Assembly (NCBI GenBank): GCA_037128175.1 | Contig: JBAXWY010000002.1 | Coordinates: 64,001 to 128,000, forward strand | Source: Methanothrix sp. | Lineage (GTDB): Archaea > Halobacteriota > Methanosarcinia > Methanotrichales > Methanotrichaceae | DNA: 64,000 nt | Reading direction: 5' to 3' | In this document: positions 1 to 64,000 of the stretch, piece by piece | Numbering within the stretch: the first letter of the stretch is position 1 | Layout: each line of letters starts with the position of its first letter | Notes under the pieces: model-generated | The model's database searches: none | The model's input: the letters and a program-made list of their open reading frames with translations, nothing else | What the model was told of the DNA's origin: nothing | Program-made: the position numbers and the translations under genes

Positions 1-318
1 AAGCATGCCGATTTTCACACCCGCTGAGCTGGATACGATCTGACCGGTAATCTTGGGCCCCTCATCCAGTTGGATGATGGCCAGGTTATAGGGCGTCAGC
101 CTCTCGAAATCCTCGGTGGCAGTATAGATGGTAGTGTAGGTGATGACACTGCCCGTTCCCTTGAAGGTGTAATCCTCTAAATGTGCCCCGCGACGGCAGT
201 TAGGGCAGAGGTTTCTGGGAGGAAAGAAGTATTCATTGCAGCAAGTGCAGTGTGTCCCGGAAAGATTGTATCTTTGCGGTATGCTTCTCCAGAATCTGGG
301 TGCTTGGTTTGTCATCAT
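1..318 (-). CDS. DUF35 Zn-ribbon/OB-fold protein (thiolase-HMGS scaffold), runs off window edge
   Basis: Manual translation [43 protein letters not shown]...; start overlaps the thiolase stop; canonical thiolase/HMGS/DUF35 cluster. Confidence 0.9.
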   Translation of the reverse strand, partial: MMTNQAPRFWRSIPQRYNLSGTHCTCCNEYFFPPRNLCPNCRRGAHLEDYTFKGTGSVITYTTIYTATEDFERLTPYNLAIIQLDEGPKITGQIVSSSAGVKIGML

Positions 319-1481
319 CACCTCGAAAATATGTGGACCAGGGCCGTTCCGCCCGAACCGCCCACATTGTGGGCCAGGCCCACCTCCGCCTCATCCACCT
401 GACGCTTGCCTGCCTTCCCGCGAAGTTGCAGGACGATCTCGTAGGCCTGCTTTATTCCTGTAGCGCCCACGGGATGGCCGCAGGCCTTCAGCCCTCCGGA
501 GGTGTTGATGGGAATGCTGCCGCTGAGGGCCGTCATACCATCCTGTGTGGCTTTGCCGCCCTGGCCCTTCTCCACAAATCCCAGGTCCTCTATGGCCAAG
601 ATCTCCCCGATGGTAAAGCAGTCATGCACCTCGGCCACGTCAACGTGGCGCGGCTCGATCCCGGCCTGGGTGAAGGCAGAGCGTCCGGCATGAACGGTGG
701 CGTCCAATGTGGTCAGATCGCGACGATCATGCAAAGCCAGAGTATCGCTCGCCTGGGCACTGCCCACGATCTTTATGGGCTCTTCGGAAAACCGTCTCGC
801 TATTTCCGTAGGGGCAAGCACCAATGCCGCCGCTCCATCGGAGATGGGAGAGCAGTCCAGGACATGCAGAGGGTCCGCCACCATAGGAGACTTAGACACA
901 TCATCAATGGTTATCTCCATGTGATACTGGGCTATGGGATTCATGCAGGCATGGTGGTGATTTTTCACCGCCACCTGGGCCATCTGGTCGTGGGTTGTGC
1001 CATAGCGGCGCATGTGCAGCTTGGCCATCATGGCATAGAGCGCAGGGAAGGTAGCGCCAAAGAAGCACTCCCATTCCCGGTCCGCTGCCGCGGCCAGGGC
1101 GTCGGCGGCGGTGCCGGTGGAGACATCGGTCATCTTCTCCACGCCCGCCGCGATGACAATATCACTGTAGCCGCTGGCCACCGCCAGCACCGCCTGACGT
1201 AGCGCCAGGCCCCCGGAGGCACAGGCCGCTTCCACGCGCGTGGAGGGCACGTGCAGGCGGGAGAGGCCGGCGCAGTCGGCGATGAGCGCCCCGATGTGCT
1301 CCTGCTCGATGAACCGGCCGGCGCTCATGTTGCCCACGTAGAGCGCGTCGATCTGCTCACCGGTGATCTCGGCATCCCCAATGGCCATCACACCGGCCTC
1401 AGCGATCATGTCGCGCAAAGAGACATCCCATCGCTCTCCGAACTTGGTGCAGCCTACACCAATTATGGATACGGATCTCAT
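318..1481 (-). CDS. Acetoacetyl-CoA thiolase (acetyl-CoA acetyltransferase)
   Basis: VEAACASGG catalytic Cys, EVHDCF and GHPVGATG motifs. Confidence 0.95.
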
Positions 1482-2515
1482 ATTCTCAGCTTGCCCTTAT
1501 GCTTGGCATACATGGCATAATCAAGATACTCGGCCTCGCCGATATAGTCGCGAACGCTTGGCGCACCGCAGCGGATATCATCAATTTTATCTTTCACACT
1601 TATGCTGAAGGCGTCGCTTCCCGCACCAGAGCCGAAGCTGGTCACAAAGATGCGCTCACCAGGCTGTGCGATGTCCAAAGTGGCGGCAAGACCAATGAGG
1701 CAGGACGCCGAGTAGGTGTTACCGATCAATGGCACAATCAATCCCGGCTCGATCTGCTTTTTGGAAAAGCCCAGCATCCTGGCCACGCGGACGGGAAACT
1801 TGCCATTGGGCTGGTGAAATACGGCATAATCATAATCCTCAGGGGCGCTGCCCAGCCGTTCCAGTAGGCCGCGCGCAGCACCAGTCACATGTTTGAAGTA
1901 GGCCGGCTCGCCCGTGAATCTTCCCCCATGCTCCGGATAGGCCATGCCTTCCCGTCTCCAGAAATCAGGGGTGTCGGTTGTGAAAGAATAAGTGCCCTCG
2001 ATCTCTGCGACCACATCTTTGCTTCCTATCAGATAGGCCGCTCCACCGGCTGCGGCCGTATATTCCAGCATATCTCCCGGAGCGCCCTGGCTCACATCCG
2101 CGCCTATGGCCAGGCCCAGATCAATTAGATTGGAGCTGACAAGGCCCAGGCACGCCTGAAGGGCAGCGGTGCCCGCTTTACAGGCAAACTCGAAGTCCGC
2201 AGCCGTAAAAGAGGATGAGGTGCATACGGCCTGGCCAACTATAGTGGCGGTGGGCTTCACGGCATAAGGATGGCTCTCCGAGCCGGCATAAATGGCACCG
2301 ATCCTTTTCGGATCAATTCTGGCGCGCTGCAAGGCATTTCTTGCCGCTTCCACGGCTATGGTCACCGTATCCTCATCCAGATCGGGCACGGATTTCTCGA
2401 AGACCTGCAGACCCTCTGAGATCTCTTCTCCGTCCCCCCAAACCCGAGCAATCTCGTCCAGCCTTATGCGAAATCGCGGGATATAGACCCCATAACTTAC
2501 AATACCAGAGACCAA
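1478..2515 (-). CDS. Hydroxymethylglutaryl-CoA synthase (archaeal)
   Basis: [28 protein letters not shown] and GNTYS motifs. Confidence 0.95.
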
Positions 2516-2521
2516 GAGATT

Positions 2522-3241
2522 TCACCCTTTGCTCAGAGCACTAGAGATATCGTCAACGGAAAAATGTGTCGTTAAAAGAGGAATATTCTCGATCTGGGCG
2601 ATTCTAATGGCAATGGGACTAACTTCGGACGGCATTATCCCCTGCAAGATTACGGCGCCGGGCTTGAGGTTGCTGACCCGCACCGCCACCATGGGCGATT
2701 TGCCCGAGTGAACGCCCGTGAATATCAGGACACGAGCCGTGCTGCGTCCGTAGATCTTCTGGAACTGGTCGGGAAGCATCTCAATGATGGCCTTCATGCT
2801 ATCTATTATCGTATAGCCCCAGATGGTGATATCCGTGCGGCCGAAGATGACATCGGCATTCAGTTTTTCGACAATGGTCGCGAGGTGGATGGGATCCTGG
2901 TACTCGCAGACGCTGCAGATGGAGTCCAGGCCTAAAATGTCGCCCCACATGTTTTCGTAGGCGCGCAGAACATTGCAGCCGCGGCTCTCATCTATGCGCA
3001 GGAGCGCATCAATGATCTTGCTCACGATCATTATGCCGGGGGACTTTCGCCTGCCGCTCTCATAATCAGAGATCACGGAAGGAGACATGCCCATATGATT
3101 GGACAGATCGGTCTGGGTTATGGCGAAGTTTCTGCGCCATTTCCTCAGGGTATCACCAGGACTAGTGGAAAGGGTGATCTCTCCTGCGATCTTCTCGGCC
3201 AGTAATCCTCGTGCGTTGGAGATCTCCCCACCGGAATTCAT
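2522..3241 (-). CDS. XRE-HTH transcriptional regulator, conserved upstream of archaeal HMGS
   Basis: LAEKIAGEITLS..PG.TLRKWR; SVISDYESGRRKSPG HTH; GKSPMVAVRV. Confidence 0.85.
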   Translation of the reverse strand: MNSGGEISNARGLLAEKIAGEITLSTSPGDTLRKWRRNFAITQTDLSNHMGMSPSVISDYESGRRKSPGIMIVSKIIDALLRIDESRGCNVLRAYENMWGDILGLDSICSVCEYQDPIHLATIVEKLNADVIFGRTDITIWGYTIIDSMKAIIEMLPDQFQKIYGRSTARVLIFTGVHSGKSPMVAVRVSNLKPGAVILQGIMPSEVSPIAIRIAQIENIPLLTTHFSVDDISSALSKG

Positions 3242-3328
3242 AAATCAACAACTGGTTAAACTAGGATATAAATCTAGCGAAAATAATTCGGCATTCAACG
3301 TAAGAATAAAATTCAATCAAAAAAGAAG

Positions 3329-3426
3329 TGCGTCGACCGGGATTCGAACCCGGGTTGTAGGCTTGCTTCGCAGAGAATCAAAATCTGCCTGGAAGGCCCA
3401 AGTCATAACCACTAGACCATCGACGC
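3329..3426 (-). tRNA. tRNA-Gly(TCC) with 26-nt intron at position 37/38 (intron 3364-3389)
   Basis: Reverse strand reads GCGTCGATGGTCTAGTGGTTATGACTTGGGCCTTCCA[GGCAGATTTTGATTCTCTGCGAAGCA]AGCCTACAACCCGGGTTCGAATCCCGGTCGACGCA; bulge-helix-bulge with CTTC/GAAG helix; CCA not encoded. Confidence 0.95.
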
Positions 3427-3537
3427 CCGCCCCTTAGGTTGCAGAGGTTGAACTTAACTGTTTCGATCCAAAATCCAAACGTCCATCAGATACTTTGATA
3501 TAAGGGAGAGAACGCGAAAACGATTCAGGAAATACGA

Positions 3538-4074
3538 ATGAATGCCCTGATCATTGCCTTCTGGCTGATGCTGCCCGCATACATACCCAATAACTGTGCC
3601 GCACTCTTCGGCGGAGGCATGCCTCTGGATGGGGGCCGGATCTTCTCGGACGGGCGGCGCATACTGGGCGACGGCAAGACCTTTCGGGGAACCTTCGCGG
3701 GAACCGTCTGCGGCGTTCTGGCCGGGCTCTTGCAAAACATGGTCGCACCCTATGTCGGCCTGCCAACTTTTGGCAGCGGCTATGAGCAATTATTCATTCT
3801 CCTGGCCCTCTCCCTGGGAGCGATGCTGGGAGATATCGTGGCGGCATTCTTCAAGCGCCGCATGGGTCTGCAGCGCGGTGCACCCCTTTTTATCATAGAT
3901 CAGCTCGATTTTGTCATTGGAGCTTGGCTTCTCACATTGATCATTGCACCGGACTGGTTTATGCAGCATTTTACTATTACTATAATATTAATAGTATTAC
4001 TAATAACCCCTGTACTGCACCGGGTTACAAATATCATCGGCTACAAAATGGGTGCGAAGAGAGAACCCTGGTAA
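3538..4074 (+). CDS. carS: CDP-archaeol synthase (DUF46)
   Basis: PAYIPNN, P(L)DGG...DGRRILGDGKTFRG, GDIVAAFFKRR, DQLDF, K.EPW. Confidence 0.95.
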   Translation: MNALIIAFWLMLPAYIPNNCAALFGGGMPLDGGRIFSDGRRILGDGKTFRGTFAGTVCGVLAGLLQNMVAPYVGLPTFGSGYEQLFILLALSLGAMLGDIVAAFFKRRMGLQRGAPLFIIDQLDFVIGAWLLTLIIAPDWFMQHFTITIILIVLLITPVLHRVTNIIGYKMGAKREPW

Positions 4075-4199
4075 GTTAACAATTGTGTTTTTGCCTTTCT
4101 TGTGGGCCATAGCTCACTTTTTTGCCATAAAGGTCCTGTTGTCACTTTGTTTCACCTGCATTAGATAGCGATGAGCAAGATATTTTCCCTGTCTGCCAT

Positions 4200-4296
4200 C
4201 GCGAAAGGTTTATAAGTTTAGGTAATTGATACCGAGAGCGTCATAGCCAATTTTATCCTGAAACAGCATGAAATTGGTGAAATGAAAAGGAGGAGG
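4200..4296 (+). promoter_or_regulatory. Putative mtr promoter (BRE/TATA) and ribosome-binding site
   Basis: CGAAAGGTTTATAAG near 4202-4216; AGGAGG just upstream of the mtrE ATG. Confidence 0.6.
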
Positions 4297-4301
4297 AATA
4301 C

Positions 4302-5207
4302 ATGGACGCATTTGGCATGGGGATCTGTGCTGCGGCTGGTGCTCTTGCGTTTGTTGCGGGTGCTTCTGAGGATATCGATTCGGATATTGGTTCTCAAAGC
4401 AATCCCAACTCACAAGTTCAGTTGGCTGCCCAGGTAGGAAATCCCCACCGGATTTATAATAAGGCCATTGCAGGCGAGCCACCATCGAATGCTTTGTGGT
4501 GTGCGGTTGCATGTCTCATGGCTTATGTGCTCATCGAAGGCTATCATATGCCTTTGCTCTTTGCAGCAGTTGCTGGTGCTTCATTAGCCGCTCTATTCGA
4601 CGGCGTTATGTCTCTTAGCGCTTACCTAGGACGGTCTGCCAGCCAGGCCAGGTTCAATCAGTGGATATACCTGGATATTATCAGGTACACAACGCCTTCC
4701 ATCATGGCGCATGTGTGGATAACGTCGTTTTGCATAACCCTGATAGCAATTATTCAGGTCTACGTGCTCACGCCACATCATCCCTTCCCGATTCCCGTTA
4801 TTGGCCTCATTTGGGGCATAACTGTGGGAGCTATCGGATCATCTGTGGGTGATATTCACTACGGTGGCGAGCGCGAGTTCCAGTGGAGGCTTTTCGGACA
4901 GGGCCTCAACACTATGCTCTCCGGACAGATCGTCAGGAAAGCAGAAGCTGGCCTGAGAAATTCTATTGATAACGCATGGTTTTGCGCCAAGTTCGGCGGT
5001 CCGTGCACGGGTCTAGGCTTTGGCCTGACAGTGTTCCTGGACAACTGGAGAACAACGGTCTTTGATCCCGTTACCCAGGCAACTTATGCCATCGCGATGG
5101 GATGTTTCTTTGTACTTGCTATGAACTTATATAATCTTTATATGGAAATCTCCGCGAGGAAGAAGTACGGGCCATATCCAGGCTATAAGGGGGACATTGC
5201 AGCATGA
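4302..5207 (+). CDS. mtrE: Methyl-H4MPT:CoM methyltransferase subunit E
   Basis: ED.DSDIGSQSNPNSQVQLA, NKAIAGEP, GDIHYGGERE. Confidence 0.97.
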   Translation: MDAFGMGICAAAGALAFVAGASEDIDSDIGSQSNPNSQVQLAAQVGNPHRIYNKAIAGEPPSNALWCAVACLMAYVLIEGYHMPLLFAAVAGASLAALFDGVMSLSAYLGRSASQARFNQWIYLDIIRYTTPSIMAHVWITSFCITLIAIIQVYVLTPHHPFPIPVIGLIWGITVGAIGSSVGDIHYGGEREFQWRLFGQGLNTMLSGQIVRKAEAGLRNSIDNAWFCAKFGGPCTGLGFGLTVFLDNWRTTVFDPVTQATYAIAMGCFFVLAMNLYNLYMEISARKKYGPYPGYKGDIAA

Positions 5208-5905
5208 GCCTTGTCTTTGATACTAATATGCTCATTTATATGCTGGAGATCGTAGTTGGAGGTCTCCTGGTGAGCGTAGGCGTACATTTTGTGCCTGTGG
5301 GCGGCGCGCCGGCAGCTATGGCGCAGGCTACAGGTATCGGTACAGGTACGGTTACCCTGGCAGCAGGCTCGGGTCTGACCGGTCTATTATCCGCCGGTTT
5401 GATGATGTCTGTCACAGATAATATCTGGCCGATTCTGGCTACAGGCGCTGTGGGCTCCATGATCATGATGGATGCCACAATGCTGACTGGCGACTTCATC
5501 TACTCCTACGCCGTTGGCTGTCCTTATGCCTCGGCCAAGGTCAACTACGACCCCATAACCATGTTTCCCCAGCCGCCTTATGTGGCTCCGGGAACGGTAG
5601 GTCAGGGCATCCCCACGGTATGCTTCGTGAGCGGCACCATTGGCGCTCTCTTAGGCGGCGTCGGAGGAGCCATGATCTACTACCCATGTCTGCAAATCGG
5701 CGGGAATCCTGCGCAAGCAGCTATCTTCGCCATAGGCATATTCTTCGTGCAAGCTGTAATTCCCTCCTGGAACATTCAGGGAACTATCGAAGGATTCCAC
5801 GACCCCAAGTTCAAGAAGTGGCCCCTGGCATTCAAGGCAAGCTTGGTTGCAGGAATACTCTTGGCTATTATGACGGTGCTTATCCAGCCCTTGGGAGGTG
5901 CTTAA
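5204..5905 (+). CDS. mtrD: Mtr subunit D
   Basis: VHFVPVGGAPAAMAQATGIGTGT; GTIEGFHDPKFKKWP. Confidence 0.97.
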   Translation: MSLVFDTNMLIYMLEIVVGGLLVSVGVHFVPVGGAPAAMAQATGIGTGTVTLAAGSGLTGLLSAGLMMSVTDNIWPILATGAVGSMIMMDATMLTGDFIYSYAVGCPYASAKVNYDPITMFPQPPYVAPGTVGQGIPTVCFVSGTIGALLGGVGGAMIYYPCLQIGGNPAQAAIFAIGIFFVQAVIPSWNIQGTIEGFHDPKFKKWPLAFKASLVAGILLAIMTVLIQPLGGA

Positions 5906-5906
5906 G

Positions 5907-6719
5907 ATGGATCAGCTAAAAGGATTCAAATTGGAGCCCAAGCAACTGAGGATGTACGGCATAATCGGGTCAGTAGTTGGAATATATCTGACTGTGGGCC
6001 TTAACGCTATGACAGGAACGAAGGTATTCTCCTTCATAGGATGCATTGCAGCCTTATTTGCAGTGCTGTGGGGAGCAAACTCCATCCGCAGAATCTGTTC
6101 CTATGGTCTCGGTACAGGAGTACCCGCCATGGGAATGCTGTGCACGGGAATGGCGTGTGTGGCTGCCGTGTTCGGCCTGAACATCGCCGGTAGGATCGGA
6201 TTCGAGTGGGGCGGTGTAATCATTACTTTGGTTTATGCCATGATCTTCGGGTATGTCGTTGGCACCCTCTGTAATAAGGTAATGAAATTCAACATCCCCA
6301 TCATGGAAGAAGGACTGATGGACGGCTCCGGCGCATGCACCATGGCAGTACTTGCCTGGAGCGTTAGCCTATCCGGATCTCTATCGTACAACGAGATCAT
6401 CGCCACCGTTTACAACACCGGCTTTTTGGCAGTCATCTTCATCCTGGGAGGCATGGCCCTATTCCATCCGTTCAACGCCAACCTGGGACCTGATGAGAAG
6501 CAGGACAGGACGCTCATCGATGGTATGATGGTCGGCGGACTGGCCATGTTTGGACTTGGCATATGCTCCATAGTGACGATCGGATTTGCTCCGGCAATGC
6601 TGACGATAGTAGTGGGCTTTGCACTCTGGTACTACTTCTTTGTCTGGTACTTCAGACTGGCAAAGAGAGATGCTGCCGCAGTGGTAGGAACCGGGCTTCT
6701 GCCCCCGAGCGCGCTATAA
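5907..6719 (+). CDS. mtrC: Mtr subunit C
   Basis: SYGLGTGVP, HPFNANLGPDE.QDRTL; ATG at 5907 preferred to GTG at 5898. Confidence 0.95.
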   Translation: MDQLKGFKLEPKQLRMYGIIGSVVGIYLTVGLNAMTGTKVFSFIGCIAALFAVLWGANSIRRICSYGLGTGVPAMGMLCTGMACVAAVFGLNIAGRIGFEWGGVIITLVYAMIFGYVVGTLCNKVMKFNIPIMEEGLMDGSGACTMAVLAWSVSLSGSLSYNEIIATVYNTGFLAVIFILGGMALFHPFNANLGPDEKQDRTLIDGMMVGGLAMFGLGICSIVTIGFAPAMLTIVVGFALWYYFFVWYFRLAKRDAAAVVGTGLLPPSAL

Positions 6720-6732
6720 GGAGGAGGAGAAA

Positions 6733-7092
6733 ATGGGAGTTGTTAGAGTATCACCTGAACTGGGTCTGCTATTTGACCCAATCAAGGGAACAGTCTCACA
6801 GGAGAGGGAGGACGTCGTTCAGTACGCGCTCGATCCGCTCTATCCTAAGATTGAGAGGCTGGACAGGATAGCGCAGGATATGATGAACCAACTGGGGCCG
6901 GACAGCGAACTCATGGAGTCCTACGCCAACAGAGGCAAAGCCTCTTACATCGGCGGCCTCTACACCAACATCTGGGCGGGCTTAATCATCGGCCTGGTAG
7001 TGGCATTCGTCATCCTGATCAGCTCGCTGTTCGCCACGCCGGAAGGAATCGCGATAGTAAGAGCCGCAGTAACGCATACGGGAGGCATGTGA
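6733..7092 (+). CDS. mtrB: Mtr subunit B
   Basis: VRVSPELGL..DP..G.V..EREDV; C-terminal TM helix; operon position. Confidence 0.93.
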   Translation: MGVVRVSPELGLLFDPIKGTVSQEREDVVQYALDPLYPKIERLDRIAQDMMNQLGPDSELMESYANRGKASYIGGLYTNIWAGLIIGLVVAFVILISSLFATPEGIAIVRAAVTHTGGM

Positions 7093-7093
7093 G

Positions 7094-7831
7094 ATGGTGC
7101 TTAAGAAGAAGCCTACCGATCCTTGGCCGCTGATCACAGGCGAGTATGAAGTTGGAAATCCGGAAAGCCCGGTGGCCGTCTGTACCTGCGGATCGCATCT
7201 CAAGGCCTCCGAGCTGTTCGCTGCCGGTGCCGGTCTGGTTGGACCCTGCAAGACAGAGAACATCGGAATAGAGAAGATGACCGCTAATCTGGTCTCCAAT
7301 CCCAACATCAGATACCTGATCATTACGGGAATGGAGGTCAAAGGGCATATCACCGGCCAGGCTGTAGAAGCCTTCCTCAAAGACGGTATAGATAAGGAGG
7401 GAAAGATTGTCGGGGCCACGGGCGCCATTCCCTTCATCCAGAACCTGAACGAGGAGTCCATAGAGCGGATCAAAACGCAGGTCCAGCCTATCATGATGAT
7501 GGACACCGAGGACATGGGCGCTATCAAGGCCAAGATCCAGGAGCTGGTCTCCAAGGATCCGGGGGCCTTAGACGTCGAGCCCATGAGAATAGAGATCAGC
7601 AGAGGCGGAGACGAAGAGGAAGATCACGGACCCAGGCCATTGGCAGCCGAAGTTGTCGAGATCAGAGACAGAATCAGAATTCAGCAATCCGCAATTACTG
7701 TCGATGGTCTCCTCAACAAGCTGCAAGCGGGCATTTATGCAGGAAAGATGGAAGGCCTTGCCCTAGGCATGACCATTGTCCTGATCCTCTTCGGCTTAAT
7801 CCTGAGGATCGCACCCAAAGGAGGGATCTAG
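7094..7831 (+). CDS. mtrA: Mtr subunit A (corrinoid protein)
   Basis: WP...GEY.VGNPESPVAV, GPCKTENIGIEK, EVKGHITGQ cobalt-ligand His. Confidence 0.97.
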   Translation: MVLKKKPTDPWPLITGEYEVGNPESPVAVCTCGSHLKASELFAAGAGLVGPCKTENIGIEKMTANLVSNPNIRYLIITGMEVKGHITGQAVEAFLKDGIDKEGKIVGATGAIPFIQNLNEESIERIKTQVQPIMMMDTEDMGAIKAKIQELVSKDPGALDVEPMRIEISRGGDEEEDHGPRPLAAEVVEIRDRIRIQQSAITVDGLLNKLQAGIYAGKMEGLALGMTIVLILFGLILRIAPKGGI

Positions 7832-7833
7832 AA

Positions 7834-8070
7834 ATGGCAGAGGAGAAAGAGGTTGTCTACGGCCAGGGATATCCCACGGTTGTCATGACCCAAGAAGGGT
7901 ACTTCGATGACATTGTAGAGGACATCAAGTATAAGGGCCAGCTCCTGGCCAGAGAGACGAAAATGAGCTCAGGAGTTCTTTCCACCGTTTCGATGGGATT
8001 CTTCACCGGTTTCATCATCGCACTCTTGATGATGATCGGGCCGTTCTTCATATTTCAGGGGGGGCTGTGA
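7834..8070 (+). CDS. mtrF: Mtr subunit F
   Basis: VEDIKYKGQLLAR..K..SG plus TM helix. Confidence 0.93.
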   Translation: MAEEKEVVYGQGYPTVVMTQEGYFDDIVEDIKYKGQLLARETKMSSGVLSTVSMGFFTGFIIALLMMIGPFFIFQGGL

Positions 8071-8073
8071 GCC

Positions 8074-8319
8074 ATGGCTGAAGAAGGAAGACAGGTAGTA
8101 CCCGTCGCGGTTGTCGATCCGGAACAGTTCAACCAGCTTATGGCCAGGTTGGATAAGATCGATGAGAAGATCGAGTTCTACTCAGGCGAGAAGTTCCTGC
8201 GGGCAGGCAAGTCTATCGGCAGGGATCTAGGTACCGCCTACGGTGTTTGCGCAGGATTGATCATTATACTGGCATATGTGCTGTTCGTATATGCCGGTAA
8301 CTGGACAAGGGTGATTTAA
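8074..8319 (+). CDS. mtrG: Mtr subunit G
   Basis: RLDKIDEKIEF..GE.....GK.IGRDLG..YG. Confidence 0.95.
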   Translation: MAEEGRQVVPVAVVDPEQFNQLMARLDKIDEKIEFYSGEKFLRAGKSIGRDLGTAYGVCAGLIIILAYVLFVYAGNWTRVI

Positions 8320-9255
8320 GTGTTTAAGTTTGATAGGAAGCAAGAGGTCTTCGAGTTTGGCAAGTTCAAGGTTGGGGGCCAGCCTGGAGAGTACCCCACA
8401 TGCTGCATAGGCACCATGTTCTATGCCAGGCACAAGATCGTATCCGATCCGGAGCACGGAGTCTTTGACGCGGCAGCTGCAGAGAGGCTCTGGAATAAAC
8501 AGGTTGAGATGAGCGACATCACCGGCAACTCCTGTATGAACCAGATTGTTGCAGAGAGTGATGAGGCCATGAAGAAGGAGATCGACTGGTTTGTGGGCAT
8601 ATCCGATTACCCATTCCTCATCGACTCCTCTGCACCGTCGGTGCGCGCCTTCGGCGTCAAGTACGCCTCTGAGATAGGCGTAGCCGACAAGGCCATCCAT
8701 AACTCCATCAACGCCTCCATTACACCAGAGGAGCTGCAGGCCGTCAAGGACAGCGACCTCGATGCCGCTATCGTCCTGGCCTTCAATGCCATGGAGAAGG
8801 GAACCGTTGGCAAGATGAACATCCTGACCAAGGCAGCCGGCGGCGCCAAGAAGGGCATGCTGGATTACGCCAAAGAGTGCGGCATCACCAGGATTCTCCT
8901 GGATGTGGCGGCCATGCCTCTGGGCAACGGCTCCGGTGCTACCTACAGGGCATGCATCGCCGTCAAGGCTCAACTGGGCCTTCCCGTGGGCGCAGGCTTC
9001 CACAATGCAGCCTCCGCCTGGGACTGGATGAAGAGATGGAAGAAAGAGCACAAGGAAGCCTTTGCACCTGTGGACATCGGGGCCAACCTGGTGGCAGGCA
9101 TCTTGGGCGCAGACTTCTATCTGTACGGCCCCATCGAGAACGCACCCATGATCTTCCCGGCTGCCGCCATGGTGGACATCTTCAAGGCAGAGTCGGCTGA
9201 GGAGCTCGGGCTGAAGGTTCTGACCGACGACCATCCCTATAAGAAGACGCTTTAA
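8320..9255 (+). CDS. mtrH: Mtr subunit H
   Basis: MFKFDRKQEVF..GGQPGEYPT, NSINAS, LYGPIENA. Confidence 0.97.
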   Translation: MFKFDRKQEVFEFGKFKVGGQPGEYPTCCIGTMFYARHKIVSDPEHGVFDAAAAERLWNKQVEMSDITGNSCMNQIVAESDEAMKKEIDWFVGISDYPFLIDSSAPSVRAFGVKYASEIGVADKAIHNSINASITPEELQAVKDSDLDAAIVLAFNAMEKGTVGKMNILTKAAGGAKKGMLDYAKECGITRILLDVAAMPLGNGSGATYRACIAVKAQLGLPVGAGFHNAASAWDWMKRWKKEHKEAFAPVDIGANLVAGILGADFYLYGPIENAPMIFPAAAMVDIFKAESAEELGLKVLTDDHPYKKTL

Positions 9256-9279
9256 GCGCCTTCTTTTTTCCTCTTTTTG
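9241..9279 (+). terminator. mtr operon terminator
   Basis: AAGAAG.CGCT-TTA-AGCG.CTTCTT hairpin followed by T-runs. Confidence 0.55.
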
Positions 9280-9287
9280 AGGTTTCT

Positions 9288-9947
9288 TTGCCTCGCGTTG
9301 TTGTGCAAACTGCGTTTGAAGATATCAAATTCATGTGCCAGAGATGCGGCTCCTGTTGCCGTCATAAAAGGCCATCGGAGTTTGAGGACCTGGTTCCCAT
9401 GGAACAGCTAAAGGAGTTCTGGGAGAAGTCCAATCTCATCTACCTGACGAAAGAGGACATCGAACGCATAAGCCGCAAAACAGGGCTCGTCGCGAAGGAT
9501 TTCGTGGACACGCTCTACGAGTACGACGGTAAATTCGTCCGGGCCAAGGAAGGAGGAAAGAAGGTGATCCTGGACATTCCGGTCATGAAGAGCAAGGGGG
9601 ATACCACCTGCGTATTCTACGAGGAGAGATGCACCGTTTATCCAGTGCGACCCAGGGCTTGCAGGCTCTTCCCATTCCGGGTGGAAGAGGAGTCAACGCC
9701 AAAAGGTGATCTCATCCTTAGCATTGGTTATAATCCCACTTGTCCAGGGATCGGCAAAGGGAAAAGCGTTGCCAAAAAAGATCTGGAGAAGCTGGTAGTT
9801 GACCAGTTTCGGCAGAGGAGCGAGTCAATAGCGTCTGAATTGCGCATCCTTGCGGCAGAAGGCATGATCCAGAAGGATGCAGAGGTTTACAGAACAATTC
9901 CTGGCCGCAGATCTATTGCCTGGCAAAGTTTTTCTACTGAAGAGTAA
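9288..9947 (+). CDS. YkgJ-family cysteine-cluster protein
   Basis: CQRCGSCC, CVFY...CTVYPVRPRACRLFPF, CPGIG. Confidence 0.9.
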   Translation: MPRVVVQTAFEDIKFMCQRCGSCCRHKRPSEFEDLVPMEQLKEFWEKSNLIYLTKEDIERISRKTGLVAKDFVDTLYEYDGKFVRAKEGGKKVILDIPVMKSKGDTTCVFYEERCTVYPVRPRACRLFPFRVEEESTPKGDLILSIGYNPTCPGIGKGKSVAKKDLEKLVVDQFRQRSESIASELRILAAEGMIQKDAEVYRTIPGRRSIAWQSFSTEE

Positions 9948-9999
9948 TAACAGAGCAAGGCATGGTTATTCCAGCGCCCTGCAAAAGGAGGTAAGATTT

Positions 10000-10176
10000 A
10001 TGACAGTAGTAAAGAGCGACGCAATGCTGCAACATGAGGTTTGGATCCATGAGGTAGTCACTCATAGACCCAAGCATATGAGAGAACAAGTGATGCACAT
10101 CGAGGTTAGAAACCTGGTTATGGCTGCTGCTGCTATATTGATAGTAGTAATTGCTGCTGTTGAAATGTTTAAATGA
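10000..10176 (+). CDS. 58-aa protein with C-terminal TM helix
   Basis: AAGGAGGT RBS then MTVVKSDAMLQHEVWIHEVVTHRPKHMREQVMHIEVRNLVMAAAAILIVVIAAVEMFK; followed by a hairpin terminator. Confidence 0.6.
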   Translation: MTVVKSDAMLQHEVWIHEVVTHRPKHMREQVMHIEVRNLVMAAAAILIVVIAAVEMFK

Positions 10177-10180
10177 TGTA

Positions 10181-10211
10181 GGCTGAAAAGGCCGGCTTTC
10201 CGGCCTTCGCC
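10181..10211. terminator. Hairpin between convergent genes
   Basis: AAGGCCGG-CTTT-CCGGCCTT. Confidence 0.6.
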
Positions 10212-10216
10212 CTATA

Positions 10217-10675
10217 TTATTGGAATTTGCAATTGCCTGATTCGATATCATTCAAATTTTTAACAATATTTGCTTTGTGGGCATTGGATAGCTTATGATA
10301 TTCACAGATCGTCAGCACCCGGTGAAGTTCATCGCGCTGCATTGAAGCAGTATGCTGGGCAACGTACAACATTGTTTCCAGATATTCTTTCTCTTTTATC
10401 ATATTTTCAATGATCTCTAAAAAAATCGCATCAAATTTTATCCCAGAAGTACCGATATCCTTGATCACTTTTACCAGTTTTTCGCTTGACTTTTGGCTGG
10501 CCATGTTGGCGGCCAAGGCTCTTTGAGCAAAATCCAGGGACGCTTCAGAAACCCCATTCAGTATTAGTTCGGACGCGAGTTTCTTCAGGGTCTTGCTCTG
10601 AAGAATAGTTTCAGATTCCAGAGCCAGAAAGGCTTCTGGGGTTATCTCTATTTTCGTGTATTTTGGGCCAGGCAT
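10217..10675 (-). CDS. Hypothetical protein with ribbon-helix-helix-like N-terminus
   Basis: KYTKIEITPEAFLALESETILQSKTLKKLASELI fits a beta-helix-helix pattern; GAGGTG RBS upstream. Confidence 0.6.
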   Translation of the reverse strand: MPGPKYTKIEITPEAFLALESETILQSKTLKKLASELILNGVSEASLDFAQRALAANMASQKSSEKLVKVIKDIGTSGIKFDAIFLEIIENMIKEKEYLETMLYVAQHTASMQRDELHRVLTICEYHKLSNAHKANIVKNLNDIESGNCKFQ

Positions 10676-10818
10676 TTTTCTCGCGGCACCTCATTTTTCA
10701 ATCCTTATGAGTTCCTCTATATCAATACTTATTCCAGAAAACTCGAAAATGATAAATACTAAGAAAAAAGATGAATTTGGAAAAAAGGAAAAATTACCAA
10801 ATCAGGAGGAACAAGAAA

Positions 10819-10914
10819 ATGAAGATTGGTCAACAGGAGTTGGGTGTGTATCCGTTGTGGGTAGGATTTTGGGTGGCTGCCATCGTCATATCGGTACTAT
10901 TGGGTCAGACTTAA
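10819..10914 (+). CDS. 31-aa single-TM microprotein
   Basis: AGGAGG RBS then MKIGQQELGVYPLWVGFWVAAIVISVLLGQT*; below ORF-track cutoff. Confidence 0.6.
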   Translation: MKIGQQELGVYPLWVGFWVAAIVISVLLGQT

Positions 10915-11142
10915 AGGAAGAGTAATTCAAAAAGAATTCATTATCGCAGGATTCATTCCTAGGGGGATTGACCTCGAACTCATCCCTTCATCCCTATTTT
11001 GCCTGGCCAACCGAGATATTACGAATCAAAAATGCATGCACCACTACTTTTCAAAGCATGAGAAAGCACAAAGTTTATGTGGGATGCTGGATGATAGGGC
11101 CCAAGTCTAGCGTATCCGATGCCCTAAATGGAGGTGAAAAAA

Positions 11143-11253
11143 ATGCCTAACATCATGGATCAATTAATCGCTTTGGTAATATTCGGTGCGAGCACAGTCA
11201 TACTGCCATACGTGTTCAACAAATGGTCTGATAGCAGAGCAGGCGTTAGATAA
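11143..11253 (+). CDS. 36-aa single-TM microprotein
   Basis: GGAGGTG RBS then MPNIMDQLIALVIFGASTVILPYVFNKWSDSRAGVR*. Confidence 0.65.
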   Translation: MPNIMDQLIALVIFGASTVILPYVFNKWSDSRAGVR

Positions 11254-11340
11254 ACTTGTTCTTTTCGATCCTGGCTCGTGCCAGGATCTGCATTACTATT
11301 TTCTCTATTTTATCGTGTCAATCCACGAATTGGAACTCCG

Positions 11341-11400
11341 AAGTCAAACGGCAGCGGTGCACACCGTCGCCAGCAGGACGGAACATGCGAGACACAGCTG
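11341..11400 (+). repeat. Degenerate palindromic mini-element (copy of 39559-39619)
   Basis: AAGTCAAACGGCAGCGGTGCACACC...GCCAGCA...CAT...GACACAGCTG aligns with 39559-39619. Confidence 0.65.
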
Positions 11401-11642
11401 ATTAAGAATATCCTCAAATTGGTCCTTCGCGAAGAAAAATCAATAGCTTTGCTCTAAGTATATCTGAATAGGATACCATTCCCTCAATCATTATCTAGAA
11501 GCTTTACATTTTGGCGAGGCGTCGAACTCTAAAACGAGTCAGGCCGATATCCTTTGATGCGCCCTAAGCGAACGTGATCATACCTGGAATTCCATCCAAG
11601 GATAGCATTGATAAGGCCCCTGGTCCAAAAACCATTTCCTGA

Positions 11643-11810
11643 ATGACAAAAGGAAGAATGATTCATTGTATCGGCTGTGGGGCTGAGTTCTCCACGGAGG
11701 AATTATTGATCGCCTGGCTTGAGGGCAAAATCCCTAACACAATCAGCTGTCTTGTTTGTGGCAAGCTTGAATCAAATCTCATGGAAAGACAAATCAAGGC
11801 AAGGGAATAA
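11643..11810 (+). CDS. 55-aa CxxC/CxxC zinc-finger microprotein
   Basis: MTKGRMIHCIGCGAEFSTEELLIAWLEGKIPNTISCLVCGKLESNLMERQIKARE*. Confidence 0.6.
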   Translation: MTKGRMIHCIGCGAEFSTEELLIAWLEGKIPNTISCLVCGKLESNLMERQIKARE

Positions 11811-11824
11811 GACAGGTACCCAAG

Positions 11825-11880
11825 CAAAAATTCTTATACTTCCAAGCTCACGTAAACTATGCCCAACGCCATGGGTTTAC
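11825..11880 (+). promoter_or_regulatory. TATA box plus GTAAAC-N17-GTTTAC operator, copy 1
   Basis: CTTATACTTCC; GTAAAC 11852-11857; GTTTAC 11875-11880. Confidence 0.75.
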
Positions 11881-11965
11881 ACCGAAATTGTGGTGGGGTT
11901 TATCCACTATCCGGCCTACAATAGAGGGCCAGCCAAAAAAAGGTACTGGCCCTCTATTTTCTTTT
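11865..11965 (+). ncRNA. Candidate structured sRNA, copy 1 of 3
   Basis: Homologous to 13840-13945 and 14529-14625; ends in 13-bp hairpin AATAGAGGGCCAG/CTGGCCCTCTATT plus T-run; no conserved ORF. Confidence 0.55.
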
Positions 11966-12009
11966 ATCAATTTCAATTATTAATCGGCACTGCGGTTACA
12001 GCTACAGCA

Positions 12010-12056
12010 AAAGCTTAATAGTATTGTAAACCTTATTCGCGAAAAAGAGTTTACAA
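12010..12056 (+). promoter_or_regulatory. TATA-like box plus TTGTAAAC-N17-GTTTACAA operator upstream of SSS transporter
   Basis: AAAAGCTTAATA; GTAAAC 12026-12031; GTTTAC 12049-12054. Confidence 0.75.
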
Positions 12057-12074
12057 TTTCGTGAGGCATGGTTT

Positions 12075-13430
12075 ATGAATCCGGCTGCCGTCGTAATAGT
12101 AATATATTTGATGGGGATGCTTGCCATCGGCGCTTGGGGGCACCGCCTGAAAGGACTGGAGGATTTCCACCTGGCGGGGCGGAGCATAAAACTGGTTCTT
12201 CTTACAGGCACTTTCTGTGCCACCATCATTGGTGCTTCGGCAACTCTTGGCATGACGGGCCTGGGCTTCAGCAAAGGCCTGCCGGGTGCATGGTGGATGC
12301 TCTCCGGTACGGCTGGACTGCTGGTGCTGGCGACTTTTTTTGCCGAGAAAGTAAGAGCTAGCGGATGCAGCACTCTGCCCGATTTGGTAGGATCATTTTA
12401 TGGGGAAAGCGTGAGGTTTGTCGCCTCCGCTCTCATTGTTATCTCCTGGGTGGGAGTCATTGCCGTGCAGATTGTGGCCTGCGGTAAAGTTCTTGGCGCC
12501 GTATTCGGAGGAAACGAGACCCTATTCATGGCAGCATGTACGGCCGTCTTCGTGCTCTACACAGCACACGGAGGACAGGGCTCGGTGATAAGGACAGACC
12601 TGGTACAGCTCATGATAATATTAGCAGGAATAATCGTCCTGTTTTTCAGAGCATTTGAGGCAGCCGGACCCGGATTGCTCTTTCGCCAGAGCTTTCCCAC
12701 TTCGGCAGAGATGGGCGGATGGGATGTACTTTCCATGCTACTGGTCGTCGGCTCGGCGTACCTGGTCGGGCCGGATATGTATTCTCGTTTGCTCTCTGCC
12801 CATACCCCGAGAGAAGCAAAGATATCAGCGGCGATCGCAGCCGTCATTCTCATTCCCCTGGCCCTCCTGATCACATCCCTGGGCATTTTTGCCCGGTCGC
12901 TTTACCCTGGCGCATCACCTGAGCAGGCCATTCCCGTGCTCCTGACAGGGCTTCTGTCGCCCGCCACGGAAGGCCTGGTGGCCGCAGCTCTCCTGGCGGC
13001 ATTCATGTCCTCAGCAGACACTAGCCTGATGACTGCTACTTCCATTCTAACTCTGGATATTTACAGAAAGGCAAGGCCGGCTTCTGGTGAAGAGAAGCTG
13101 ATGGCCATGTCAAGGCTTTTTGTGTTAATCATAGGGCTCTTGGCTTTGGCATTAGCGGTTTCCTTGCCCAGCATCATCAAGACTCTGCTTATCGCTTATA
13201 CCGTCTTTACCAGTGGTCTGCTCTTACCGGTTATTGCCGGATTTTACAGAGAGCGGCTGGGCCTTACGCCTTCCGGCGCGCTGGGAGCGCTGCTGGGAGG
13301 CGGAGTAACTGCGATCTTCCTGGGCCAGACGTATCCTCTGCTTGGCATGACGGTCTCCGCAGCATTCCTATTCGGGGTAAGCTGGTTAGAGAGACAGTAT
13401 ACGGAGCAGGAATGCAAAAGCGTGGTTTAG
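12075..13430 (+). CDS. Sodium:solute symporter (PanF/PutP/SMVT family), candidate vitamin transporter
   Basis: DFHLAGRS, YTAHGG..SVIRTDLVQ, LAAFMSSADT; many TM helices. Confidence 0.9.
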   Translation: MNPAAVVIVIYLMGMLAIGAWGHRLKGLEDFHLAGRSIKLVLLTGTFCATIIGASATLGMTGLGFSKGLPGAWWMLSGTAGLLVLATFFAEKVRASGCSTLPDLVGSFYGESVRFVASALIVISWVGVIAVQIVACGKVLGAVFGGNETLFMAACTAVFVLYTAHGGQGSVIRTDLVQLMIILAGIIVLFFRAFEAAGPGLLFRQSFPTSAEMGGWDVLSMLLVVGSAYLVGPDMYSRLLSAHTPREAKISAAIAAVILIPLALLITSLGIFARSLYPGASPEQAIPVLLTGLLSPATEGLVAAALLAAFMSSADTSLMTATSILTLDIYRKARPASGEEKLMAMSRLFVLIIGLLALALAVSLPSIIKTLLIAYTVFTSGLLLPVIAGFYRERLGLTPSGALGALLGGGVTAIFLGQTYPLLGMTVSAAFLFGVSWLERQYTEQECKSVV

Positions 13431-13450
13431 ACGACTTTGCATTCAACGAT

Positions 13451-13505
13451 AAAGCATTTATACTTCCATGTAAATGTAAACCCGAACCAATCACATGGGC
13501 TTACA
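13451..13505 (+). promoter_or_regulatory. TATA box plus GTAAAC-N17-GCTTAC operator upstream of 52-aa protein
   Basis: AAAGCATTTATACTTCC (same string as copy 3); GTAAAC 13476-13481; GCTTAC 13499-13504. Confidence 0.75.
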
Positions 13506-13535
13506 ATTGTGCGTAATAATGAGGAGGGAAAAGAA

Positions 13536-13694
13536 ATGCAAACAAGTGGCATGGTGAGTGCAGTATTGTTTATTGGAGGTATCGCCGCGATATTCACATC
13601 AGGCGGCAATACTATGATGATGGTTATTGGGGATGTATGTGTTGCAGCCGCTGGCATAGCCATGGTTGCTTTGGGAAGCAAAAAAGCTGCCTAG
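13536..13694 (+). CDS. 52-aa two-TM microprotein
   Basis: GAGGAGG RBS then MQTSGMVSAVLFIGGIAAIFTSGGNTMMMVIGDVCVAAAGIAMVALGSKKAA*. Confidence 0.7.
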   Translation: MQTSGMVSAVLFIGGIAAIFTSGGNTMMMVIGDVCVAAAGIAMVALGSKKAA

Positions 13695-13736
13695 GTCGCA
13701 GCCCAAATATATATTTTTTGGTTTCTTGAATGAATA

Positions 13737-13757
13737 ACCCCTGGCTTGCTGCAGGGT
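13737..13757 (-). repeat. GCAAGC-loop palindrome remnant
   Basis: Reverse strand ACCCTGCAGCAAGCCAGGGGT; resembles hairpins near 39580 and 35306. Confidence 0.4.
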
Positions 13758-13839
13758 GCATCTTTTTGCAGTCATCTTTACAGAGAACTGCCGGGCCTTA
13801 TGCTATTTTGCGCGCTGCAATGATCATAAAATGCAGGTG

Positions 13840-13945
13840 AAAAGAGGATAGAGGGGGCCGGTATTCCCTTACTGGCCCCTAATTTTGGGCGGATGATGGC
13901 CAAATCGGACCGCAACGCAGCGGTTCTGTAAACCCATGCCATTGG
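13840..13945 (-). ncRNA. Candidate structured sRNA, copy 2 of 3
   Basis: Reverse strand GGTTTAC-AGA-ACCGC/GCGGT hairpin, CATCATCC, GGGGCCAGTA/TACCGGCCCC hairpin, TATCCTCTTTT. Confidence 0.55.
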
Positions 13946-13984
13946 GCAGAGTTTACATCGGCTCGGGAGTATAAATGCTTTTTC
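13928..13984 (-). promoter_or_regulatory. TATA box plus GTAAAC-N17-GTTTAC operator, copy 2
   Basis: Plus strand GTAAAC 13928-13933, GTTTAC 13951-13956, TATAAATGCTTTTT from 13970. Confidence 0.75.
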
Positions 13985-13999
13985 GTACCTTCTATCAAA

Positions 14000-14506
14000 T
14001 CAAATGTCCCGCGCCTTGATCCAAACAACGATGTTGTGGGTGTTTTTGCTCAATTTATAACCTCTGCGTCGCAGTGCAGTTCTAACACAGTCGCGGTCTA
14101 CTCCATTTATTTTCGCGATCCTGCCAATTTCAGATCTATCAAAAAATTGTAGCTGTCTGGCTTCGCATTTGGCAATATAATCCTCCAAGGAGGCGATCCT
14201 TTTGTTATGATTCATGCGTTCGCCTTCCTTACTCTTCCAGATCATTCGGCCGTGACCGTTATTGGTCAATTGATAGCCGAGCCTTCTAAGCTCACAGCGA
14301 ATTCGCTCCGGAGATAAGCCAAAACGACCTGCTATGCATTGGACCTCTCGGCGATCATAGATGCAGGATCTAAAATGGCTGCTATTTGAAAGATAAATTT
14401 CGAGGTTGTGAATAGTCTTATCAGTCTGTTGGGTTACAGGTGGGTTTACTGAATCTAAACTGGTTTTCAGTATGCACTTTGTCACATTCGCCTTGGCTGG
14501 AAGCAT
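14000..14506 (-). CDS. Hypothetical protein with two tandem winged-helix-like repeats
   Basis: YDRREVQCIAGRFGLSPERIRCELRRLGYQLTNNGHGRMIW vs FDRSEIGRIAKINGVDRDCVRTALRRRGYKLSKNTHNIVVW; start uncertain (14620, 14506, internal 14215). Confidence 0.7.
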   Translation of the reverse strand: MLPAKANVTKCILKTSLDSVNPPVTQQTDKTIHNLEIYLSNSSHFRSCIYDRREVQCIAGRFGLSPERIRCELRRLGYQLTNNGHGRMIWKSKEGERMNHNKRIASLEDYIAKCEARQLQFFDRSEIGRIAKINGVDRDCVRTALRRRGYKLSKNTHNIVVWIKARDI

Positions 14507-14528
14507 CTTTGGATGATTGGCTGTGATT

Positions 14529-14625
14529 GAGGATAGAAGGCCAGTATTCTCTTGCCGACCCTCAATCGTATGGTGGATGATGACAGAACCCCCTCCACAA
14601 TGCGGCGTAAACCTCCACATTGAGG
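14529..14625 (-). ncRNA. Candidate structured sRNA or leader, copy 3 of 3
   Basis: Reverse strand GGTTTAC, CCGC/GTGG hairpin, CATCATCC, GAGGGTCGG/CTGGCCTTC hairpin (3 G-U pairs), TATCCTC. Confidence 0.55.
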
Positions 14626-14662
14626 TGTGGTTTACAGCGCTTGGAAGTATAAATGCTTTTTC
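14607..14662 (-). promoter_or_regulatory. TATA box plus GTAAAC-N17-GTTTAC operator, copy 3
   Basis: Plus strand GTAAAC 14607-14612, GTTTAC 14630-14635, TATAAATGCTTTTT from 14648. Confidence 0.75.
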
Positions 14663-14708
14663 GCGTGTCGTGCATTTAGCACGGAAAAGAAGACGGTAGA
14701 AAAGGCTA

Positions 14709-15524
14709 TTACTCGAAGTTTTCGGGAATGGATTTGTCCAGGAAGCTGGCTATGCCTCCCGGATAATAGACCTCCAATGCATCGAGTTCCGCCATCTTTC
14801 TTGGATCAAATGAGTGCGATTTCATATATTTCTTGAACCTTTCTTGGTTCTCTTTCGAATCAATACTTCCCTGGACCAGTGGGATCTTAAGCTCCATAAC
14901 CTGATCGGGCTTGAGACCAAGGCATTTTACTCTGATATCTGCATTGCTTCCCGGTGGCTTTAATTTTGCAATCTTCGTCGCCAAATCCTGGCAAAAGAAC
15001 GCACTGCCGGAACTCAGGTCGGAGAGACAGAGAATGACGGTCGGAGAGTCGCAGCGCCGGTACAGGGCTTCGATGGCCTCCTCCGAGGCACTGCCACTGA
15101 CCGAGACGAGGGTTACGTTGTGTTTCTCACAGACAGGACCTATTAATGGATTTAGCGCGGACTTATTCAGCCAAACTTCCATGGAATTGGATCTTCTGGG
15201 AGAACTCTCCGACAAAAACACGTGCTCTCCCGGAATCTCATCCAGAATGGCATCCGTTGGAATGAAACCCAGCTTTCTTGCTTTGCTCATCCACTTGGAA
15301 AGCTTCTCGCCATCGCTATCATGGTAAGGCCGTGTGATCCGAATCTCGCCTACGAACCATCCACAAATAGGATAATCTGTCTCCTTCCTTTGCATCGCAT
15401 AGTAAAACATGGCTCGAAGCGTGGTCCTCGATCTGCCGATGTCTCTTACAAAATTACGATATACCTCTGCCAACCACCGGGACTTGGTTCGATCCGTTTC
15501 AGTATCTACAAATGGTTCGGTCAT
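14709..15524 (-). CDS. Topo VI-A/Spo11-like (winged-helix + TOPRIM) protein with degenerate active site
   Basis: TTLRAMFYY, KARKLGFIP...ILD, EVWLNKSAL, ILCLSDLSSGS, LGLKPDQV..LKIP, ELDAL; start at MTEPF assumed. Confidence 0.75.
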   Translation of the reverse strand: MTEPFVDTETDRTKSRWLAEVYRNFVRDIGRSRTTLRAMFYYAMQRKETDYPICGWFVGEIRITRPYHDSDGEKLSKWMSKARKLGFIPTDAILDEIPGEHVFLSESSPRRSNSMEVWLNKSALNPLIGPVCEKHNVTLVSVSGSASEEAIEALYRRCDSPTVILCLSDLSSGSAFFCQDLATKIAKLKPPGSNADIRVKCLGLKPDQVMELKIPLVQGSIDSKENQERFKKYMKSHSFDPRKMAELDALEVYYPGGIASFLDKSIPENFE

Positions 15525-15695
15525 ATCTGTATTTCCTATTGATGCCAAAATATATAGATTAGAGCGTTTCCGCAAGTATACCATCCGAAAATAAAAAACG
15601 AAGATTCCTGAAGGTGCTGGATGGTGCAGAAGCTTTTTGGTTATGGAGCGGATACTTAATGAGGTGGCAAGTGCATGGACCATTGAGGTTAAGCA

Positions 15696-16055
15696 TTGAC
15701 AAAAAAATTCACAGATTTAGCATCCAGCGATCTGACCAAGCTTCCCAACATTTCGGAAAATCACTTTTGCATAGGCGTAGAGCGCATTTATCTGCATCTA
15801 TTTAACGAAAAGAATATGCACTGGTATATGGCGGAGTACGGGCCGATAAGCAAGAAATTCTTCGGATTTTTCGAGAACAGGTCCGACGGGATATCCTCTG
15901 GATTTTGTAGCCAGGAGGATCTGATGAAATGGTGCAAGAAGGGCGGACCATGGGAGCCAATGGTAGATGAGAACTGGAAGCCGACGGAGGCCAGAGAAGT
16001 CCTCTCTCTGCAGGGATATATCAAAATGATGATATGCTCACCGGATATGCTGTGA
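15696..16055 (+). CDS. DUF2958-like protein (mobile-element associated)
   Basis: KLP...HLF....WYMAEY....KFFGF......SGF.S.EDL.....D..WKP pattern. Confidence 0.55.
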   Translation: MTKKFTDLASSDLTKLPNISENHFCIGVERIYLHLFNEKNMHWYMAEYGPISKKFFGFFENRSDGISSGFCSQEDLMKWCKKGGPWEPMVDENWKPTEAREVLSLQGYIKMMICSPDML

Positions 16056-16082
16056 TTTGGCTTTTTGGCTCCAGGACTTCGC

Positions 16083-16343
16083 TTATCTCATCTTGCACTT
16101 TTTGTTGTAATGAGGGCATTTGGCATTGCTGCAGACGTTCTCCTTCGCGATCTCTGTAAGCACCATCTGCATCATGTCAAGGCGGTCTATCAACGAAGCG
16201 TCTGCAGATGCGGACTCCGCCTCCGAAAGAGCTTTTGCGACTTTTTCTAGCATATCAAGGGCTAGCATTTTTTCTTTGCGAGAAACGGCAAACTCAGCCT
16301 CAATCTTTGCTAAATCTTCCTCATTCACAGGCTCCATAGGCAC
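16083..16343 (-). CDS. Hypothetical helical protein with C-terminal Cys/His cluster
   Basis: CSNAKCPHYNKKC; directly downstream of marker 12 gene. Confidence 0.7.
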   Translation of the reverse strand: MPMEPVNEEDLAKIEAEFAVSRKEKMLALDMLEKVAKALSEAESASADASLIDRLDMMQMVLTEIAKENVCSNAKCPHYNKKCKMR

Positions 16344-16358
16344 TCCTTTTTCGACTCT

Positions 16359-17294
16359 TCAAAGGTCCACTTCCAGTCCCAGAATGCTCTTCGAGCCGTT
16401 AAATACGTCTTTGGCGATCCAGGCGCACCCTTGTGCAGCTGCAGAGCTTTCCAGGGGCTGCACCTCTCTGCCCAGTAGCTCGGATACGCGCCGACTCAGC
16501 TTTGCGGCGGGGCTGCCGGCCAGAAATAGATCCGGATTCTCCACGCCCCGGTCGCGACAGAGGACGAGAAGGGCATTGATCTCCATGGCCGCGAATAATG
16601 ATAGGGATTCGAGGGCCTGAGTTCCTTCCTCGGGCAGGCATTGCTCCAGATTTGCCCGCCCCATCTTGGAGAGAATGCCGCCGCCGTTAAAGGCCTGGTT
16701 TGCCGTCATCTTGCCGGAATCGACATCTCTTATGGCCTCGACATCCAGCGGGCCCTGTATCAGTCCGGGGGCAAAGATGGGCGCGTCAATAGCGGCGACG
16801 ATCTTTCCCTGCAGCACGGCAAATGTAACGGTGTTGGAGCTGGCATCGCATACAATGAAGCTATGGCTTTTGCCCCTAAAAACGCCGTAGGCCAGGCCCA
16901 CCTTCTCCGGGCTCATGCCGTGGGAGAAGACCTTCAAACGGGGATCGATATCGCTGGCACGATGAATGCCGGGCAGAAGGATGGCCGGCCAGCCCGAGGC
17001 TTGGATGGCTTCAAAGACCCTGGTGCCGCCGCCCACATGCAGACCGGCTCCATCCTGCCGGACCAGGCCGCGGTTAGGTGCATCCTCTAGCCTCACAATC
17101 CTAGTTATGCCGTCTCCCATGGAGTAGCTGAGGGCTACCAGATCGACGGTCTCGTGGCCTAAATGCTGAGCAATCCGCTCTACAATATCTTCCGGAGAAA
17201 GGCGGCTGGCCTCTTGCCTGGCAAGATTCCAGCAGCGCCCCTCCGGGGTGGCAAATCTTATGGCGGTGGTTCCGTGGTCTACTCCTATGAACAT
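16359..17294 (-). CDS. Methanogenesis marker protein 12 (UPF0285)
   Basis: MFIGVDHGTTAIRFA, YSMGDG, GGGTRVF, SSNTVT, GPLD. Confidence 0.9.
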   Translation of the reverse strand: MFIGVDHGTTAIRFATPEGRCWNLARQEASRLSPEDIVERIAQHLGHETVDLVALSYSMGDGITRIVRLEDAPNRGLVRQDGAGLHVGGGTRVFEAIQASGWPAILLPGIHRASDIDPRLKVFSHGMSPEKVGLAYGVFRGKSHSFIVCDASSNTVTFAVLQGKIVAAIDAPIFAPGLIQGPLDVEAIRDVDSGKMTANQAFNGGGILSKMGRANLEQCLPEEGTQALESLSLFAAMEINALLVLCRDRGVENPDLFLAGSPAAKLSRRVSELLGREVQPLESSAAAQGCAWIAKDVFNGSKSILGLEVDL

Positions 17295-17376
17295 TAGATC
17301 AGCCCAATGCCAGGATTCCTGGCAGAAGGGTATTTTTGCTAGGCCTTGATAAGCGTATCCGGCCCGCGGAGATCAT

Positions 17377-17709
17377 TTATCCGGAAAGAAGCAGAATTGC
17401 CTTATTCAACAGCACAGTGGTATGTATTACCGCATACGATTCCAGAAGCATGACCGCCCCTGTGTACTCTTCGGTCTCGATGCGATCTACCTCTGCAAAC
17501 TGGGGCTTGCTTGACCTTATCTGTCCTTCAAAGAAAGAAAGGCTCTCTTCATCTCCCTCTGCCAGGACTATGACCACAGAATTCTCTCTTTCTGTACGGT
17601 TGCCGGCATAAAATCCACGAAGGCAGGCATTTACGGCAACATCAGTAAGCCACGGCCGATAGCCCACTCCATGCACTTTACCGCCCGTAATTTTGATCTT
17701 TATCTTCAT
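17377..17709 (-). CDS. Acylphosphatase
   Basis: ITGGKVHGVGYR...LRGF..N. Confidence 0.85.
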   Translation of the reverse strand: MKIKIKITGGKVHGVGYRPWLTDVAVNACLRGFYAGNRTERENSVVIVLAEGDEESLSFFEGQIRSSKPQFAEVDRIETEEYTGAVMLLESYAVIHTTVLLNKAILLLSG

Positions 17710-17746
17710 GCTTGAGCCTCAAATCCATCTTCCGCTCTTGCTCGAT

Positions 17747-18640
17747 TCAGGCCGCGGAGATGAGTTCCAGCAATTCCTTTGCCACCTTGCCGCTCTCCCT
17801 TCTCGTTCTCATGAGCGTGCTCATGCGCCGGCACTCTCCCTGGTAGCTGCTCTTTTTGTCCACCAGGAAGAGGTCCACCTTGCCAAGCATTGATCGCACG
17901 CCTTCATCATTGGGGGGGACATTCATGGCCGTCATGAATTTAGCAGCCGGACCGCTCACCGGCTTATTTCCAATGAATGGACTCATGGCTACCACCATTT
18001 TGTCCGCCAGCCGCTCGCGCACGCCCTGCAGAGCCAAAATCGGGCCGATGCTGGTGACAGGATTGCTGGGACCGATGAGAATGGTGTCTTCCTTTTCCAG
18101 CAGATCCAGGAAAGCCTGGCAGGGAAGAGCGGCATCCAGACCCGCAAAAAATAGATCGCGAACCTCCGGCAATCCCTGGCGCCCTACCCAGAATTCCTGA
18201 AAGTGCATCACACCTTCCGGGGTAGAAACGACCGTAGAAACAATGTCGTCCGTCATGGGAACGACCCGCTGCTTCACACCCAGAGATTCGGCCAGGGCCT
18301 GCGATGCATGGCTGAGTTTGACCCCCCGGCGAAGCAACTCGGAGCGAAAGATATGAACTGCCCGATCCATGTCTCCCACCTGCAGCTTCTCTTTGATGCC
18401 CATCGCGATCAGGGTGTCATGGGTGAGGGTCTTGTCCTTCTTTATGCCCCACCATTTCTTCTCGTCGATCATATCGGCCAGGGTGTAAAGCACTGAATCA
18501 AGATCGGGGGAGATGTAGTTCCCGGAAATCCAGAGGTCCTCGGCCGTGTTCACCACCACAGAAAGCTCCTCTGGCCGCAAAAGCTCCTTCAGGCCCAGAA
18601 GAAGCTTGGGCGTGCCCGTGCCGCCGCTCAAAACTAGCAT
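17747..18640 (-). CDS. cofD: 2-phospho-L-lactate transferase (F420 biosynthesis)
   Basis: LSGGTGTPKLL, NTAED, PDLDSVLYTL, HFQEFWV, GPSNPVTSIGPIL, VSGPAAKFM. Confidence 0.95.
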   Translation of the reverse strand: MLVLSGGTGTPKLLLGLKELLRPEELSVVVNTAEDLWISGNYISPDLDSVLYTLADMIDEKKWWGIKKDKTLTHDTLIAMGIKEKLQVGDMDRAVHIFRSELLRRGVKLSHASQALAESLGVKQRVVPMTDDIVSTVVSTPEGVMHFQEFWVGRQGLPEVRDLFFAGLDAALPCQAFLDLLEKEDTILIGPSNPVTSIGPILALQGVRERLADKMVVAMSPFIGNKPVSGPAAKFMTAMNVPPNDEGVRSMLGKVDLFLVDKKSSYQGECRRMSTLMRTRRESGKVAKELLELISAA

Positions 18641-19225
18641 CTAAAGACCAGCACTTTCGACATCCACTATAATCATGCCCGTCTTGAGATGAGCCGCATC
18701 TTCATCAGGAAGTGTCGATTTCACGGCTTTTTCATAGTCAATTGCGCTGTTTCCCAGAGGGTCCTCGAGAATGAGGGTCAGAGGAAATCGGCCGGCTTTA
18801 GCAAGGTTGATCTTCTCCAGGATCTCTTCGCCCTTACTGATGCTATCCAGGCTTTCCGCCTCTCGCGCCGAGCGCGTGGCAAAGCCCACCACGCCCAGGA
18901 TCCGGTCAAGGACGCCCTCCACATTGGATATGTACGACTCCGAGGAAAACCCTGGCTCGATGTCCACGCCAAGCTCCGGGATGCGAAGCGTGCCGCTGGA
19001 AGAACGAATCACTCTTGCATCCAGATCTTCAATGCTCGTAACCGGCAGAGTGAAGCGCACCGGCTCCTTTTGCGTTAAGAGAATAGTATCGCTGTGTCTA
19101 AAGCCGCAGTCACAGATCCCGGCAATGACCATGGTCTCTCCAAAATGAGGTATTTCCACCGTCTCCCAGCTAAACTGCATCTGGACTGAGCATACGGGGC
19201 AGGGCGCGTTTGTGGTTAGATTCAA
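18641..19225 (-). CDS. ZPR1 zinc-finger protein
   Basis: CPVC...IPHFGE...CDCGFRHSD, IPELG..IEPG, SNVEGVL, EDPLGNS. Confidence 0.95.
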   Translation of the reverse strand: MNLTTNAPCPVCSVQMQFSWETVEIPHFGETMVIAGICDCGFRHSDTILLTQKEPVRFTLPVTSIEDLDARVIRSSSGTLRIPELGVDIEPGFSSESYISNVEGVLDRILGVVGFATRSAREAESLDSISKGEEILEKINLAKAGRFPLTLILEDPLGNSAIDYEKAVKSTLPDEDAAHLKTGMIIVDVESAGL

Positions 19226-19587
19226 TCTTTGCTCCCGACCACCTTCTCACGGTCAATCTTTATGCCGCTGGGAACCAATACTATGAGATCGTCGCCTACT
19301 CCCGCTATATCTCCGGAGACGTCTTCCACTGCCTTTTTCAGTTCACCAATGGCCCGGTCTAAAGCAGCTTTATCCCGCTTCAGTCCGGCGATATCCACCA
19401 GGACAATATTGCCTGCATAAATCTCCTGTTTGATCTCGGGCAGAACCTCGACCCGTCCCAGCTCCGCTACCCTTAAGATTATCTCCGGGGAGCCGCGCCC
19501 TTCCTCGAACTGACCCAGATCGACCTCAGAGTAATCCTGCTCCTTAGACTTTCCTATGAGCTTGAGCTTTTCCAGAAATCCAGCCAT
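19222..19587 (-). CDS. sepF: Cell division protein SepF
   Basis: EIYAGNIVLVDI...ELK...DVSGDIAG....LVPSGIKIDR. Confidence 0.9.
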   Translation of the reverse strand: MAGFLEKLKLIGKSKEQDYSEVDLGQFEEGRGSPEIILRVAELGRVEVLPEIKQEIYAGNIVLVDIAGLKRDKAALDRAIGELKKAVEDVSGDIAGVGDDLIVLVPSGIKIDREKVVGSKD

Positions 19588-19638
19588 CTAAAAACCCCGC
19601 AAAGGAAATGTGTATTATTATATTTATATTTAACGGCA

Positions 19639-19833
19639 TTACAGGTCCACGAGTTTTAATCCTACCAAGCCCATGGCCACCATGAATAGCAGGACGATCA
19701 GAGCAAAGCTCGACGACCTCAGCTCGGCGGGAAGGGTTATTTGTGCCCCCAAAATGAGAACAATCATCAGAAATACGAGGCCAGTACTGAGGCCAATCTC
19801 AAGCCAATTCTTCTTCACAAATGTACTGTCCAC
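19639..19833 (-). CDS. Small two-TM membrane protein
   Basis: 64-aa hydrophobic ORF directly downstream of cofG. Confidence 0.65.
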   Translation of the reverse strand: MDSTFVKKNWLEIGLSTGLVFLMIVLILGAQITLPAELRSSSFALIVLLFMVAMGLVGLKLVDL

Positions 19834-19838
19834 CCGCC

Positions 19839-20840
19839 TTAGAAGATATACTTTTTCACCCGAAGACCGTCCTCGCCCGCCAAGAAATCCACCAACGATC
19901 GGGTTTCATGGCCATGCCAGCCCATAGCAATAAAGCGGGGATAAACGGGCAGCCTCTCTCTCAGGTTATAATCCGAGAGACGGTGGTGCAGCTCTTCTTC
20001 ATCCGGCCAGGGCCTATCAGGATTTATGCCGTCCACAGTAACAGGGCTAATTCCTCCCAGATCGGTTGCACCCGCGGCAAGCATGGGACGCGGGTCCACA
20101 AGGTTGGGAGGAACCTGGATTGCCACCTCAGGCGGAAGGATCTCGCGCGCCGCTTCTACCGTTCGGCAGAGATCCATCATCTCTGGCCGGGGTGCATTCT
20201 CCAGAGCCGTTCCTGATTTGGGATCCAGCGGCTGGATGATGACCTCCTGAATATGACCGAAGACGCTATGCAGATGGGCAATTTTGCGGAGCGCGTCTTT
20301 CCGGTCCTGCTGGCTTTCGCCAATGCCCACCATTATGCCAGTAGTGAAAGGAATATGCAGTCTTCCGGCCAGGGCCATGTACTGCAACCTTAAGTTTGGC
20401 CTCTTTCCCGGCGACTGTGCATGTGCATCCAGCAGGGCAGTCGTCTCCAGCATCAGCCCCATAGAGGCGTTATACGGCTGCAAGCGCCGAAGATCTTCTT
20501 CTCCCAGCAGGCCGGCATTGCAATGAGGCAGCAGTCCAAACTCAAGGGCAAGCTCGCATAGCTCCACCAAATAGTCCATCAAATCCGCGACGCCGGCATT
20601 GGCCAGGATGCTCTCAAAGCCCGAGACCGTCCCGGGGCTCTCACCCATAGTAAAAAGCGCCTCGCTGCATCCACATAGAGCGCCCTGTTCCAGCAGATGC
20701 AGCGCGTTTGATCTGGAAATCAAATGAGCGTCTTTTGGTTCCTTTCGAAAAGAGCAGTAGCCGCAGCGATTCCTACAGAGGTTTGTTACGGGAATAAAAA
20801 TATTTTTGGAGTAGGTGAGTGTTTTCATATTAAGATTCAT
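19839..20840 (-). CDS. cofG: FO synthase subunit CofG
   Basis: [57 protein letters not shown]. Confidence 0.95.
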
Positions 20841-20843
20841 AAC

Positions 20844-21293
20844 CTAACGACGAAACTCCACCAGCTTCAAGACATTTCCCAGCGGGCAGTCCTCGGGAGC
20901 CTCGCCCACTATATCCACAATAGTGCATCTTTCGCCATCTTTCAGTCCCGATGGGTGGCACATATCATACATGCTGCATTCGGGATCATCGCATTTCATG
21001 GCTTCAAAGACGATCTTGGAACCGGGAAATGCTTTTCTGGCGTCAAAGGCCGCAATTATGGGGCTCTCCGCCACTTCAACCGCCCGCACTCCAGCCTCGT
21101 GGATAGGGCAATCATGAACCAGCTCCCCGCGGGTCCCCAATATCCTGTAGCGCCTGCTTGGCTCCAGGTTGATGCACGTGTTTCTAAGCTTACAGGTCTC
21201 GCATTCCGGTGTGGGGCCCACGAAGGTGAACTCCAGGCCAATGCTGGCAAGTTTCGTTCCAATCAGCGTAATTTGTGTGGATGCCTCGGACAT
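20844..21293 (-). CDS. UPF0179 protein
   Basis: ITLIG..LA..GLEF.F.G...EC..C.L...C.NL, HDCPIHE.GV.AVEV. Confidence 0.9.
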
Positions 21294-21327
21294 AGTTCAT
21301 TCTCCTTTTTTCATGATTATTATTATT

Positions 21328-22377
21328 TTAGATTATTCCCGTCGCTTCAGCCGCTTTGGTCGCTGCCATTCGGTTCAGGCCAAAATCAAGAATGGTATAA
21401 CGTTCCGGTCGAATCTCGTGGGCACGAACCAGGGCAGAGATCACGCTATCTGCATCCAAACCCGCTTCTGCCGCGGAGATGGGGGCGCCTACCATTGCCA
21501 GTGCCCTTTTTATATTCTTCCAGTCCCCGCCATGCAGATACATCATCATAATGGTGCCCAGACCGCAAAGCTCGCCATGCAGAGCCTTTCCTGGAGCAAT
21601 TTTGTTCATGGCATGAGCGAACTTGTGCTCCGAGCCGCTGGCTGGGCGCGACGATCCAGCTATGCTCATGGCCACTCCGCTGGATATCAGGGCTTTGATT
21701 ACTATCCGGGCCGATTCCTCCAGGCCCGGCCGAATATCTGCCGCAAGCTCGACGATCATGCGCGCCGTCATGCCGGAGAGGGCAGCGGCATATTCACTGT
21801 ACTCCTCATTATGAAGGCGATGGGCCAGTTGCCAGTCTAAAATGGCAGTGTAGTTGGAGATGATGTCGCCGCATCCGGCAGCCAGTAGCCGCGCCGGAGC
21901 CTGGGATATTATCTTGCTGTCGGCAACAATGGCCAGCGGGGAATGCGCTTTGATGGAAGTGGTCTCCCCGTTGACCGTCAAGGAGGCCTGAGAGGAGCAG
22001 ATGCCGTCATGCGAAGCGGCCGTGGGCACAGACAAAAACGGCACACAAACACCAAGTGATGCGAGCTTGGCAATGTCTATCGATCTGCCGCCTCCGGCAC
22101 CGATAAGAAAACCTGCCCCCATCTCCCGCGCCAAACGCTCTGCGCGATCTACCTCTTCCAGCTTGGAGGCGCTGCAAATAAGGGTCTCTGGTTCGTATCC
22201 GCCGTCATCTAAGAGCTCAAAGATGGCCTTTCCCATCACGTCCTGGGTACGCGGGCCAGTGATGATAAGAGCACGCCCTTGCAACTGCAGACTGGTGCAG
22301 ATCTCGGATAGCTCCAGTATCACGCCACTACCTACCGCTACGATGCGCGGGAGTTCCATCCACCTAGATCCGACCAT
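21328..22377 (-). CDS. egsA: sn-glycerol-1-phosphate dehydrogenase
   Basis: GGGRSIDIAK, PTAASHDGI.S, SRPASGSEH, HGELCG. Confidence 0.95.
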   Translation of the reverse strand: MVGSRWMELPRIVAVGSGVILELSEICTSLQLQGRALIITGPRTQDVMGKAIFELLDDGGYEPETLICSASKLEEVDRAERLAREMGAGFLIGAGGGRSIDIAKLASLGVCVPFLSVPTAASHDGICSSQASLTVNGETTSIKAHSPLAIVADSKIISQAPARLLAAGCGDIISNYTAILDWQLAHRLHNEEYSEYAAALSGMTARMIVELAADIRPGLEESARIVIKALISSGVAMSIAGSSRPASGSEHKFAHAMNKIAPGKALHGELCGLGTIMMMYLHGGDWKNIKRALAMVGAPISAAEAGLDADSVISALVRAHEIRPERYTILDFGLNRMAATKAAEATGII

Positions 22378-22434
22378 TGCCTTCTCACCAGCGAAAAACA
22401 GGCTAAGATGCATGTGGTCTATGGCGATATAAAA

Positions 22435-23202
22435 TCATATCCTTAACAAGTCACTATTCTCAGAACGTAGGTCGCAGAGTATGCGATCCCTTATAAGATT
22501 GACCTCGGAGCTGGTTCTGTTGCGGGGGCGGGGAAGTGGTATCTCAATGATATCCTTGATTCTCCCCGGCCGGGCGGACATGATCACGATGCGATCCGCG
22601 AGGTATATGGCCTCGTCAACGCTGTGGGTGACAAAGACAACCGTTTTTCTCTCCTCGTGCCAGATGCGCAGAAGTTCGGACTGCATGATGTTGCGCGTCT
22701 GGGCGTCCAGGGCTCCAAAGGGCTCATCCATGAGCAGAGCCTTAGGATGATTGACCAAGGCACGAGCGATGGCCACCCGCTGTTTCATGCCTCCAGACAA
22801 CTCATGCGGATAGCGCGTCTCAAAACGCTCCAGGCCCACCATTCTTAGGTACTGCCTGCCCTGAGCAAGTCGCTCCGCAGAGGGTACGCCTTTCAATTCC
22901 AGGCCGAAGACGATGTTATCGATGACCGTTCGCCAGGGAAATAACGAGTACTCCTGGAAGACCATACCTCTCTCCGGTCCGGGGCCTATTATGGGTTCGC
23001 CATGAAGAGTTACAGTGCCACTCGTCGCCTCCTCAAGGCCCGCGACTATACGTAACAACGTGGTCTTGCCGCAGCCAGAGGGGCCGATGAAGCAAACGAA
23101 CTCATTTTCCTCTATTTTCAGGTTGACATCCTGCAGAGCTACCATCTCTTTTCCGTCCGCGAAAAATTGCTTGGATACGCCCTTGATCTCCAGCAGAGCC
23201 AT
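22435..23202 (-). CDS. ABC ATPase, nitrate/sulfonate (TauB/SsuB) type
   Basis: [33 protein letters not shown]. Confidence 0.93.
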
Positions 23203-23316
23203 TCAATTCGTGGTATCGCGGCGGGTAGGTATAGATCTTTCCGTTCAGGAAGATTTTGGGAGGTGCGTGTTGCCAAGCACACTATTCTGACCGTCCTGAA
23301 TATGCGGCGAGGTCGC

Positions 23317-25605
23317 TTACCCTTTGTAGTCCCCGCTCACCAGCTCGCGAATGCGCTGTGCGATCTTGGGCCCCACCAGTTCTACCTCTTGCAGCTGCGA
23401 AGATGAAGCCGTCATGATCTTCTCGACGGATCCGAAGTGCTTGAGCAGGTTCTTGGCTACCGTTGGCCCCACGCTGGAAATGGCCGATATCAAGTACTCT
23501 TGCTGCTCTTTAAGCGTCCTGGCGGTCTTGTGGCCGTGCAACTTAGGCTCGCGCCCCTCCCGCAACTCTCTATGGGCCAGCAGGGCAATAACCGCGACCG
23601 TTTCGTTCCGGTCTTCCGTGGGAATGATGGGGACGCCATAGTCCACAGCCACGGAAATCATTGCTCCGCGAATAGATCCGGCATTCATCTGCGTGGTGTA
23701 AAGATCCCTGCCCTCTAAAATCAAAACCGGCCGCTCGTAAGTCCTGGCCAAATCCGCAATCTGCCGAAATAAGTTTCTCTCTGGATCGATAATCGAAGAT
23801 ACAAAATCATGTGCCGTTTTGCGTTCGATGGCCACCCGATCGCTGACCACATAGTCTCCCACCTCCAGATTCTTGACGGTGACTTCGAGGCCCAGAGACT
23901 CCAGAAGCTTTGCCATCTCCCTCTCCCTTGAGTCCACAAAAATTTTTGCCGGAATTTTGCCGGGCTCTTCCGAGTCCGTTTGCTCTTTTTGCACATCTCT
24001 TTCATCCATCTTTGCAGGATGGGCCGGATCCTGGGTTATCTGCATCTGACGGGGCAAAAACTCCTTCTGCATAGATTCCATAGGTTGATCGCTCAGATCC
24101 CGTATCTGCCGGTTCATGTTCTTTTCTTTGCGCTCCGATATCCAGTGATAGGCCTCATCGCGCGTACCTTTGGCCATTAATACTACTACTCTGCCAGCTC
24201 TTGCCCTGCCGGTCCTGCCTTTGCGCTGAATGCTGCGAATCTCGGAGGGCACCGGCTCATAAAAGAGAACCAGATCCGTGGCAGGAATATCGATTCCTTC
24301 CTCCCCCACCGAGGTGGCAATGAGGACATTGTAGTCGCCTGCCCGAAATTTCTGCAGAATCTCGGCTTGCTTTTTTTGGCTGAGGCCTTGATCATTATCG
24401 CGGCTGGACTGGCCCACGAATCGCACGGCCCGAATGGCGGGATCATCTTTCAGGAACGAGAGAAGAGATGTGGCTGTGTCCCGATAGTTAGTAAAGACCA
24501 TGATGAGAGACTCTGGCTTCGCAGCAATCTGCTCCAGTAGTATCCTCTTTACGGCGGCAGGCTTAGGATGCTCCACCTTCAGGCTATGCAGGGCATCTAC
24601 AACCTGCCGGAATCCGGGGTCCTGCATTATCCGGCGGGAAGCTTTGGAACCGCTACGCGAGAGGGCTTCGCCTTCTAGCCTTTGAAAATATCTGGCCAAT
24701 GCATCCGGTCCCTGCGTCTCCGCCAGCTCAACGGCATGATGCAATTTGAGAATCTCGGCCATGAGAGAAATGGCCGCAAATGTAGATTTATTTGCATGCG
24801 TCTTGGCCGAGGACATGAGGGTAGCTTGCAGCCCTAGAAGCTCTTTCTTAGAGGACTTGGATTCGATTCTGACCGGACTGATGCCTAAAAGGTTCAGATC
24901 ATCGATTCTGCGGCTGAGGAGCTCCTCGATGGCGGATCGGATAAGCAGAAGCTCTTTGGGAACGGTAAGCTTCACCCACTCGATCTCCCGCTCGTGAACA
25001 AATGGGGCGACATCAGGATCATTTTCCGTGCGGGTCTGGATCTTCTCAATGGATAGGTTGGTGCATATCTCGGCGATCTTCTCGCTCTGGCTGCCCGGGC
25101 TGGCGGTAATCCCCAGGACCAGCGGGCTTTTCGCCTCGCGATGATAGCGATCGGCGATATAAACATAAGCATAGCCTCCCACTGCTCGGTGCGCCTCGTC
25201 GAATATCACCAGGGATACATCCTTAAGATCGATCCTTCGAGAGAGAAGATCGTTTTCTATCACCTGTGGAGTGGATACAACGATGCGGCTTTTCTCCCAG
25301 GATTCGATTCTTTTTTCCGGAGAATTCTCCCCCGTCATCATGGTGACGATATCTCTGTCTTTGAGCACACGCTGCAAGAAAACAGCATGCTGCTCCACCA
25401 GTGGCTTGGTAGGAGCCAGGAAAAGAACCCTGCCCTTATCCATTCGAGCCAGCAACACCATGAGTGCTATGACGGTCTTGCCCAGACCCGTAGGTACTAC
25501 AATAAGACTGGAGGCCGTGAGAGCCGTGGCGGCCAAATCCAACTGGAATAGCCGCTTTTCTACGGTTTGCGGCAACAGATGCGGATGCTCCAGGTAGGAG
25601 GACAT
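23317..25605 (-). CDS. hef: Hef helicase/ERCC4 nuclease (FANCM-like)
   Basis: PTGLGKT, DEAHRA, TASPG, QRKGRTGR, VDSRE..GDY..ERK, HhH repeats. Confidence 0.95.
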   Translation of the reverse strand: MSSYLEHPHLLPQTVEKRLFQLDLAATALTASSLIVVPTGLGKTVIALMVLLARMDKGRVLFLAPTKPLVEQHAVFLQRVLKDRDIVTMMTGENSPEKRIESWEKSRIVVSTPQVIENDLLSRRIDLKDVSLVIFDEAHRAVGGYAYVYIADRYHREAKSPLVLGITASPGSQSEKIAEICTNLSIEKIQTRTENDPDVAPFVHEREIEWVKLTVPKELLLIRSAIEELLSRRIDDLNLLGISPVRIESKSSKKELLGLQATLMSSAKTHANKSTFAAISLMAEILKLHHAVELAETQGPDALARYFQRLEGEALSRSGSKASRRIMQDPGFRQVVDALHSLKVEHPKPAAVKRILLEQIAAKPESLIMVFTNYRDTATSLLSFLKDDPAIRAVRFVGQSSRDNDQGLSQKKQAEILQKFRAGDYNVLIATSVGEEGIDIPATDLVLFYEPVPSEIRSIQRKGRTGRARAGRVVVLMAKGTRDEAYHWISERKEKNMNRQIRDLSDQPMESMQKEFLPRQMQITQDPAHPAKMDERDVQKEQTDSEEPGKIPAKIFVDSREREMAKLLESLGLEVTVKNLEVGDYVVSDRVAIERKTAHDFVSSIIDPERNLFRQIADLARTYERPVLILEGRDLYTTQMNAGSIRGAMISVAVDYGVPIIPTEDRNETVAVIALLAHRELREGREPKLHGHKTARTLKEQQEYLISAISSVGPTVAKNLLKHFGSVEKIMTASSSQLQEVELVGPKIAQRIRELVSGDYKG

Positions 25606-25878
25606 AACTGATCCAATGCTCTCTTGTTGTATTTGATTCCATTGTATTAGATCTATTGATGCGCATTTATTATTCATATTATATCATTTTTACGATACTT
25701 ATCCCCCCAGGCTTTTGAAACTAGTTATGGGATCTGAAAGTAGGTCGCCCCAATCTAGGCTGTTTTGAAGGATAAATTTATATAATATAAAAGTAAGATA
25801 TTGATAGAAAGCTAAATTTCGCTTATTTAGCGAAATAGCTCAAATTAATCGCTTAAAAAAAAGGGGGCGAAAAGAAAA

Positions 25879-26676
25879 ATGAAGGGAGTAATAGTAATAG
25901 TAGTTGTGTTGGCAATTGCCCTAATCGGAGGTTGCAACACCGCGCTAGCTAATCCACCACTGGTGCCACCAGTTCAGTATGAACAGTTCTGTGAAGCACA
26001 AAAAGTGTCTGGAACGGGAATTATCGATGTCAGCACATCGATAATCGATAAAAAGATCGCACTTGAATACTACAACACCATGGCAGGCGACGGCGACTTG
26101 GAGCTAGACTCTGAGCATGCTTACTCTCAGGATGCTGAGAAGCTCAACAGGAATATAAGCTCAGTAAACGGCGGCAACAAGTCTGCCCTTAACCTCTACG
26201 AGACCACTAAACTGACATATGCAGGTGAGACGCCCCTGACCGGCGGCAAGTACCTGCATTCCAAGGCATTCTACGGCGGCATCGGCGCTGATGTTCAGGA
26301 GATGTTCTCCGTAAACGAGATGGAAAAGGATGAAACCGCATTCTTTGCCTCTACGACGCCTTATCAGCCCCGGAATGTCAGCCCGGAGGACTTGATCAAG
26401 AAGCTCAAGGAAGCAGGAAGAAACACCAAGGAGGTCGAAGATCTCATGACGGCTAGCAATGGTATCTATGTTCCGTCCCACCTCATCGGCCTTGAGACCA
26501 AGAACTCCTTCAATGGTACCTGGGGTACCGATGCCAAGTGGCACAAGATATTCTACAAGGATATCAAGGCCCACGAAATGTTCACAGGAACCTTCGAGGC
26601 CGAGAAGCTCATCAAGTTCCATGAGAATCCCGTGCCCGACAAAATCCAAGCGCCCTGTGATGGCATTGACTGCTAG
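25879..26676 (+). CDS. Secreted protein, possibly cell envelope or sheath
   Basis: Signal peptide; Thr/Gly-rich beta-type sequence; Cys near the mature N-terminus and C-terminal PCDGIDC; AT-rich promoter (TTTATATAATATAAA) upstream. Confidence 0.8.
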   Translation: MKGVIVIVVVLAIALIGGCNTALANPPLVPPVQYEQFCEAQKVSGTGIIDVSTSIIDKKIALEYYNTMAGDGDLELDSEHAYSQDAEKLNRNISSVNGGNKSALNLYETTKLTYAGETPLTGGKYLHSKAFYGGIGADVQEMFSVNEMEKDETAFFASTTPYQPRNVSPEDLIKKLKEAGRNTKEVEDLMTASNGIYVPSHLIGLETKNSFNGTWGTDAKWHKIFYKDIKAHEMFTGTFEAEKLIKFHENPVPDKIQAPCDGIDC

Positions 26677-26944
26677 GGAAACCTGGCAGCAAACCTATTT
26701 TTTGATCCGCTTATAGAGTCGGATTTCCAGGCGTTCTAATTGATTGAATAATATAAATATAATCCACCAGCGAATAGGAAATCTCTATAGGCCATCCTCT
26801 CATGGCGATATATAGAATTAGATCCCAATAGATTCGACCCAGAAAGAAGAGGCTCTTAGAAAGCAAAAGGAATAAATGGTTAAAGCTCACCTACCTGAAA
26901 AAGGGGTCTGATTGAGTACCCTTTTGAGAATGGAGGTTCATGAA

Positions 26945-27352
26945 ATGAAGTTGATTCTTACATTATTCGTCGTCACGGTTCTTCTGGCAAGCGTTGCCGT
27001 CACGGCCAGCGCTGCCGATGTTCTGGATTTGAGCACATTAGGAAAAAAACCGAGCATAGAGGCCGTTTCTCTGCCCAGGCTCTCACCCACAATGCCGACT
27101 ATTGCCGCAACCTCTCTGGGGGGCAACCTGAATAGCAATGTGCTCGATCTCAGCACCCTGGGAAAGAAAGCACTGCTCAATGTGAACACGACCATGATCA
27201 AGGATGCATCTCCGGTTACAATCACACCCATGTTCGCCATTAAGAATACCAATGTAACCAACCAGGCCGGATCTGTCATTACCCTGCCCCAGGCAATTTC
27301 TGCCAACCCCTCCGTCTACACCCCGCCCATTGCCATCTTTGGCGGAGCTTAA
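26945..27352 (+). CDS. Secreted protein with VLDLSTLGKK repeat
   Basis: GGAGGT RBS; signal peptide ending ASA; two identical VLDLSTLGKK motifs. Confidence 0.75.
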   Translation: MKLILTLFVVTVLLASVAVTASAADVLDLSTLGKKPSIEAVSLPRLSPTMPTIAATSLGGNLNSNVLDLSTLGKKALLNVNTTMIKDASPVTITPMFAIKNTNVTNQAGSVITLPQAISANPSVYTPPIAIFGGA

Positions 27353-27363
27353 AGAGGAAGAAA

Positions 27364-27513
27364 ATGGATGTTTCGCTGAAAGTGGATGGAATGGCGGTTG
27401 ATTTAAATGCCTTCACGAAAGAGATCATCGGCAATGTGGCAGTAGCTATGGCCGAGTCTCTGCGTGGAGTGGGCCAGGACTGGAAAGGAATTGAGATCAG
27501 AATAGATAAGTGA
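27364..27513 (+). CDS. 49-aa protein resembling the C-terminal module of archaeal MobB
   Basis: MDVSLKVDGMAVDLNAFTKEIIGNVAVAMAESLRGVGQDWKGIEIRIDK*; GAGG RBS. Confidence 0.7.
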   Translation: MDVSLKVDGMAVDLNAFTKEIIGNVAVAMAESLRGVGQDWKGIEIRIDK

Positions 27514-27521
27514 TTTAACTC

Positions 27522-27995
27522 TCAATCCTTCTTGCCTTTTTTAAAGACAGATGCGAGATCAATAAAATAAGTGCCTTCCTTGACCGCCATAATCAGTTCA
27601 TCCCTCTCGAATAGAGACGGCAGATTCAGCTCGTAGGTGCCAGGTGCCGTTATCTTGACGCTCTCCAAAGTCTTCTCATCACTTTGATGGATATCATCGA
27701 TTTTTTTCTTGACCGGGATGCAAAGCGTCGGAGAAGCGGTTGCAGCAGGAGCGGTTTTTTGCGAAGCCTGCATCACCTCATCTATTGCCATCGACTCTTT
27801 TTCCCTTCTCCCGGGAGGTATCCGTACACCCATAGCCCGATTTATGATGGACTTTGGCTGTAGCACCTCTGCCTTCTGATCCTGCTGCTCTTTTTTCACG
27901 AACATGAACTTCTTCCAGCCGCAATTGGGGCAGCCCTTCAGGATATCCTCCCCTAAGTCGAAGACATTGCTACAACGGGTACATATATGGGGCAT
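27522..27995 (-). CDS. oapC: OapC-like Zn-ribbon protein (DUF2072)
   Basis: MPHICTRC...ILKGCPNCGWKKF; ESV.I..PGTYELNL. Confidence 0.9.
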   Translation of the reverse strand: MPHICTRCSNVFDLGEDILKGCPNCGWKKFMFVKKEQQDQKAEVLQPKSIINRAMGVRIPPGRREKESMAIDEVMQASQKTAPAATASPTLCIPVKKKIDDIHQSDEKTLESVKITAPGTYELNLPSLFERDELIMAVKEGTYFIDLASVFKKGKKD

Positions 27996-28364
27996 CTAGT
28001 CCCCCACGGAGACCTTGGTGCTGATCTGATATTTGTCTTTCTCAATGGTGCGTAGCTGGTTGGCAGGACCGATGACCGTCATCCTGCCCTTAAGAGCTCT
28101 GCCAAATATCTTGTCCAAAAACGATCCTTCCTTCTTGGAAGGGTAGCTCTCTATCTCTATTCCTGAGAACTCGTCCACCCGAATCTCGGTCATGGTCATC
28201 TCGATGAGGCGCACCTCCTCATCAGAGGTCAGGCCGCACTCTAAAACCACAATCTTGCCGTTCTTGACCTTGTCCAGGATGAGCCGAATCTTCTCCATGG
28301 AGGTCATTTTCTCCAGCTTCTCCCCGGAGATGAGGTCCATTTGCACTTCTCTCATCAAGATCAC
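27996..28364 (-). CDS. oapB: OapB-like protein (DUF2073)
   Basis: [19 protein letters not shown]...[24 protein letters not shown]. Confidence 0.92.
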
Positions 28365-28999
28365 CCAAAATGAGCTGCTATCGCCTGATAAAGGTTATCT
28401 ATATTCGATCCTTCCAGGGCGGAGATGGGCACCATGGCATGCTGAGGGAAAGCTGCCTTAATTCTGGCCGGCGAGGCGTTGGGCAGATCCATCTTATTGG
28501 CCACAATGAGGAGGGGAAGCTTCCGGGCTTCCATGTTTCCAATCACTACCACATTGACCTGAGTATAAGGATCCTCGGTTGAGTCCATAACTAATAGCAC
28601 GCCGTCCAGGTCATCCAGCCATTTGATAGCTTCAATGACGCCTTCCGTAGCTTCCTTGGCCCTCTTCTTAGACTCGACCTCAGAAAGGCCATAGATCATG
28701 AACTCCTTGAAATCGACCTTTGTGGCCATGCCTGGTGTATCGACTATATCCAGCTCGATGCTCGATCCGTTGGCGTTGATCACCACGCCCTCCTTTCTCA
28801 TGGCCCTGCGAGTCTCATGTGGAATAGGGGAAGCCTCTCCAAAGCTCTCTCCCTCACTCCAGTCGTGCAGAATCCGGTTGGCCAGTGTAGTCTTTCCGGC
28901 ATTAGGCGGGCCGTAAAGTCCGATCTTGGCCCTCTTCTTTTTAAATATCCTGTTTATCCAGGTCCCAAGGCTCTCCTTGAGGCTACTGATGATACCCAT
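28361..28999 (-). CDS. oapA: OapA Era-like GTPase
   Basis: [28 protein letters not shown]. Confidence 0.92.
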
Positions 29000-29070
29000 G
29001 TCTTACCTCAGAGATGATAAGCGCATATCTCTACTAATAATTTTCCATGGAAAAAATTAAAAAAAATGCC

Positions 29071-30165
29071 TTAGCCAAAGATTTCCTGGGCCGGGCAATG
29101 GCAGACGAATCCCTCGAACTGCCCAGAGCTACGTAGAGCCTTCCAGGCATCTTTCAGGGAAGAGTCCTTGATATTGGCATAGCTCTCCTGCAAATAGGGA
29201 CAGGCCCTGACGCTGCCGTCAACCGCCACATGCATCCACCTTCTCCCAGCCATGCAGCCCAGCAATTGGCCCTCAAAATAGGTATTGGCAAAAAGCCGCG
29301 GGCCGCCCGGCGTGGAGTTGATCTTCTTGTAGAGGTCTATGATCTTCTCCTTCTCAATCAATGTCAGCTTTTCCTCAGGAGTCCTCGGCATGCCCTCCCA
29401 GATGGACAGCTCCTGCACCCCCAATTTTGCAGCCAAATCGTAGAGATCCGAGATCCTGTCCACCTGACCGGCCTTTATATGACAGGACATAGTTACCATC
29501 AATCCCGTCTGTAGAGCGATCTGTATGGCTTCTATTGCCTTGGCATGAGCCCCTACTACCCCCCTCACCAGGTCGTGCTCCTCGGGATTGGTGCTGTAAA
29601 CGCCAATGACGAGATTATAAAGCCCGGCTTCTCTGAGCTTGACCGCCTTCTCTACGGTCATGTCCAGACCCGGCGTGAAGAGGTTGACTACGGCCTTCTC
29701 CGGATCGACGTGCTTTATCAGTTCGTTGATATCCTCTCGCAAAAGGGGATCGCCTTCGGTAAAGGTGACGATGCAGGTGCCCATATCCAGGGCCTGGTCG
29801 ATGGTGCGCAAAATGTCCTCGCGGGAGAGCTCTCCCTCGCCCTCTTTTATCAGGCAGTGGTCGCATTTTGCCCCGCAGCGTCTTGTAACCTCGATGGAGA
29901 GAGTCTGAGGCACCGGCCGGCCTATCGCTGCCCGTGCTTCATTGACCAGAAGCCTCCGGAAGGGGCCGCTGGGAATGGGCGGAAGCCATGTACAGGCAAC
30001 GATATCCTTCAGCCTGACCTGAGCAGGCTTTTCTTCCGCCAGCCTCTGGTTTATCATCTTCAAAACCGGCTGGATCATCCGTGCCAGAGCGCCCGATGCC
30101 TGCAGGGCTCGAAGATCCCGATCATAGTCCACAGATAGCGCGGCCGTCTTGATAAGCTGGGTCAT
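29071..30165 (-). CDS. Radical SAM/SPASM-domain protein
   Basis: CGAKCDHC; C-terminal CMAG...CPY...C. Confidence 0.9.
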
Positions 30166-30262
30166 TATGCTCCTACTTTTTCGTGGCAGTTATAGAGTTA
30201 TCGCTACAGGAAGAGATAAGGTTAAATTGACCTTGCCTCTTGTACGAAAGTGGTGTTGCGAA

Positions 30263-31444
30263 GTGTCTGAAGTTGTACTGGCCTATTCCGGCGGCCTGGA
30301 TACATCTGTTTGTATTCCGCTCCTCAAAGAGCGCTATGGATTTGATAGAATAGTCACCGTTCTGGTGGACGTAGGCCAGCCGCGCTCAGATATCGAGCGG
30401 GGAAACCGCAGAGCAAAGCAGCTGGCGGACGAGCACTACATCATAGATGCAAGAGAAGAGTTCGTAAAGGACTACATCTTTCCGCTCATCAAAGCCAACG
30501 GCTCTTATGAGGGATATGTTCTGGGAACGGCCATTGCCCGGCCGCTGATCGCCATCAAAGCAGTCGAGATCGCCAAGCAAAAAGGCATAAAGAACCTGGC
30601 GCACGGATGCACCGGTCGCGGCAACGACCAGCTGCGCTTCGAAGCCATCTTCCGGGCGACAGACTGCCGGGTCATAGCACCCATGCGAGAGTTGGACTTA
30701 GCCCGCGAATGGGAGATAGATTATGCGCGCGAGCACGGCATTGAAGTTACCGTAACCCGTGATCGGCCCTGGTCGATAGATGAGAACATCTGGTCCAGGT
30801 CCATTGAGGGAGGCCTTCTGGAGGACCCCTACTTCGAGCCGCCCGAGGAGATCTACGGCTGGACCAAAAAGCCGGATGCAAGCAAGAAGGCGCTGGTAGT
30901 GGAGATCGGATTTGTCCAGGGTGTTCCCGTCTCTTTGGACGGCGTGCCGATGGGTGGTGTTGAGCTGATTGAGAAGCTCAATTTGATGGGCGGCGAGCAC
31001 GGCGTGGGCAGGACGGATATGGTGGAGGACAGGGTGCTGGGCCTGAAGGCGCGCGAGAACTATGAGCATCCTGCTGCAACTATTATCCTCACGGCGCATA
31101 AGGACCTAGAGCATCTGGTCTTATCCCGGGCCGAGCTTCGCTTCAAGGTCATGGTGGATGAGGCCTGGTCGGAGCTGGCCTATATGGGCCTGGTGGAGGA
31201 TCCGCTATATCCTGATCTGAATGCCTTCCTGGATCAGTCCCAAAAGAGGGTCAACGGCTCGGTCAAGATGAAGCTCTACTGCGGAAATGCCATTCCCCTG
31301 GGCCGCCAATCGCCCGATGCACTCTATGCTCAGGACATGGTCTCCTTCGACTCCCAGACCTTGAGCCAGAAGGATGCTGAAGGCTTTGCCAAGTACCATG
31401 GCTTCCAGGCCAGGCTTCTCAAAAGGAAGCAACTTAAGAGCTAG
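30263..31444 (+). CDS. argG: Argininosuccinate synthase
   Basis: [38 protein letters not shown]; GTG start at 30263. Confidence 0.97.
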
Positions 31445-31449
31445 AAGAA

Positions 31450-31908
31450 ATGATGGTCAGGAGAGCTGAGCCCGGGGATCTGGCCCAGATCGTGCAGATC
31501 GAGGGGCTCTGCTTCCCGGAGGAGACCGCTTTTCCGCCCAAGATGTTCGCCTACCTGATACGCTATGCGGTGTCTCTGGTAGCCTGTGAGCCGGAGAAGA
31601 AAGTATTAGGCTTCATCATGGGATATACCAGTGGAAAGGCAGGTGCCGTCTATACCCTGGACGTCCATCCCGGATACCGCAGGAAAGGCATCGGCAGCAA
31701 TCTCCTCCAGTCTTTAGAGGATACCTTGGCACAACAAGGTGCCCAGGCGATCCGACTTGAGGCCGCTTTAGATAAGCCGGGAGCAGTAGAGCTTTACAGA
31801 AAAGCCGGCTACCAGGAGAGGGAGCTGGTCAGAAACTATTATGGTCGAGGCAATCATGCCGTGCGGATGTGGAAGAATTTGGATGTGTGCTTATGCTTAA
31901 CGACGTAG
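31450..31908 (+). CDS. RimI-like GNAT acetyltransferase
   Basis: LDVHPGYRRKGIG, LYRKAGY, NYY. Confidence 0.9.
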   Translation: MMVRRAEPGDLAQIVQIEGLCFPEETAFPPKMFAYLIRYAVSLVACEPEKKVLGFIMGYTSGKAGAVYTLDVHPGYRRKGIGSNLLQSLEDTLAQQGAQAIRLEAALDKPGAVELYRKAGYQERELVRNYYGRGNHAVRMWKNLDVCLCLTT

Positions 31909-32777
31909 CCCGGATGAGAAGCGGCGAGATGGAGGCCGAGCTTTCTGCCAAGGTAGATAAGCTGATAGACGAGTTCATGGCCATAGTTGACGCGAAGACC
32001 ATGGAGAGACATCTGCAGAGGGGAATTGCCAGAAGCCAGCTCCCCTGTAGCATGGTAGCCATCCTGGATAAAAATAGCCTCTCCATTCTGGCGCAGTTTC
32101 GGATGGAGAACAGGACCGCAAGCTATTTTTATAAACCTGATATCGCTCTGACGCCCCAGCAGGCGGCCAATAGCGCCCAGTGGGAGTTCGGCTTCGTGGA
32201 TGCCTTTATCATCCAGTTTCCGGCAAACTTAATAGAGCAAAACACCTCGGATCGGCATGCGGCTTTGCAAAAAGCGGCCTCTGAGCATATCGACTCGGAG
32301 TTCCTGAGGCTGGAAAATATGCTCAGCCTCATGCGCACCCGTCCTATATTTGGACAGGCCGCCGAGCCGGTAGGCGCAAAGACGCTCCTTCTGCTCCTGC
32401 CCCAGGATGCGAACCTGCGAGGAAATGAAGAAACCATTCTAAATGCGAGCCGGGCCAACAACCTGCCTATTGTTGAGGCAGAAGACATCAGGAGCGGTAG
32501 ATCTGCAGTACGTGAGATGTGGCATTCACTCAATCACGCGGCTGTGATCATTGCCGATCTCACGGGACCGGACGGCGGGGTGATGTATGGCCTGGGCATT
32601 GCTCATACCCTGGGAAAAGAGACGATATTGATTCACCCGCAAGGCTCAAAATACCTGACGGATATTCCCAGAACATACAGAATAGAGTACGAGGAAAGCG
32701 ACACCGGCAGGGCAAAGCTGGAAGTGCAGCTTTCCCGTATGCTCGGCAACATGCTGGCACCTGCTGTAGAAGATTAG
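31893..32777 (+). CDS. Hypothetical protein with C-terminal nucleoside-deoxyribosyltransferase/TIR-like domain (degenerate)
   Basis: IIADLTGPDGGVMYGLGIAHTLGKETILI vs family pattern IADLT..NPNV.YELG.AHALGK. Confidence 0.7.
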   Translation: MLNDVARMRSGEMEAELSAKVDKLIDEFMAIVDAKTMERHLQRGIARSQLPCSMVAILDKNSLSILAQFRMENRTASYFYKPDIALTPQQAANSAQWEFGFVDAFIIQFPANLIEQNTSDRHAALQKAASEHIDSEFLRLENMLSLMRTRPIFGQAAEPVGAKTLLLLLPQDANLRGNEETILNASRANNLPIVEAEDIRSGRSAVREMWHSLNHAAVIIADLTGPDGGVMYGLGIAHTLGKETILIHPQGSKYLTDIPRTYRIEYEESDTGRAKLEVQLSRMLGNMLAPAVED

Positions 32778-32869
32778 GCCAAAGCCATATATATGTCCTG
32801 TATTTATACGAAGCTGCGACTCCGAATTCAGGTCTCCGAGCTTCATTTGACCCAGGAGGGGAAAAGAGG

Positions 32870-34006
32870 TTGAAAAAGATAAGGTTGGCAATCGCGGGCT
32901 TGGGAAACTGCGCAAGTTCCCTGATTCAGGGGATCGAATATTATAAACATACGGATGAGAAAGAATGCATCGGACTTATGCATTATGATGTATGTGGTTA
33001 CAGAGCTGGCGATATCGATGTGGTAGCGGCCTATGACATAGATGTGCGAAAGGTGGGAAAAGACGTAAGCCAGGCCATATTTGCGCCACCCAACTGCACC
33101 AAGATTTTCTATCCTGATGTTCCCCGCAAAAACGTCGAGGTCAAGATGGGGCCGGTTTTAGACGGCGTTGCTCCTCATATGCTTAATTATCCTGAGGACA
33201 AGAGATTCGTCGTAGCTGATGCCAAGCCATGCGACGTGAGAAGAGAGCTGGTAGAGAGCCGCGCTGATGTGCTGGTAAATTATATGCCGGTCGGCTCGGA
33301 AGAGGCCACGCGCTTTTATGCGCAAGCTGCCTTAGATGCGGGAGTAGGCTTTGTTAACTGCATGCCGGTCTTCATCGCCTCCAACCCAACGTGGGCCAGA
33401 AAGTTCCAGGAGGCAGGGGTGCCAATTGTTGGCGACGACATAAAATCTCAGATCGGTGCCACCATTGTGCATCGCGCTCTCACCCAGCTCTTCAAAGACA
33501 GAGCCTGCGTCCTGGACAGAACCTACCAGCTCAACATTGGCGGGAATACCGATTTCCTGAATATGCTCAATCGGGAGAGGCTGAAATCCAAGAAGATCAG
33601 CAAGACGGAAGCTGTGCAGTCTATTCTGGATGTGCCCATGAACGATGATGACATACACATCGGCCCATCCGACTATGTGCCCTGGCAAAAAGACAACAAG
33701 GTCTGCTTCCTGAGAATGGAAGGCAGGGTCTTTGGAGATGTGCCCATTAATCTCGAGCTGCGCCTCTCCGTGGAGGACTCGCCCAACAGCGCAGGAAGCT
33801 CCATTGATGCCATAAGGATCTGCAAGCTGGCCAAAGACAGAAAGATAGGAGGGCCGCTTCTAGCCATATCCGCTTATACTATGAAGCATCCGCCGGTGCA
33901 GTATCCAGATGACGTGGCAAAAGAGATGGTGAATAAATTCATCCTGGGAGATGCAGGCGAACGGGAGAATGCCAAAGCCTCGCTAGCCGCAGGCTGTGAT
34001 GGGTGA
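32870..34006 (+). CDS. ino1: myo-Inositol-1-phosphate synthase
   Basis: GLGNCASSL, NYMPVGS, GDDIKSQ.GAT, QLN.GGNTDFLNM, DSPNSAG; stop codon lies inside the IS end. Confidence 0.95.
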   Translation: MKKIRLAIAGLGNCASSLIQGIEYYKHTDEKECIGLMHYDVCGYRAGDIDVVAAYDIDVRKVGKDVSQAIFAPPNCTKIFYPDVPRKNVEVKMGPVLDGVAPHMLNYPEDKRFVVADAKPCDVRRELVESRADVLVNYMPVGSEEATRFYAQAALDAGVGFVNCMPVFIASNPTWARKFQEAGVPIVGDDIKSQIGATIVHRALTQLFKDRACVLDRTYQLNIGGNTDFLNMLNRERLKSKKISKTEAVQSILDVPMNDDDIHIGPSDYVPWQKDNKVCFLRMEGRVFGDVPINLELRLSVEDSPNSAGSSIDAIRICKLAKDRKIGGPLLAISAYTMKHPPVQYPDDVAKEMVNKFILGDAGERENAKASLAAGCDG

Positions 34007-34150
34007 ACTACCGCGTCCTGAAGGGCGCGGCTTCCCACTTCATCGCCAAAACTTGCCTCACAGATATGTGATGTAGAGATTTCGACTCGATGGGCGCTAC
34101 GGGCTGTTCCATCCCTGAGATGAGTATGTTCCTGGAAGCATTGTAGTCTC
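33983..34150 (-). ncRNA. Predicted TnpB omega/reRNA with guide starting CCATCACAGCCTGCGGCTAG
   Basis: By established TnpB biology the RNA overlaps the tnpB 3' end and right end, and the guide is the flank beyond TTCAC; 5' end approximate. Confidence 0.6.
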
Positions 34151-35192
34151 GATTGCATGAGAAGTCGCAATAAGGGCACTCATGTACTCGTACCGACAGA
34201 TCTTTCTTTACGATGCTTCCACAAGCGGAACACCTTTGAGTGGTATTTCTGGGATCTACTTTTATCAACTTTCGACCAGCACTTTGAGCCTTGTACGAAA
34301 GCATGAATATGAATTTTGACCAGGATGCATCATGTATGCTGCGATGCATACCATTATTATGGCCTTTCTCTTTCAGACCTTTGACATCAAGATCCTCAAC
34401 ACAAATGATATCAAAGTTATTGACATAGGTACGAGATAACTTATGCAGGAAATCGTCTCGTTGACAGTTGATTCTCTTATGCAGCTTGGCGATCTTATCC
34501 TTGAGGGACTTATAATTATTAGATCCCCTCACCGCTCTGGCTAGCTTTCTTTGCAGCTTTGCCAGTTTATCAGCAGATTGCTCGGCACATCTTGGATTCT
34601 CTATCTCATTGCCTTCGGAATCAACCACGAAGGAAGTCAAACCGACATCCAGACCTACTGCTTCCTCGGTTTCTGGTAATGGCTGTGGTTCCTGATCGGC
34701 TTGGACTATGGCAAACCATCTCTTGCCTTCTCTCTTGATTATGACGGCTTTGATGCAACCTTCGATCTTTCGATAGATCTTGATCCGCATTTCTCCGATC
34801 TTGGAGAGATGTAATATTCTATGATCTTGATCGATTTTGAAACCTGATTGGTTGTAATTTAGGGTGTTATACCAGCCATATCCTTTGAAACGGACATGAC
34901 CGATCTTTCGACCATTCTTCTTGGATGCTGCAAGTCCCTTGAAATTAGACCAAAGGGTATAATTCACCATCTGAAGAACTTTAGAATAGACAAGATTCAG
35001 CTTCGGATTCTCAAGCTTCAGAGATGGAATCATGTTCTGAGTATCATAGGTCTTGAGCTTGATGCCTTTTTCTTTCGCTTCATTCAGGTCTTTGAGAAGC
35101 CGATTATAGAGCCATCTACAAGCATCCAAATTCTCCGCTAGCTTCCATTGAGTGATATTGCTCGGGAAGATGGGATACTTGTAGCTGATCAT
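34008..35192 (-). CDS. tnpB: RNA-guided endonuclease TnpB
   Basis: RuvC motifs GLDVGL, VEDL, RDYNAS all intact; Zn finger CSAC...CPYC; N-terminal SYKYPIFP/CRWLYN. Confidence 0.95.
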   Translation of the reverse strand: MISYKYPIFPSNITQWKLAENLDACRWLYNRLLKDLNEAKEKGIKLKTYDTQNMIPSLKLENPKLNLVYSKVLQMVNYTLWSNFKGLAASKKNGRKIGHVRFKGYGWYNTLNYNQSGFKIDQDHRILHLSKIGEMRIKIYRKIEGCIKAVIIKREGKRWFAIVQADQEPQPLPETEEAVGLDVGLTSFVVDSEGNEIENPRCAEQSADKLAKLQRKLARAVRGSNNYKSLKDKIAKLHKRINCQRDDFLHKLSRTYVNNFDIICVEDLDVKGLKEKGHNNGMHRSIHDASWSKFIFMLSYKAQSAGRKLIKVDPRNTTQRCSACGSIVKKDLSVRVHECPYCDFSCNRDYNASRNILISGMEQPVAPIESKSLHHISVRQVLAMKWEAAPFRTR

Positions 35193-35283
35193 CAAACAAA
35201 TACAGATATGCACACATAATATTTATATCAGTTGAGGGCGGCGTGAAAGTAATCATGGCAGGCAAAGGACTCCGCTTTCATCC

Positions 35284-35330
35284 TGTGGCTGACGTTGTCA
35301 GCCACTCCCCCGGGCTTGCAGTCCGGGAGA
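35284..35330. repeat. 47-bp double-hairpin insert in the IS left end
   Basis: GTGGCTGAC-GTT-GTCAGCCAC and CCCGGGCT-TGC-AGTCCGGG; removing it restores TCCCCAccctgaaagaTGGGGA. Confidence 0.65.
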
Positions 35331-35370
35331 CCACCCTGAAAGATGGGGACTTCCCGCTTCGTCCTTCGCA

Positions 35371-35644
35371 ATCCTACAAGTTAAATAATTGTTCTTTCAA
35401 TGATCAGGCAGGCTACGTTGTCTCTGGAAAGATCCGCATTACCGTGGACGGCAAAAGCTGCGATCTGGGCCCGGGGGACAGCTACTTTGCCCCATCCGGC
35501 GCCCTGCACTCTGCCCTAGCTTTGCAGGAATCTGTGGTGGTCGATACATTCAGTCCGCCTAGAGTTGACTATCGCGCCCACCCTGTCGACGAGGGGCCTA
35601 CTATCCAAACGATTATTAGTAATGAAATCAATAAGAATCCTTGA
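35371..35644 (+). pseudogene. Orphaned cupin domain lacking its own start
   Basis: DQAGYVVSGKIRITVDG...LGPGDSYFAPSGALHS...DTFSPPR; the upstream part of ORF 35243 is IS left-end DNA. Confidence 0.75.
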
Positions 35645-35651
35645 CTCTCCC

Positions 35652-37133
35652 ATGGATCCGATCAAGAAATTCATAATTAAAGCCCGGCACAGCTTCTTTA
35701 TCTTTGGCCTGGCCAGCATTCTCTGGTTTATCTTCCGGACAGGCAGCAAGCCCACCCGCATGATCTACCCTTGCCAGCAGGCCTCGGTAGCCAGCGGAGG
35801 CCTGTGGCTCGCAGCCTACGTTCTGCCTTTATTCATGGCCGTTCGATCACCAGGGGCAGCCAGGAGAGGCAAAGGCCGGATTCTGGCCGGCTTTCTGCTG
35901 CTCCTGATCATTTCTTTATTTGTCCTGGGTGGTTCATTCAACATCCCGGGCCAGGCAGATGTAGCGGGAGATGATGCGCCTGTGGCCGGCATTGGAGACA
36001 CGATCTTGATCAACCTTTCCCAAATGCGCTCGCAATTCCCAGAGCCCTCCGACATCTTTGCGGTAACCGGCACCACAGGAAATGACGATGCGGTGATGAG
36101 ATTGGTAGAGCTGATGCAGAGCCACGGCCTGCCCTTCTATGCCCAAAACGGCTCTTTTGGCATCATCGGCAAAGATGACGTAGTAATAATCAAGGTCAAC
36201 AGCCAGTGGGATGAGAGAGGTGGCACCAATTCCGATCTGGTCAAAGCACTCGTACAGGCTATCCAGGAGCATCCCCAGGGCTTTACCGGCGAGGTGGTCA
36301 TTGCCGACAACGGCCAGGGCCAGTATGGCTCGACTGGCAGTGGAGGCAGCCTGAGTTATGCTCTAAACAACGCAAAAGACAAAGCCCAATCCATGCAGGC
36401 TGTGGCTGACTCCTTCCCGGATCAAAAGGTATCGACCTATCTCTGGGATACGATCACCAATAAGAAGGTCGGTGAATATGCGAAGGGTGATATGGCCGAC
36501 GGCTACATCCTATCCGGGCCGCCTGATGAGCAGACTAAAATCGCCGTCACCTACCCCAAATTCCAGACCAAATACGGCACCTACATCAGCTTTAAGCTGG
36601 GCGTCTGGGATGCCGCCAATGGGAGCTACAACTCCCAGCGGCTCAAGGTGTTAAACGTTCCTGTACTCAAAACACACGTAATATACGGTGTAACGGCCTG
36701 CATCAAGCACTACATGGGAGTGGGCTCCGATAAGCTCAGCCGGGAAGCAGGCGGCAGGTCCCATAACTCAGTAGGCTCAGGGGGCATGGGAACAGAGATG
36801 GCCCAGACACGATTTCCCGACCTGAACATCCTGGATGCCATCTGGATTAACGCTCATCCCAAAGGCGGGCCCCGCACCTCTTATGAGCAAGCCAGCCATA
36901 CGGGCATAATCGCTGCCAGCACCGATCCTGCCGCCCTGGACTATTGGACCGCCAAGAACATCCTCATGCCGGCTGCCCGGAATTTAGGCCATGATGATCT
37001 GGAGTCCATGGACCCGGATAACACCTCGCCCGGCTCTTTTGGTGATTGGCTGAGGCTTTCCTTGGCCGAGATACAAAAAGCAGGGCACAGGACCACGGTG
37101 AGTGAAGAGAGCATGAATGTCTATCTCATATAA
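35652..37133 (+). CDS. DUF362-family membrane-anchored protein
   Basis: WFIFRTGSKPTR..YPCQ, VIIKVNSQW, NVPVLKTH..YGVTACIKHYMG, STDPAALD. Confidence 0.8.
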   Translation: MDPIKKFIIKARHSFFIFGLASILWFIFRTGSKPTRMIYPCQQASVASGGLWLAAYVLPLFMAVRSPGAARRGKGRILAGFLLLLIISLFVLGGSFNIPGQADVAGDDAPVAGIGDTILINLSQMRSQFPEPSDIFAVTGTTGNDDAVMRLVELMQSHGLPFYAQNGSFGIIGKDDVVIIKVNSQWDERGGTNSDLVKALVQAIQEHPQGFTGEVVIADNGQGQYGSTGSGGSLSYALNNAKDKAQSMQAVADSFPDQKVSTYLWDTITNKKVGEYAKGDMADGYILSGPPDEQTKIAVTYPKFQTKYGTYISFKLGVWDAANGSYNSQRLKVLNVPVLKTHVIYGVTACIKHYMGVGSDKLSREAGGRSHNSVGSGGMGTEMAQTRFPDLNILDAIWINAHPKGGPRTSYEQASHTGIIAASTDPAALDYWTAKNILMPAARNLGHDDLESMDPDNTSPGSFGDWLRLSLAEIQKAGHRTTVSEESMNVYLI

Positions 37134-37139
37134 AATAAT

Positions 37140-38033
37140 TTAAGGCAATATTGCAAAAGCCCTTGCAGGAAACCCTGATCCACCCTCGGGTTTTGGAAAG
37201 GCAACCACGATCAAAGCTCCATATTCAGGCACCTTGTCAAGACTAGCGAGCAGTTCTATCTGGAAATGGTCCCGTCCCAGGATATAGGACTCCAGCGTGT
37301 AGTTATCTTTAGTCGTCTGGAATCCAGGATCTGTATCGGTTGTCTCATGACCGGATGCCGTGATCTTCCGATCCTCATAGAGGTAGCGCAGCACCTCCAT
37401 GCTCCAGCCCGGATAATGCAGTGTCCCATTGCGGTCTCCATTCAGCATGGCAGTCTGGTTGGGCCAGCGTTTGGACCAGTCCGTCCGAAGAGCCACGAAG
37501 CATCCTTCCGGTATCTTGCCATATCTGGATTCCCATGCTAACACGTCATCCATATTGATGGTATAATCCGGATTTTCAGACACCTTCTGATGTATATCCA
37601 GTACTACTAAAGGCAGCACCATCTCCTTGACGTCTATCTGATCAACGGTGCGTTTCCCTTGATGGAAATGTACAGGAGCGTCAACATGGGTGCCCCATTT
37701 CCCTACAATGCTGAACTTCTGGGCCAAAAAGCCTGAGGTGCTGAAGTTGAAGACCGTCTCTACACTCTCATTGGGAAAGCCCTCCCAATGAGGTATTCCC
37801 GGTCTGAAGCTATGGGTCAGGTCTACATAATCCTTTGATTTCAATAGATCAAAAACCTGCCACAGAGATGGATTTCCGAGAGAAGAATTGTCTTTTGAGT
37901 CTTCTGCCCCTTGGTAAGCATTAGGGTCGGACGGTTCATTCAAACCCGCCGACAAGGGGAGCAGCAGCAATAATACAATAATAGAAATCGACCGGATGCA
38001 TACAATCAAAATGTGTTTGAACGATTTTCTCAT
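37140..38033 (-). CDS. Secreted cyclase-family (kynurenine formamidase-like) protein
   Basis: VDLTH, GTHVDAPVHF, LRTDWS, GSGFPARAFA; signal peptide. Confidence 0.9.
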   Translation of the reverse strand: MRKSFKHILIVCIRSISIIVLLLLLPLSAGLNEPSDPNAYQGAEDSKDNSSLGNPSLWQVFDLLKSKDYVDLTHSFRPGIPHWEGFPNESVETVFNFSTSGFLAQKFSIVGKWGTHVDAPVHFHQGKRTVDQIDVKEMVLPLVVLDIHQKVSENPDYTINMDDVLAWESRYGKIPEGCFVALRTDWSKRWPNQTAMLNGDRNGTLHYPGWSMEVLRYLYEDRKITASGHETTDTDPGFQTTKDNYTLESYILGRDHFQIELLASLDKVPEYGALIVVAFPKPEGGSGFPARAFAILP

Positions 38034-38153
38034 AACCTTATGACCGGTCCCAGAGCTTCATCTATCTTCATTCAATCTGATTGCGAGAGCTTTCGCAGTG
38101 ATTTTCAGTATCGTTCTATTCTTTTATAAATTTTCCTGCAAATGTGCTATGAT

Positions 38154-38705
38154 TTAACGGGATAATAGCTTGCTTCTACTGAAGCGGATCTTTGGCCCAA
38201 AGATGGGGCTCAAGCCTGCCTGTCGAGCAATGTCGATCGTCCTTTCAAAAACAGTTGCCGAAACATGGAACATGGGCTCAACAACCAGCAGCTTTCCTTT
38301 GGGCTTGAGCATGGAGGATATCTCCTTCAGGAAGGCTTTTGCATTGGGCACTTCATGAACCATGTAAAAAGCCAGAGCAAAATCAACCTTCTCAGATAAG
38401 CCGATCCGGTCCGGACCGCTCTTATGTGTGACTATTCTTGATTCCAGTCCCTGCTGGGCCGCTTTTTTCCTCACGATTTGGAGCATTTCCTCCTGAACGT
38501 CAACGGCTATGACTTTTCCCGATTCGCCTACCATCTTTGCCATAGCAATAGAAAAAGTACCTGGCCCGCATCCAAGATCGAGAACGGTCTGTCCTGGTTC
38601 AATATATTCACCCATGATTTTTTGTGGATTATGGATGATTCTACGAATTGGGTTGTCCAAAGCGAAGGCAATCTTCCAGGAACAGATGTGTGATGTTTCG
38701 CTCAT
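38154..38705 (-). CDS. Class I SAM-dependent methyltransferase
   Basis: VLDLGCGPG, AVDVQEEML, LKPKGKLL. Confidence 0.9.
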   Translation of the reverse strand: MSETSHICSWKIAFALDNPIRRIIHNPQKIMGEYIEPGQTVLDLGCGPGTFSIAMAKMVGESGKVIAVDVQEEMLQIVRKKAAQQGLESRIVTHKSGPDRIGLSEKVDFALAFYMVHEVPNAKAFLKEISSMLKPKGKLLVVEPMFHVSATVFERTIDIARQAGLSPIFGPKIRFSRSKLLSR

Positions 38706-38909
38706 TTTAGGACCTCATGGTGGATATGCATCTCTCGCATGGCACATACTCGTTCTTGTGGATAAAGGTGGTGTACCACTACATGGCATCCGGAGTTCTA
38801 ATCTAAATGAGATCGGCTTGGGGCATTATCATGGCGTCAGGAAGATAAGCAAGGAACTGAAAGAAAGATCGGCAAAGGCATTGGTCTGAATCATTGTCTG
38901 GGATTAATT

Positions 38910-39542
38910 ATGAGAAATTCGTGGATCCTACTTATCCTTACATTTGTGTTTATGTCAAGTTCAGCTCAAGCAACATTGGCGAATTGCCCGGCTTGTATGG
39001 GAGAACAACCTGATTGGGCACAAAGCGCTACTGCATTTTTGGAAGGAACGCCCATGCAAGACACACCATCCACTCTGAGCGGGCCAGAGCAGGCTAGACT
39101 ACTAAATGCACAAATCGATGCAAGGAAAAAAGCAAGTCAAGCTTCAAATACGGCAGGTAATACAACCGTAAAGCCGATGCATAGTTCGACTGCATTGTTC
39201 GACATTGACCTGTTTGACATACGCGCTGTGCCCAATCCCGCATATTTCAATGATGAGGTCAAAATAATAGCAGTTTTCGGGAATGCCAGCTCTAACTTAA
39301 CAACTCCGGATAACCCATCGAAAATAATAGATCTGACCCATCTTACGATCTATGCCGACATCAGGAACTCAGCAGGATTAGATGTTGGCAAGGTTAATCT
39401 GAGACCATCATCTGAGAATGGATATTCCGGAATCTGGAATGCCAGTGTAGAATCAGACATCTATAATGCAACAATCGAGGCATCTGGCCCCGACGGATCA
39501 AAGACGTTTAATGACGCCCTGCAAATAGCAGTAATCCGGTAG
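38910..39542 (+). CDS. Secreted hypothetical protein (CPAC motif, Ig-like C-terminus)
   Basis: Signal peptide; NCPAC; YSGIWNA....IYNATI.A. Confidence 0.75.
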   Translation: MRNSWILLILTFVFMSSSAQATLANCPACMGEQPDWAQSATAFLEGTPMQDTPSTLSGPEQARLLNAQIDARKKASQASNTAGNTTVKPMHSSTALFDIDLFDIRAVPNPAYFNDEVKIIAVFGNASSNLTTPDNPSKIIDLTHLTIYADIRNSAGLDVGKVNLRPSSENGYSGIWNASVESDIYNATIEASGPDGSKTFNDALQIAVIR

Positions 39543-39558
39543 GCATTGCTTGTAACGA

Positions 39559-39619
39559 AAGTCAAACGGCGGCGGCACACCCCGATGCAAGCATCGGGGC
39601 ATTCAAGGCGACGCCGCTG
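39559..39619 (+). repeat. Palindromic mini-element (REP/PATE-like)
   Basis: GTCAAA, outer stem CGGCGGCG/CGCCGCTG, inner stem CCCCGATGC-AA-GCATCGGGG. Confidence 0.7.
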
Positions 39620-39662
39620 GTTTATCCGAAATCGATAAGCTTTAATTGAGCAGGGTTACGAT

Positions 39663-40097
39663 TCAATTTTCCACATCAGAGACGATCTCAAAGCCCTCTC
39701 TTTTCCAGCCCGCTATCCCGCCGGCAAGATCGTAAATCTCCCGAAATCCCAACGATTTCATGAGCGCTGCCGCCCGCCCCGATCTAACACCGGTGCGACA
39801 GTAAACCAGATAAGCATTGCCGCGATCGAGCACTGCCAGCTCATCGGCAAACGAGGTGGATCTGAAGTCCAGATTAATTGAGCCGTTCAGGTGTCCGGAG
39901 CGGTATTCCTGCAAAGTTCTCACATCCAGGATCACCAGGCATCTTCTATCGGAAGAAGTATCCCCGTACTGCGGGCCGGAGAGCCGCTCGATAAGATCCC
40001 GGCATTCGGAAGGACATAGCTGTTTGACGATGCATTCTTCTGCATCGGCAGGATGCTCCACATTTGTAGGGGTAGTCTGCTCCAATTTTTCTGACAT
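39663..40097 (-). CDS. Rhodanese-domain protein
   Basis: ILDVRT..EY..GHL.GSIN, YCRTGVRS, LAGGI..W. Confidence 0.92.
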   Translation of the reverse strand: MSEKLEQTTPTNVEHPADAEECIVKQLCPSECRDLIERLSGPQYGDTSSDRRCLVILDVRTLQEYRSGHLNGSINLDFRSTSFADELAVLDRGNAYLVYCRTGVRSGRAAALMKSLGFREIYDLAGGIAGWKREGFEIVSDVEN

Positions 40098-40100
40098 CTT

Positions 40101-41276
40101 CTACACCCGCCAGATCTCCCTGGAGAGAAGGGTCAGCCTCTCCGGCCCATTGGGTCCGACGAGGAAGGTGTCCTCGATTCCCACCACGCCTTCTCCTGGA
40201 TAGATCATCTTCGGCTCTACGGCAATGGTCATGTTCTCCACAATCTCGTGGTCCACGGGACCGATTACCGGATACTCATCTATTTGCAGCCCCACGCCGT
40301 GTCCCACAAATCCGGCTTTGCTGCCAGGGGGGCCACCCAGGAAATCTTGATAGCCCAGCTTGAGGCCTTCCGCCAGAGAGAGGTCCCAGATCTCGCGGCT
40401 CAACTTGCCGGGGTGAAGCTCGCTGGCAATGACTTCTTCGATTCGCAGGGCGGCATGGTGCGCCTCCTCCAATTTTGACGGCAGCTTTCCTAAGGAGAAT
40501 ATGCGCGTCTCATCGGCGATGTAGCCGTTGTAGCATCCGGCATAGTCCACCAGCACAGGCTCATTGCGCCTGATCCTGGCAAACCCGGGCCCTTGAGCAA
40601 AGAAAAGGGACATGCCCCTTCCGCCCGTGGGAGAGGATACGCTGCTTGGTATTGCGGCACCTGCGCCTGCCATGAGATGGCCCATGGGTAGATTCTGATT
40701 GAACCGTCTAAATGTTACCTTGCCCTGATGGCCCAGGAGCCTCATGGTGCCCTCCACAACGACGGCCAGATCAATCTCCCGCATGCCCTCTTTGAGGTTG
40801 TCTGCGACAGAGGCGATTCCCTTATCCAAAATCCTTGCAGCCTCGCGAATGAGCCGGATCTCAAAATCAGACTTCACGGAGCGAATGTGCTTGATATCCT
40901 CAGAGATATCGGAAAATTGGACATCCTCATCTAAAGCCTTTGCCAGCCGGGCATAATTATTGTAAGGAAGCACATCCGTTTCCAGGCCGATTCTCGCACC
41001 GGCCGGTAGATCCAGATCTGTTTTGAGGAATTTAAGACTCTTTTGCGGCTGCACGGGGAGGGGTGATTCCTGCCTGGCCCTCTCCAGGTTTTTTTTAATC
41101 ATGAGGGTTGGCAGACCGTCCCTGGGAATGTAGATTAAACCTTCCTGAGCTGTGCCTGAGAAATAGCCCAGGTCCGTGGATTCAAACAATATGGCACCGG
41201 TCAAATCACCCATCCGGTCTTGCAGCCTCTTTATCCTGGCATCGATCTCTGAGCAGGGATGTAAAACGTACTCCAT
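40101..41276 (-). CDS. M24 Xaa-Pro peptidase family protein
   Basis: VD...YNGYIADETR, GHGVGL.IDE.P, AVEPK, GIED. Confidence 0.92.
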   Translation of the reverse strand: MEYVLHPCSEIDARIKRLQDRMGDLTGAILFESTDLGYFSGTAQEGLIYIPRDGLPTLMIKKNLERARQESPLPVQPQKSLKFLKTDLDLPAGARIGLETDVLPYNNYARLAKALDEDVQFSDISEDIKHIRSVKSDFEIRLIREAARILDKGIASVADNLKEGMREIDLAVVVEGTMRLLGHQGKVTFRRFNQNLPMGHLMAGAGAAIPSSVSSPTGGRGMSLFFAQGPGFARIRRNEPVLVDYAGCYNGYIADETRIFSLGKLPSKLEEAHHAALRIEEVIASELHPGKLSREIWDLSLAEGLKLGYQDFLGGPPGSKAGFVGHGVGLQIDEYPVIGPVDHEIVENMTIAVEPKMIYPGEGVVGIEDTFLVGPNGPERLTLLSREIWRV

Positions 41277-41313
41277 TTATTCCACCTTTTCAAGATACCT
41301 TGATGCGAGCTCT

Positions 41314-41988
41314 TCAGTGGCTATTTTCATGGCTTCCGATTTCCTCTTCCAGGTCCCAAAGGTATCTTCTCAAAATCGTTGTTCTTCCTGCCGCAAGCTT
41401 TTTTCCGCTCTTTGTATGCATGCCAAATTCCAGTTTTAGCAGCTTTTTGTAGAAATGATCTAGATTCCATTTCGCGTCATCAGGCTCTCTGGCCCTGCAG
41501 AAGGGATCGTCAGGATTGTAAAGCTCTCTTCCCAGTGCTCCTCCCGTGAGAAATACCCGGGCAATTCCAATGGCCCCAATGGCATCCAGCCGGTCGGCAT
41601 CCTGAAGTATCCTGGCCTCCAGAGTAACCGGAACAATTTTTCCGGAAAAGCGGTGCACATCGACGGCATAGAGCACCTTTTCTCTTGCTTCCTCTTCCAG
41701 CCCGATCGACACCAGAAATGCCTCCACTGACCTTTTGCCCTGGCCCACAGACTCTCCTTGCTTCGAGGTATGCTTTTTTTCCGATCCCACATCATGCAGC
41801 AGCGCGGCCAGGAGCAGAACCTGCATATCTGCGCCTTCTTCCCTGCCAATGATCGTGGCATTTTTGTAAACACGCAGGATGTGCGAGAAATCATGGGCGG
41901 GATCGGCTCCCAGGTACATGGGCCGAATTTCGCTTATCCAGGATTCTGGATCAAATGAATACAAGGATATCGCCGCCTTATTTTGCAT
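41314..41988 (-). CDS. HD-domain phosphohydrolase
   Basis: AHDFSHILRV, LLHDV, HRFS, QDADRLDAIGAIGIAR. Confidence 0.92.
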   Translation of the reverse strand: MQNKAAISLYSFDPESWISEIRPMYLGADPAHDFSHILRVYKNATIIGREEGADMQVLLLAALLHDVGSEKKHTSKQGESVGQGKRSVEAFLVSIGLEEEAREKVLYAVDVHRFSGKIVPVTLEARILQDADRLDAIGAIGIARVFLTGGALGRELYNPDDPFCRAREPDDAKWNLDHFYKKLLKLEFGMHTKSGKKLAAGRTTILRRYLWDLEEEIGSHENSH

Positions 41989-42292
41989 AGAATCTAAGAA
42001 GCTCTTTTATCCCTTCTTCCAGGTCGTATCTTGCCTTAAACCCGAGCACTTTTTCGGTCTTCGCAGTGTCGGAAAGGGTATGCTGGACATAATTCTTAAT
42101 GGGATTCACCACGTGTTGCGCTTTCATGGTCAATCCCATGTTCTTGTTCAAAATCTCTACCGTTTGGTTGAAGGTGTAAGCTTTTCCGGTTTGCATATTG
42201 TCCAGGACCACAATATCTTCGCCAACTTTTAAGAGTTCCTCAACAAGGTTGGAGCCGATAAATCCTGCGCCGCCTGTAATCAGTGTGCTCAT
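41978..42292 (-). pseudogene. NAD-dependent sugar epimerase/dehydratase with large in-frame internal deletion
   Basis: N-terminal LITGGAGFIGSNL...VLDNMQTG joined directly to C-terminal KAYTFN...TLSDTAK..KVLGFKARYDLEEGI; YxxxK core missing. Confidence 0.85.
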
Positions 42293-42380
42293 AATTATCT
42301 GTTTCTCAAAATTCGCGATCTCCTATATCTGTCTGTCGAAACTCCACAGGGCGCACTGGCCCGGAAATCTTGATGCGCTA

Positions 42381-43487
42381 TCAACCCACATAAACCCTCT
42401 CCGCCTTGTTGCAGATCTCCTCCCAGTCATACTTCCTGGCCTCTTCTATGCACCGCCCTCGCATTTTTTCTTTCTTTTGCAGCATGCGGCAAATTGACCC
42501 GGCTAAAGCCTGCTCGGTTGGCTGGCAAACTGCGCCCGTCTCCTTCGTGACCAGATCCATCACCGCATTCATTCTGTGCTCTACGGTAACCACAGGAAGC
42601 CCGCAGGCATTCGCCTCCAGAGCCGCCATGCCAAAGCCCTCTCTGCTGGAAGGTGTTGCAAAGACGCGCGAGGATTTCATGAGGGAAAGTGCATCATTGT
42701 AGTCTTCCAGAAAGCCCAGGAACAGCACATTTTTTCCCAGTTCCAGCTCGGATACCAGGGACTTCAGCGTTCCCATCTCCGGGCCATCGCCCACTATCAT
42801 GGCCTTCACATCCGGGACATCCATTTTCACAGTCTTCAATGCCTTGATGAGCAGATCTACGTTCTTGTGCTCGACCAGCCTTCCCACGTAGATGACATCC
42901 GACTGCTTGGCCGACGGAGGAACCCGATTTATTTTCTGCCAATCAATGCCGTTGGGCACAACCTGAACCTCTTTTGCCCCCAGGCTCAAAAGCTCTCTTT
43001 GGGTTCTCACCGACACTGCAATGTTCTTTTCCGTTAACCGGGCGGCAGCCCACTCGACGATTTGGCCGGCCCTGCCTTTCTCTCCCAGGTACTCGCGCCA
43101 GTAATCGCCCCACACCTCATGCCAGGTGATGAAGAGCTTCTGTCTTTTGAGGCTGGAGATCAGCTTTGCCGAAAAGCAGGATAGGTAAGGGAAATTCTGG
43201 CAGTCCATCACATCGCAGTCGGCGCGAATGGTGAGAAGCTTGCCCGCGAAAAAAGCGGCCTCGTAGATAGACCTCTTGCCGCTGACATAAAGGGGCATGG
43301 GCGGGCAGATGCCGTGCAGGTGTACGTTGTCTTTGTGGATCTCATTCTCTCCCGTCCACCATTTCATGCCGTAGCAGTGCACCTCATGCCCTCGCTTTGC
43401 CAGCCGGCGGGAGAGTTCATAGATCCTTTTTTCCGCTCCCCCCTTCACCCATGGGTAGACGGCGTCGTAAACATAGGCGATCTTCAT
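42381..43487 (-). CDS. GT4 glycosyltransferase
   Basis: YDAVYPWVKGGAEKR, VGRLVEHKN, SREGFGMAALEANACGLPV. Confidence 0.93.
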   Translation of the reverse strand: MKIAYVYDAVYPWVKGGAEKRIYELSRRLAKRGHEVHCYGMKWWTGENEIHKDNVHLHGICPPMPLYVSGKRSIYEAAFFAGKLLTIRADCDVMDCQNFPYLSCFSAKLISSLKRQKLFITWHEVWGDYWREYLGEKGRAGQIVEWAAARLTEKNIAVSVRTQRELLSLGAKEVQVVPNGIDWQKINRVPPSAKQSDVIYVGRLVEHKNVDLLIKALKTVKMDVPDVKAMIVGDGPEMGTLKSLVSELELGKNVLFLGFLEDYNDALSLMKSSRVFATPSSREGFGMAALEANACGLPVVTVEHRMNAVMDLVTKETGAVCQPTEQALAGSICRMLQKKEKMRGRCIEEARKYDWEEICNKAERVYVG

Positions 43488-43592
43488 CGAGTCTCTAATC
43501 CTGCGACCCGTTATTATGAACATAGCGGAGACTGACGGTCTGAATCTTCAGGGTGGAAAAGATCGAGGATGACAGTCCGACCGAAACACAAG

Positions 43593-44381
43593 TTAGGACC
43601 TCTTGCTTTTTGGTCTATTCACACAGGCAGGAGGAACGAACAGAGCACTCCGGACTACTGTCGCAAGCTTAGGACCAATTCCCGGGCAATCGTCCAGGTA
43701 TGTGTCCGGCTTTTTTGGAACCAATGAGACATAGAATTTTTCCAGGATTCTATTGGCTCTTGCGGGGCCCAGCCCTTTTCCACATAGTATGGACAGCCCT
43801 ACAGCTTGCCTCTCACCAACCGCCGGTTTCGGTCGAAAGACACAAATATCGCCGCCCTGCAGGATCTTTTGGACACTATGAAGCATTCGCCGCCAGGGAT
43901 CGATCTTGAGCCGCCATATCTGAATATTCATGCCGATGCAGTTGGCCTCAAAGTCTTCCAGCATGGAAATATACTCGGTGATCTTATCCTCTGCTTCTTG
44001 ACCTCTGATGCCTCTACTGTAAACGACATTGTTGACGGCCTGAACAACATTGTCATCATCGCCGAGTACTATGATGATAAGGGGATCTTGTAGCTCCCGG
44101 CCGGCGAGGATTTGCCGGTAGAGGTGGCCGCTTTGGTTGATAATCGAGGCTACGTAGTCGCTCTGGGGTTCACCGATCCTTGTGAAGTCCTTCAGCTCTA
44201 CATTGATGGTCTTACCTTCCCACTGGAAACAGAGGTCAAAGGGACAATCCTTGGGATCGGCCAGGAAGAAATGATCGTCTTTAAGGATGGCAGCCTTGAT
44301 TTTTTTCGCTCTGGCTCGATGGGCTTCATTGGTATCCAGGGAAACGCGTATGCGGGAGATTGGCACCATATTTTCTGCCAA
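43593..44381 (-). CDS. Divergent stand-alone ERCC4/XPF-like nuclease with HhH repeats
   Basis: LDTNE, FDL, VELKD...SDYVASI...GHL..Q; GLGPARA and GIGPKLA. Confidence 0.65.
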   Translation of the reverse strand: MAENMVPISRIRVSLDTNEAHRARAKKIKAAILKDDHFFLADPKDCPFDLCFQWEGKTINVELKDFTRIGEPQSDYVASIINQSGHLYRQILAGRELQDPLIIIVLGDDDNVVQAVNNVVYSRGIRGQEAEDKITEYISMLEDFEANCIGMNIQIWRLKIDPWRRMLHSVQKILQGGDICVFRPKPAVGERQAVGLSILCGKGLGPARANRILEKFYVSLVPKKPDTYLDDCPGIGPKLATVVRSALFVPPACVNRPKSKRS

Positions 44382-44654
44382 CAGTTTTTATTTGTTTAGA
44401 ATTGGCGGCCTTTGGATATATAGCAAAGTAGCGCGGGGAGAAAGTGTTCTGGTGCAAAAAGAAACATAATCACACGTCTGCGCTCTAGCAACTTGTCGGC
44501 GGCTGCCCGGCCAGAGGTCAGGATCGGTAGCGTTGCTGGGCCAGGTTGTGGTTCAGTCAGGGCGCGCGAGATTCACTTATGCTATAGATTTCGCGAAAGC
44601 TAGATGTACACAGACAGACATTGTTTAGTCCTGAGCAGTTGGGGCTGATTAGCT

Positions 44655-44880
44655 TTGAGCCTGATGAGGGGTGTGAGTGGCAAGGATGCCGTTAAGGTCT
44701 TTGTCATGGCTGGCGATGTTGTGCGTCAGGGCAAAGGCGACCGTAGTAAATATCAAGATGCCAAATGGCCAGCTCACTATTCCCGTATCCGGAGATCTCA
44801 AGATAGGTCTCCTCAAATAGGCAATAAGAAAAGCTGGGCTGGATGAGGAGGATTTCCTGAAACTCTTAAAAGGTGATTGA
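44655..44880 (+). pseudogene. hicA: HicA toxin pseudogene
   Basis: VSGKDAVK...VRQGKGD, frameshift, then VNIKMPNGQLTIPVSGDLKIGLLK*AIRKAGL.EEDFLKLL; in-frame TAG at 44818-44820. Confidence 0.8.
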
Positions 44881-44882
44881 CT

Positions 44883-45104
44883 ATGGATTATACAATTTTG
44901 ATACATCAGGCTGAGGAAGGCGGCATCTGGTCCGAGGTCCCGGCTCTGCCTGGCTGCTATTCGCAAGGAGAAACCATCGATGAAACCTTGAGAAATAGCA
45001 AAGAGGCCATAGAGGTCCATCTGCTGGTCTTGAAAGAGGACATGGTTGCAGCTCCTGTTGAAGAGAGCCTTTTCATAGGCAGGGTCCAGGTAGAAGTAGC
45101 ATAG
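44883..45104 (+). CDS. hicB: HicB antitoxin
   Basis: YTILI..AEEGG.W.EVPALPGCYSQGET.DE...N.KEAI. Confidence 0.92.
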   Translation: MDYTILIHQAEEGGIWSEVPALPGCYSQGETIDETLRNSKEAIEVHLLVLKEDMVAAPVEESLFIGRVQVEVA

Positions 45105-45160
45105 AGACTGCTCTTAAGATCTATGCATTTGATTTTCAAGGTCTTGCATAAAATCGTGCA

Positions 45161-45892
45161 TTAAAAACGATTCAGCTCCCCCAGCTTATCTGGCCTGCCC
45201 ATCAGCTCTGTTCCCACCAGCAGCGCGTCCGCACCTGCCTGCATCATGCGCAGTGCATCATCTCTCGTATGCACACCGCTCTCCGCCACCAGGAAGACTC
45301 CGGCCTCCTTCGCCCGCGGTGCTAGCCGCTCGAATGTTCCCAGGTCCACTTCCAGAGTATTCAGGTTGCGGTTATTGATGCCGATGATCCGGGCATCGGT
45401 CTTCAGCGCCGCTTCCAGCTCTTCTTCGGTATGGACCTCCACCAGAGGCTCCATGCCTAAGGCCCTGGCCGCCTCCACAAATCGGTTTAGATCGATGCCC
45501 AGCGCGGCTATGAGCAGCACCAGATCAGCCTGCACCTCGGAAAGCTGCCTTTCCTCGAAAATGAAGTCCTTTCTTAAGACCGGCAGCCCGGCTCTGCGAG
45601 CGATCCAAACGTTTTCGAGAGCGCCTTTGAAGTGAGTGGGCTCGGTCAAAACCGAGATGGCGCAGGCGTTGTTTTCCGAGTAAGCCCCGGCATAGGCCGC
45701 CACCTCTTCAGGAGCTAAAGCCCTTCCAACCACCTTGGGCTTGATCTCGGCAATAATGGGAATTATGCCGCGGCTCTTCAGGGATTGAGCGGAGACGATC
45801 AGATCCCATCGCTCGGCCTTCGGCCAGGGGGCCGCAGCCGCAAAGCCCCGCTCCCGAGAAGCGGCCAGGATTCCATCGATTAGTGAATGCAT
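45161..45892 (-). CDS. trpC: Indole-3-glycerol phosphate synthase
   Basis: IAEIKP, ISVLTEP..F.G, LRKDFI, LVEVH, GINNRNL, VAESG. Confidence 0.95.
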   Translation of the reverse strand: MHSLIDGILAASRERGFAAAAPWPKAERWDLIVSAQSLKSRGIIPIIAEIKPKVVGRALAPEEVAAYAGAYSENNACAISVLTEPTHFKGALENVWIARRAGLPVLRKDFIFEERQLSEVQADLVLLIAALGIDLNRFVEAARALGMEPLVEVHTEEELEAALKTDARIIGINNRNLNTLEVDLGTFERLAPRAKEAGVFLVAESGVHTRDDALRMMQAGADALLVGTELMGRPDKLGELNRF

Positions 45893-46485
45893 GCTACCAC
45901 ATCCTCGATCCAGTTGCTGATCAGCTTCTTGCCGGAGGGCGTGAGCACCGACTCGGGATGAAACTGCAGACCTGAGTGGGGCCGGCTCCGATGTCGTACG
46001 CCCATGATGATACCGTCTGCGGTCTTTGCTGAGACCTCCAGCGGCGGAGCCAACCGTTCGATGGCCAGGGAATGATACCGACCACCAACGATCGGATTTT
46101 CCAGACCCCGGAAAAGGCCCAGTCCATCGTGCTCTATTTGCGAGGTCTTGCCGTGCAGTGGCCTGGTGTGGGAGATAGTGCCGCCGTAAGCTATGTTCAT
46201 GGCCTGGTGGCCCAGACAAACACCCAGGATGGGTGTGCCCCCAAACTGCTTGATAATCTCCAGGCAGTTGCCGATGTCCCGCTCGTTGGCCGGATGGCCC
46301 GGTCCGGGTGATATTACGATTCCCCTGGGCTCTATGGCTGCTACCTCCGCCAATGTTATGCGATTGGAACGGACAGCCGTCTCCGGGTAAAATTGGGAGA
46401 CATAGTCCACCAAATTCCATACAAAGGAGTCCTGGTTGTCCACAAAGAGAATCGGTCGAGGCGTGGGGCGGTTTTCTGGGGTCAT
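45880..46485 (-). CDS. trpG: Anthranilate synthase component II
   Basis: DNQDSFVWNL, ISPGPG, GVCLGHQ, RYHSL, QFHPES. Confidence 0.96.
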   Translation of the reverse strand: MTPENRPTPRPILFVDNQDSFVWNLVDYVSQFYPETAVRSNRITLAEVAAIEPRGIVISPGPGHPANERDIGNCLEIIKQFGGTPILGVCLGHQAMNIAYGGTISHTRPLHGKTSQIEHDGLGLFRGLENPIVGGRYHSLAIERLAPPLEVSAKTADGIIMGVRHRSRPHSGLQFHPESVLTPSGKKLISNWIEDVVACIH

Positions 46486-47936
46486 ACCGCCACTCCCAAA
46501 GCCCTCTTCATGGCCGCCATCTTCCGCTCTGTCTCCTGGTATTCCTTCTCTGGATCGGAGTCCGCTACTATCCCCGCCCCGGCCTGCACCGTAGCCACTT
46601 TGTCCTTGACCAGAACGCTTCTGATGGCTATGGCAAAGTCGGAGCTGCCGTCTATGGAAAAGTAGCCTATGCCGCCTCCGTAGATGCCGCGCGCCGCCTG
46701 CTCGAGGTCATCGATGATCTCCATGGCTCGCAGCTTGGGCGCTCCGGAGAGCGTTCCTGCCGGAAAGGCCGCCCGGGCCGCATCGAACTGGTCGCACTCT
46801 TCTCTCAGCTCTCCGGAGACGGTGGTCTCAATGTGCTGCACGTGAGAGTACTTGAGCACGGACATGAAATCGTCTACCATAACCGTGCCGGAGCGGCAGA
46901 CGGATCGCACATCGTTTCGGCCCAGGTCCACCAGCATGACATGCTCTGCCCTCTCCTTCTCGTCTGCCAGCATTATTTTGGCGTACTTGTCGTCCTCTTC
47001 TCGCGTCCTTCCCCGGGGACAGGTCCCGGCAATGGGATTGACCCTGAGCTTGCGGTCATAGGTATTGAAGAGGGTCTCCGGCGAAGCCCCCACAATGGCC
47101 AGGTCGCCAAACTCGAAGAGATAGGTGTAGGGGCTGGGATTGATGCTGCGTAGCTTCCGGTAGAGCTTGACGGGATCCGGGCACTCAATTCTGGTCGACC
47201 GGGCTAAAACTATCTGGAATATGTCCCCGTCCAGAATGTGCTCCTTTGCTTTTCGCACGGAATCTTCATACTGCTGCTGCCCTCCGACCGAGAGAACCCG
47301 GCCTGACACAAACGGGTCGTCGGCCTGATCGTAGTCTGGGTCGATTCCACCAATGGTCTCGATCAGGTTGACCTTGGGGCCGGGCAGAATGGGGGCTATG
47401 GTGAAGTAGACCTTGCGGGTGAGGTGATCGAAGATGAAAGTGCTCTCTGCCAGGCCGAGCTTGGCATCGGGTGTATCTGAGGTAGAGATTCTGCCCAGGC
47501 GCTCTTTAACCAGATCATAGGCCAGATATCCTATCCCTCCTCCGGTGAAGACCTGTCTGCCAAAGCTGTTGGGCATGCCCCGGCTACAAGGGATGGCCGC
47601 CCGCAGGGCATCAAAGAGATCATAGCCCTCCTTTATTGGCCCTTGCAGAATGGAGCCCTTCTTTTCCACCTCCACGCACTCGGCTAGCCTCTCTTCGATG
47701 GGTCCCATGCCACTGTTGAAAAACTCCATTTGCAGGAAGCGGTTCTTCACGGTAACCACCGCGGAAGGGTCGGCTCCCACGAAGGAGAACCTGGCCTTTT
47801 GGCCCGACTTTTCCACCGACTCCAGCAGATAAGGATACCTGCGGCTTCGCAGAGCCAGGTAAAGGGAGAGAGGAGCGTCCACGCTCACCTTATCGGTCAC
47901 GTCCACATACACTGGTTCTATTGGGGACGAGGACAT
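46482..47936 (-). CDS. trpE: Anthranilate synthase component I
   Basis: LLESVE, NPSPY, SPE, PIAGT, EHVMLVDLGRND, GTLSGAPK, QAGAGIVADS. Confidence 0.96.
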   Translation of the reverse strand: MSSSPIEPVYVDVTDKVSVDAPLSLYLALRSRRYPYLLESVEKSGQKARFSFVGADPSAVVTVKNRFLQMEFFNSGMGPIEERLAECVEVEKKGSILQGPIKEGYDLFDALRAAIPCSRGMPNSFGRQVFTGGGIGYLAYDLVKERLGRISTSDTPDAKLGLAESTFIFDHLTRKVYFTIAPILPGPKVNLIETIGGIDPDYDQADDPFVSGRVLSVGGQQQYEDSVRKAKEHILDGDIFQIVLARSTRIECPDPVKLYRKLRSINPSPYTYLFEFGDLAIVGASPETLFNTYDRKLRVNPIAGTCPRGRTREEDDKYAKIMLADEKERAEHVMLVDLGRNDVRSVCRSGTVMVDDFMSVLKYSHVQHIETTVSGELREECDQFDAARAAFPAGTLSGAPKLRAMEIIDDLEQAARGIYGGGIGYFSIDGSSDFAIAIRSVLVKDKVATVQAGAGIVADSDPEKEYQETERKMAAMKRALGVAV

Positions 47937-48559
47937 GATCTCACCTCTCTGACAAAGGAAAAAATCTTTTGCGGGTCCTTCTTGCCGCATGTCTCCAGGC
48001 CGCTGGAGGCATCCACAGCATAGGGCCTGACCTTTTCGATGGCATCAGCCACATTGGCGGGGTTAAGGCCGCCCGCCAGGATCACCGGCACCTTCAGGCT
48101 TTCGACTATGGCGGCGCTTTTGTTCCAGTCATGAACGTTTCCAGTTCCCCCCAGCTTTCCCTGGGCAACGCTGTCCAGCAGAACGGCATCGGCACTTACT
48201 GCATACTTTTGGATCTCAAATAGGCTCGAACCTGCGGCTACCGCCGCCACCAGCTTCTGAGAAACTCTGCCCTTCAGCTCCGCCAGATCAGAGGCGCTTA
48301 AGGAGCCATGCACCTGAAGCACATCCGCTCCGATCAGCTTCGCCAGCTGCACAGCCCCCTCGACATCCTCCGGTGCGATCACAGCCACGCTCTTGGTGAA
48401 TAGCGGCACCAGTTTTATCAGATCTGCCGCATCTTTTGCAGAGAGGCGGTGTCGAGACGAATCGATCTCCACAACAAATCCAACCGCGTCCGCTCCGGCA
48501 AAGATCGCTTGCAAGAGCTCGGTGCGGTTCATGATTCCGCAGACCTTAATTCTCGTCAC
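47918..48559 (-). CDS. trpF: Phosphoribosylanthranilate isomerase
   Basis: IKVCG, QVHG, LLDS..GGTG..HDW, LAGGLNP.NV, VDASSGLE. Confidence 0.96.
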   Translation of the reverse strand: MTRIKVCGIMNRTELLQAIFAGADAVGFVVEIDSSRHRLSAKDAADLIKLVPLFTKSVAVIAPEDVEGAVQLAKLIGADVLQVHGSLSASDLAELKGRVSQKLVAAVAAGSSLFEIQKYAVSADAVLLDSVAQGKLGGTGNVHDWNKSAAIVESLKVPVILAGGLNPANVADAIEKVRPYAVDASSGLETCGKKDPQKIFSFVREVRSCPRPQ

Positions 48560-49590
48560 AAAAACCGCTCCAGCTTTTTTGCGTCGCCGTTCATCTCCAC
48601 CATTCTTTGCAGGACCTGCAGGGCTTTTCCCGAGTCGATGGCCTCTTCTGCCATTTTGGCACCTTCTTTTAGAGTAGGGGCCCGGCCGGAGACGTAGACG
48701 GCTGCCCCGCCGTTCATGGCGATGATATCACGGGCAGGTGACCTTTCCCCTTTCATAACCGCTACCAGCTTTCTGGCATTATCCTCGGGCAATCCTCCTG
48801 CGATATCCTGCGGCCTGGCCAGGGGATATCCCAGGTCCAGGGGCATAAGGCAGTAGCTTTTTACCATTCCGTCTTTCAGCTCCGAGACCTTTGTCTCGCC
48901 GGTGTTGGTGATCTCGTCCATGCCCATGCCGTGCACCACCAGGGCCCTCTCTGTGCCCAGCATCAGCAAAACCCTGGCCAGCTTCTCGCATAGTTTTGGG
49001 TCGTAGACGCCCATCACCTGCGCTTTGGCTCCGGCGGGATTGGTCAGAGGCCCCAGGATGTTAAAGACGGTGCGTAGTCCCAATTCGCGCCGGACAGCAG
49101 CTACGCGCTTCATGGCCGGATGGAAGACGGGGGCCAGCATGAATCCGATGCCAAGGGTCTCAATCATGGCCGCCACCGCTTCGGGCAGAGGACTGATGTT
49201 GACGCCCAATTCCAAGAGCACGTTGGCGCTGCCGCATTTCGAGCTCACGGCATAGTTTCCGTGCTTGGCCACAGGCACGCCGCAGGCGGCGGAGACGATG
49301 GCAGCAGCCGTGCTCACGTTGATGGTGTTGGAGGCATCACCTCCTGTGCCGCAGGTATCCACCAGGGCGCCTTTGACCTTGGGGCGGATGCAAACCGCGG
49401 TGTCACGCATCTTCCTGGCAAAGCCTGCGATCTCCGGGATGGATTCGCCTTTCATGCGTAGTGCAATCAGCAGAGCGCCGATCTGGGCATCTGTGGCACT
49501 GCTGAAGATCTCACCCATGAGTGCCTCTGCCTCCTCCATGGAAAGGTGGTGCCCTTCCAAGATCTTTTGAAGATAACTCAAAGTAATCAC
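48556..49590 (-). CDS. trpD: Anthranilate phosphoribosyltransferase
   Basis: DTCGTGGD, N.ST, KHGN..VSS..GSA, RTVFNILGPLTNP. Confidence 0.97.
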   Translation of the reverse strand: MITLSYLQKILEGHHLSMEEAEALMGEIFSSATDAQIGALLIALRMKGESIPEIAGFARKMRDTAVCIRPKVKGALVDTCGTGGDASNTINVSTAAAIVSAACGVPVAKHGNYAVSSKCGSANVLLELGVNISPLPEAVAAMIETLGIGFMLAPVFHPAMKRVAAVRRELGLRTVFNILGPLTNPAGAKAQVMGVYDPKLCEKLARVLLMLGTERALVVHGMGMDEITNTGETKVSELKDGMVKSYCLMPLDLGYPLARPQDIAGGLPEDNARKLVAVMKGERSPARDIIAMNGGAAVYVSGRAPTLKEGAKMAEEAIDSGKALQVLQRMVEMNGDAKKLERFL

Positions 49591-49600
49591 CAGATCAAAT

Positions 49601-49662
49601 GTGTAACATTGTACTATAGTGAGTTAAAAAGTACATTATATTTATAGGTTGTGCATTGTAGA
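49601..49662 (-). promoter_or_regulatory. trp promoter with TrpY TRP-box-like hexamers
   Basis: TATAAATA on minus strand at 49639-49646; TGTACT 49610, AGTACA 49630, TGTGCA 49650, TGTAGA 49657, each one mismatch from TGTACA. Confidence 0.6.
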
Positions 49663-49753
49663 CCAAATAACGACTTTGATAGTAGAATTAGTAGAAGATG
49701 AATAAATTAAAAATAGATAAAACATTTTTAATAACAAAATAGAAAAAAAAGAA

Positions 49754-50032
49754 CTACCACTTGCCGGATTCAATGACATTAAGCTTGTCGAGGACCTGAG
49801 CGATGGCCTGCTGGCTTAACTTATTCTTCCGGCAAATCTTCAAGACGCGAGACAGTTCGGTATTCTCGTCCGTTCCCGTGAGTTGCGAGGCATACAGTTC
49901 TGCAGCATCAAGGCCTTTCTCCAGCACGATTTTTTTGGTATCTGCAACTATCTGTCCGGTTATGCAGGCCTTGGCAGCGCCAATCTCCTCGATGGCCTTT
50001 CCCATATTTTCCAATTCTTTTGAGCTAAGCAT
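49754..50032 (-). CDS. Hypothetical helical protein
   Basis: 92-aa ORF with protein-like composition; no family recognised. Confidence 0.6.
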   Translation of the reverse strand: MLSSKELENMGKAIEEIGAAKACITGQIVADTKKIVLEKGLDAAELYASQLTGTDENTELSRVLKICRKNKLSQQAIAQVLDKLNVIESGKW

Positions 50033-50228
50033 GCGTCCTTTCTCGTTGCCCTTTTCCTGACCCTGATTTTTTATCGGGATTGTCTTTCCGATCCCTCGTC
50101 TTCTCTTCTTCGAGGTCGGATAAATCAGCTCCGCACATGGCCTGCATTTTCCTTTCAGCCCCTATAAAAATGCGAGGGCATTTCGGCCACCGCAAAACCT
50201 ATTATCCCAGGGATAATTTCAGTTAAAC

Positions 50229-51188
50229 ATGGCGAATCTCAATGTGGCGATCCTGGGGTCCCTGGACTACGGCAAAGAGCTGGGCAAGAAGGGCACGGCC
50301 AGCGATCTTACCTTTTACAACCTGAAAAAGGGACAGAACACCGTCACCTTCATAGAGCCGTCCCGCTACCCGGAGAAGCTTGCGCCCCTCTTCTACGCCG
50401 TTTCCATGGCCCAGAAGGCCCTGCTCATTGTAGACCAGATTAATCCCGCCTTCGGAGAGTCGGTCATCATGCTGGACTCGGTAGGCGTTAAAGAGGGCAT
50501 TGTGGTCCTGAAGAACTACCTCTCCCGCGAGCAGATCGCCCCTTTCATCAAGGGCACGGTGGTGGATGGCTATGAGTTCCTGGAAGACGACAAGAACGTC
50601 CTGCGTGAAAGGCTTTTGCTGGATGTGGGCAAGATGGATTCGCCCCAGAATGCAGAGACGGGATCCTTACCGGTCGATCATTTCTTCAATGTGCGCGGCA
50701 TCGGCACGGTGGTCCTGGGGTGTGTGGCGGAAGGGAGCATCAAGAAGCATGACGTTCTCCGGGTATTGCCGGGAGAGAAGACGGCCCAGGTGCGCTCCAT
50801 CCAAAAGCATGATGAGGACTTTGATACGGCAGGCATTGGCGAGAGGACGGGCATAGCCCTCAAGGGCATCGAGGTAGAAGACCTGGATCGTGGAACCATT
50901 CTCACCAACGATAAATCCATCAAGCAAGTATCTTCCCTGACCGCCAAAGTGCATGTAGTCAAATACTGGCCCGCGCCACTAAAAGAGGGGATGGTGATGC
51001 ACATCGGCCACTGGATGCAGTACGTCCCGGCAAGAGTCGAGGCCGTATCAGTTGAGGGTGATTGGCATAACGTGGTTCTGAAAATCAAGCTGGACAAGAT
51101 GCTGGTTTACCGGTCGGGGGCAAAGGCGGTTCTCATTTATCCCGAGGGCGGCAAGCTGAGAGTGGTGGGTACGATAGACTTGCCGTAA
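50229..51188 (+). CDS. SelB-like (SelB-II) EF-Tu domain protein with degenerate G domain
   Basis: ELGKKGT.SD.T.YN, VDHFFNVRGIGTVVLG, VRSIQKHD, G.R.GIALK. Confidence 0.85.
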   Translation: MANLNVAILGSLDYGKELGKKGTASDLTFYNLKKGQNTVTFIEPSRYPEKLAPLFYAVSMAQKALLIVDQINPAFGESVIMLDSVGVKEGIVVLKNYLSREQIAPFIKGTVVDGYEFLEDDKNVLRERLLLDVGKMDSPQNAETGSLPVDHFFNVRGIGTVVLGCVAEGSIKKHDVLRVLPGEKTAQVRSIQKHDEDFDTAGIGERTGIALKGIEVEDLDRGTILTNDKSIKQVSSLTAKVHVVKYWPAPLKEGMVMHIGHWMQYVPARVEAVSVEGDWHNVVLKIKLDKMLVYRSGAKAVLIYPEGGKLRVVGTIDLP

Positions 51189-51276
51189 GAAGAACTGTTC
51201 ATCTAATTTTTGAAATGCATATTATCCTGGCAAAAATTAATATCCAAGCAAGTCAAAGTCATTTTCAAGGCGTGAT

Positions 51277-51537
51277 ATGAACAATAAACACAATATAATT
51301 CTAAAAGCCGCTGCATTAGTAATGGTATTAATCGGCTTGCTGGCCATGTTAGTAGCCTGGCAACTTATGCTGGTCTCAGGTATTCACAACTCGACCGTCG
51401 TGGTACTGGAGATGGGCGGAGTTGTGGTCTGCATGGTTGGATACTTCCTATGGCGACGCGTTAAGGGCTTAGAAAATGATGCAAAGAGGCAAATTCAGGC
51501 AGCACAATCTGCAGCAAAAGAAGATCTTCAAGAATAA
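51277..51537 (+). CDS. Small two-TM membrane protein
   Basis: Two hydrophobic helices followed by a charged tail. Confidence 0.65.
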   Translation: MNNKHNIILKAAALVMVLIGLLAMLVAWQLMLVSGIHNSTVVVLEMGGVVVCMVGYFLWRRVKGLENDAKRQIQAAQSAAKEDLQE

Positions 51538-51858
51538 AGCAGCATGACGGAGACTAAACAGATCCTATTTTCACATGTTTATTCATCCAAGCCAAAAGAC
51601 CGGCTCTTCGCTATTTCCAATTACTATGTTTTTGGTTATAACCTAGCGGCTAACAACGTTTCCACCACCGTAGACACAAAGCGCACGGAGGACTCACAGA
51701 GGCTTTTTACTACTATTACACACTCGAAACAACGCGGAACCAAAAGATCCGGATAATCAAGAGCTTCTTTTCTAATATTATTATAATATTTGCCAAGAAC
51801 CAATATTAAGATACGTTAAATGAACATTAAATAAAAAAGGTGTCTCTTGAGCCTTTAA

Positions 51859-52971
51859 TTAAAGCCCAAGAGTGGGGTTGATCCCCAATACGAATACTAC
51901 TACGAAGTATATGGCGTTCAATACCAATCCGAATGGTACACCCAACTTTGCCCACTCGCTGCTGGTGATGCCCAGCTTTCCGGCAGAGATGATGTTGGGG
52001 ATGTTGCCGGGGATGAGCATGCCGCCGGAGATGAGCAGACCGTAGAGTGCAGCGTTAATCTGCTTCTGGGTCAGAGCCTTGGATATCTCAGCTGCGGTCA
52101 ATGTAGCATTATCCAGGATGGCGGAGATCATGTTCACCCAGAAGAGCACATAATCTGGGATCTTGGTGAAGTACTTGAATATGAGTACCTCCATTCCCGC
52201 GCCCAATAGGAAGAGTGCCGCCACGAAGGCATAAACCTTGAGGGTTCTTATGACAACCTCCTTGACGCTGCCCTCTTCGTCGCCCTCGCCCATTCTCTCC
52301 ACCTTGCCGGTTGTCGGCTTGATGTAGTACATGGAAAAGATCGAGCAGAGTAAGACACCCAGGATGATCAGTATGCCTAGCTGGTCCATGAGGTACCAGA
52401 AGCCAGCGTTACCGGGGCCGCCTACATACATGGGCGCACCTTGTAATTTAGTGATGGCGATGGTAGACAGGGGCTCGCCCAGGGGGGTGAGCACTGCGCC
52501 TAGACCAATGGCAAAACAGGCGATGATCACATAGTTGATCTTGTTCTTTCTGTCCAGTGGCAGGGTATTGGCGATCTCGCAGAGGAAGAGCGCAGAGATG
52601 ATGGCCGTGATGACGGAGCATACCAGTCCCAGAACAAAGGTGGAGACAAATATGATTACGCCCAGGTTCATCTTCTTGACCAGGCCGCCCATGAAGTTCT
52701 TGAAGGCTTTCTGGCCGTAGAGGAATATGAATCCCGCGATCAATACTGCAGGTACAATGCCCTTGATTACCGGCTCTTCTGCTGCCAACGTGATCAGGTC
52801 TATTGTCCACTTGCTGGTCACAGTGACCGCAGCCGCGCCCATTATAAATAGAAATACTTCCAAATTCTGTTCAACTATCTTAACTTTAAAGGGGAATATC
52901 AAAACTAGCAGGGCTATAAATGCCAATGCTATATCTACTTGGGTTACAACTTCACCCAATACAGTAACCAT
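51859..52971 (-). CDS. DUF1646-family membrane transporter
   Basis: E.NLE.FLF, GLGAVLTPLGEPLSTI, SAILDNATL.AAEI, GGMLIPGNIPNII.A. Confidence 0.9.
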   Translation of the reverse strand: MVTVLGEVVTQVDIALAFIALLVLIFPFKVKIVEQNLEVFLFIMGAAAVTVTSKWTIDLITLAAEEPVIKGIVPAVLIAGFIFLYGQKAFKNFMGGLVKKMNLGVIIFVSTFVLGLVCSVITAIISALFLCEIANTLPLDRKNKINYVIIACFAIGLGAVLTPLGEPLSTIAITKLQGAPMYVGGPGNAGFWYLMDQLGILIILGVLLCSIFSMYYIKPTTGKVERMGEGDEEGSVKEVVIRTLKVYAFVAALFLLGAGMEVLIFKYFTKIPDYVLFWVNMISAILDNATLTAAEISKALTQKQINAALYGLLISGGMLIPGNIPNIISAGKLGITSSEWAKLGVPFGLVLNAIYFVVVFVLGINPTLGL

Positions 52972-53135
52972 TAGACCACCTCGTTTCTATTAATCCTACA
53001 TCCACTCTCCCGAGGGAGAGTTTGCTAGTCGGATGCTCTTCCAATATTAAACGCTTTTGGCTTTTATTTTGGCGATTAAACTGGCCTTAATCGTGATAAT
53101 TCGTATTGATTTGAGTTTTAATGGTTCAAACGGAA

Positions 53136-53969
53136 TTAAGGTGAATTCTTGATGCATTTTACGTAGATCCTGTAGCCCAGGAGATTGAGACCTGGCCGTC
53201 CGGGCAGTACCTTGCGCTCCAGAAAGCGAGAGAGCCTCTCCTGGAAATAGCAGGGATCAATGATCGGTCGCCAACGGCTCAGGAAGAGGTAGCCCTGGCA
53301 GGGCTTGAAGTCAAAGCCGCGGCAAGCGAGGACCGCAAAGCCCGCGTCTTCCAGTGCTCTTTGAAACTCCGCAGGCGAGACGTATTCGGGCGGATTTATC
53401 GATTCCCGAAAGAGATGTTTTCTGATCAGGGTATAGTGGGAGATACGGGAAAAGAAGTCCACTACCAGCACACCTTCAGGTTTTAAAACGCGATAGAATT
53501 CTTGCAAGGCGCTTTCTGCCGCATGGGAGTTAGGCAAGCAGGTCAGAACACCGCTGCTTACCACCCGCTCGAAGGACTGATCCCGGAAGGGGAGACTGGT
53601 CACCGAGCCCTGCAAAAATCCGGCCCGGTCATCGCTCTTCGCTCTATGGACCGCCCGGCCCAGCATGTTGCCGGAGAAATCCATGCCGATGATCTGCAAG
53701 GCCGCTCTATTCGCCACAGCTATTCCTTTTTCGTTTTTCAGGGATCGCATGAGCAGGTTGCCGTTGCCGCATCCTGCATCCAGGACCCTGCCCTCTGCCC
53801 CGGAAAAACAGAACCTTGCTGCCTCATCTTCGAAATCGCCCATCATCTTTAATATGAAATCCGGCGTGTCGTCGGGCAGGTCGCGCGCCAGCTTGAGGTC
53901 CATCTCTTCTTTGCCCCTCTTCTGGCCTTCCCAAAAATCCAGTTCCTCCTTTTGCAGGTGGCAGTCCAT
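53136..53969 (-). CDS. Class I SAM-dependent methyltransferase
   Basis: VLDAGCGNG, GMDFS..ML, LPFRDQSF, RVLKPEG. Confidence 0.9.
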   Translation of the reverse strand: MDCHLQKEELDFWEGQKRGKEEMDLKLARDLPDDTPDFILKMMGDFEDEAARFCFSGAEGRVLDAGCGNGNLLMRSLKNEKGIAVANRAALQIIGMDFSGNMLGRAVHRAKSDDRAGFLQGSVTSLPFRDQSFERVVSSGVLTCLPNSHAAESALQEFYRVLKPEGVLVVDFFSRISHYTLIRKHLFRESINPPEYVSPAEFQRALEDAGFAVLACRGFDFKPCQGYLFLSRWRPIIDPCYFQERLSRFLERKVLPGRPGLNLLGYRIYVKCIKNSP

Positions 53970-54151
53970 CTCTAAGGCAACTCCTCCCTTACTTTAAGAA
54001 AATTTGAATGCTTGGCTCAAGGTCGATTCACCCAAAGCCATGAGGCGACCGTTGTGAGGTGAGACTTATTAATAGTTTGCCGGTTGATAGAGTGTGGCTG
54101 TTAAAAAGTCGCAAAAAAAAAGATGATCTGCAAGAGAGACGGGAGGGATCT

Positions 54152-54763
54152 ATGATATCTAGCGTTCTTGTCATGGTGGCATACTTTGTGCTTTTTGCCC
54201 TTGTACACAGCTTCCTTGCCGATCCTAGATTCAAGAGCCGGGCCAAAATGGTCTTCGGTGAAACCTTTGATCGCTGGCAGCGGCTTGCTTACAATCTGCT
54301 AGCTCAGCTCATGATGCTGCCCTTCCTCTTAATCATGATCTTCCTGCCTGACAAAATTCTCTACGCCGTCCCCGTGCCCTGGAGCTGGCTTATGGCAGGA
54401 GGCCAGATCTTGGCAGTCTCAGCGTTGCTGCAGACGATTCGCCAGACGGGCGTCTCCTATTTCCTTGGCCTGTCCCAATTGCGAGGTGAAAGTGATGCAT
54501 CGAGCACAAAGGGAGAGCTGGTGATAGAGGGCTTTTACCGCTATATCAGACATCCTCTCTACTTCTTTTCCGCTCTTTTCCTCTGGCTCACTCCTACCAT
54601 GACTGAGAATCTGCTGGCCTTCAACATCCTGGCCACGATCTACTTTTACCTGGGTGCCCGGCACGAGGAGAGATCTCTGCAAGAGGAGTTCGGACAGGAG
54701 TACGAGGAGTACCAGAAAGCTGTGCCCATGTTCCTGCCAAGATTAAAATGCAAATGCAAATAA
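54152..54763 (+). CDS. NnrU/isoprenylcysteine carboxylmethyltransferase-family membrane protein
   Basis: G.YRYIRHPLY, GARHEER.L...FG.EY..Y...VPMFLP. Confidence 0.88.
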   Translation: MISSVLVMVAYFVLFALVHSFLADPRFKSRAKMVFGETFDRWQRLAYNLLAQLMMLPFLLIMIFLPDKILYAVPVPWSWLMAGGQILAVSALLQTIRQTGVSYFLGLSQLRGESDASSTKGELVIEGFYRYIRHPLYFFSALFLWLTPTMTENLLAFNILATIYFYLGARHEERSLQEEFGQEYEEYQKAVPMFLPRLKCKCK

Positions 54764-54809
54764 TTGATAATATCCAAATCATCATAGCCTAACAAAATGG
54801 ATGGATTAA

Positions 54810-55934
54810 ATGACAGATGATAGCTCAATGCTCTCGAAAAAGAAAAAAGAACCAGTTCAGAGGAATTTTGGCTTATCCTTGGGCATTCTTGCCCTGGCCA
54901 TGCTACTGTTAGCACTCATTTTCTATGCGCCGCCCACTATGGCAGCCGAAAGCGGCGCCCCCATTCCACCGGAGAGGTTCTCCGATGATTTCTACAAGGT
55001 CTACGGCACACCCAATCTGACCGTCTCCCTGGAGCAAACTCGCGTCTATCAAGGTGAGCAGACCTCGCTTTTTCTAACTTTGACCAACCGGGGGCGTATA
55101 ACCTCTTTTCAGGTAAATGAGGAGCCCGGCGCCAATAAGAGAGAGGAGATCCTGGCCGCGCAAAAAGAGCAGGAGCTGGAAAAGCAGAGAACCGTGGCCC
55201 AGGATGTCTCGCTGCTACTTTTGGCCGAGAACGAGAGCGCCATAGACATTAAGCGGGCCGTGGCCTTCCCCGGCAGCATCCGGGAGGGGCAGACCTCCGC
55301 CCGTCTGGAGTTTCCTATTGAGGCCTACAAGAATGCCCACCCCGGCCTTTACAAGCTCTACGCAGTCGTCAATTACACCTACCAGAAGGACGTGGCTGTG
55401 AAAGGAGACGAAGATCGCCCGGAGAGCCCGGATGTGTTCTACTGGTACGATAGCCAGAGCCAGATCATTCCCCTGACCCTGACTGTGGAGCGAAGAAGCG
55501 GTGCAGAGTTTGAGGTCCTGAATGTCAGCCCCGACGCCCTATCGGCAGGCTCCCAGGATAATGTGGTCAAGATTCGCATAAAAAATGTGGGCAGTGATAC
55601 TGCGCAAGATCTGGTGGCAAGGCTTCGTCCCGAGAGCGGCATTTATGTGAGCGTGGATGAGTCGCCGATAGCGGCCTTGCCGCCGCAGCAGGAGGCGGAG
55701 CTTATCTTCAAGCTGGATGTCTCCAAGGATGCCGTGCCCGGCAAGAGCTACCAGGCTAAGGTTCGCTTCGAGTTTTCCGATAGCTATCGGGATGACCTTC
55801 GCGACGAGGAGAATGCCTATCTCAAAATCGAGCCGCAGAGCACAAGCCGACCGTTGGCAGCCGTCCTTCTCTTCATTGTGCTCGCCGCAGTAATAATAGT
55901 AATAGTAGTAATAAAAAAACGGAGCAAGAGCTGA
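54810..55934 (+). CDS. COG1361 S-layer-domain membrane-anchored protein
   Basis: Signal anchor, Ig-like repeats (IKNVG...A), C-terminal TM; upstream of ABC exporter. Confidence 0.8.
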   Translation: MTDDSSMLSKKKKEPVQRNFGLSLGILALAMLLLALIFYAPPTMAAESGAPIPPERFSDDFYKVYGTPNLTVSLEQTRVYQGEQTSLFLTLTNRGRITSFQVNEEPGANKREEILAAQKEQELEKQRTVAQDVSLLLLAENESAIDIKRAVAFPGSIREGQTSARLEFPIEAYKNAHPGLYKLYAVVNYTYQKDVAVKGDEDRPESPDVFYWYDSQSQIIPLTLTVERRSGAEFEVLNVSPDALSAGSQDNVVKIRIKNVGSDTAQDLVARLRPESGIYVSVDESPIAALPPQQEAELIFKLDVSKDAVPGKSYQAKVRFEFSDSYRDDLRDEENAYLKIEPQSTSRPLAAVLLFIVLAAVIIVIVVIKKRSKS

Positions 55935-55956
55935 AAGTATGGCCGGGAGAGGAGCG

Positions 55957-56862
55957 ATGAGAGAAATAGAGCCGGCAATTTCGGCGCGGTGCGTGACTAA
56001 GAGCTTCGGGCGGCAGCGGGTCCTGGACAGCCTTACCGTGGACATTCCCTCGGGCGTGACCTACTGCCTGCTCGGCCCAAACGGCTCGGGCAAGACCACC
56101 TTCATTCGCGCCATCGTGCGATTGTTGCGCTTGGACGGGGGAGATATGTCCGTGCTGGGCCGGCCCGTCTCCGAAGTTGATAAGATCTACTCCAAGATCG
56201 GCTACATGACCCAGCATAAAGCCCTCTATCCCGACCTGACGGTGCAGGAGAATATGGAGTTTTATGCCGGGCTCTACGGTCTGAAGAAGCAGCAGCGCGT
56301 GGAGAGGCTAGAGGAGCTGCTGGAAATGGTCGATCTCTTAGAGCACCGCAGCCGTCTGGCAGGAGCTCTCTCCGGCGGCATGTACCAGAGGCTCTCTTTG
56401 GCCTGCACCCTCATCCACGAGCCCGAGCTGCTATTGCTGGATGAGCCCACGGTGGGCGTCGATCCCCGGCTGCGGCAAACATTCTGGGAGTACTTCAACC
56501 GCCTGGCCGGGGAGGGCAAGACGGTGCTCATCACCACCCATCTCATGGATGAAGCGGAGAAATGCCGCATGGTGGGCTACATGCGGGCGGGAAGAATGGT
56601 GGCAGAGGGTTCGCCGGAGGAAATTCTGCACCTGGCCGGGCTGCGGCCCATTCTCAAGCTCTGGTTGGCCGAGCCGGAGAAGGACGCCGCCCAACTTCAA
56701 GCCCAGGGATATGAGATAGAAGTTGAAGATGGTGTCGTGCAGGTCCGCCTGGAGAGCCATGCCCAGATCAAGGAAGTCCTGACATCCGTCTCGCCTCTGG
56801 ACATGAGGCTGGAAGAGCCCAGGCTGGAAGAGGCATTCCTGCGGCTCTCGGAGGCGGCATGA
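55957..56862 (+). CDS. ABC-2 exporter ATPase
   Basis: GPNGSGKTT, LSGGM.QR, LLLDEPTVGVDP, TTH.MDEAE. Confidence 0.93.
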   Translation: MREIEPAISARCVTKSFGRQRVLDSLTVDIPSGVTYCLLGPNGSGKTTFIRAIVRLLRLDGGDMSVLGRPVSEVDKIYSKIGYMTQHKALYPDLTVQENMEFYAGLYGLKKQQRVERLEELLEMVDLLEHRSRLAGALSGGMYQRLSLACTLIHEPELLLLDEPTVGVDPRLRQTFWEYFNRLAGEGKTVLITTHLMDEAEKCRMVGYMRAGRMVAEGSPEEILHLAGLRPILKLWLAEPEKDAAQLQAQGYEIEVEDGVVQVRLESHAQIKEVLTSVSPLDMRLEEPRLEEAFLRLSEAA

Positions 56863-57938
56863 GCCGCCCGGTCGCGGGCCGCGTGGGCGTGGTGGCCCTG
56901 CGGGTGGTGCGCCAACTGAAGCGAGACCGGCGCACCATCGGCCTGATCGTCTTCGCGCCCATCGTCCTCATGATTCTCTTCGGCTATGCCCTCTCCGGGG
57001 ATATGAGCGGCGTGGCTCTGGGCCTGGTGGACGCAGGCGGGCACGATGCCCTGCGGGGGCACCTGATGTCCATCCAGGACTTAGATATACTTTACCTGGG
57101 ATCAGAGTCGGACGCAGAGAAGCTAATAACCGAAGGAAGGCTGGATGGAGCCGTGGTGCTGGGGGCGGAGGGGGTGCGGGTGCTATTGGACTCCAGCAGC
57201 CTGCAGATCGCGGGAGCCATCCAGGCGGCGGTGCAGGCGGGAACGGCAACGGAAAGGGCCGGCCGGGAGACGACCGGCCTGCCGAAGGGATCGGAAAGCG
57301 CGTTCGTTTCGCGCTACATCTTCGGCTATGACCTGAAGATGATGGACACGGTGGGCCCGGCCATCCTGGGCCTGGTGGTCTTCTTCTTCACTTTCATCAA
57401 CGCCGCCATCGCCTTCATCCGGGAGAGATCACAAGGGACGCTGGAGAAGTTCATGGTCTCCCCCTTAAGCCGGGTGGAGATGGTATCCGGCTATGTGCTG
57501 GGCTTCTCTCTCTTCACCCTGCTACAATCAGCAACAACCCTCTTCGTAGTAACCGCCCTCTTCAAAGTGCCCCTGCGCGGCAGTGCCCTCACTGCGCTGG
57601 CCGTGGTGATCCTGCTGGGCGCGGGCGCTCTGGTCCTGGGCGCTTTCTTCTCCAACTTCGCCCGGAGCGAGTTTCAGGTGGTGCAGTTCATACCCCTCAT
57701 CATCACGCCTCAAATTGTGCTCTGCGGCATCTGGTGGCCCCTGCAATCGGTGCCCGAGTTCATCCGGCCCTTCTCCTACATCCTTCCCCTCACCTATGCC
57801 GCCCATGCCCTGCGAGCGGTGATGCTGAAGGGCGCGGGAGTCGCCGATATCCTTTATCCCGACCTGCTGGCGTTGGGCATATTCTTCCTGCTCTTCTTTG
57901 CGGCGGCGACGCTCATGCTGAGAAGGGAGGTGGCATGA
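56859..57938 (+). CDS. ABC-2 exporter permease
   Basis: RDRRT, RERSQGTLE, PLTYA..ALR. Confidence 0.92.
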   Translation: MSRPVAGRVGVVALRVVRQLKRDRRTIGLIVFAPIVLMILFGYALSGDMSGVALGLVDAGGHDALRGHLMSIQDLDILYLGSESDAEKLITEGRLDGAVVLGAEGVRVLLDSSSLQIAGAIQAAVQAGTATERAGRETTGLPKGSESAFVSRYIFGYDLKMMDTVGPAILGLVVFFFTFINAAIAFIRERSQGTLEKFMVSPLSRVEMVSGYVLGFSLFTLLQSATTLFVVTALFKVPLRGSALTALAVVILLGAGALVLGAFFSNFARSEFQVVQFIPLIITPQIVLCGIWWPLQSVPEFIRPFSYILPLTYAAHALRAVMLKGAGVADILYPDLLALGIFFLLFFAAATLMLRREVA

Positions 57939-58114
57939 GATGAGGTATGATTTATGAGGACAATGGAGAACGAAAAAATCCTCTGTGCGTTCTTTGTGGT
58001 GAAAATCGTTACCCACTGGTTAGCCCAAGGTAGATCCATCAGTCCATCCGGGGCATAATATCGCTGCCTGATTTCACAAATATTATCAAGAGGATACATT
58101 GTGCCCCCAGGCCC

Positions 58115-58951
58115 TCAGGTCAGCTTGCTCTTCACCTTGGCGTAGAACCCCTCTCTCCCCACTTTTACAAACCTGGCCGGGGTTTTGGCCTTGCTTATGA
58201 CCACCGTATCCTTGGAGGAGATGACCGTTGAGGTCTGGCCGTCCACCACCACCAGTGCCTCCTTGTCCGGCAGCTTGAGGCGAACCTCTATGACGCTGTC
58301 ACCCGGAATCACCCAGGGTCGCGATGAGAGCTTGAAGGGGGCCATGGGAACGAGCACAATGGCATCCACCCGCGGATCGACGATGGGCCCGCCCGCCGAC
58401 ATGGCATAGGCTGTGGAGCCGGTGGAGGTGGCGATAATCACCCCGTCCGCCCGAAAGTCCTCCATGAGTGCGCCATCCACGATGATCTCAAACTCGATCA
58501 TCTTGGCGGGACTGGCGGTGAGAAAGGCGATCTCATTGGTGGCGCGGGGCAGGCATACCCCATTAAGGAGCAGCTTCAGGCGCGAACGCACATCCACATC
58601 AAAGCCCGCCAGCAGGCGCGAGAGCGTCTCCACGGCGTCCTTGGGCTCCACGTCCACCAGAAAGCCCAAGGTACCCATGTTTATGCCCAAAATGGGAGCC
58701 GGATCTGCCATCTTGTGAATGGTGCGTAGAATCGTCCCGTCCCCTCCCACGGAGACTATGAAGTCCACCAACTGCCGCTCCATCTCCGCTACGGTTGTGC
58801 CCTCTCTGCCGATTTTTAGAGCAAGGTCCTCATCCACGAATATCGTGACGCCCTTCCCTTCGCTCTCTATCTGGTAGATGAGCATCTGCGCCAGCCGAAT
58901 AGATTCGGGCTGCTGCCGGGAGACAAAGCCGATCTTAATGGGGCCCACCAC
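58115..58951 (-). CDS. nadK: NAD kinase
   Basis: GGDGTILR, GINMGTLGFL, NE, DG...T.TGSTAY.MSAGGP. Confidence 0.95.
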   Translation of the reverse strand: MVGPIKIGFVSRQQPESIRLAQMLIYQIESEGKGVTIFVDEDLALKIGREGTTVAEMERQLVDFIVSVGGDGTILRTIHKMADPAPILGINMGTLGFLVDVEPKDAVETLSRLLAGFDVDVRSRLKLLLNGVCLPRATNEIAFLTASPAKMIEFEIIVDGALMEDFRADGVIIATSTGSTAYAMSAGGPIVDPRVDAIVLVPMAPFKLSSRPWVIPGDSVIEVRLKLPDKEALVVVDGQTSTVISSKDTVVISKAKTPARFVKVGREGFYAKVKSKLT

Positions 58952-59753
58952 CGATGAGTCTGAGCAGGTCAGCGTGCAAGAGGCCGTTCGAGCCGATCAG
59001 ATCCTTCCTCTGCCACATATTACCGTCCAGATGAAGCGCGTCTCCCAGAGAGTCGGTCACCATTCCGCCCGCCTCTTCCAGTATGATCTTTCCTGCCGCC
59101 ACATCCACCACGCGCATCATGCCCCGCAGATCCACGAAGGCATCCAGTTTTCCCGAGGCGACCAGAGCCATCTCCAGGGCGGTGCTTCCCAGGGTGCGAA
59201 TACGGCGCACAGTGTCGCCGATGGCCGCCATCCTGCCGGTATGGGGGCGCAGGGTGTAAGCGGAGATGCTGAAGTGAGAGAGGTCGGATTGGGTTGATAC
59301 TTGCATGCGGCCGCCCGGCTTTGCATAGGCGCCCCGCCCGATTTCTGCATAATAGCTTCCGCCCCGCGCCAGATCAGAGATATATCCAAAATGAAAATCG
59401 CCCTTGCTCAGGTAAATGGAGACGGAGTAGAAGGGGATGCCGGCTATGGCGTTGAAGGTGCCGTCCAGGGGATCGAGGTGCAGGAAATAGTCGGGCTTCT
59501 CGCCGATCAAGACCTCGCCGATCTCCTCGCTAAGCACCTTAAAGCCCAGGCCAGAGGAACGCAGTGTATCGAGAACGGCATTCTCTGCGGCCCGGTCGAT
59601 TTGCTTGGTGGGGGTGCCGTCCGCGCCCATCTTCACATTTTGCCCGCCTGCAGTTGTGCCGGTCATATCTTCTATGGCATCGGTCACGGCTTTAGCCGCA
59701 TTATCGCACAGTATTTTTAAATCGCTGCCTTGGGGGGAAAGTCGCTCGCTCAT
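58935..59753 (-). CDS. Bifunctional FBPase/inositol monophosphatase
   Basis: GADGTPT..ID, SEE, LDPLDGTFN, R.LGS, DVAAG. Confidence 0.93.
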   Translation of the reverse strand: MSERLSPQGSDLKILCDNAAKAVTDAIEDMTGTTAGGQNVKMGADGTPTKQIDRAAENAVLDTLRSSGLGFKVLSEEIGEVLIGEKPDYFLHLDPLDGTFNAIAGIPFYSVSIYLSKGDFHFGYISDLARGGSYYAEIGRGAYAKPGGRMQVSTQSDLSHFSISAYTLRPHTGRMAAIGDTVRRIRTLGSTALEMALVASGKLDAFVDLRGMMRVVDVAAGKIILEEAGGMVTDSLGDALHLDGNMWQRKDLIGSNGLLHADLLRLIGGGPH

Positions 59754-59864
59754 CCTTCCCCCAAAGGCATGCCCACTATAAAAGTTTCTCACTTGAGATC
59801 AAATAGCTTTATAAAATGCTAATTTGCATCATGCTATCACGTAACAATCATGGAGGGATTCTAT

Positions 59865-59960
59865 TTGATCATTGGTTTACCTACTGATACCTTTGTTGGA
59901 GTCATAATTGTGCCTGTAGCCATCTCACTATTGCTCTTGATATGGGCTCTGCGGTGGTGA
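59865..59960 (+). CDS. 31-aa symporter small accessory membrane protein
   Basis: GGAGGG RBS, TTG start, MIIGLPTDTFVGVIIVPVAISLLLLIWALRW*; TGATG overlap with the SSS start. Confidence 0.75.
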   Translation: MIIGLPTDTFVGVIIVPVAISLLLLIWALRW

Positions 59961-61498
59961 TGGGTTTGGACTTTACTGGAACCATCATAATAGTACTATA
60001 TTTCGTTGGCCTGGTGGCCATCGGAGCCATAGCCTCAAAGAAGATCAAGAACTCAGAGGATTTCCTGGTAGCAGGAAGAAATCTGGGCTTTTGGACCTTT
60101 ACTCTACTAATTGTGGCCAGCATCTGCAGCGGCATGACCATCCTCGGCGTTGCCGGTCTCGGTTATGCTACCGGCTGGCCCAGCATCTGGGAGCAGATCT
60201 TCGTGCCGCTCTCGGCTGCGGTCTGCATACTGTTCTTCGGAACCAAGCTGCACTCCGTCGCCTCCAGAACGGGCTACGTAACGGTGCAAGACTACTTCGC
60301 TCACCGCTTCTACAGCCCGAGAGGCATTCGCGGCACCTCGGCCATAATCGGCATTCTCATATCCATTATCTACCTGGTGGGGCAGTACGTCTCCATCAGC
60401 ATGGTCCTGTCCTGGCTCTTCAAGATCCCCTATGAGTGGTCTCTAGTGATTGGCGCAGTCATCGTCATGGCCTACACCATCCTTGGCGGCCTTTACGCCA
60501 TAGGCATGGCCTCCCTGGTGCAGGGGATAATGATACTGGCAGGAGTTCTGCTCGTGGGACCTGTAGTCATTTCCGCGGCGGGGGGACTGGAGCACATCAA
60601 CCTGGTCCTGGCGGGCATCGATGTGAACATGACCAGTCTCTGGTATCCGCAAGCGCATCCGCCCTATGCCAAGTACGCCTTCCTGACGCCCGAGTACCTG
60701 GTGTCGTTCTTCTTCCTGCTCACTCTGGGGCTGGCGGCAGCACCGCACGTCGTGAACAACGTCCTGGCGGCCAGAGATGTAAAGTACTTCAAGTGGGCTC
60801 CTCTGGCAGCCTTCGTCATCTATGCCGTGATCATGTACCTGTGCAAGATCACCGGCTTTGCGGCAAGGTCCATGGTCAGCGAAAAAATGATCGCCCTGCC
60901 CACGGGGGTCGCCAATCCTTCCGACTACAGCTTTATTGTGGCAGCGGAGCATGTATTCCCGACCTTCTTCGCGCCGTTGGTGGCCATAATAGTATTATCC
61001 GCAGTCATGTCTACCACGGACCGGCTCATGCTGACCATCGGCAGCTACGTGAGCTGGGATGTTTACAAGCAGTTCGTCAATAAGGATGCGTCTGAGAAGT
61101 CGATCACCCTGCTCAGCCGGGTGGCCATTGGGATTTCCACAGTCATTACGCTCTATCTGGCCTGGTCCAATCCGCCCGAGCTTTTGGCCTGGCTGATCTG
61201 GATGGCCATTGGCGTGATGCTGGCCTGTTTTGTAACGCCCCTATTTGCCGGGCTGTACTGGCGGCGGGCCACGCGCGAGGGGGCTCTTGCCTCTATGATT
61301 TTGGGGCTGGTGGGGGTATTTGCCTTCAGCTACTACGCCAAATTCATCGCGCCCATGCCCATGCACCCCAGCATATACGGATTTGCGATATCGCTGGCCG
61401 CCATGATTGTGGTTAGCTTGATGACCAAAAAACCGGACGAGAAGCTACTGGATGAGACAAGCACCGGCATGTTCATCCGGGATCGCAAGAAGGCCTGA
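59960..61498 (+). CDS. Sodium:solute symporter (PanF/PutP family)
   Basis: DFLVAGR, YTILGG, SAVMST.D, GLYWRRAT..GA. Confidence 0.92.
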   Translation: MGLDFTGTIIIVLYFVGLVAIGAIASKKIKNSEDFLVAGRNLGFWTFTLLIVASICSGMTILGVAGLGYATGWPSIWEQIFVPLSAAVCILFFGTKLHSVASRTGYVTVQDYFAHRFYSPRGIRGTSAIIGILISIIYLVGQYVSISMVLSWLFKIPYEWSLVIGAVIVMAYTILGGLYAIGMASLVQGIMILAGVLLVGPVVISAAGGLEHINLVLAGIDVNMTSLWYPQAHPPYAKYAFLTPEYLVSFFFLLTLGLAAAPHVVNNVLAARDVKYFKWAPLAAFVIYAVIMYLCKITGFAARSMVSEKMIALPTGVANPSDYSFIVAAEHVFPTFFAPLVAIIVLSAVMSTTDRLMLTIGSYVSWDVYKQFVNKDASEKSITLLSRVAIGISTVITLYLAWSNPPELLAWLIWMAIGVMLACFVTPLFAGLYWRRATREGALASMILGLVGVFAFSYYAKFIAPMPMHPSIYGFAISLAAMIVVSLMTKKPDEKLLDETSTGMFIRDRKKA

Positions 61499-61510
61499 GC
61501 CGAAAAAACC

Positions 61511-61544
61511 GGCCGGGCGGCTTCATTGAAGAGACCGCCTGGCC
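61511..61544. terminator. Hairpin between convergent genes
   Basis: GGCCGGGCGG...CCGCCTGGCC. Confidence 0.55.
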
Positions 61545-61597
61545 TTTGGCGACGGCGCATTAGTGTAGAGTCCTGAATGTTTGGACTCTATCCGTCT

Positions 61598-64000
61598 TCA
61601 AGTCCTCAATATCAGCATGAGTCCCTTTATCCACTCATTCATCGCCTGTTTGGCTATGTTCATGTCGTCAAGCTCTTTCTCCTGGTGAGCTATGTACTCG
61701 TTTCGGAAAGAATAGATTCTGTCAACCGTATCCAGCAAATCCGTTTTTGCCGCATCGACAAATGCAGCCTTTACCGCAGAGAAGATCCCGCCAGGAGGCG
61801 TTTTTGGATTCTTGGCATAATCCAAGCACCACTTCAAGAGGCCCATGGGCATGACACCGTCATTCTCGATGAGCGTCCTCTTCAGGTTATTCTCTTGCCT
61901 CTTGTAAAAGCTCTGGTCGCGGGGATGAAGGACGGTGAGATCCGGCTCGAAGAAGCGCTCCCGTTTCTTGGAGTCTTCAGGAATGGACTCTTTCAGGGTG
62001 AAGATAATGAAGGACTTGGCAGCTTCATCAATGGAGCCCAGGAGAGGAGTGAAGACGGCTGCATAGGATACATCGCTCTTCTTTTCCAGGAACGTGAAGA
62101 GGGCAATGGCTTCTTGTATGCCTTTCTTGTATTTGGGTGGCAAAAGATTGAGATCCTTTTCTGAGATAAACTCGTCCGTGGTGAGCTTTTCCAAATTGCC
62201 CTTTTCCAGGCTCAGGGGGGCCTCGATCTTCTCTTGAATCAGGCTCTGCTTGGTGGGCTCGCAGAGGGATTCGAGCGTCTCCAGACGGGTGTCATCGATC
62301 TTGGCAAAGACCTCCTGGGGAACGTAAAGATATCTCCACTCCAGGCTGCTGTGCGAGGCGGCACGGCACCAGGCATCGGCCGCCCGGATCTTGAGAGGCA
62401 CATCGATGTCCACGCGGCCTTTGGTCTCCAGCATGACGTATTTCCCGCTGTCCAGCAGCATCAGGAAATCTGGGGTGTAGTGGGCCAGCCGGCCTGCATG
62501 GGTCTGGTAGTCGATGCGTACGGCCTCGGGTCCGGCATTCTTGTCGAAAGCGACGACATCCGGGGCGCGGTCCAGGAACTGGGCCATCTCCTTCTCGAAG
62601 GCATTGGTGCAGGCCACCAGGTTGAAGGCGGTCTTGGCGGCCTCGATGGCCGGGTGGCGCTCGGAGTGGTTGGCCTGGAAAGGTTTCCAGGTGACAATGG
62701 ACTTGCTCTGGCCAAGGGCTCTTTGCTCCAGCTTGATGGTGCTCTTGCTGAGAATAAGGGGCACGAAGACAGCCCGGATGTGCTCACGCACGTCCCGATC
62801 GCCTAACCGGTTGATGAGCTGCTGGTCAAAAAGGGTGAACCTCTGGCCAAAGAGCATCTCGGTGAGGAAGATCTCCAGCAGAGGAGCAAGCGAGGAGTGC
62901 AGGCCGTGCAGCCCGGTGATGTGCTCCAGCTCGTCCCGGAAGAAGGAGATGGCGCCGATGCCGCTCTCCAGAAGGGGCAGCTTAATGGTCATCTCCTCTA
63001 CGATCTCATTGGTGAGAAGGTGGCGGCCTTCGTAGTGAATCTCATCCTGGGATTGCTCTTTTAGCGCCAGTGGTTTCAGACTGGAAAATTGCCTTCGCAC
63101 GTCCTCAACGGTCAGGCCGTCCAGTTTCGGTATGCGGGTGTAGGCAGGGGAGACTGTGGGAAGGAGCAGGTCAAGCTTGTTGAGATCCTTGTGCTCGCCA
63201 TCGGGAAAGATGCTCACGGTGATTTGTGGGATCTCGTCCACAGTGGCCACCGTTGGGTAGACGCCTTCTTCCCCTAGCTGCTTTTCGTAAAGCGATATGA
63301 AGACAGGATGCTCGATTACCGTGAGGATCTCGGCGGGGCCGCCGGGAAAGGTCATGCGGCGCAGGCCCCGGCCCAGGGTTTGCTCGGGAAGAATGTTGGC
63401 TTTGGAGGTAAAGGGCCGCAGTGGAACGATAGTAGTAACATTCTTCACGTCCCACCCTTCTCGCAGCATGAGCACGGAGACGATGCAGCGGTAAGGGCTG
63501 GTGCCCAGATCCAGTTCTCGGGATAGCTTTCTCAGCTCTCGCAGGTCCTCGTCGCTGATCTCCTTCTCGCTGGGATCGAATACCGGGATGCAGTCCTTCT
63601 TGGGGCCGATCCACTTGATCTTTCCTTTGAGGCGGGTGTGCAGGTTGATGGTCCGGTTGTTAAGCTCTGGATAGAGTGGGCTGTTGTTCAATTCCTGGGC
63701 GATCTGGTCGGCAGCTTCAGTGTCCTCGGTCATGATGAAGAGCAGCGCCTTCTTGCCGCTCCTTTCCCATTCCGCTTTGGAGAGGCTCCAGCGTTTGTAG
63801 CCGATCATGAGGTGCTGCTGGAACCGGCTGGCGGCATCGCCGCTGGGGTGCTCCACCAGGCCGTCGCCTCTGCCGATGACCGGGATTTTGACTATCCCAG
63901 CATCCACGGCCTCGCCCAGTGGCGTGTCGCAGATGACGTGCTGGAAGATGTGGCCGTGGTTGTCCTTGGGAGTGGCCGAAAAGTCGAGCTGGGCTACAAT
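61598..64000 (-). CDS. Type III restriction Res subunit (5' end outside window) with C-terminal HEPN-like domain
   Basis: DFSATP at window edge, VSVLMLREGWDV, EQTLGRGLR, YTPDF...LETKG nuclease, FRNEYIAH. Confidence 0.88.
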   Translation of the reverse strand: MVAQLDFSATPKDNHGHIFQHVICDTPLGEAVDAGIVKIPVIGRGDGLVEHPSGDAASRFQQHLMIGYKRWSLSKAEWERSGKKALLFIMTEDTEAADQIAQELNNSPLYPELNNRTINLHTRLKGKIKWIGPKKDCIPVFDPSEKEISDEDLRELRKLSRELDLGTSPYRCIVSVLMLREGWDVKNVTTIVPLRPFTSKANILPEQTLGRGLRRMTFPGGPAEILTVIEHPVFISLYEKQLGEEGVYPTVATVDEIPQITVSIFPDGEHKDLNKLDLLLPTVSPAYTRIPKLDGLTVEDVRRQFSSLKPLALKEQSQDEIHYEGRHLLTNEIVEEMTIKLPLLESGIGAISFFRDELEHITGLHGLHSSLAPLLEIFLTEMLFGQRFTLFDQQLINRLGDRDVREHIRAVFVPLILSKSTIKLEQRALGQSKSIVTWKPFQANHSERHPAIEAAKTAFNLVACTNAFEKEMAQFLDRAPDVVAFDKNAGPEAVRIDYQTHAGRLAHYTPDFLMLLDSGKYVMLETKGRVDIDVPLKIRAADAWCRAASHSSLEWRYLYVPQEVFAKIDDTRLETLESLCEPTKQSLIQEKIEAPLSLEKGNLEKLTTDEFISEKDLNLLPPKYKKGIQEAIALFTFLEKKSDVSYAAVFTPLLGSIDEAAKSFIIFTLKESIPEDSKKRERFFEPDLTVLHPRDQSFYKRQENNLKRTLIENDGVMPMGLLKWCLDYAKNPKTPPGGIFSAVKAAFVDAAKTDLLDTVDRIYSFRNEYIAHQEKELDDMNIAKQAMNEWIKGLMLILRT

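Follow-up and report, generated by a model that had tools for sequence, protein, structure and literature searches.

Three related units surround a sodium:solute symporter gene

A first-pass annotation of a 64,000-nt stretch of a Methanothrix sp. contig (JBAXWY010000002.1; hereafter, the window) had described three copies of a structured non-coding unit. All three are found where they had been placed, at 11865-11965 (+), 13840-13945 (-) and 14529-14625 (-), and are referred to here as T1, T2 and T3. In a promoter-anchored alignment (11815-11985 (+), 13995-13825 (-) and 14672-14500 (-)), the units are about 105-115 nt in length and each has, as had been claimed, its own promoter, of the archaeal BRE/TATA type, together with a GC-rich 3' hairpin.

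T1 begins with a BRE/TATA-like promoter (11824-11839, +), an A-rich stretch followed by CTTATAC, which lies 12 nt upstream of an exact GTAAAC-N17-GTTTAC box (11852-11880, +) and lines up with the other copies' AAAGCATTTATAC promoters. The RNA body (11860-11965, +; minimum-free-energy fold z-score -3.39, covariance-model match 106.9 bits) comprises a 5' hairpin (11861-11876), the helices P2 (11890-11910, with the 3' arm CACTATC) and P3 (11920-11958), and then a T-run. Downstream lies a gene for a 451-aa sodium:solute symporter (SSS; 12075-13430, +; Pfam SSF, E = 1.8e-36), a core gene of the genus (52/59 genomes) that NCBIfam places at the sss superfamily level only, with no equivalog reached. 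Its promoter (12014-12054, +) consists of a TATA element (12014-12021) and an exact box (12026-12054), an arrangement repeated at SSS orthologues. A TATA element with a degenerate box, GTAAAC-N17-GCTTAC (13458-13505, +; repeats D1 and I1), then precedes mem52, a 52-aa hydrophobic ORF (13536-13694, +) with the ribosome-binding site GAGGAGGG, for which neither Pfam nor NCBIfam returned a match.

The remaining features are on the minus strand. T2 (13838-13956) is made up of a box (13928-13956), the body with P3 (13854-13879), the tail CTCTATCCTC and a T-run (13840-13843); its BRE/TATA promoter CGAAAAAGCATTTATAC (13965-13985; repeat D4) is 92% identical to that of T3. Next comes a gene whose translation is a 161-aa tandem winged-helix protein with a GTG start (14000-14485), followed by T3 (14486-14635), which contains a box (14607-14635), P1 (14595-14625), P2 (14572-14593) and P3 (14525-14567), lacks a T-run, and continues into a conserved AATCATCCAAAG and a ribosome-binding site. 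The T3 promoter (14643-14663) is an exact GCATTTATACTTCC. T3 had been thought to run into the winged-helix ORF, but the start codon of relatives aligns with the GTG at 14485, which makes T3 a 5'UTR some 130-140 nt long, outside the coding region. T2 sits in the 3'UTR of the same gene with a promoter of its own, while T1 and the orphan copies found in other genomes (T4) are stand-alone genes.

The likeness of the three copies is far above chance: searched against the whole genome, a three-copy profile gave these units as its only full matches (E = 5e-43 to 5e-45) and one further, promoter-only match at 13446-13511 (E = 1.3e-06). The shared parts are largely those first described, namely the small hairpins (CACCG/TGGTG, ACCGC/GCGGT and CCGC/GTGG), the motif CA(TC/CT)ATCC (as CACTATCC or CATCATCC), GC-rich hairpins with a single A-C mismatch in T2 (P3, 13854-13879) that is conserved, the TATYYTC tail, and T-runs after T1 and T2 and not after T3. 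GGTTTAC is also present, though not as an element in its own right; it is the downstream half of the inverted-repeat box. Indels between paralogues and between orthologues are not multiples of three, which bears out the proposal that no ORF is conserved. When the whole window was scanned with Rfam at the gathering score, the single match was a tRNA elsewhere, and at E<=10 two sub-threshold matches both lay on the opposite strand, placing this structured non-coding family outside Rfam.

An inverted-repeat box links the units to the transporter promoter

The 29-bp inverted repeat GTAAAC-N17-GTTTAC overlaps the predicted transcription start, which, judging by the usual archaeal TATA-to-start distance, would fall just after GTAAAC. 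Four exact boxes occur in the window, as against none in 100 shuffles of it, and these are the only four in the 2.96-Mb genome, all inside the 2.8-kb locus (a reversed control pattern gave none). Three stand ahead of the units and one ahead of the SSS gene, with a fifth, degenerate box (13477-13505) ahead of mem52. The first reading had overlooked the box, along with its fourth and fifth copies at the SSS gene and the 52-aa ORF.

Across the genus, the exact box is present in 14 of 58 other genomes, with the reversed control giving one site each in four genomes. A GT[A/C]AAC-N16-18-GTTTAC-like box directly follows the TATA element in 17/20 further SSS upstream regions, and a related box is also present in all of another ten SSS loci and at the second SSS paralogue of the source genome. 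Sequence comparison thus indicates that the box is ancestral to SSS genes; since 17/20 further genomes have a related box ahead of the SSS orthologue, the units would share the ancestral control element of the transporter.

Repressor control had been suggested for the units. The shared operator-like box does argue for a DNA-binding factor, whereas the neighbouring winged-helix protein is probably not its general binder, as the box is genus-wide at SSS genes (17/20) and the full winged-helix gene is present in 7/59 genomes, with a broken copy in one more. In NikR-type operators, two half-sites of 6 bp are separated by about 16 bp, and the box resembles them in having two hexamers in inverted repeat, a 16-17 bp spacing and promoter overlap; unlike in NikR systems, however, no NikR family protein was found among the locus neighbours with Pfam and NCBIfam, and structure comparison of the syntenic 152-aa protein brought up no clear match.

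The family is restricted to Methanothrix

Covariance-model searches identified about 38 units in 16/59 genus genomes; coming from closely related genomes and metagenome contigs, the units are not independent of one another. Among the 58 other genomes of the genus, model R1 matched 15, with E<=1e-11 in 14 cases, and it matched 0/116 genomes from 26 other genera in a class sample. When 185,579 species genomes were scanned for the pattern, 12 stretches were recovered, ten of them in records named Methanothrix, Methanotrichaceae or Methanosarcinales, and a scan of viral contigs returned none.

L059 and L060 preserve the order T1 - box - SSS - box - mem52 - T2 - winged-helix gene - T3, mem52 included, and L061, L062 and L063 preserve part of it; T1 orthologues are present in all five and in L074. 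Type-specific orthologues exist for each paralogue in species that share only 84-93% identity in their SSS proteins, and the stretch of ~60 nt separating the box from P3 retains its motifs in those orthologues. T4 units, which have promoter, box and T-run, run convergently towards the end of a membrane ORF of 522-528 aa, which we take to be TrkH-like.

Compensatory changes support P3 and, in part, two further helices

In P3, 93.0% of 329 cells are paired in an alignment that had been fitted to the P3 structure, compared to 38-62% with slid partner columns. Two-sided changes affect 3/9 pairs (19 cells). For paired percentage, number of cells and covariation score alike, the observed value was reached by none of 500 shuffles; scores based on how many pairs or pair types are involved did not exceed the shuffles (419/500 and 499/500). 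Consistent with the earlier suggestion that substitutions preserve pairing through G-U, the P3 mismatches comprise 33 G-U and 16 A-C on the transcribed strand.

The two helices besides P3 have partial support. For P1 in T3-type units, own-partner duplexes reach -15 to -23 kcal/mol versus -11 to -13 kcal/mol for swapped partners, with variants that include CAAUGCGG/CCGCAUUG, CAAUGUAG/CUACAUUG, CAAUGCUGG/CCAGCGUUG and CAACGCU/AGCGUUG; in T1, T2 and T4 units, own partners were no better than swapped ones. P2 varies as GAUGGUGGA/UCCACUAUC, GAUAGUAG/CUACUAUC and AGA..GUGG/CCACUCU, in a register that is not the same across unit types. Taken with the covariance-model searches, these comparisons support the reading of the units as a family maintained in related genomes and marked by compensatory substitutions. 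RNAalifold on MAFFT alignments recovered P3 only in part, and folding energy is likewise exceptional only in part (z-scores of -3.39, -0.09 and -1.82 for T1, T2 and T3, with opposite strands similar). AUCC-type motifs occur two to three times per transcript, a weak enrichment in which the observed ATCC count was reached by 156, 185 and 46 of 2000 shuffles.

Metatranscriptome contig ends fit the predicted promoters and terminators

Expression was assessed with four metatranscriptome runs (one study, two samples), as assembled contigs that do not resolve discrete ~100-nt RNAs, strand or true 5' ends and may include DNA carry-over. Their ends fit the promoter and T-run predictions. Three runs yielded contigs that stop at 13843, the T2 U-run, and three yielded contigs that stop at 14612/14613, within the T3 box and downstream of the P1 5' arm; transcription of that arm is predicted solely from promoter geometry. 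SSS contigs start at 12042-12054 and mem52 contigs at 13495/13496, mem52 having the highest depth in the locus, and contig cover of the T1 body (11883-11965) is almost nil. One contig without mismatches (13843-14156) leads out of the winged-helix gene, across the T2 promoter and into T2, and related-strain contigs join the 3' part of one unit to the box of the next; such contigs reflect either read-through or DNA.

Alternative explanations for the units

Our preferred explanation, held with slightly more confidence than doubt, is that the units are a new family of sibling sRNAs restricted to Methanothrix, regulated jointly with the transporter and predicted to act in trans. Alternatively, the module of CAYYAUCC, P3 hairpin and UAUCCUC may be the RNA site of the tandem winged-helix protein, which would control its own mRNA through T3 and T2, with the free copies as CsrB-like decoys. 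T3 is directly upstream of the gene in all seven genomes and all metagenome loci with the full gene, T1-T3 type units occur only in genomes carrying it, and L063 (G074), despite loss of the T2 promoter and 5' half, retains CAUCAUCC, P3, tail and U-run as the winged-helix 3'UTR. The repeated AUCC-type motifs would also suit such a site. As in CsrA/CsrB titration and autoregulatory leaders, one RNA module is found in the UTRs of a protein's mRNA and in adjacent free sRNAs; unlike CsrA, the protein is a tandem winged helix, orphan RNA copies occur without it, and the binding is hypothetical.

The protein, from a tiny family of 29 representatives, has an AlphaFold2 model (pLDDT 90.6) with two helix-helix-beta-hairpin domains, for which Foldseek matches to tandem winged-helix proteins reach TM scores of only ~0.25-0.33. 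The list includes the winged-helix domains of SelB (1wsu, 2uwm and 2pjp), whose binding to the SECIS hairpin demonstrates that domains of this type are able to recognize RNA. This likeness is, however, a structural match only (TM ~0.3, 14-17% identity), the protein is without the EF-Tu-like part, and ScpB, ESCRT-II and RPC62, the best matches, which bind no RNA, score equal or higher. Winged helices are usually DNA-binding, the P3 loop is not conserved in sequence (purine-rich and pyrimidine-rich versions occur), and T4 units are found in six genomes without the gene (G049, G057, G060, G002, G021 and G011), all of which counts against an RNA site for this protein and leads us to regard it as unlikely.

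The units could also have no role as RNA, being duplicated DNA cassettes (promoter and operator, then a hairpin and T-run terminator) that act as extra operators or insulators, with the intervening conservation left over from recent duplication. Such cassettes would explain why the least variable parts are DNA elements (TATA, GTAAAC and GTTTAC), why P3 with its T-run is terminator-like, why sense-strand folding z-scores are no better than antisense, and why the carriers are all close relatives. The paralogues are nonetheless old, as judged from their type-specific orthologues, yet their ~60-nt middles retain motifs; P1, P2 and P3 show compensatory changes; and G-U exceeds A-C on the transcribed strand. 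Moreover, oligo-T suffices for archaeal termination, and P3 is kept in T3, where the missing T-run makes a terminator role impossible. We therefore consider DNA cassettes distinctly unlikely.

Cis-acting leaders, in which P3 would serve as a terminator controlling the downstream gene, had been raised in the form of an attenuator or riboswitch and are highly improbable. The SSS gene does follow T1, as the winged-helix gene follows T3, and AUUGUGG can alternatively pair with the 5' CCCAAYG, CCACUAUC or the linker ACAAU, but no alternative pairing is common to all unit types, T2 and orphan T4 units have no downstream gene and run convergent to the next one, T3 lacks a T-run, and the SSS gene has its own TATA element and box past the T1 terminator, where its contigs start. 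There is equally little chance that the units encode small leaderless peptides from the ATG of CCATGGGTTTAC or are mobile elements (MITEs), given that, while ATGGG is conserved in T1, T2 and T4 with readable ORFs of 17-34 codons and the G+C content of the locus (0.41-0.48) is below that of its flanks, most T3 units lack the ATG, non-triplet indels shift the frame between types and orthologues (e.g. the P3 loop of L064 versus L066), there are one to four copies per genome in syntenic places with no MITE-type flanking repeats seen, and viral contigs have no matches.

A candidate family of transporter-co-regulated sibling sRNAs

Sibling sRNAs behind regulon operators are known from bacteria, among them RyhB and PrrF1/2 (Fur boxes) and Qrr1-5. 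Like these, the Methanothrix units are paralogous ~100-nt non-coding genes with their own promoters, a regulon operator, a hairpin followed by a U-run, and conserved unpaired stretches; unlike them, they are archaeal, use BRE/TATA promoters and a wide 6-N17-6 inverted repeat as operator, and include copies that double as a neighbouring gene's 5'UTR and 3'UTR. In Methanosarcina mazei, sRNA154 and sRNA41 are regulatory, and some sRNAs act at ribosome-binding sites. The units resemble these in being transcriptionally controlled sRNAs of Methanosarcinales, but no sequence or Rfam relationship was found, and the Methanothrix family is confined to its genus among 59 genus and 116 other genomes. Regulatory sRNAs of this kind are the subject of the review PMC4152357 and of PMC11549558.

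As sibling sRNAs, the units would each be transcribed from their own BRE/TATA promoter, with a start predicted inside the 29-bp box. The RNA would fold into a 5' helix (strong in T3), a middle hairpin with the 3' arm CAYYAUC, and, ahead of UAUCCUC, a GC-rich 3' hairpin. T1, T2 and orphan T4 would end at the U-run as free RNAs, T2 doubling as the 3'UTR that closes the winged-helix mRNA, while T3, without a U-run, would run on as the leader of that mRNA. No specific pairing emerged when duplexes were sought with the start regions of the locus genes; a 9-nt match of T1 (CGAAAUUGU) to the SSS 5'UTR is present in the window and L060 only, is weaker in L059, and has disappeared from L061, L062 and L063. 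The 16S 3' end was sought in the source assembly and not found.

Since a related box is present in SSS promoters genus-wide, we infer that a single genus-wide DNA-binding factor would switch the transporter, the 52-aa ORF, the RNAs and the winged-helix gene jointly. The RNAs would then most likely exert post-transcriptional control in trans through the CU-rich stretches CAUCAUCC and UAUCCUC(C), which are conserved and unpaired, presumably resemble the archaeal anti-Shine-Dalgarno sequence and so would mask the ribosome-binding sites of target mRNAs.

Three units with a common order

Reading of window positions 11500-15100, together with alignment from the promoter, delimits copy 1 at 11815-11985 on the forward strand and copies 2 and 3 at 13995-13825 and 14672-14500 on the reverse strand. 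All three share one succession of elements. An A-rich, BRE-like stretch with TATA leads to a 29-bp inverted repeat GTAAAC-N17-GTTTAC (termed the box) and a short hairpin region; the motif CACTATCC or CATCATCC comes next and is joined by a linker to a GC-rich hairpin, behind which stands a TATCCTC or TATTTTC tail. The TATA region is AAAGCATTTATAC in copies 2 and 3 and AAAAATTCTTATAC in copy 1. A profile of the three copies, searched against the 2.96-Mb assembly, recovered only these three in full (E 5e-43 to 5e-45), with an extra promoter-only match at 13446-13511, while a body-only profile returned the three copies and nothing else below E=3. As these are the only full matches genome-wide, the repeat is real and locus-specific.

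The first-pass annotation had described three paralogous units in the same order, and the reading, the promoter-anchored alignment and the genome-wide profile search all bear this out. A BRE/TATA precedes all three copies, consistent with the claim that each has its own promoter, and T-runs stand behind copies 1 and 2 and not behind copy 3, as had been read. The absence of a conserved ORF likewise holds, since indels break the reading frame. The GGTTTAC element ascribed to each copy is indeed present, but it is only half of the inverted-repeat box.

Genes of the locus

A sodium:solute symporter (SSS) gene occupies 12075-13430 (Pfam SSF, E 1.8e-36; NCBIfam at superfamily level only), followed by a hydrophobic 52-aa membrane ORF (mem52) at 13536-13694, identified by ORF reading, and a tandem winged-helix gene at 14000-14485 on the reverse strand. 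The winged-helix ORF can be extended to 206 aa; the ATG of its relatives aligns with GTG 14485 of the window, and with a start there the protein is 161 aa long and copy 3 is its 5'UTR. Copy 3 had been said to read into this ORF: it does lie upstream of the gene, but as a 5'UTR once GTG 14485 is taken as the start.

The winged-helix protein matched no family in Pfam or NCBIfam, and an ESM Atlas search gave nothing usable (best score 0.78). It has 29 cluster representatives among 1.84 billion proteins, mostly single-domain and about 80 aa long. An AlphaFold2 model built on the representatives' alignment (pLDDT 90.6) contains two helix-helix-beta-hairpin repeats, and its Foldseek matches, at TM values of only about 0.25-0.33, are tandem winged-helix proteins: ScpB (the best, E 1.4e-4), ESCRT-II, RPC62 and the SECIS-binding domains of SelB. 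Together, the modelled repeats and these matches support a winged helix as the fold.

G+C content is 0.41-0.48 over 10000-16000 and 0.52-0.60 in the flanks. The neighbouring ORFs p152, p55, p324 and p119 have no family in Pfam or NCBIfam, though p152 and SSS are core genus genes. A 41-nt repeat (78% identity) links 13243-13283, in the 3' part of the SSS coding region, to the intergenic 13777-13817 just beyond the end of copy 2; it may be the scar of a rearrangement that brought copy 2, the winged-helix gene and copy 3 beside the transporter. Elsewhere in the window, a 311-aa ORF at 16359-17294 (reverse strand) is methanogenesis marker protein 12 (TIGR03281, E 1.2e-88), which fits a methanogen host.

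Distribution of the units and their four types

When copy 2 was run by BLASTN against 40 relatives, only promoter-sized fragments came up (E of at least 0.0076) and no homologous units. As BLASTN was insufficient, homologues were gathered by a box pattern search and a covariance model. The exact box pattern occurs in 14 of the 58 other genus genomes, compared to one site each in four genomes for the reversed control. A profile search of the loci fetched by the pattern yielded 21 units, and nine more loci came from scanning metagenomes with the winged-helix protein; one metagenome locus (L078), identical to the window, was left out of all counts. The covariance model, built from 33 distinct units, matched 15 of the 58 other genomes of the genus (E<=1e-11 in 14), so that the expected conservation in relatives is found. 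The same model matched none of 116 genomes from 26 other genera of the class. When one genome per species was scanned with the pattern (185,579 species; 596 Gb, in which a few chance matches are expected by estimate), 12 stretches were returned, 10 titled Methanothrix, Methanotrichaceae or Methanosarcinales and two with other titles. IMG/VR viral contigs contained no match to the pattern.

At gathering threshold, Rfam 15 recognised only a tRNA in the whole window, at 3329-3426, and thus no unit, in line with the first-pass reading that no known RNA family fits. This tRNA match, on the reverse strand, spans 98 nt over a 71-position model, which suggests an intron. Over 11700-14800 at E<=10, antisense_SR1 (23.4 bits, threshold 45) and STnc470 (17.7 bits, threshold 80) appeared, both on the strand opposite the unit before SSS. 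A C/D box sRNA was also rejected: with C box RUGAUGA and D box CUGA, AUGAUGA occurs only opposite copy 3, has no CUGA partner and is missing from copy 1. No work on Methanothrix or Methanosaeta sRNAs, regulatory RNAs or the unit motif was found among the papers listed by the literature searches. The covariance-model, pattern, IMG/VR and Rfam outcomes together mark the units as a new family confined to one genus.

Four orthologous groups can be distinguished. T1 (copy 1) lies before the SSS gene, T2 (copy 2) behind the winged-helix gene and on its strand, and T3 (copy 3) in the leader of that gene, while T4, found in other genomes, stands alone with promoter, box and T-run and no gene downstream. 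Genomes carry one to four units, at syntenic places. The gene order of the window, p219 - p152 - p55 - T1 - box - SSS - box - mem52 - T2 - winged-helix gene - T3 - p324, is kept in two fetched loci (L059 and L060) and partly in three others (L061, L062 and L063). In the T2 of L063 (genome G074) the promoter and 5' half have been lost, and CAUCAUCC, hairpin, tail and U-run are kept as the winged-helix 3'UTR. The T4 units of L065 (379-500), L066 (6040-6161) and L067 (4840-4955) are convergent with a 522-528-aa membrane ORF and end at or inside its stop region. This ORF comes behind a 439-464-aa ORF; we take the pair to be TrkH/TrkA-like, the membrane ORF being TrkH-like. T4 could conceivably act as an antisense RNA on the membrane gene's 3' end. 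On one metagenome contig, T2 and T4 stand in tandem behind the winged-helix gene (L077, 2529-2840), followed by an ORF read by eye as an IS110-like transposase.

The box as a candidate operator of the transporter

GTAAAC-N15-19-GTTTAC occurs four times in the window and never in 100 shuffles, and these four boxes are the sole exact copies genome-wide. Three sit in the units; the fourth, located by pattern search at 12026-12054, lies between the TATA and the start of SSS. A degenerate fifth box, GTAAAC...GCTTAC at 13477-13505, follows a perfect copy of the copy 3 promoter and precedes mem52. The archaeal TATA centre lies about 26 nt upstream of the transcription start. Transcription should accordingly begin 2-6 nt past GTAAAC in the units and the mem52 promoter, and in the middle of the box spacer in the SSS promoter, positions at which a repressor would block polymerase.

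Among 20 further SSS orthologue upstream regions, 17 contain a GT[A/C]AAC-N16-18-GTTTAC-like box directly behind the TATA (N17 in 10, N16 in six and N18 in one); the three without it belong to the most distant orthologues, at 64-65% identity. The box also stands at each of the 10 SSS loci that had been fetched before. The organism's own second SSS paralogue (71% identical; contig C30, 29873-31207) is preceded, at about 31229-31256 on the reverse strand, by a TATA and then GTCAAC-N16-GTTTAC-AATT, so a single factor may control both transporters. The relaxed pattern produced 10 strand hits in this genome and its reversed control six, and only hits in the right promoter context were counted. The box thus has the marks of an operator: as an inverted repeat, it keeps its position with respect to the TATA both in several of this genome's promoters and in orthologous ones.

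SSS is a genus core gene (52 of 59 genomes), as is p152 (57 of 59), while the full tandem winged-helix gene occurs in only seven of 59, plus one copy with stop codons, which makes its protein a weak candidate for binding the box. Boxes and T4 units are present in genomes that have no tandem winged-helix gene. The genus-wide presence of the box in SSS promoters and the restriction of the winged-helix gene to few genomes mark the box as the ancestral control element of the transporter; a core protein should therefore bind it. Within one sub-lineage, the transporter regulon took in both the units and the winged-helix gene. The p152 protein was considered as the binder and rejected: it looked ribbon-helix-helix-like by eye, then Pfam offered only ParD at E 0.15, and its model (pLDDT 72.9) had no Foldseek match at E<=0.001 and no recognisable DNA-binding fold.

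Helices of the predicted RNA

The GC-rich 3' helix (P3) is found in all units. In a model-fitted alignment of 38 units, which are closely related sequences, 93.0% of 329 P3 cells are paired, compared to 38-62% when partner columns are slid, and both sides change in three of nine pairs (A-U/G-C at two positions, 19 cells). For paired fraction, cell count and covariation score alike, none of 500 shuffles came up to the observed value; the pair-count and pair-type measures for P3 did not rise above shuffles. Mismatches on the transcribed strand are G-U in 33 cases and A-C in 16, of which seven A-C come from the bulge register of T4, in keeping with the earlier observation that G-U pairing is kept on that strand.

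In the 5' helix (P1), CAAYGnn of the box spacer pairs with nnCRUUG past GTTTAC. P1 is strong and compensated in T3 (CAAUGCGG/CCGCAUUG, CAAUGUAG/CUACAUUG, CAAUGCUGG/CCAGCGUUG, CAACGCU/AGCGUUG), with duplex energies of -15 to -23 kcal/mol for own partners versus -11 to -13 for swapped partners. T1, T2 and T4 show no gain over swapped partners, and a short CCCA/UGGG hairpin is predicted in place of P1. The 3' arm of the middle helix (P2) contains CAYYAUC; its variants are GAUGGUGGA/UCCACUAUC, GAUAGUAG/CUACUAUC and AGA..GUGG/CCACUCU, and its register varies between unit types. Because the types differ by one column in register, no single structure string covers P1 and P2, and both rest on custom scripts. 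The covariation in P3 and the compensatory variants of P2 and of T3-type P1 support a structured RNA family.

Single-sequence z-scores were -3.39, -0.09 and -1.82 for copies 1, 2 and 3, the opposite strand scoring similarly. On MAFFT alignments, RNAalifold recovered P3 only in part, and in the T3 subfamily it gave another pairing, AUUGUG with UACGAU, with one-sided changes only. P3 loops come in two near-reverse-complement versions (columns 86-99 of a multi-genome unit alignment; for example window 14541-14551 versus L064 and L096): T2 and T3 carry AAGAGAAU or AAGGGAAU, while T4 and the T3 of genome G061 carry AUUCUUAU or AUUCUCAU. To judge by the loop sequences, this looks like inversion of a palindromic hairpin loop; possibly the two versions are kissing-loop partners.

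Metatranscriptome contigs across the locus

Assembled contigs of four metatranscriptome runs (one study, two samples) were compared with 11600-14900. Contigs of three runs end at 14612/14613, within the T3 box, and contigs of three runs stop where the T2 U-run begins (13843, its first U), which fits a defined 3' end. Contigs of mem52 have the greatest depth and begin at 13495/13496, and those of SSS begin at 12042-12054. All of these ends agree with the promoter predictions and with the T2 terminator. In one run, three contigs tile 13843-14613 with 0-5 mismatches; contigs of this kind, which show neither strand nor true ends and may include DNA carry-over, show a single RNA spanning T3, the winged-helix gene and the end of T2. 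A related-strain contig joins the 3' part of one unit to the next unit's box, read-through contigs exist, and related-strain RNA contigs bridge a tandem pair like that of L077. The T1 body (11883-11965) is almost uncovered in the four runs, which is uninformative either way.

Candidate functions

As sRNA genes do, the units have their own promoter, no conserved ORF and, after T1, T2 and T4, a U-run, T3 being a UTR. We lean slightly towards sibling sRNAs, co-switched with the transporter and acting post-transcriptionally. T1, T2 and T4 would be the free RNA forms, and T3 and T2 the forms embedded in the winged-helix mRNA; the likely active parts would be the conserved unpaired CU-rich stretches, which presumably resemble an anti-Shine-Dalgarno sequence. 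The 16S anti-Shine-Dalgarno end was sought in this assembly and is absent. RNAduplex of the units against ten start regions of the locus gave only long, loop-rich duplexes and no target. T1 11883-11891 (CGAAATTGT) is perfectly complementary to nine nt of the SSS 5'UTR directly past the box (12053-12061, ACAATTTCG); L060 retains this match, in L059 it is weaker, and it is gone from L061, L062 and L063. It was rejected as a target for this lack of conservation.

The main rival, that the tandem winged-helix protein binds the module, with autoregulation and decoys, is considerably less probable than sibling sRNAs: it accounts for the UTR copies and for co-occurrence with the gene, but fails on the orphan T4 units. 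An extended version is a little less probable still. In such an archaeal RNA-titration circuit, the protein would read the hairpin module as RNA, much as SelB reads SECIS, and control its own mRNA through both UTRs; sibling sRNAs would sponge it, and the operator of a core transporter would switch the circuit.

Pure DNA cassettes fit worse, and we consider them improbable. Covariation between the box spacer and its downstream partner in P1 argues for pairing of a nucleic-acid strand, not for a palindrome read by protein, and implies that the spacer is transcribed. The attenuator or riboswitch-like leader proposed in the first-pass annotation fits worse and is very improbable: T2 and T4 have no downstream gene to lead, and SSS has its own promoter after T1. 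As to a terminator/antiterminator switch, several alternative pairings are seen, none of them common to all unit types. Equally improbable are peptides, given the frame-breaking indels between units, and MITEs or other mobile repeats, given three own-genome copies at a single locus, one to four syntenic units per genome, no flanking repeats and no viral matches.

Significance

The finding is real and new, and belongs with regulon-linked sRNAs. What is unusual is that the operator is shared and widely spaced, and that a lineage-specific winged-helix gene has copies in its 5'UTR as well as its 3'UTR. Should the titration circuit prove true, methanogens would have a first CsrA/CsrB-like system in which the protein is a winged helix. 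The unit family could join Rfam. Methanothrix ranks among the chief acetate-consuming methanogens of wetlands, sediments and digesters. With one conserved operator, a transporter, a small membrane protein, a lineage-specific tandem winged-helix protein and up to four sibling RNAs, the locus is a small regulon that lends itself to testing. The inducer of the box would point to the substrate of the transporter, and would also provide Methanothrix, for which there are few genetic tools, with a naturally inducible promoter and a set of RNA tools.

Follow-up and report, generated by a model that had tools for sequence, protein, structure and literature searches.

A predicted BirA regulon around a candidate biotin importer in a Methanothrix-type methanogen

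Five GTAAAC-N17-GTTTAC palindromes are located at five promoters within 2.8 kb of the genome of a Methanothrix-type methanogen. These palindromes are probably operators of BirA, with a sodium:solute symporter (most likely a biotin importer) as the core target and with control extended to other units of the locus, as indicated by comparison of the sites with a published signal and with related genomes.

Palindromes and promoters of the locus

The window analyzed in this study is a 64,000-nucleotide stretch of Methanothrix sp. DNA (GCA_037128175.1 JBAXWY010000002.1:64001-128000), in which the locus occupies positions 11825-14662. The features distinguished within it are:

11826-11843, plus strand: promoter A, with a BRE-like A-run and the TATA box TTATAC (11834-11839)
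11852-11880: operator A
11866-11968, plus strand: unit A, predicted ~100-nt non-coding RNA (two hairpins, U-rich end)
12010-12022, plus strand: promoter B, AAAGC and TTAATAGT, unlike the other four promoters in sequence
12024-12056: operator B (palindrome 12026-12054), TTGTAAACC-N15-aGTTTACAA, adjoining the TATA box
12075-13430, plus strand: sodium:solute symporter (451 aa), candidate biotin importer
13451-13467, plus strand: promoter C, AAAGC-ATTTATAC-TTCC
13476-13504: operator C, with the right half GCTTAC (one mismatch)
13536-13694, plus strand: hydrophobic microprotein (52 aa), with the ribosome-binding site GAGGAGGG
13777-13817, plus strand: relic of a part of the symporter 3' end, 78% identical to 13243-13283 (repeat family D2)
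13832-13943, minus strand: unit D, the second orphan leader copy, with a terminal hairpin and a U-rich run
13928-13956: operator D
13965-13981, minus strand: promoter D (repeat D5), 92% identical to promoter E
14000-14485, minus strand: 161-aa protein with tandem winged helices, starting at GTG (relatives use ATG)
14486-14613, minus strand: non-coding leader 5' of the winged-helix ORF, from which units A and D derive
14607-14635: operator E
14643-14659, minus strand: promoter E, of the TTATAC type

The initial annotation of this DNA had pointed to these five operators, and all of them were recovered. Dinucleotide shuffling of the window gave a mean of 0.03 matches, and five or more matches were obtained in 0/100 shuffles. 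Genome-wide (98 contigs, 2,964,426 bases), four copies of the exact N17 form are present, every one at this locus, and any other spacing from 0 to 40 produces no match or a single one, despite 761 occurrences of the hexamer. With one mismatch permitted, just two additional genomic places appear (C9:134 and C14:55861), as compared with nine for the reversed control pattern. A two-mismatch search across the order brought no gain over its control and its result was not used.

The operators cover the start region of all five promoters, as had been expected. Four of them follow the TATA box TTATAC, but the distance from its end to GTAAAC, originally given as 12-13 nt, is 12 nt at A, C and D and 11 nt at E; at site B a different TATA box, TTAATA, ends 5 nt ahead of the palindrome. 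The sequence TTATACTTCC occurs five times in the genome, three times at this locus. The spacers had been described as different, which was taken to speak against a recent duplication. The description is accurate for B and E, with spacers matching those of the other sites, and each other, at 2-6/17 positions, but A, C and D have related spacers (identity of 14/17 for A/D, 11/17 for C/D and 9/17 for A/C). A, D and E are, moreover, old copies of a single promoter-operator-leader module, and the initial reading was wrong in these details.

Similarity to the BirA signal and the BirA protein of the genome

The published BirA signal is TTGTAAACC-N14/15-GGTTTACAA, with an TGTCAACC variant listed for delta-proteobacteria (PMC545781). 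When scored with flanks against this signal, the five sites (all N15) reach 17/18 (B), 16/18 (C), 15/18 (D and E) and 14/18 (A, the weakest of the five). Another site of the same family, TTGTCAACC-N14-GGTTTACAA (17/18 on the same scale), was found on contig C30 upstream of a second symporter paralog, so the regulon is not compact within 2.8 kb, as had been proposed. A PWM built solely from 34 symporter-upstream sites of other genomes identified exactly five places in a scan of the 2.96 Mb, i.e. the two symporter promoters (34.6 bits, and 32.1 bits for B), C (22.4 bits), E (19.1 bits) and D (16.0 bits), and site A fell below the threshold.

The genome contains, away from this locus, one BPL gene, which adjoins a biotin carboxylase ORF, and one Biotin_lipoyl acceptor gene. 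The domains of the BPL protein are HTH_11 (residues 4-55, E = 1.6e-13), BPL_LplA_LipB and BPL_C, and thus the N-terminal HTH, whose presence the initial annotation had named as a check, was found. The PWM and consensus scans were negative for birA, for pyc and for all classic biotin genes of the genome. A lack of sites at biotin genes had been proposed as grounds for rejecting BirA; it holds formally for birA and pyc, but the argument is inapplicable as intended, because this genome has no bioY, no BioB and no BioD above the cut-off.

Conservation of the operator, loss of the HTH and displacement of BioY

Exact-match loci in other genomes were situated directly upstream of the symporter in 11/15 cases examined (nine of these symporters were identified with Pfam, another is a fragment, and the remaining one was placed from its coordinates), and in 20/20 further genomes, representing 11 genera, the best palindrome (13-18/18) follows a TATA box upstream of the symporter ortholog. 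Symporter orthologs are present in 94/105 genomes of the order and the layout of operator B recurs ahead of such orthologs across the order; the genomes compared are kin, and all of these counts overstate independence.

The genus Methanothrix offers a natural loss-of-function control. In genomes G035, G044, G046 and G062 the BPL frame is devoid of HTH_11 and the region upstream of the symporter is devoid of the operator (best score 11-12/18); in five genomes of the same genus encoding full-length BirA the symporter operator scores 16-17/18. In G083 BirA is split and ambiguous, and the operator is absent too.

BioY (PF02632) was detected in 0/105 genomes of the order, the Methanothrix genome included, and in 85 of the 86 sampled genomes of the four other families of the class, which are probably Methanosarcina and its relatives. 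In these sister families a palindrome scoring at least 15/18 precedes bioY in 24/30 loci, and a TATA-like box adjoins it in most of them. The BATS domain exceeded its cut-off in 2/105 genomes of the order. Seven distant bacterial orthologs of the symporter (39-44% identity) were also inspected: in one, a co-directional BPL gene lies immediately upstream, and another has a divergent BPL-like gene; a BirA-like site was found upstream of 0/7 (best 9-11/18), and the one Dehalococcoidia ortholog examined has neither a birA neighbour nor an operator.

Because of this conservation, the HTH control and the displacement of bioY, BirA is the predicted repressor, and the symporter a probable biotin importer. 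Of the repressors initially put forward, BirA is the one favoured by the similarity of the sites to the published signal, by the HTH of the protein and by the parallel loss of HTH and operator.

The symporter

The symporter is a full-length member of PF00474 (E = 1.8e-36, profile positions 1-406 of 406). When compared with the named subfamilies of NCBIfam (PutP, PanF, ActP and others), it matched eight models, all far below their cut-offs, the closest being those of proline and pantothenate symporters (PutP, 96.7 bits vs a cut-off of 515.5; panF, 82.8 vs 328). With proline and pantothenate models closest to it, even if at such low scores, the symporter may carry another vitamin or a precursor of biotin. 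Its regulation and gene context point to biotin, and the most likely role of this protein is that of the biotin importer of a family without biotin synthesis.

The other units and their transcripts

The initial annotation counted the symporter, the microprotein, the winged-helix gene and three non-coding units as targets of one repressor; the three genes are retained here, and the orphan non-coding units are two.

No Pfam family was matched by the 52-aa microprotein, and searches of PHROGs and NCBIfam with the small ORFs gave nothing useful. The microprotein is conserved in G051 and G054 (79-85% identity), and in G092 only its 3' end survives a deletion. Unit A is an orphan copy of the winged-helix leader; the covariance model scores are 104 bits for unit A, 81 bits for unit D and 83.7 bits for the leader itself. 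Promoter A is conserved in relatives, and orthologous operator A sites were found in G050, G051, G054, G056, G064, G069, G072, G080 and G092; unit D is kept in G051 and G054. The predicted fold of unit A (MFE of -36.8 kcal/mol, z = -3.25) was equalled in 0/200 shuffles, and the folds of unit D (z = +0.24) and of the E leader were no better than those of shuffles. RNAalifold retained only six pairs. The two-hairpin structure has 78% of its positions paired vs 42-51% with slid partners, column shuffles were not beaten, and hairpin 2 has compensatory changes in four pairs; this structure is plausible. Searches of Rfam 15 with units A and D and the E leader gave no convincing match: the region 11700-14800 holds two chance-level, opposite-strand matches (E = 0.11 and 0.19), and the gathering score was reached in the window solely by one tRNA outside the locus. 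Short peptides were also considered for A, C and D and rejected; their MGL... frames stem from the conserved CATGGGTTTACA and are lost in G080.

Contigs from the metatranscriptomes of two samples (one study) span all three genes, symporter, microprotein and winged-helix, and stop at operators B, C and E, either inside them or at their edge. The symporter is covered from 12053/12054, the microprotein from 13495/13496, inside operator C (two samples), and the winged-helix gene up to 14612/14613 (three runs). These ends lie 38-40 nt past the first T of the TATA box, beyond the usual archaeal distance, and hint, weakly, that transcription starts at these three operators. The microprotein contig has the highest depth at the locus (21-39). 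One RNA contig (13843-14156) reads through unit D from the upstream gene, and no RNA contig covers unit A (11908-12011).

Occupancy by BirA is less certain at A, C, D and E than at the symporter, as these sites are weaker and A lies below the PWM threshold. It is conceivable, if unlikely, that BirA acts at the two symporter promoters alone, the palindromes A, C, D and E being degenerate passengers of a duplicated module and their units constitutive. Such an origin would agree with the resemblance of these four copies in promoter, spacer and leader, with their PWM scores (16-22 bits or below the threshold, vs 32-35 bits at the symporter sites), with the presence of decayed copies (e.g. a shortened operator in G082 and the deleted microprotein unit in G092) and with the top contig depth of the microprotein in environmental RNA. 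Passengers would not, however, be expected to keep half-sites and N17 spacing exact in orthologous copies of several species while the flanking bases vary. Moreover, homologous winged-helix genes of genus g2 have a strong 17/18 site at an equal distance, and a further copy in G070 retains a TATA-like box and a 14/18 operator. Control by BirA extended to these units is therefore preferred, with the reservation on occupancy given above.

The winged-helix protein

The start codon of the winged-helix gene was set from a comparison of the frames of relatives. The ORF had initially been read as starting within the operator; its upstream part is instead a non-coding leader of ~130 nt, with in-frame stops in G051, G072, G001, G002 and G003 and, in G080, a frameshift. 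A leaderless start at the ATG inside operators D and E, at an equal distance from the TATA box, was likewise ruled out by these upstream stops and the frameshift and by the low pLDDT of this part. In the AF2 model of the long ORF pLDDT exceeds 80 over most of residues 62-206 and is ~30 for residues 1-61, and the order of elements is H-H-H-E-E twice, i.e. two consecutive domains of three helices and a beta-hairpin. The best Foldseek matches are the tandem winged-helix proteins ScpB, ESCRT-II and SelB, all weak (E = 6e-4, TM ~0.25). No Pfam family was found for this protein, and the best ESM Atlas score (0.79) was below a useful level. Its 31 homologs fall in a narrow clade; full-length relatives occur only in a part of genus g1 and in g2, and a shorter match in g3.

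This protein had been named, together with local RHH proteins, as an alternative repressor, and a self-contained regulon, in which it represses itself and its neighbours, has some appeal: it is a predicted tandem winged-helix protein whose own promoter bears the operator, four of the five promoters are near-identical and clustered round its gene, and over 24 residues it is similar to the wing region of the BirA HTH (pair E = 0.039). Such a regulon is nevertheless very improbable in view of its distribution. The operator is present in every sampled genus, whereas strong matches to the winged-helix protein (E <= 1e-29) are confined to 11 genomes of g1, g2 and g3; none was obtained at E <= 0.001 in g4, g5, g8, g9, g10, g12, g13, g14 and g16, where the operator precedes the symporter all the same. 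The loss of the operator parallels that of the BirA HTH, and the palindrome corresponds to the widespread BirA signal, which in sister families is placed on bioY. Two tandem domains within a single chain would also fit a symmetric inverted repeat poorly. BirA, rather than the local winged-helix protein or an RHH protein, is thus the predicted repressor.

A role of the inverted repeat as an RNA hairpin at the transcript 5' end can practically be dismissed: GTAAAC and GTTTAC could pair and the spacer of site E lengthens the stem, but the element is symmetric in either gene orientation and directly follows TATA boxes, spacers of symporter sites vary between genera with no stem preserved, and at B, C and E the contigs start inside the palindrome or at its 3' edge, which would (weakly) leave the left arm untranscribed. 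A mobile element with its own repressor was also considered, given the low G+C content and a 324-aa neighbour resembling a phage "DNA topoisomerase", and is unneeded, as the operators represent a family-wide BirA signal.

The winged helices of SelB and Roquin bind RNA stems. By analogy, the winged-helix protein, itself repressed by BirA, might bind the conserved hairpins of its own leader, and the orphan units A and D, freed from BirA together with it, might be small RNAs that titrate the protein or hit other targets, as a second layer of regulation beneath BirA in a part of Methanothrix; we regard this as a rather doubtful extension. If true, a protein-RNA circuit would signal biotin starvation in an archaeon, making unit A the first biotin-responsive small RNA.

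Proposed mechanism

By analogy with bacterial BirA, we infer that when biotin is plentiful BirA with biotinyl-5'-AMP would dimerise and bind both half-sites. As each operator lies over the transcript start, or between it and the TATA box, bound BirA would exclude RNA polymerase. When biotin is scarce, the adenylate would be spent on apo-carboxylase, BirA would leave the DNA and the promoters would become active. The symporter, as the core target, would occupy the position held by BioY in sister families. In the Methanothrix lineage, control appears to have spread to four near-identical strong promoters with weaker operators, which would drive the 52-aa microprotein, predicted to be a membrane protein, the winged-helix protein with its leader of ~130 nt, and the two orphan leader copies ending in terminator-like hairpins.

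Significance and comparison with known systems

In digesters, wetlands and sediments, Methanothrix and its relatives are among the major producers of methane from acetate. The whole order is predicted to be unable to synthesise biotin (BioB-type domains over the cut-off in 2/105 genomes), to be without the usual importer BioY (0/105) and to depend on a BirA-controlled symporter of an unnamed subfamily; this symporter can be tested as a candidate for a new biotin importer in prokaryotes. Such a vitamin dependence could influence the growth of consortia and their cultivation. As an archaeal BirA regulon, the locus would also combine a clear layout of promoters with a natural loss-of-function control and with new members lacking a known biotin link. 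A full-text literature search found no description of such a regulon; archaeal BirA sites were reportedly predicted by Rodionov, Mironov and Gelfand in 2002, in a work which may already include some archaeal targets. A literature search on the biotin requirement of a thermophilic Methanothrix strain found nothing.

The closest parallel is the bacterial BirA/bioO regulon. The two share the palindrome and its spacing class, including the TGTCAACC variant, a group II BirA whose N-terminus carries a winged HTH, the sites co-occurring with this domain, and a site over the promoter of a vitamin uptake gene (here a candidate one). They differ in that the promoter of the Methanothrix locus is archaeal, with the operator after the TATA box, in that the target is a sodium:solute symporter and neither a bio gene nor bioY, with birA itself lacking a site, and in the addition of microprotein, winged-helix and orphan leader targets with no known tie to biotin. 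The bioY promoters of sister families have the same order of a TATA box and then the palindrome upstream of a transporter gene (24/30 loci), but the transporter there is BioY, and here a symporter of a different superfamily stands in its place. Members of the PF00474 superfamily carry biotin or pantothenate with sodium; SLC5A6 (SMVT) is the animal sodium-dependent multivitamin transporter and PanF the bacterial sodium/pantothenate symporter. The Methanothrix symporter belongs to the same superfamily as both, but it is not their close kin, as its panF score (82.8 vs the cut-off of 328) indicates.

Palindromes and promoters of the locus

Five GTAAAC-N17-GTTTAC palindromes (operators A–E) were identified in the window, together with two genes lying behind them:
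11852, operator A
12026, operator B
13476, operator C (right half GCTTAC)
13928, operator D
14607, operator E
12075..13430 (+), sodium:solute symporter gene (451 aa), behind operator B
14000..14485 (-), ORF of the 161-aa putative winged-helix protein, behind operator E and a non-coding leader

The initial annotation had placed five such palindromes with this spacing at these positions, and this was borne out: shuffled windows contained on average 0.03 matches (none of 100 shuffles with five), and in the source genome (G000; 2.96 Mb, 98 contigs), where the window is C2:64001-128000, the exact motif is confined to the sites of the locus. Every other spacing between 0 and 40 nt gave 0 or 1 match in this genome, compared with 761 copies of the hexamer. 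Operators A, C, D and E each lie behind an archaeal promoter of almost the same sequence, AAAGC-ATTTATAC-T(T/C)CC; its TATA box had been annotated, but the distance from the end of TTATAC to the motif is 12, 12, 12 and 11 nt, respectively, and not 12–13 nt. Operator B is located just 5 nt from a different TATA box (TTAATA). The spacers, described earlier as differing, do so only in part: 14 of 17 bases agree between A and D, and 11 of 17 between C and D.

The genes flanking the locus are of the methanogen type (MtrH and methanogenesis marker 12). Two stretches, 9950-12074 and 13431-16350, have a low G+C content (0.42 and 0.46, respectively, versus 0.53 window-wide) and may derive from an old insertion, flanked by a CxxCxxCC-domain gene on one side and methanogenesis marker 12 on the other. 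The following ORFs were found in this part of the window, the first four being assigned to no family:
10217-10675, 152 aa
11643-11810, 55-aa CxxC protein
15696-16055, 119 aa
16083-16343, 86 aa
14709-15683 (-), 324 aa, matching a phage family labelled 'DNA topoisomerase' (E 5.4e-11)

Elsewhere in the window, Rfam identified a 98-nt tRNA (3329-3426, minus strand; 54.1 bits), while ARAGORN reported no tRNA; judged by its size, this may be an archaeal tRNA with an intron.

BirA as the predicted binding protein

In PMC545781, with reference to Rodionov et al. 2002, the BirA signal is given as TTGTAAACC-[N14/15]-GGTTTACAA. With their flanking bases, the sites of the locus read (T/c)(T/g)GTAAAC(C/t)-N15-(G/a)GTTTACA(A/n), and they fit this published signal at 17/18 (B), 16/18 (C), 15/18 (D and E) and 14/18 (A) positions. 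The source genome encodes a single biotin-protein ligase (BPL), adjoining a biotin carboxylase ORF. The enzyme comprises HTH_11 (E 1.6e-13), BPL_LplA_LipB and BPL_C domains and is therefore a group II BirA, carrying the N-terminal HTH on which the initial annotation had made a role for BirA depend.

A weight matrix, trained solely on 34 symporter-upstream sites from other genomes, recognized exactly five places in the source genome: two symporter promoters (34.6 and 32.1 bits) and operators C (22.4 bits), E (19.1 bits) and D (16.0 bits), with operator A falling under the threshold. The genome-wide scan revealed no BirA-type sites at birA or the carboxylase genes. The expected association with biotin genes bears little on a genome in which neither bioY nor BioB was found; sister families carry the operator at bioY. 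The local winged-helix protein, also proposed as the repressor, has no match in nine genera that possess the operator and therefore cannot explain its distribution. The BirA reading is judged right on the consensus fit, the HTH-bearing BirA and the co-loss of HTH and operator, and the palindromes are best regarded as predicted BirA operators.

Distribution of the operator and its natural loss

The exact motif is present in 26 of the 105 genomes of the order, and the reversed control pattern occurs once each in 7. Fifteen exact-match loci of other genomes were inspected: in 11 the site is located 20–60 nt upstream of a symporter ortholog (9 assigned by Pfam, 1 as a fragment and 1 from coordinates), in two it falls within the end of a nitroreductase gene, and two sites have no assignment. 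Symporter orthologs occur in 94/105 genomes. In all 20 further genomes, representing 11 more genera, the region upstream of the symporter ortholog has its best palindrome (13–18/18, spacer 14–16) behind a TATA box. The half-sites TGTCAACC/GGTTGACA are frequent in these palindromes, and this variant appears among the bacterial BirA sites in PMC545781.

BirA was found in 101/105 genomes, and most alignments begin within the first 15 residues. Four genomes of one genus, the same as that of the source, have an alignment beginning only at residue 56–62:
G035, G044, G046 and G062, HTH-less BPL and lost operator (BirA loci L134-L137; symporter upstream regions L138-L141)

Their whole upstream BPL frames yielded no HTH_11 at E <= 0.1, and no operator precedes their symporter genes (best 11–12/18, versus 16–17/18 in five genomes with full-length BirA). 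In G083 the BirA gene is split and the symporter site is absent too. Judged from these sequences, the HTH-less subclade represents a probable natural switch from regulated to unregulated uptake, and its symporter would be expressed whatever the biotin supply.

The symporter and the probable displacement of BioY

The symporter is a full-length PF00474 member scoring under the cut-off of every named subfamily, and the closest relatives of its gene are in Methanothrix sp./Methanotrichaceae MAGs. A paralog (71% identity) is encoded outside the window (G000:C30:29873-31260), with the operator TTGTCAACC-N14-GGTTTACAA directly behind its TATA box; both paralogs occur in part of genus g1, including G051 and G092. 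Upstream of this paralog is a divergent ORF (~127 aa) whose start resembles a signal peptide. Of seven distant bacterial orthologs (39–44% identity), one is located directly behind a BPL gene and one beside a divergent BPL-like gene; none of the seven has a BirA-like site upstream. A conserved ORF of ~103 aa, with a coiled coil and a CxxC motif, precedes distant orthologs (L122:219-527 and L126:255-566, from a Dehalococcoidia and a Deltaproteobacteria MAG).

The gene divergent from the symporter in genera g2, g3 and g7 encodes a conserved ~130-aa membrane protein with no Pfam family:
L009:889-1290 (-), ~130-aa membrane protein
L012:1019-1411 (-), ~130-aa membrane protein
L013:1033-1425 (-), ~130-aa membrane protein
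L010:1778-2179 (+), ~130-aa membrane protein

The two genes have the intergenic region with the BirA site in common, and the membrane protein may be a further regulon member in these genera.

Neither BioY nor a BioB-type domain was found in the source genome, and BioD was not detected above the cut-off; one biotin-accepting carboxylase subunit is present. Across the order, BioY is absent from all 105 genomes and a BATS domain reaches the cut-off in 2. In the class sample, BioY occurs in 85/86 genomes of four other families and in none of 64 genomes of the source's own family. A palindrome of at least 15/18 precedes bioY at 24 of 30 sister-family loci, with a TATA-like box beside most; of the other six, two score 14 and four at most 12. 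The same operator and promoter layout, on BioY in sister families and on the symporter here, points to a non-orthologous displacement. This displacement under one operator is the strongest reason to regard the symporter as a biotin importer. The protein is thereby a candidate for a new importer of the vitamin in a methanogen family of ecological importance and apparent biotin auxotrophy.

Additional units of the locus

The product of unit C is a hydrophobic protein of 52 aa, whose gene has a strong ribosome-binding site; the unit is retained in G051 and G054 and mostly deleted in G092. A 41-nt relic 3' of this gene (13777-13817), 78% identical to part of the symporter 3' end (13243-13283), suggests that the module was born of a local duplication or insertion.

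The conserved core of the unit E protein is predicted to be a tandem winged helix. The stretch between operator E and this core is non-coding, and the gene starts with GTG (ATG in relatives); homologs in genus g2 have a TATA box and an operator matching at 17/18 positions at an equal distance. The operator-plus-leader module recurs as orphan copies in units A and D, each of which consists of hairpin 1, a conserved CA(C/U)(C/U)AUCC stretch, hairpin 2 and a pyrimidine-rich end. A covariance model found 30 copies in 18/105 genomes, limited to genera g1 and g2, with exactly three in the source genome. Copies beyond the training set comprise one intact (G070), one decayed (G082) and a second cluster:
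L151 (G072:C2:19420-20180), two divergent promoter-operator modules, ~12 kb from the main locus of this related genome

The module has spread to more than one place. Cultured species such as Methanothrix soehngenii may have the symporter site alone. The evidence for RNA structure is uneven. Unit A has a good fold (z -3.25), unlike unit D and the leader of E. Pairing reaches 83% in hairpin 2, where four pairs are compensatory, but the structure as a whole is no better than column shuffles, and no Rfam family matches the module.

Single-domain ORFs (~80–130 aa) resembling one repeat of the 161-aa protein (E ~1e-10 to 1e-15) form an unnamed small-protein family scattered over many genomes of the order, from seven genera. 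In the source genome these are:
G000:C39:17768-17974, single-domain winged-helix-like ORF
G000:C43:7430-7627, single-domain winged-helix-like ORF

Metatranscriptome contigs, all from a single freshwater study (two samples, four runs), span the symporter, microprotein and winged-helix genes, the microprotein most deeply (21–39). The contig starts at 12053/12054 and 13495/13496 and the contig ends at 14612/14613 fall within operators B, C and E or at their margins, and one contig extends from the winged-helix gene across promoter D to the D hairpin. Since contigs cannot prove transcript ends and derive from one study, they hint weakly at transcription starts within the operators.

Proposed mechanism and comparison with known systems

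Precedents are provided by the bacterial BirA mode of action and by archaeal repressors with sites adjoining the TATA box. By analogy, BirA with its adenylate would most likely occupy the operators and block polymerase recruitment; at low biotin, the symporter and the extra units would be derepressed. Judged by the weight-matrix scores, the weaker sites A, C, D and E may be released first or repressed less tightly. The locus offers a set of predicted BirA-controlled units without a known biotin link. The palindrome finding is real, and the locus is a variation on the known BirA system: its operator and promoter layout are those of the BirA-controlled bioY of sister families, but the transporter there is BioY and here the symporter.
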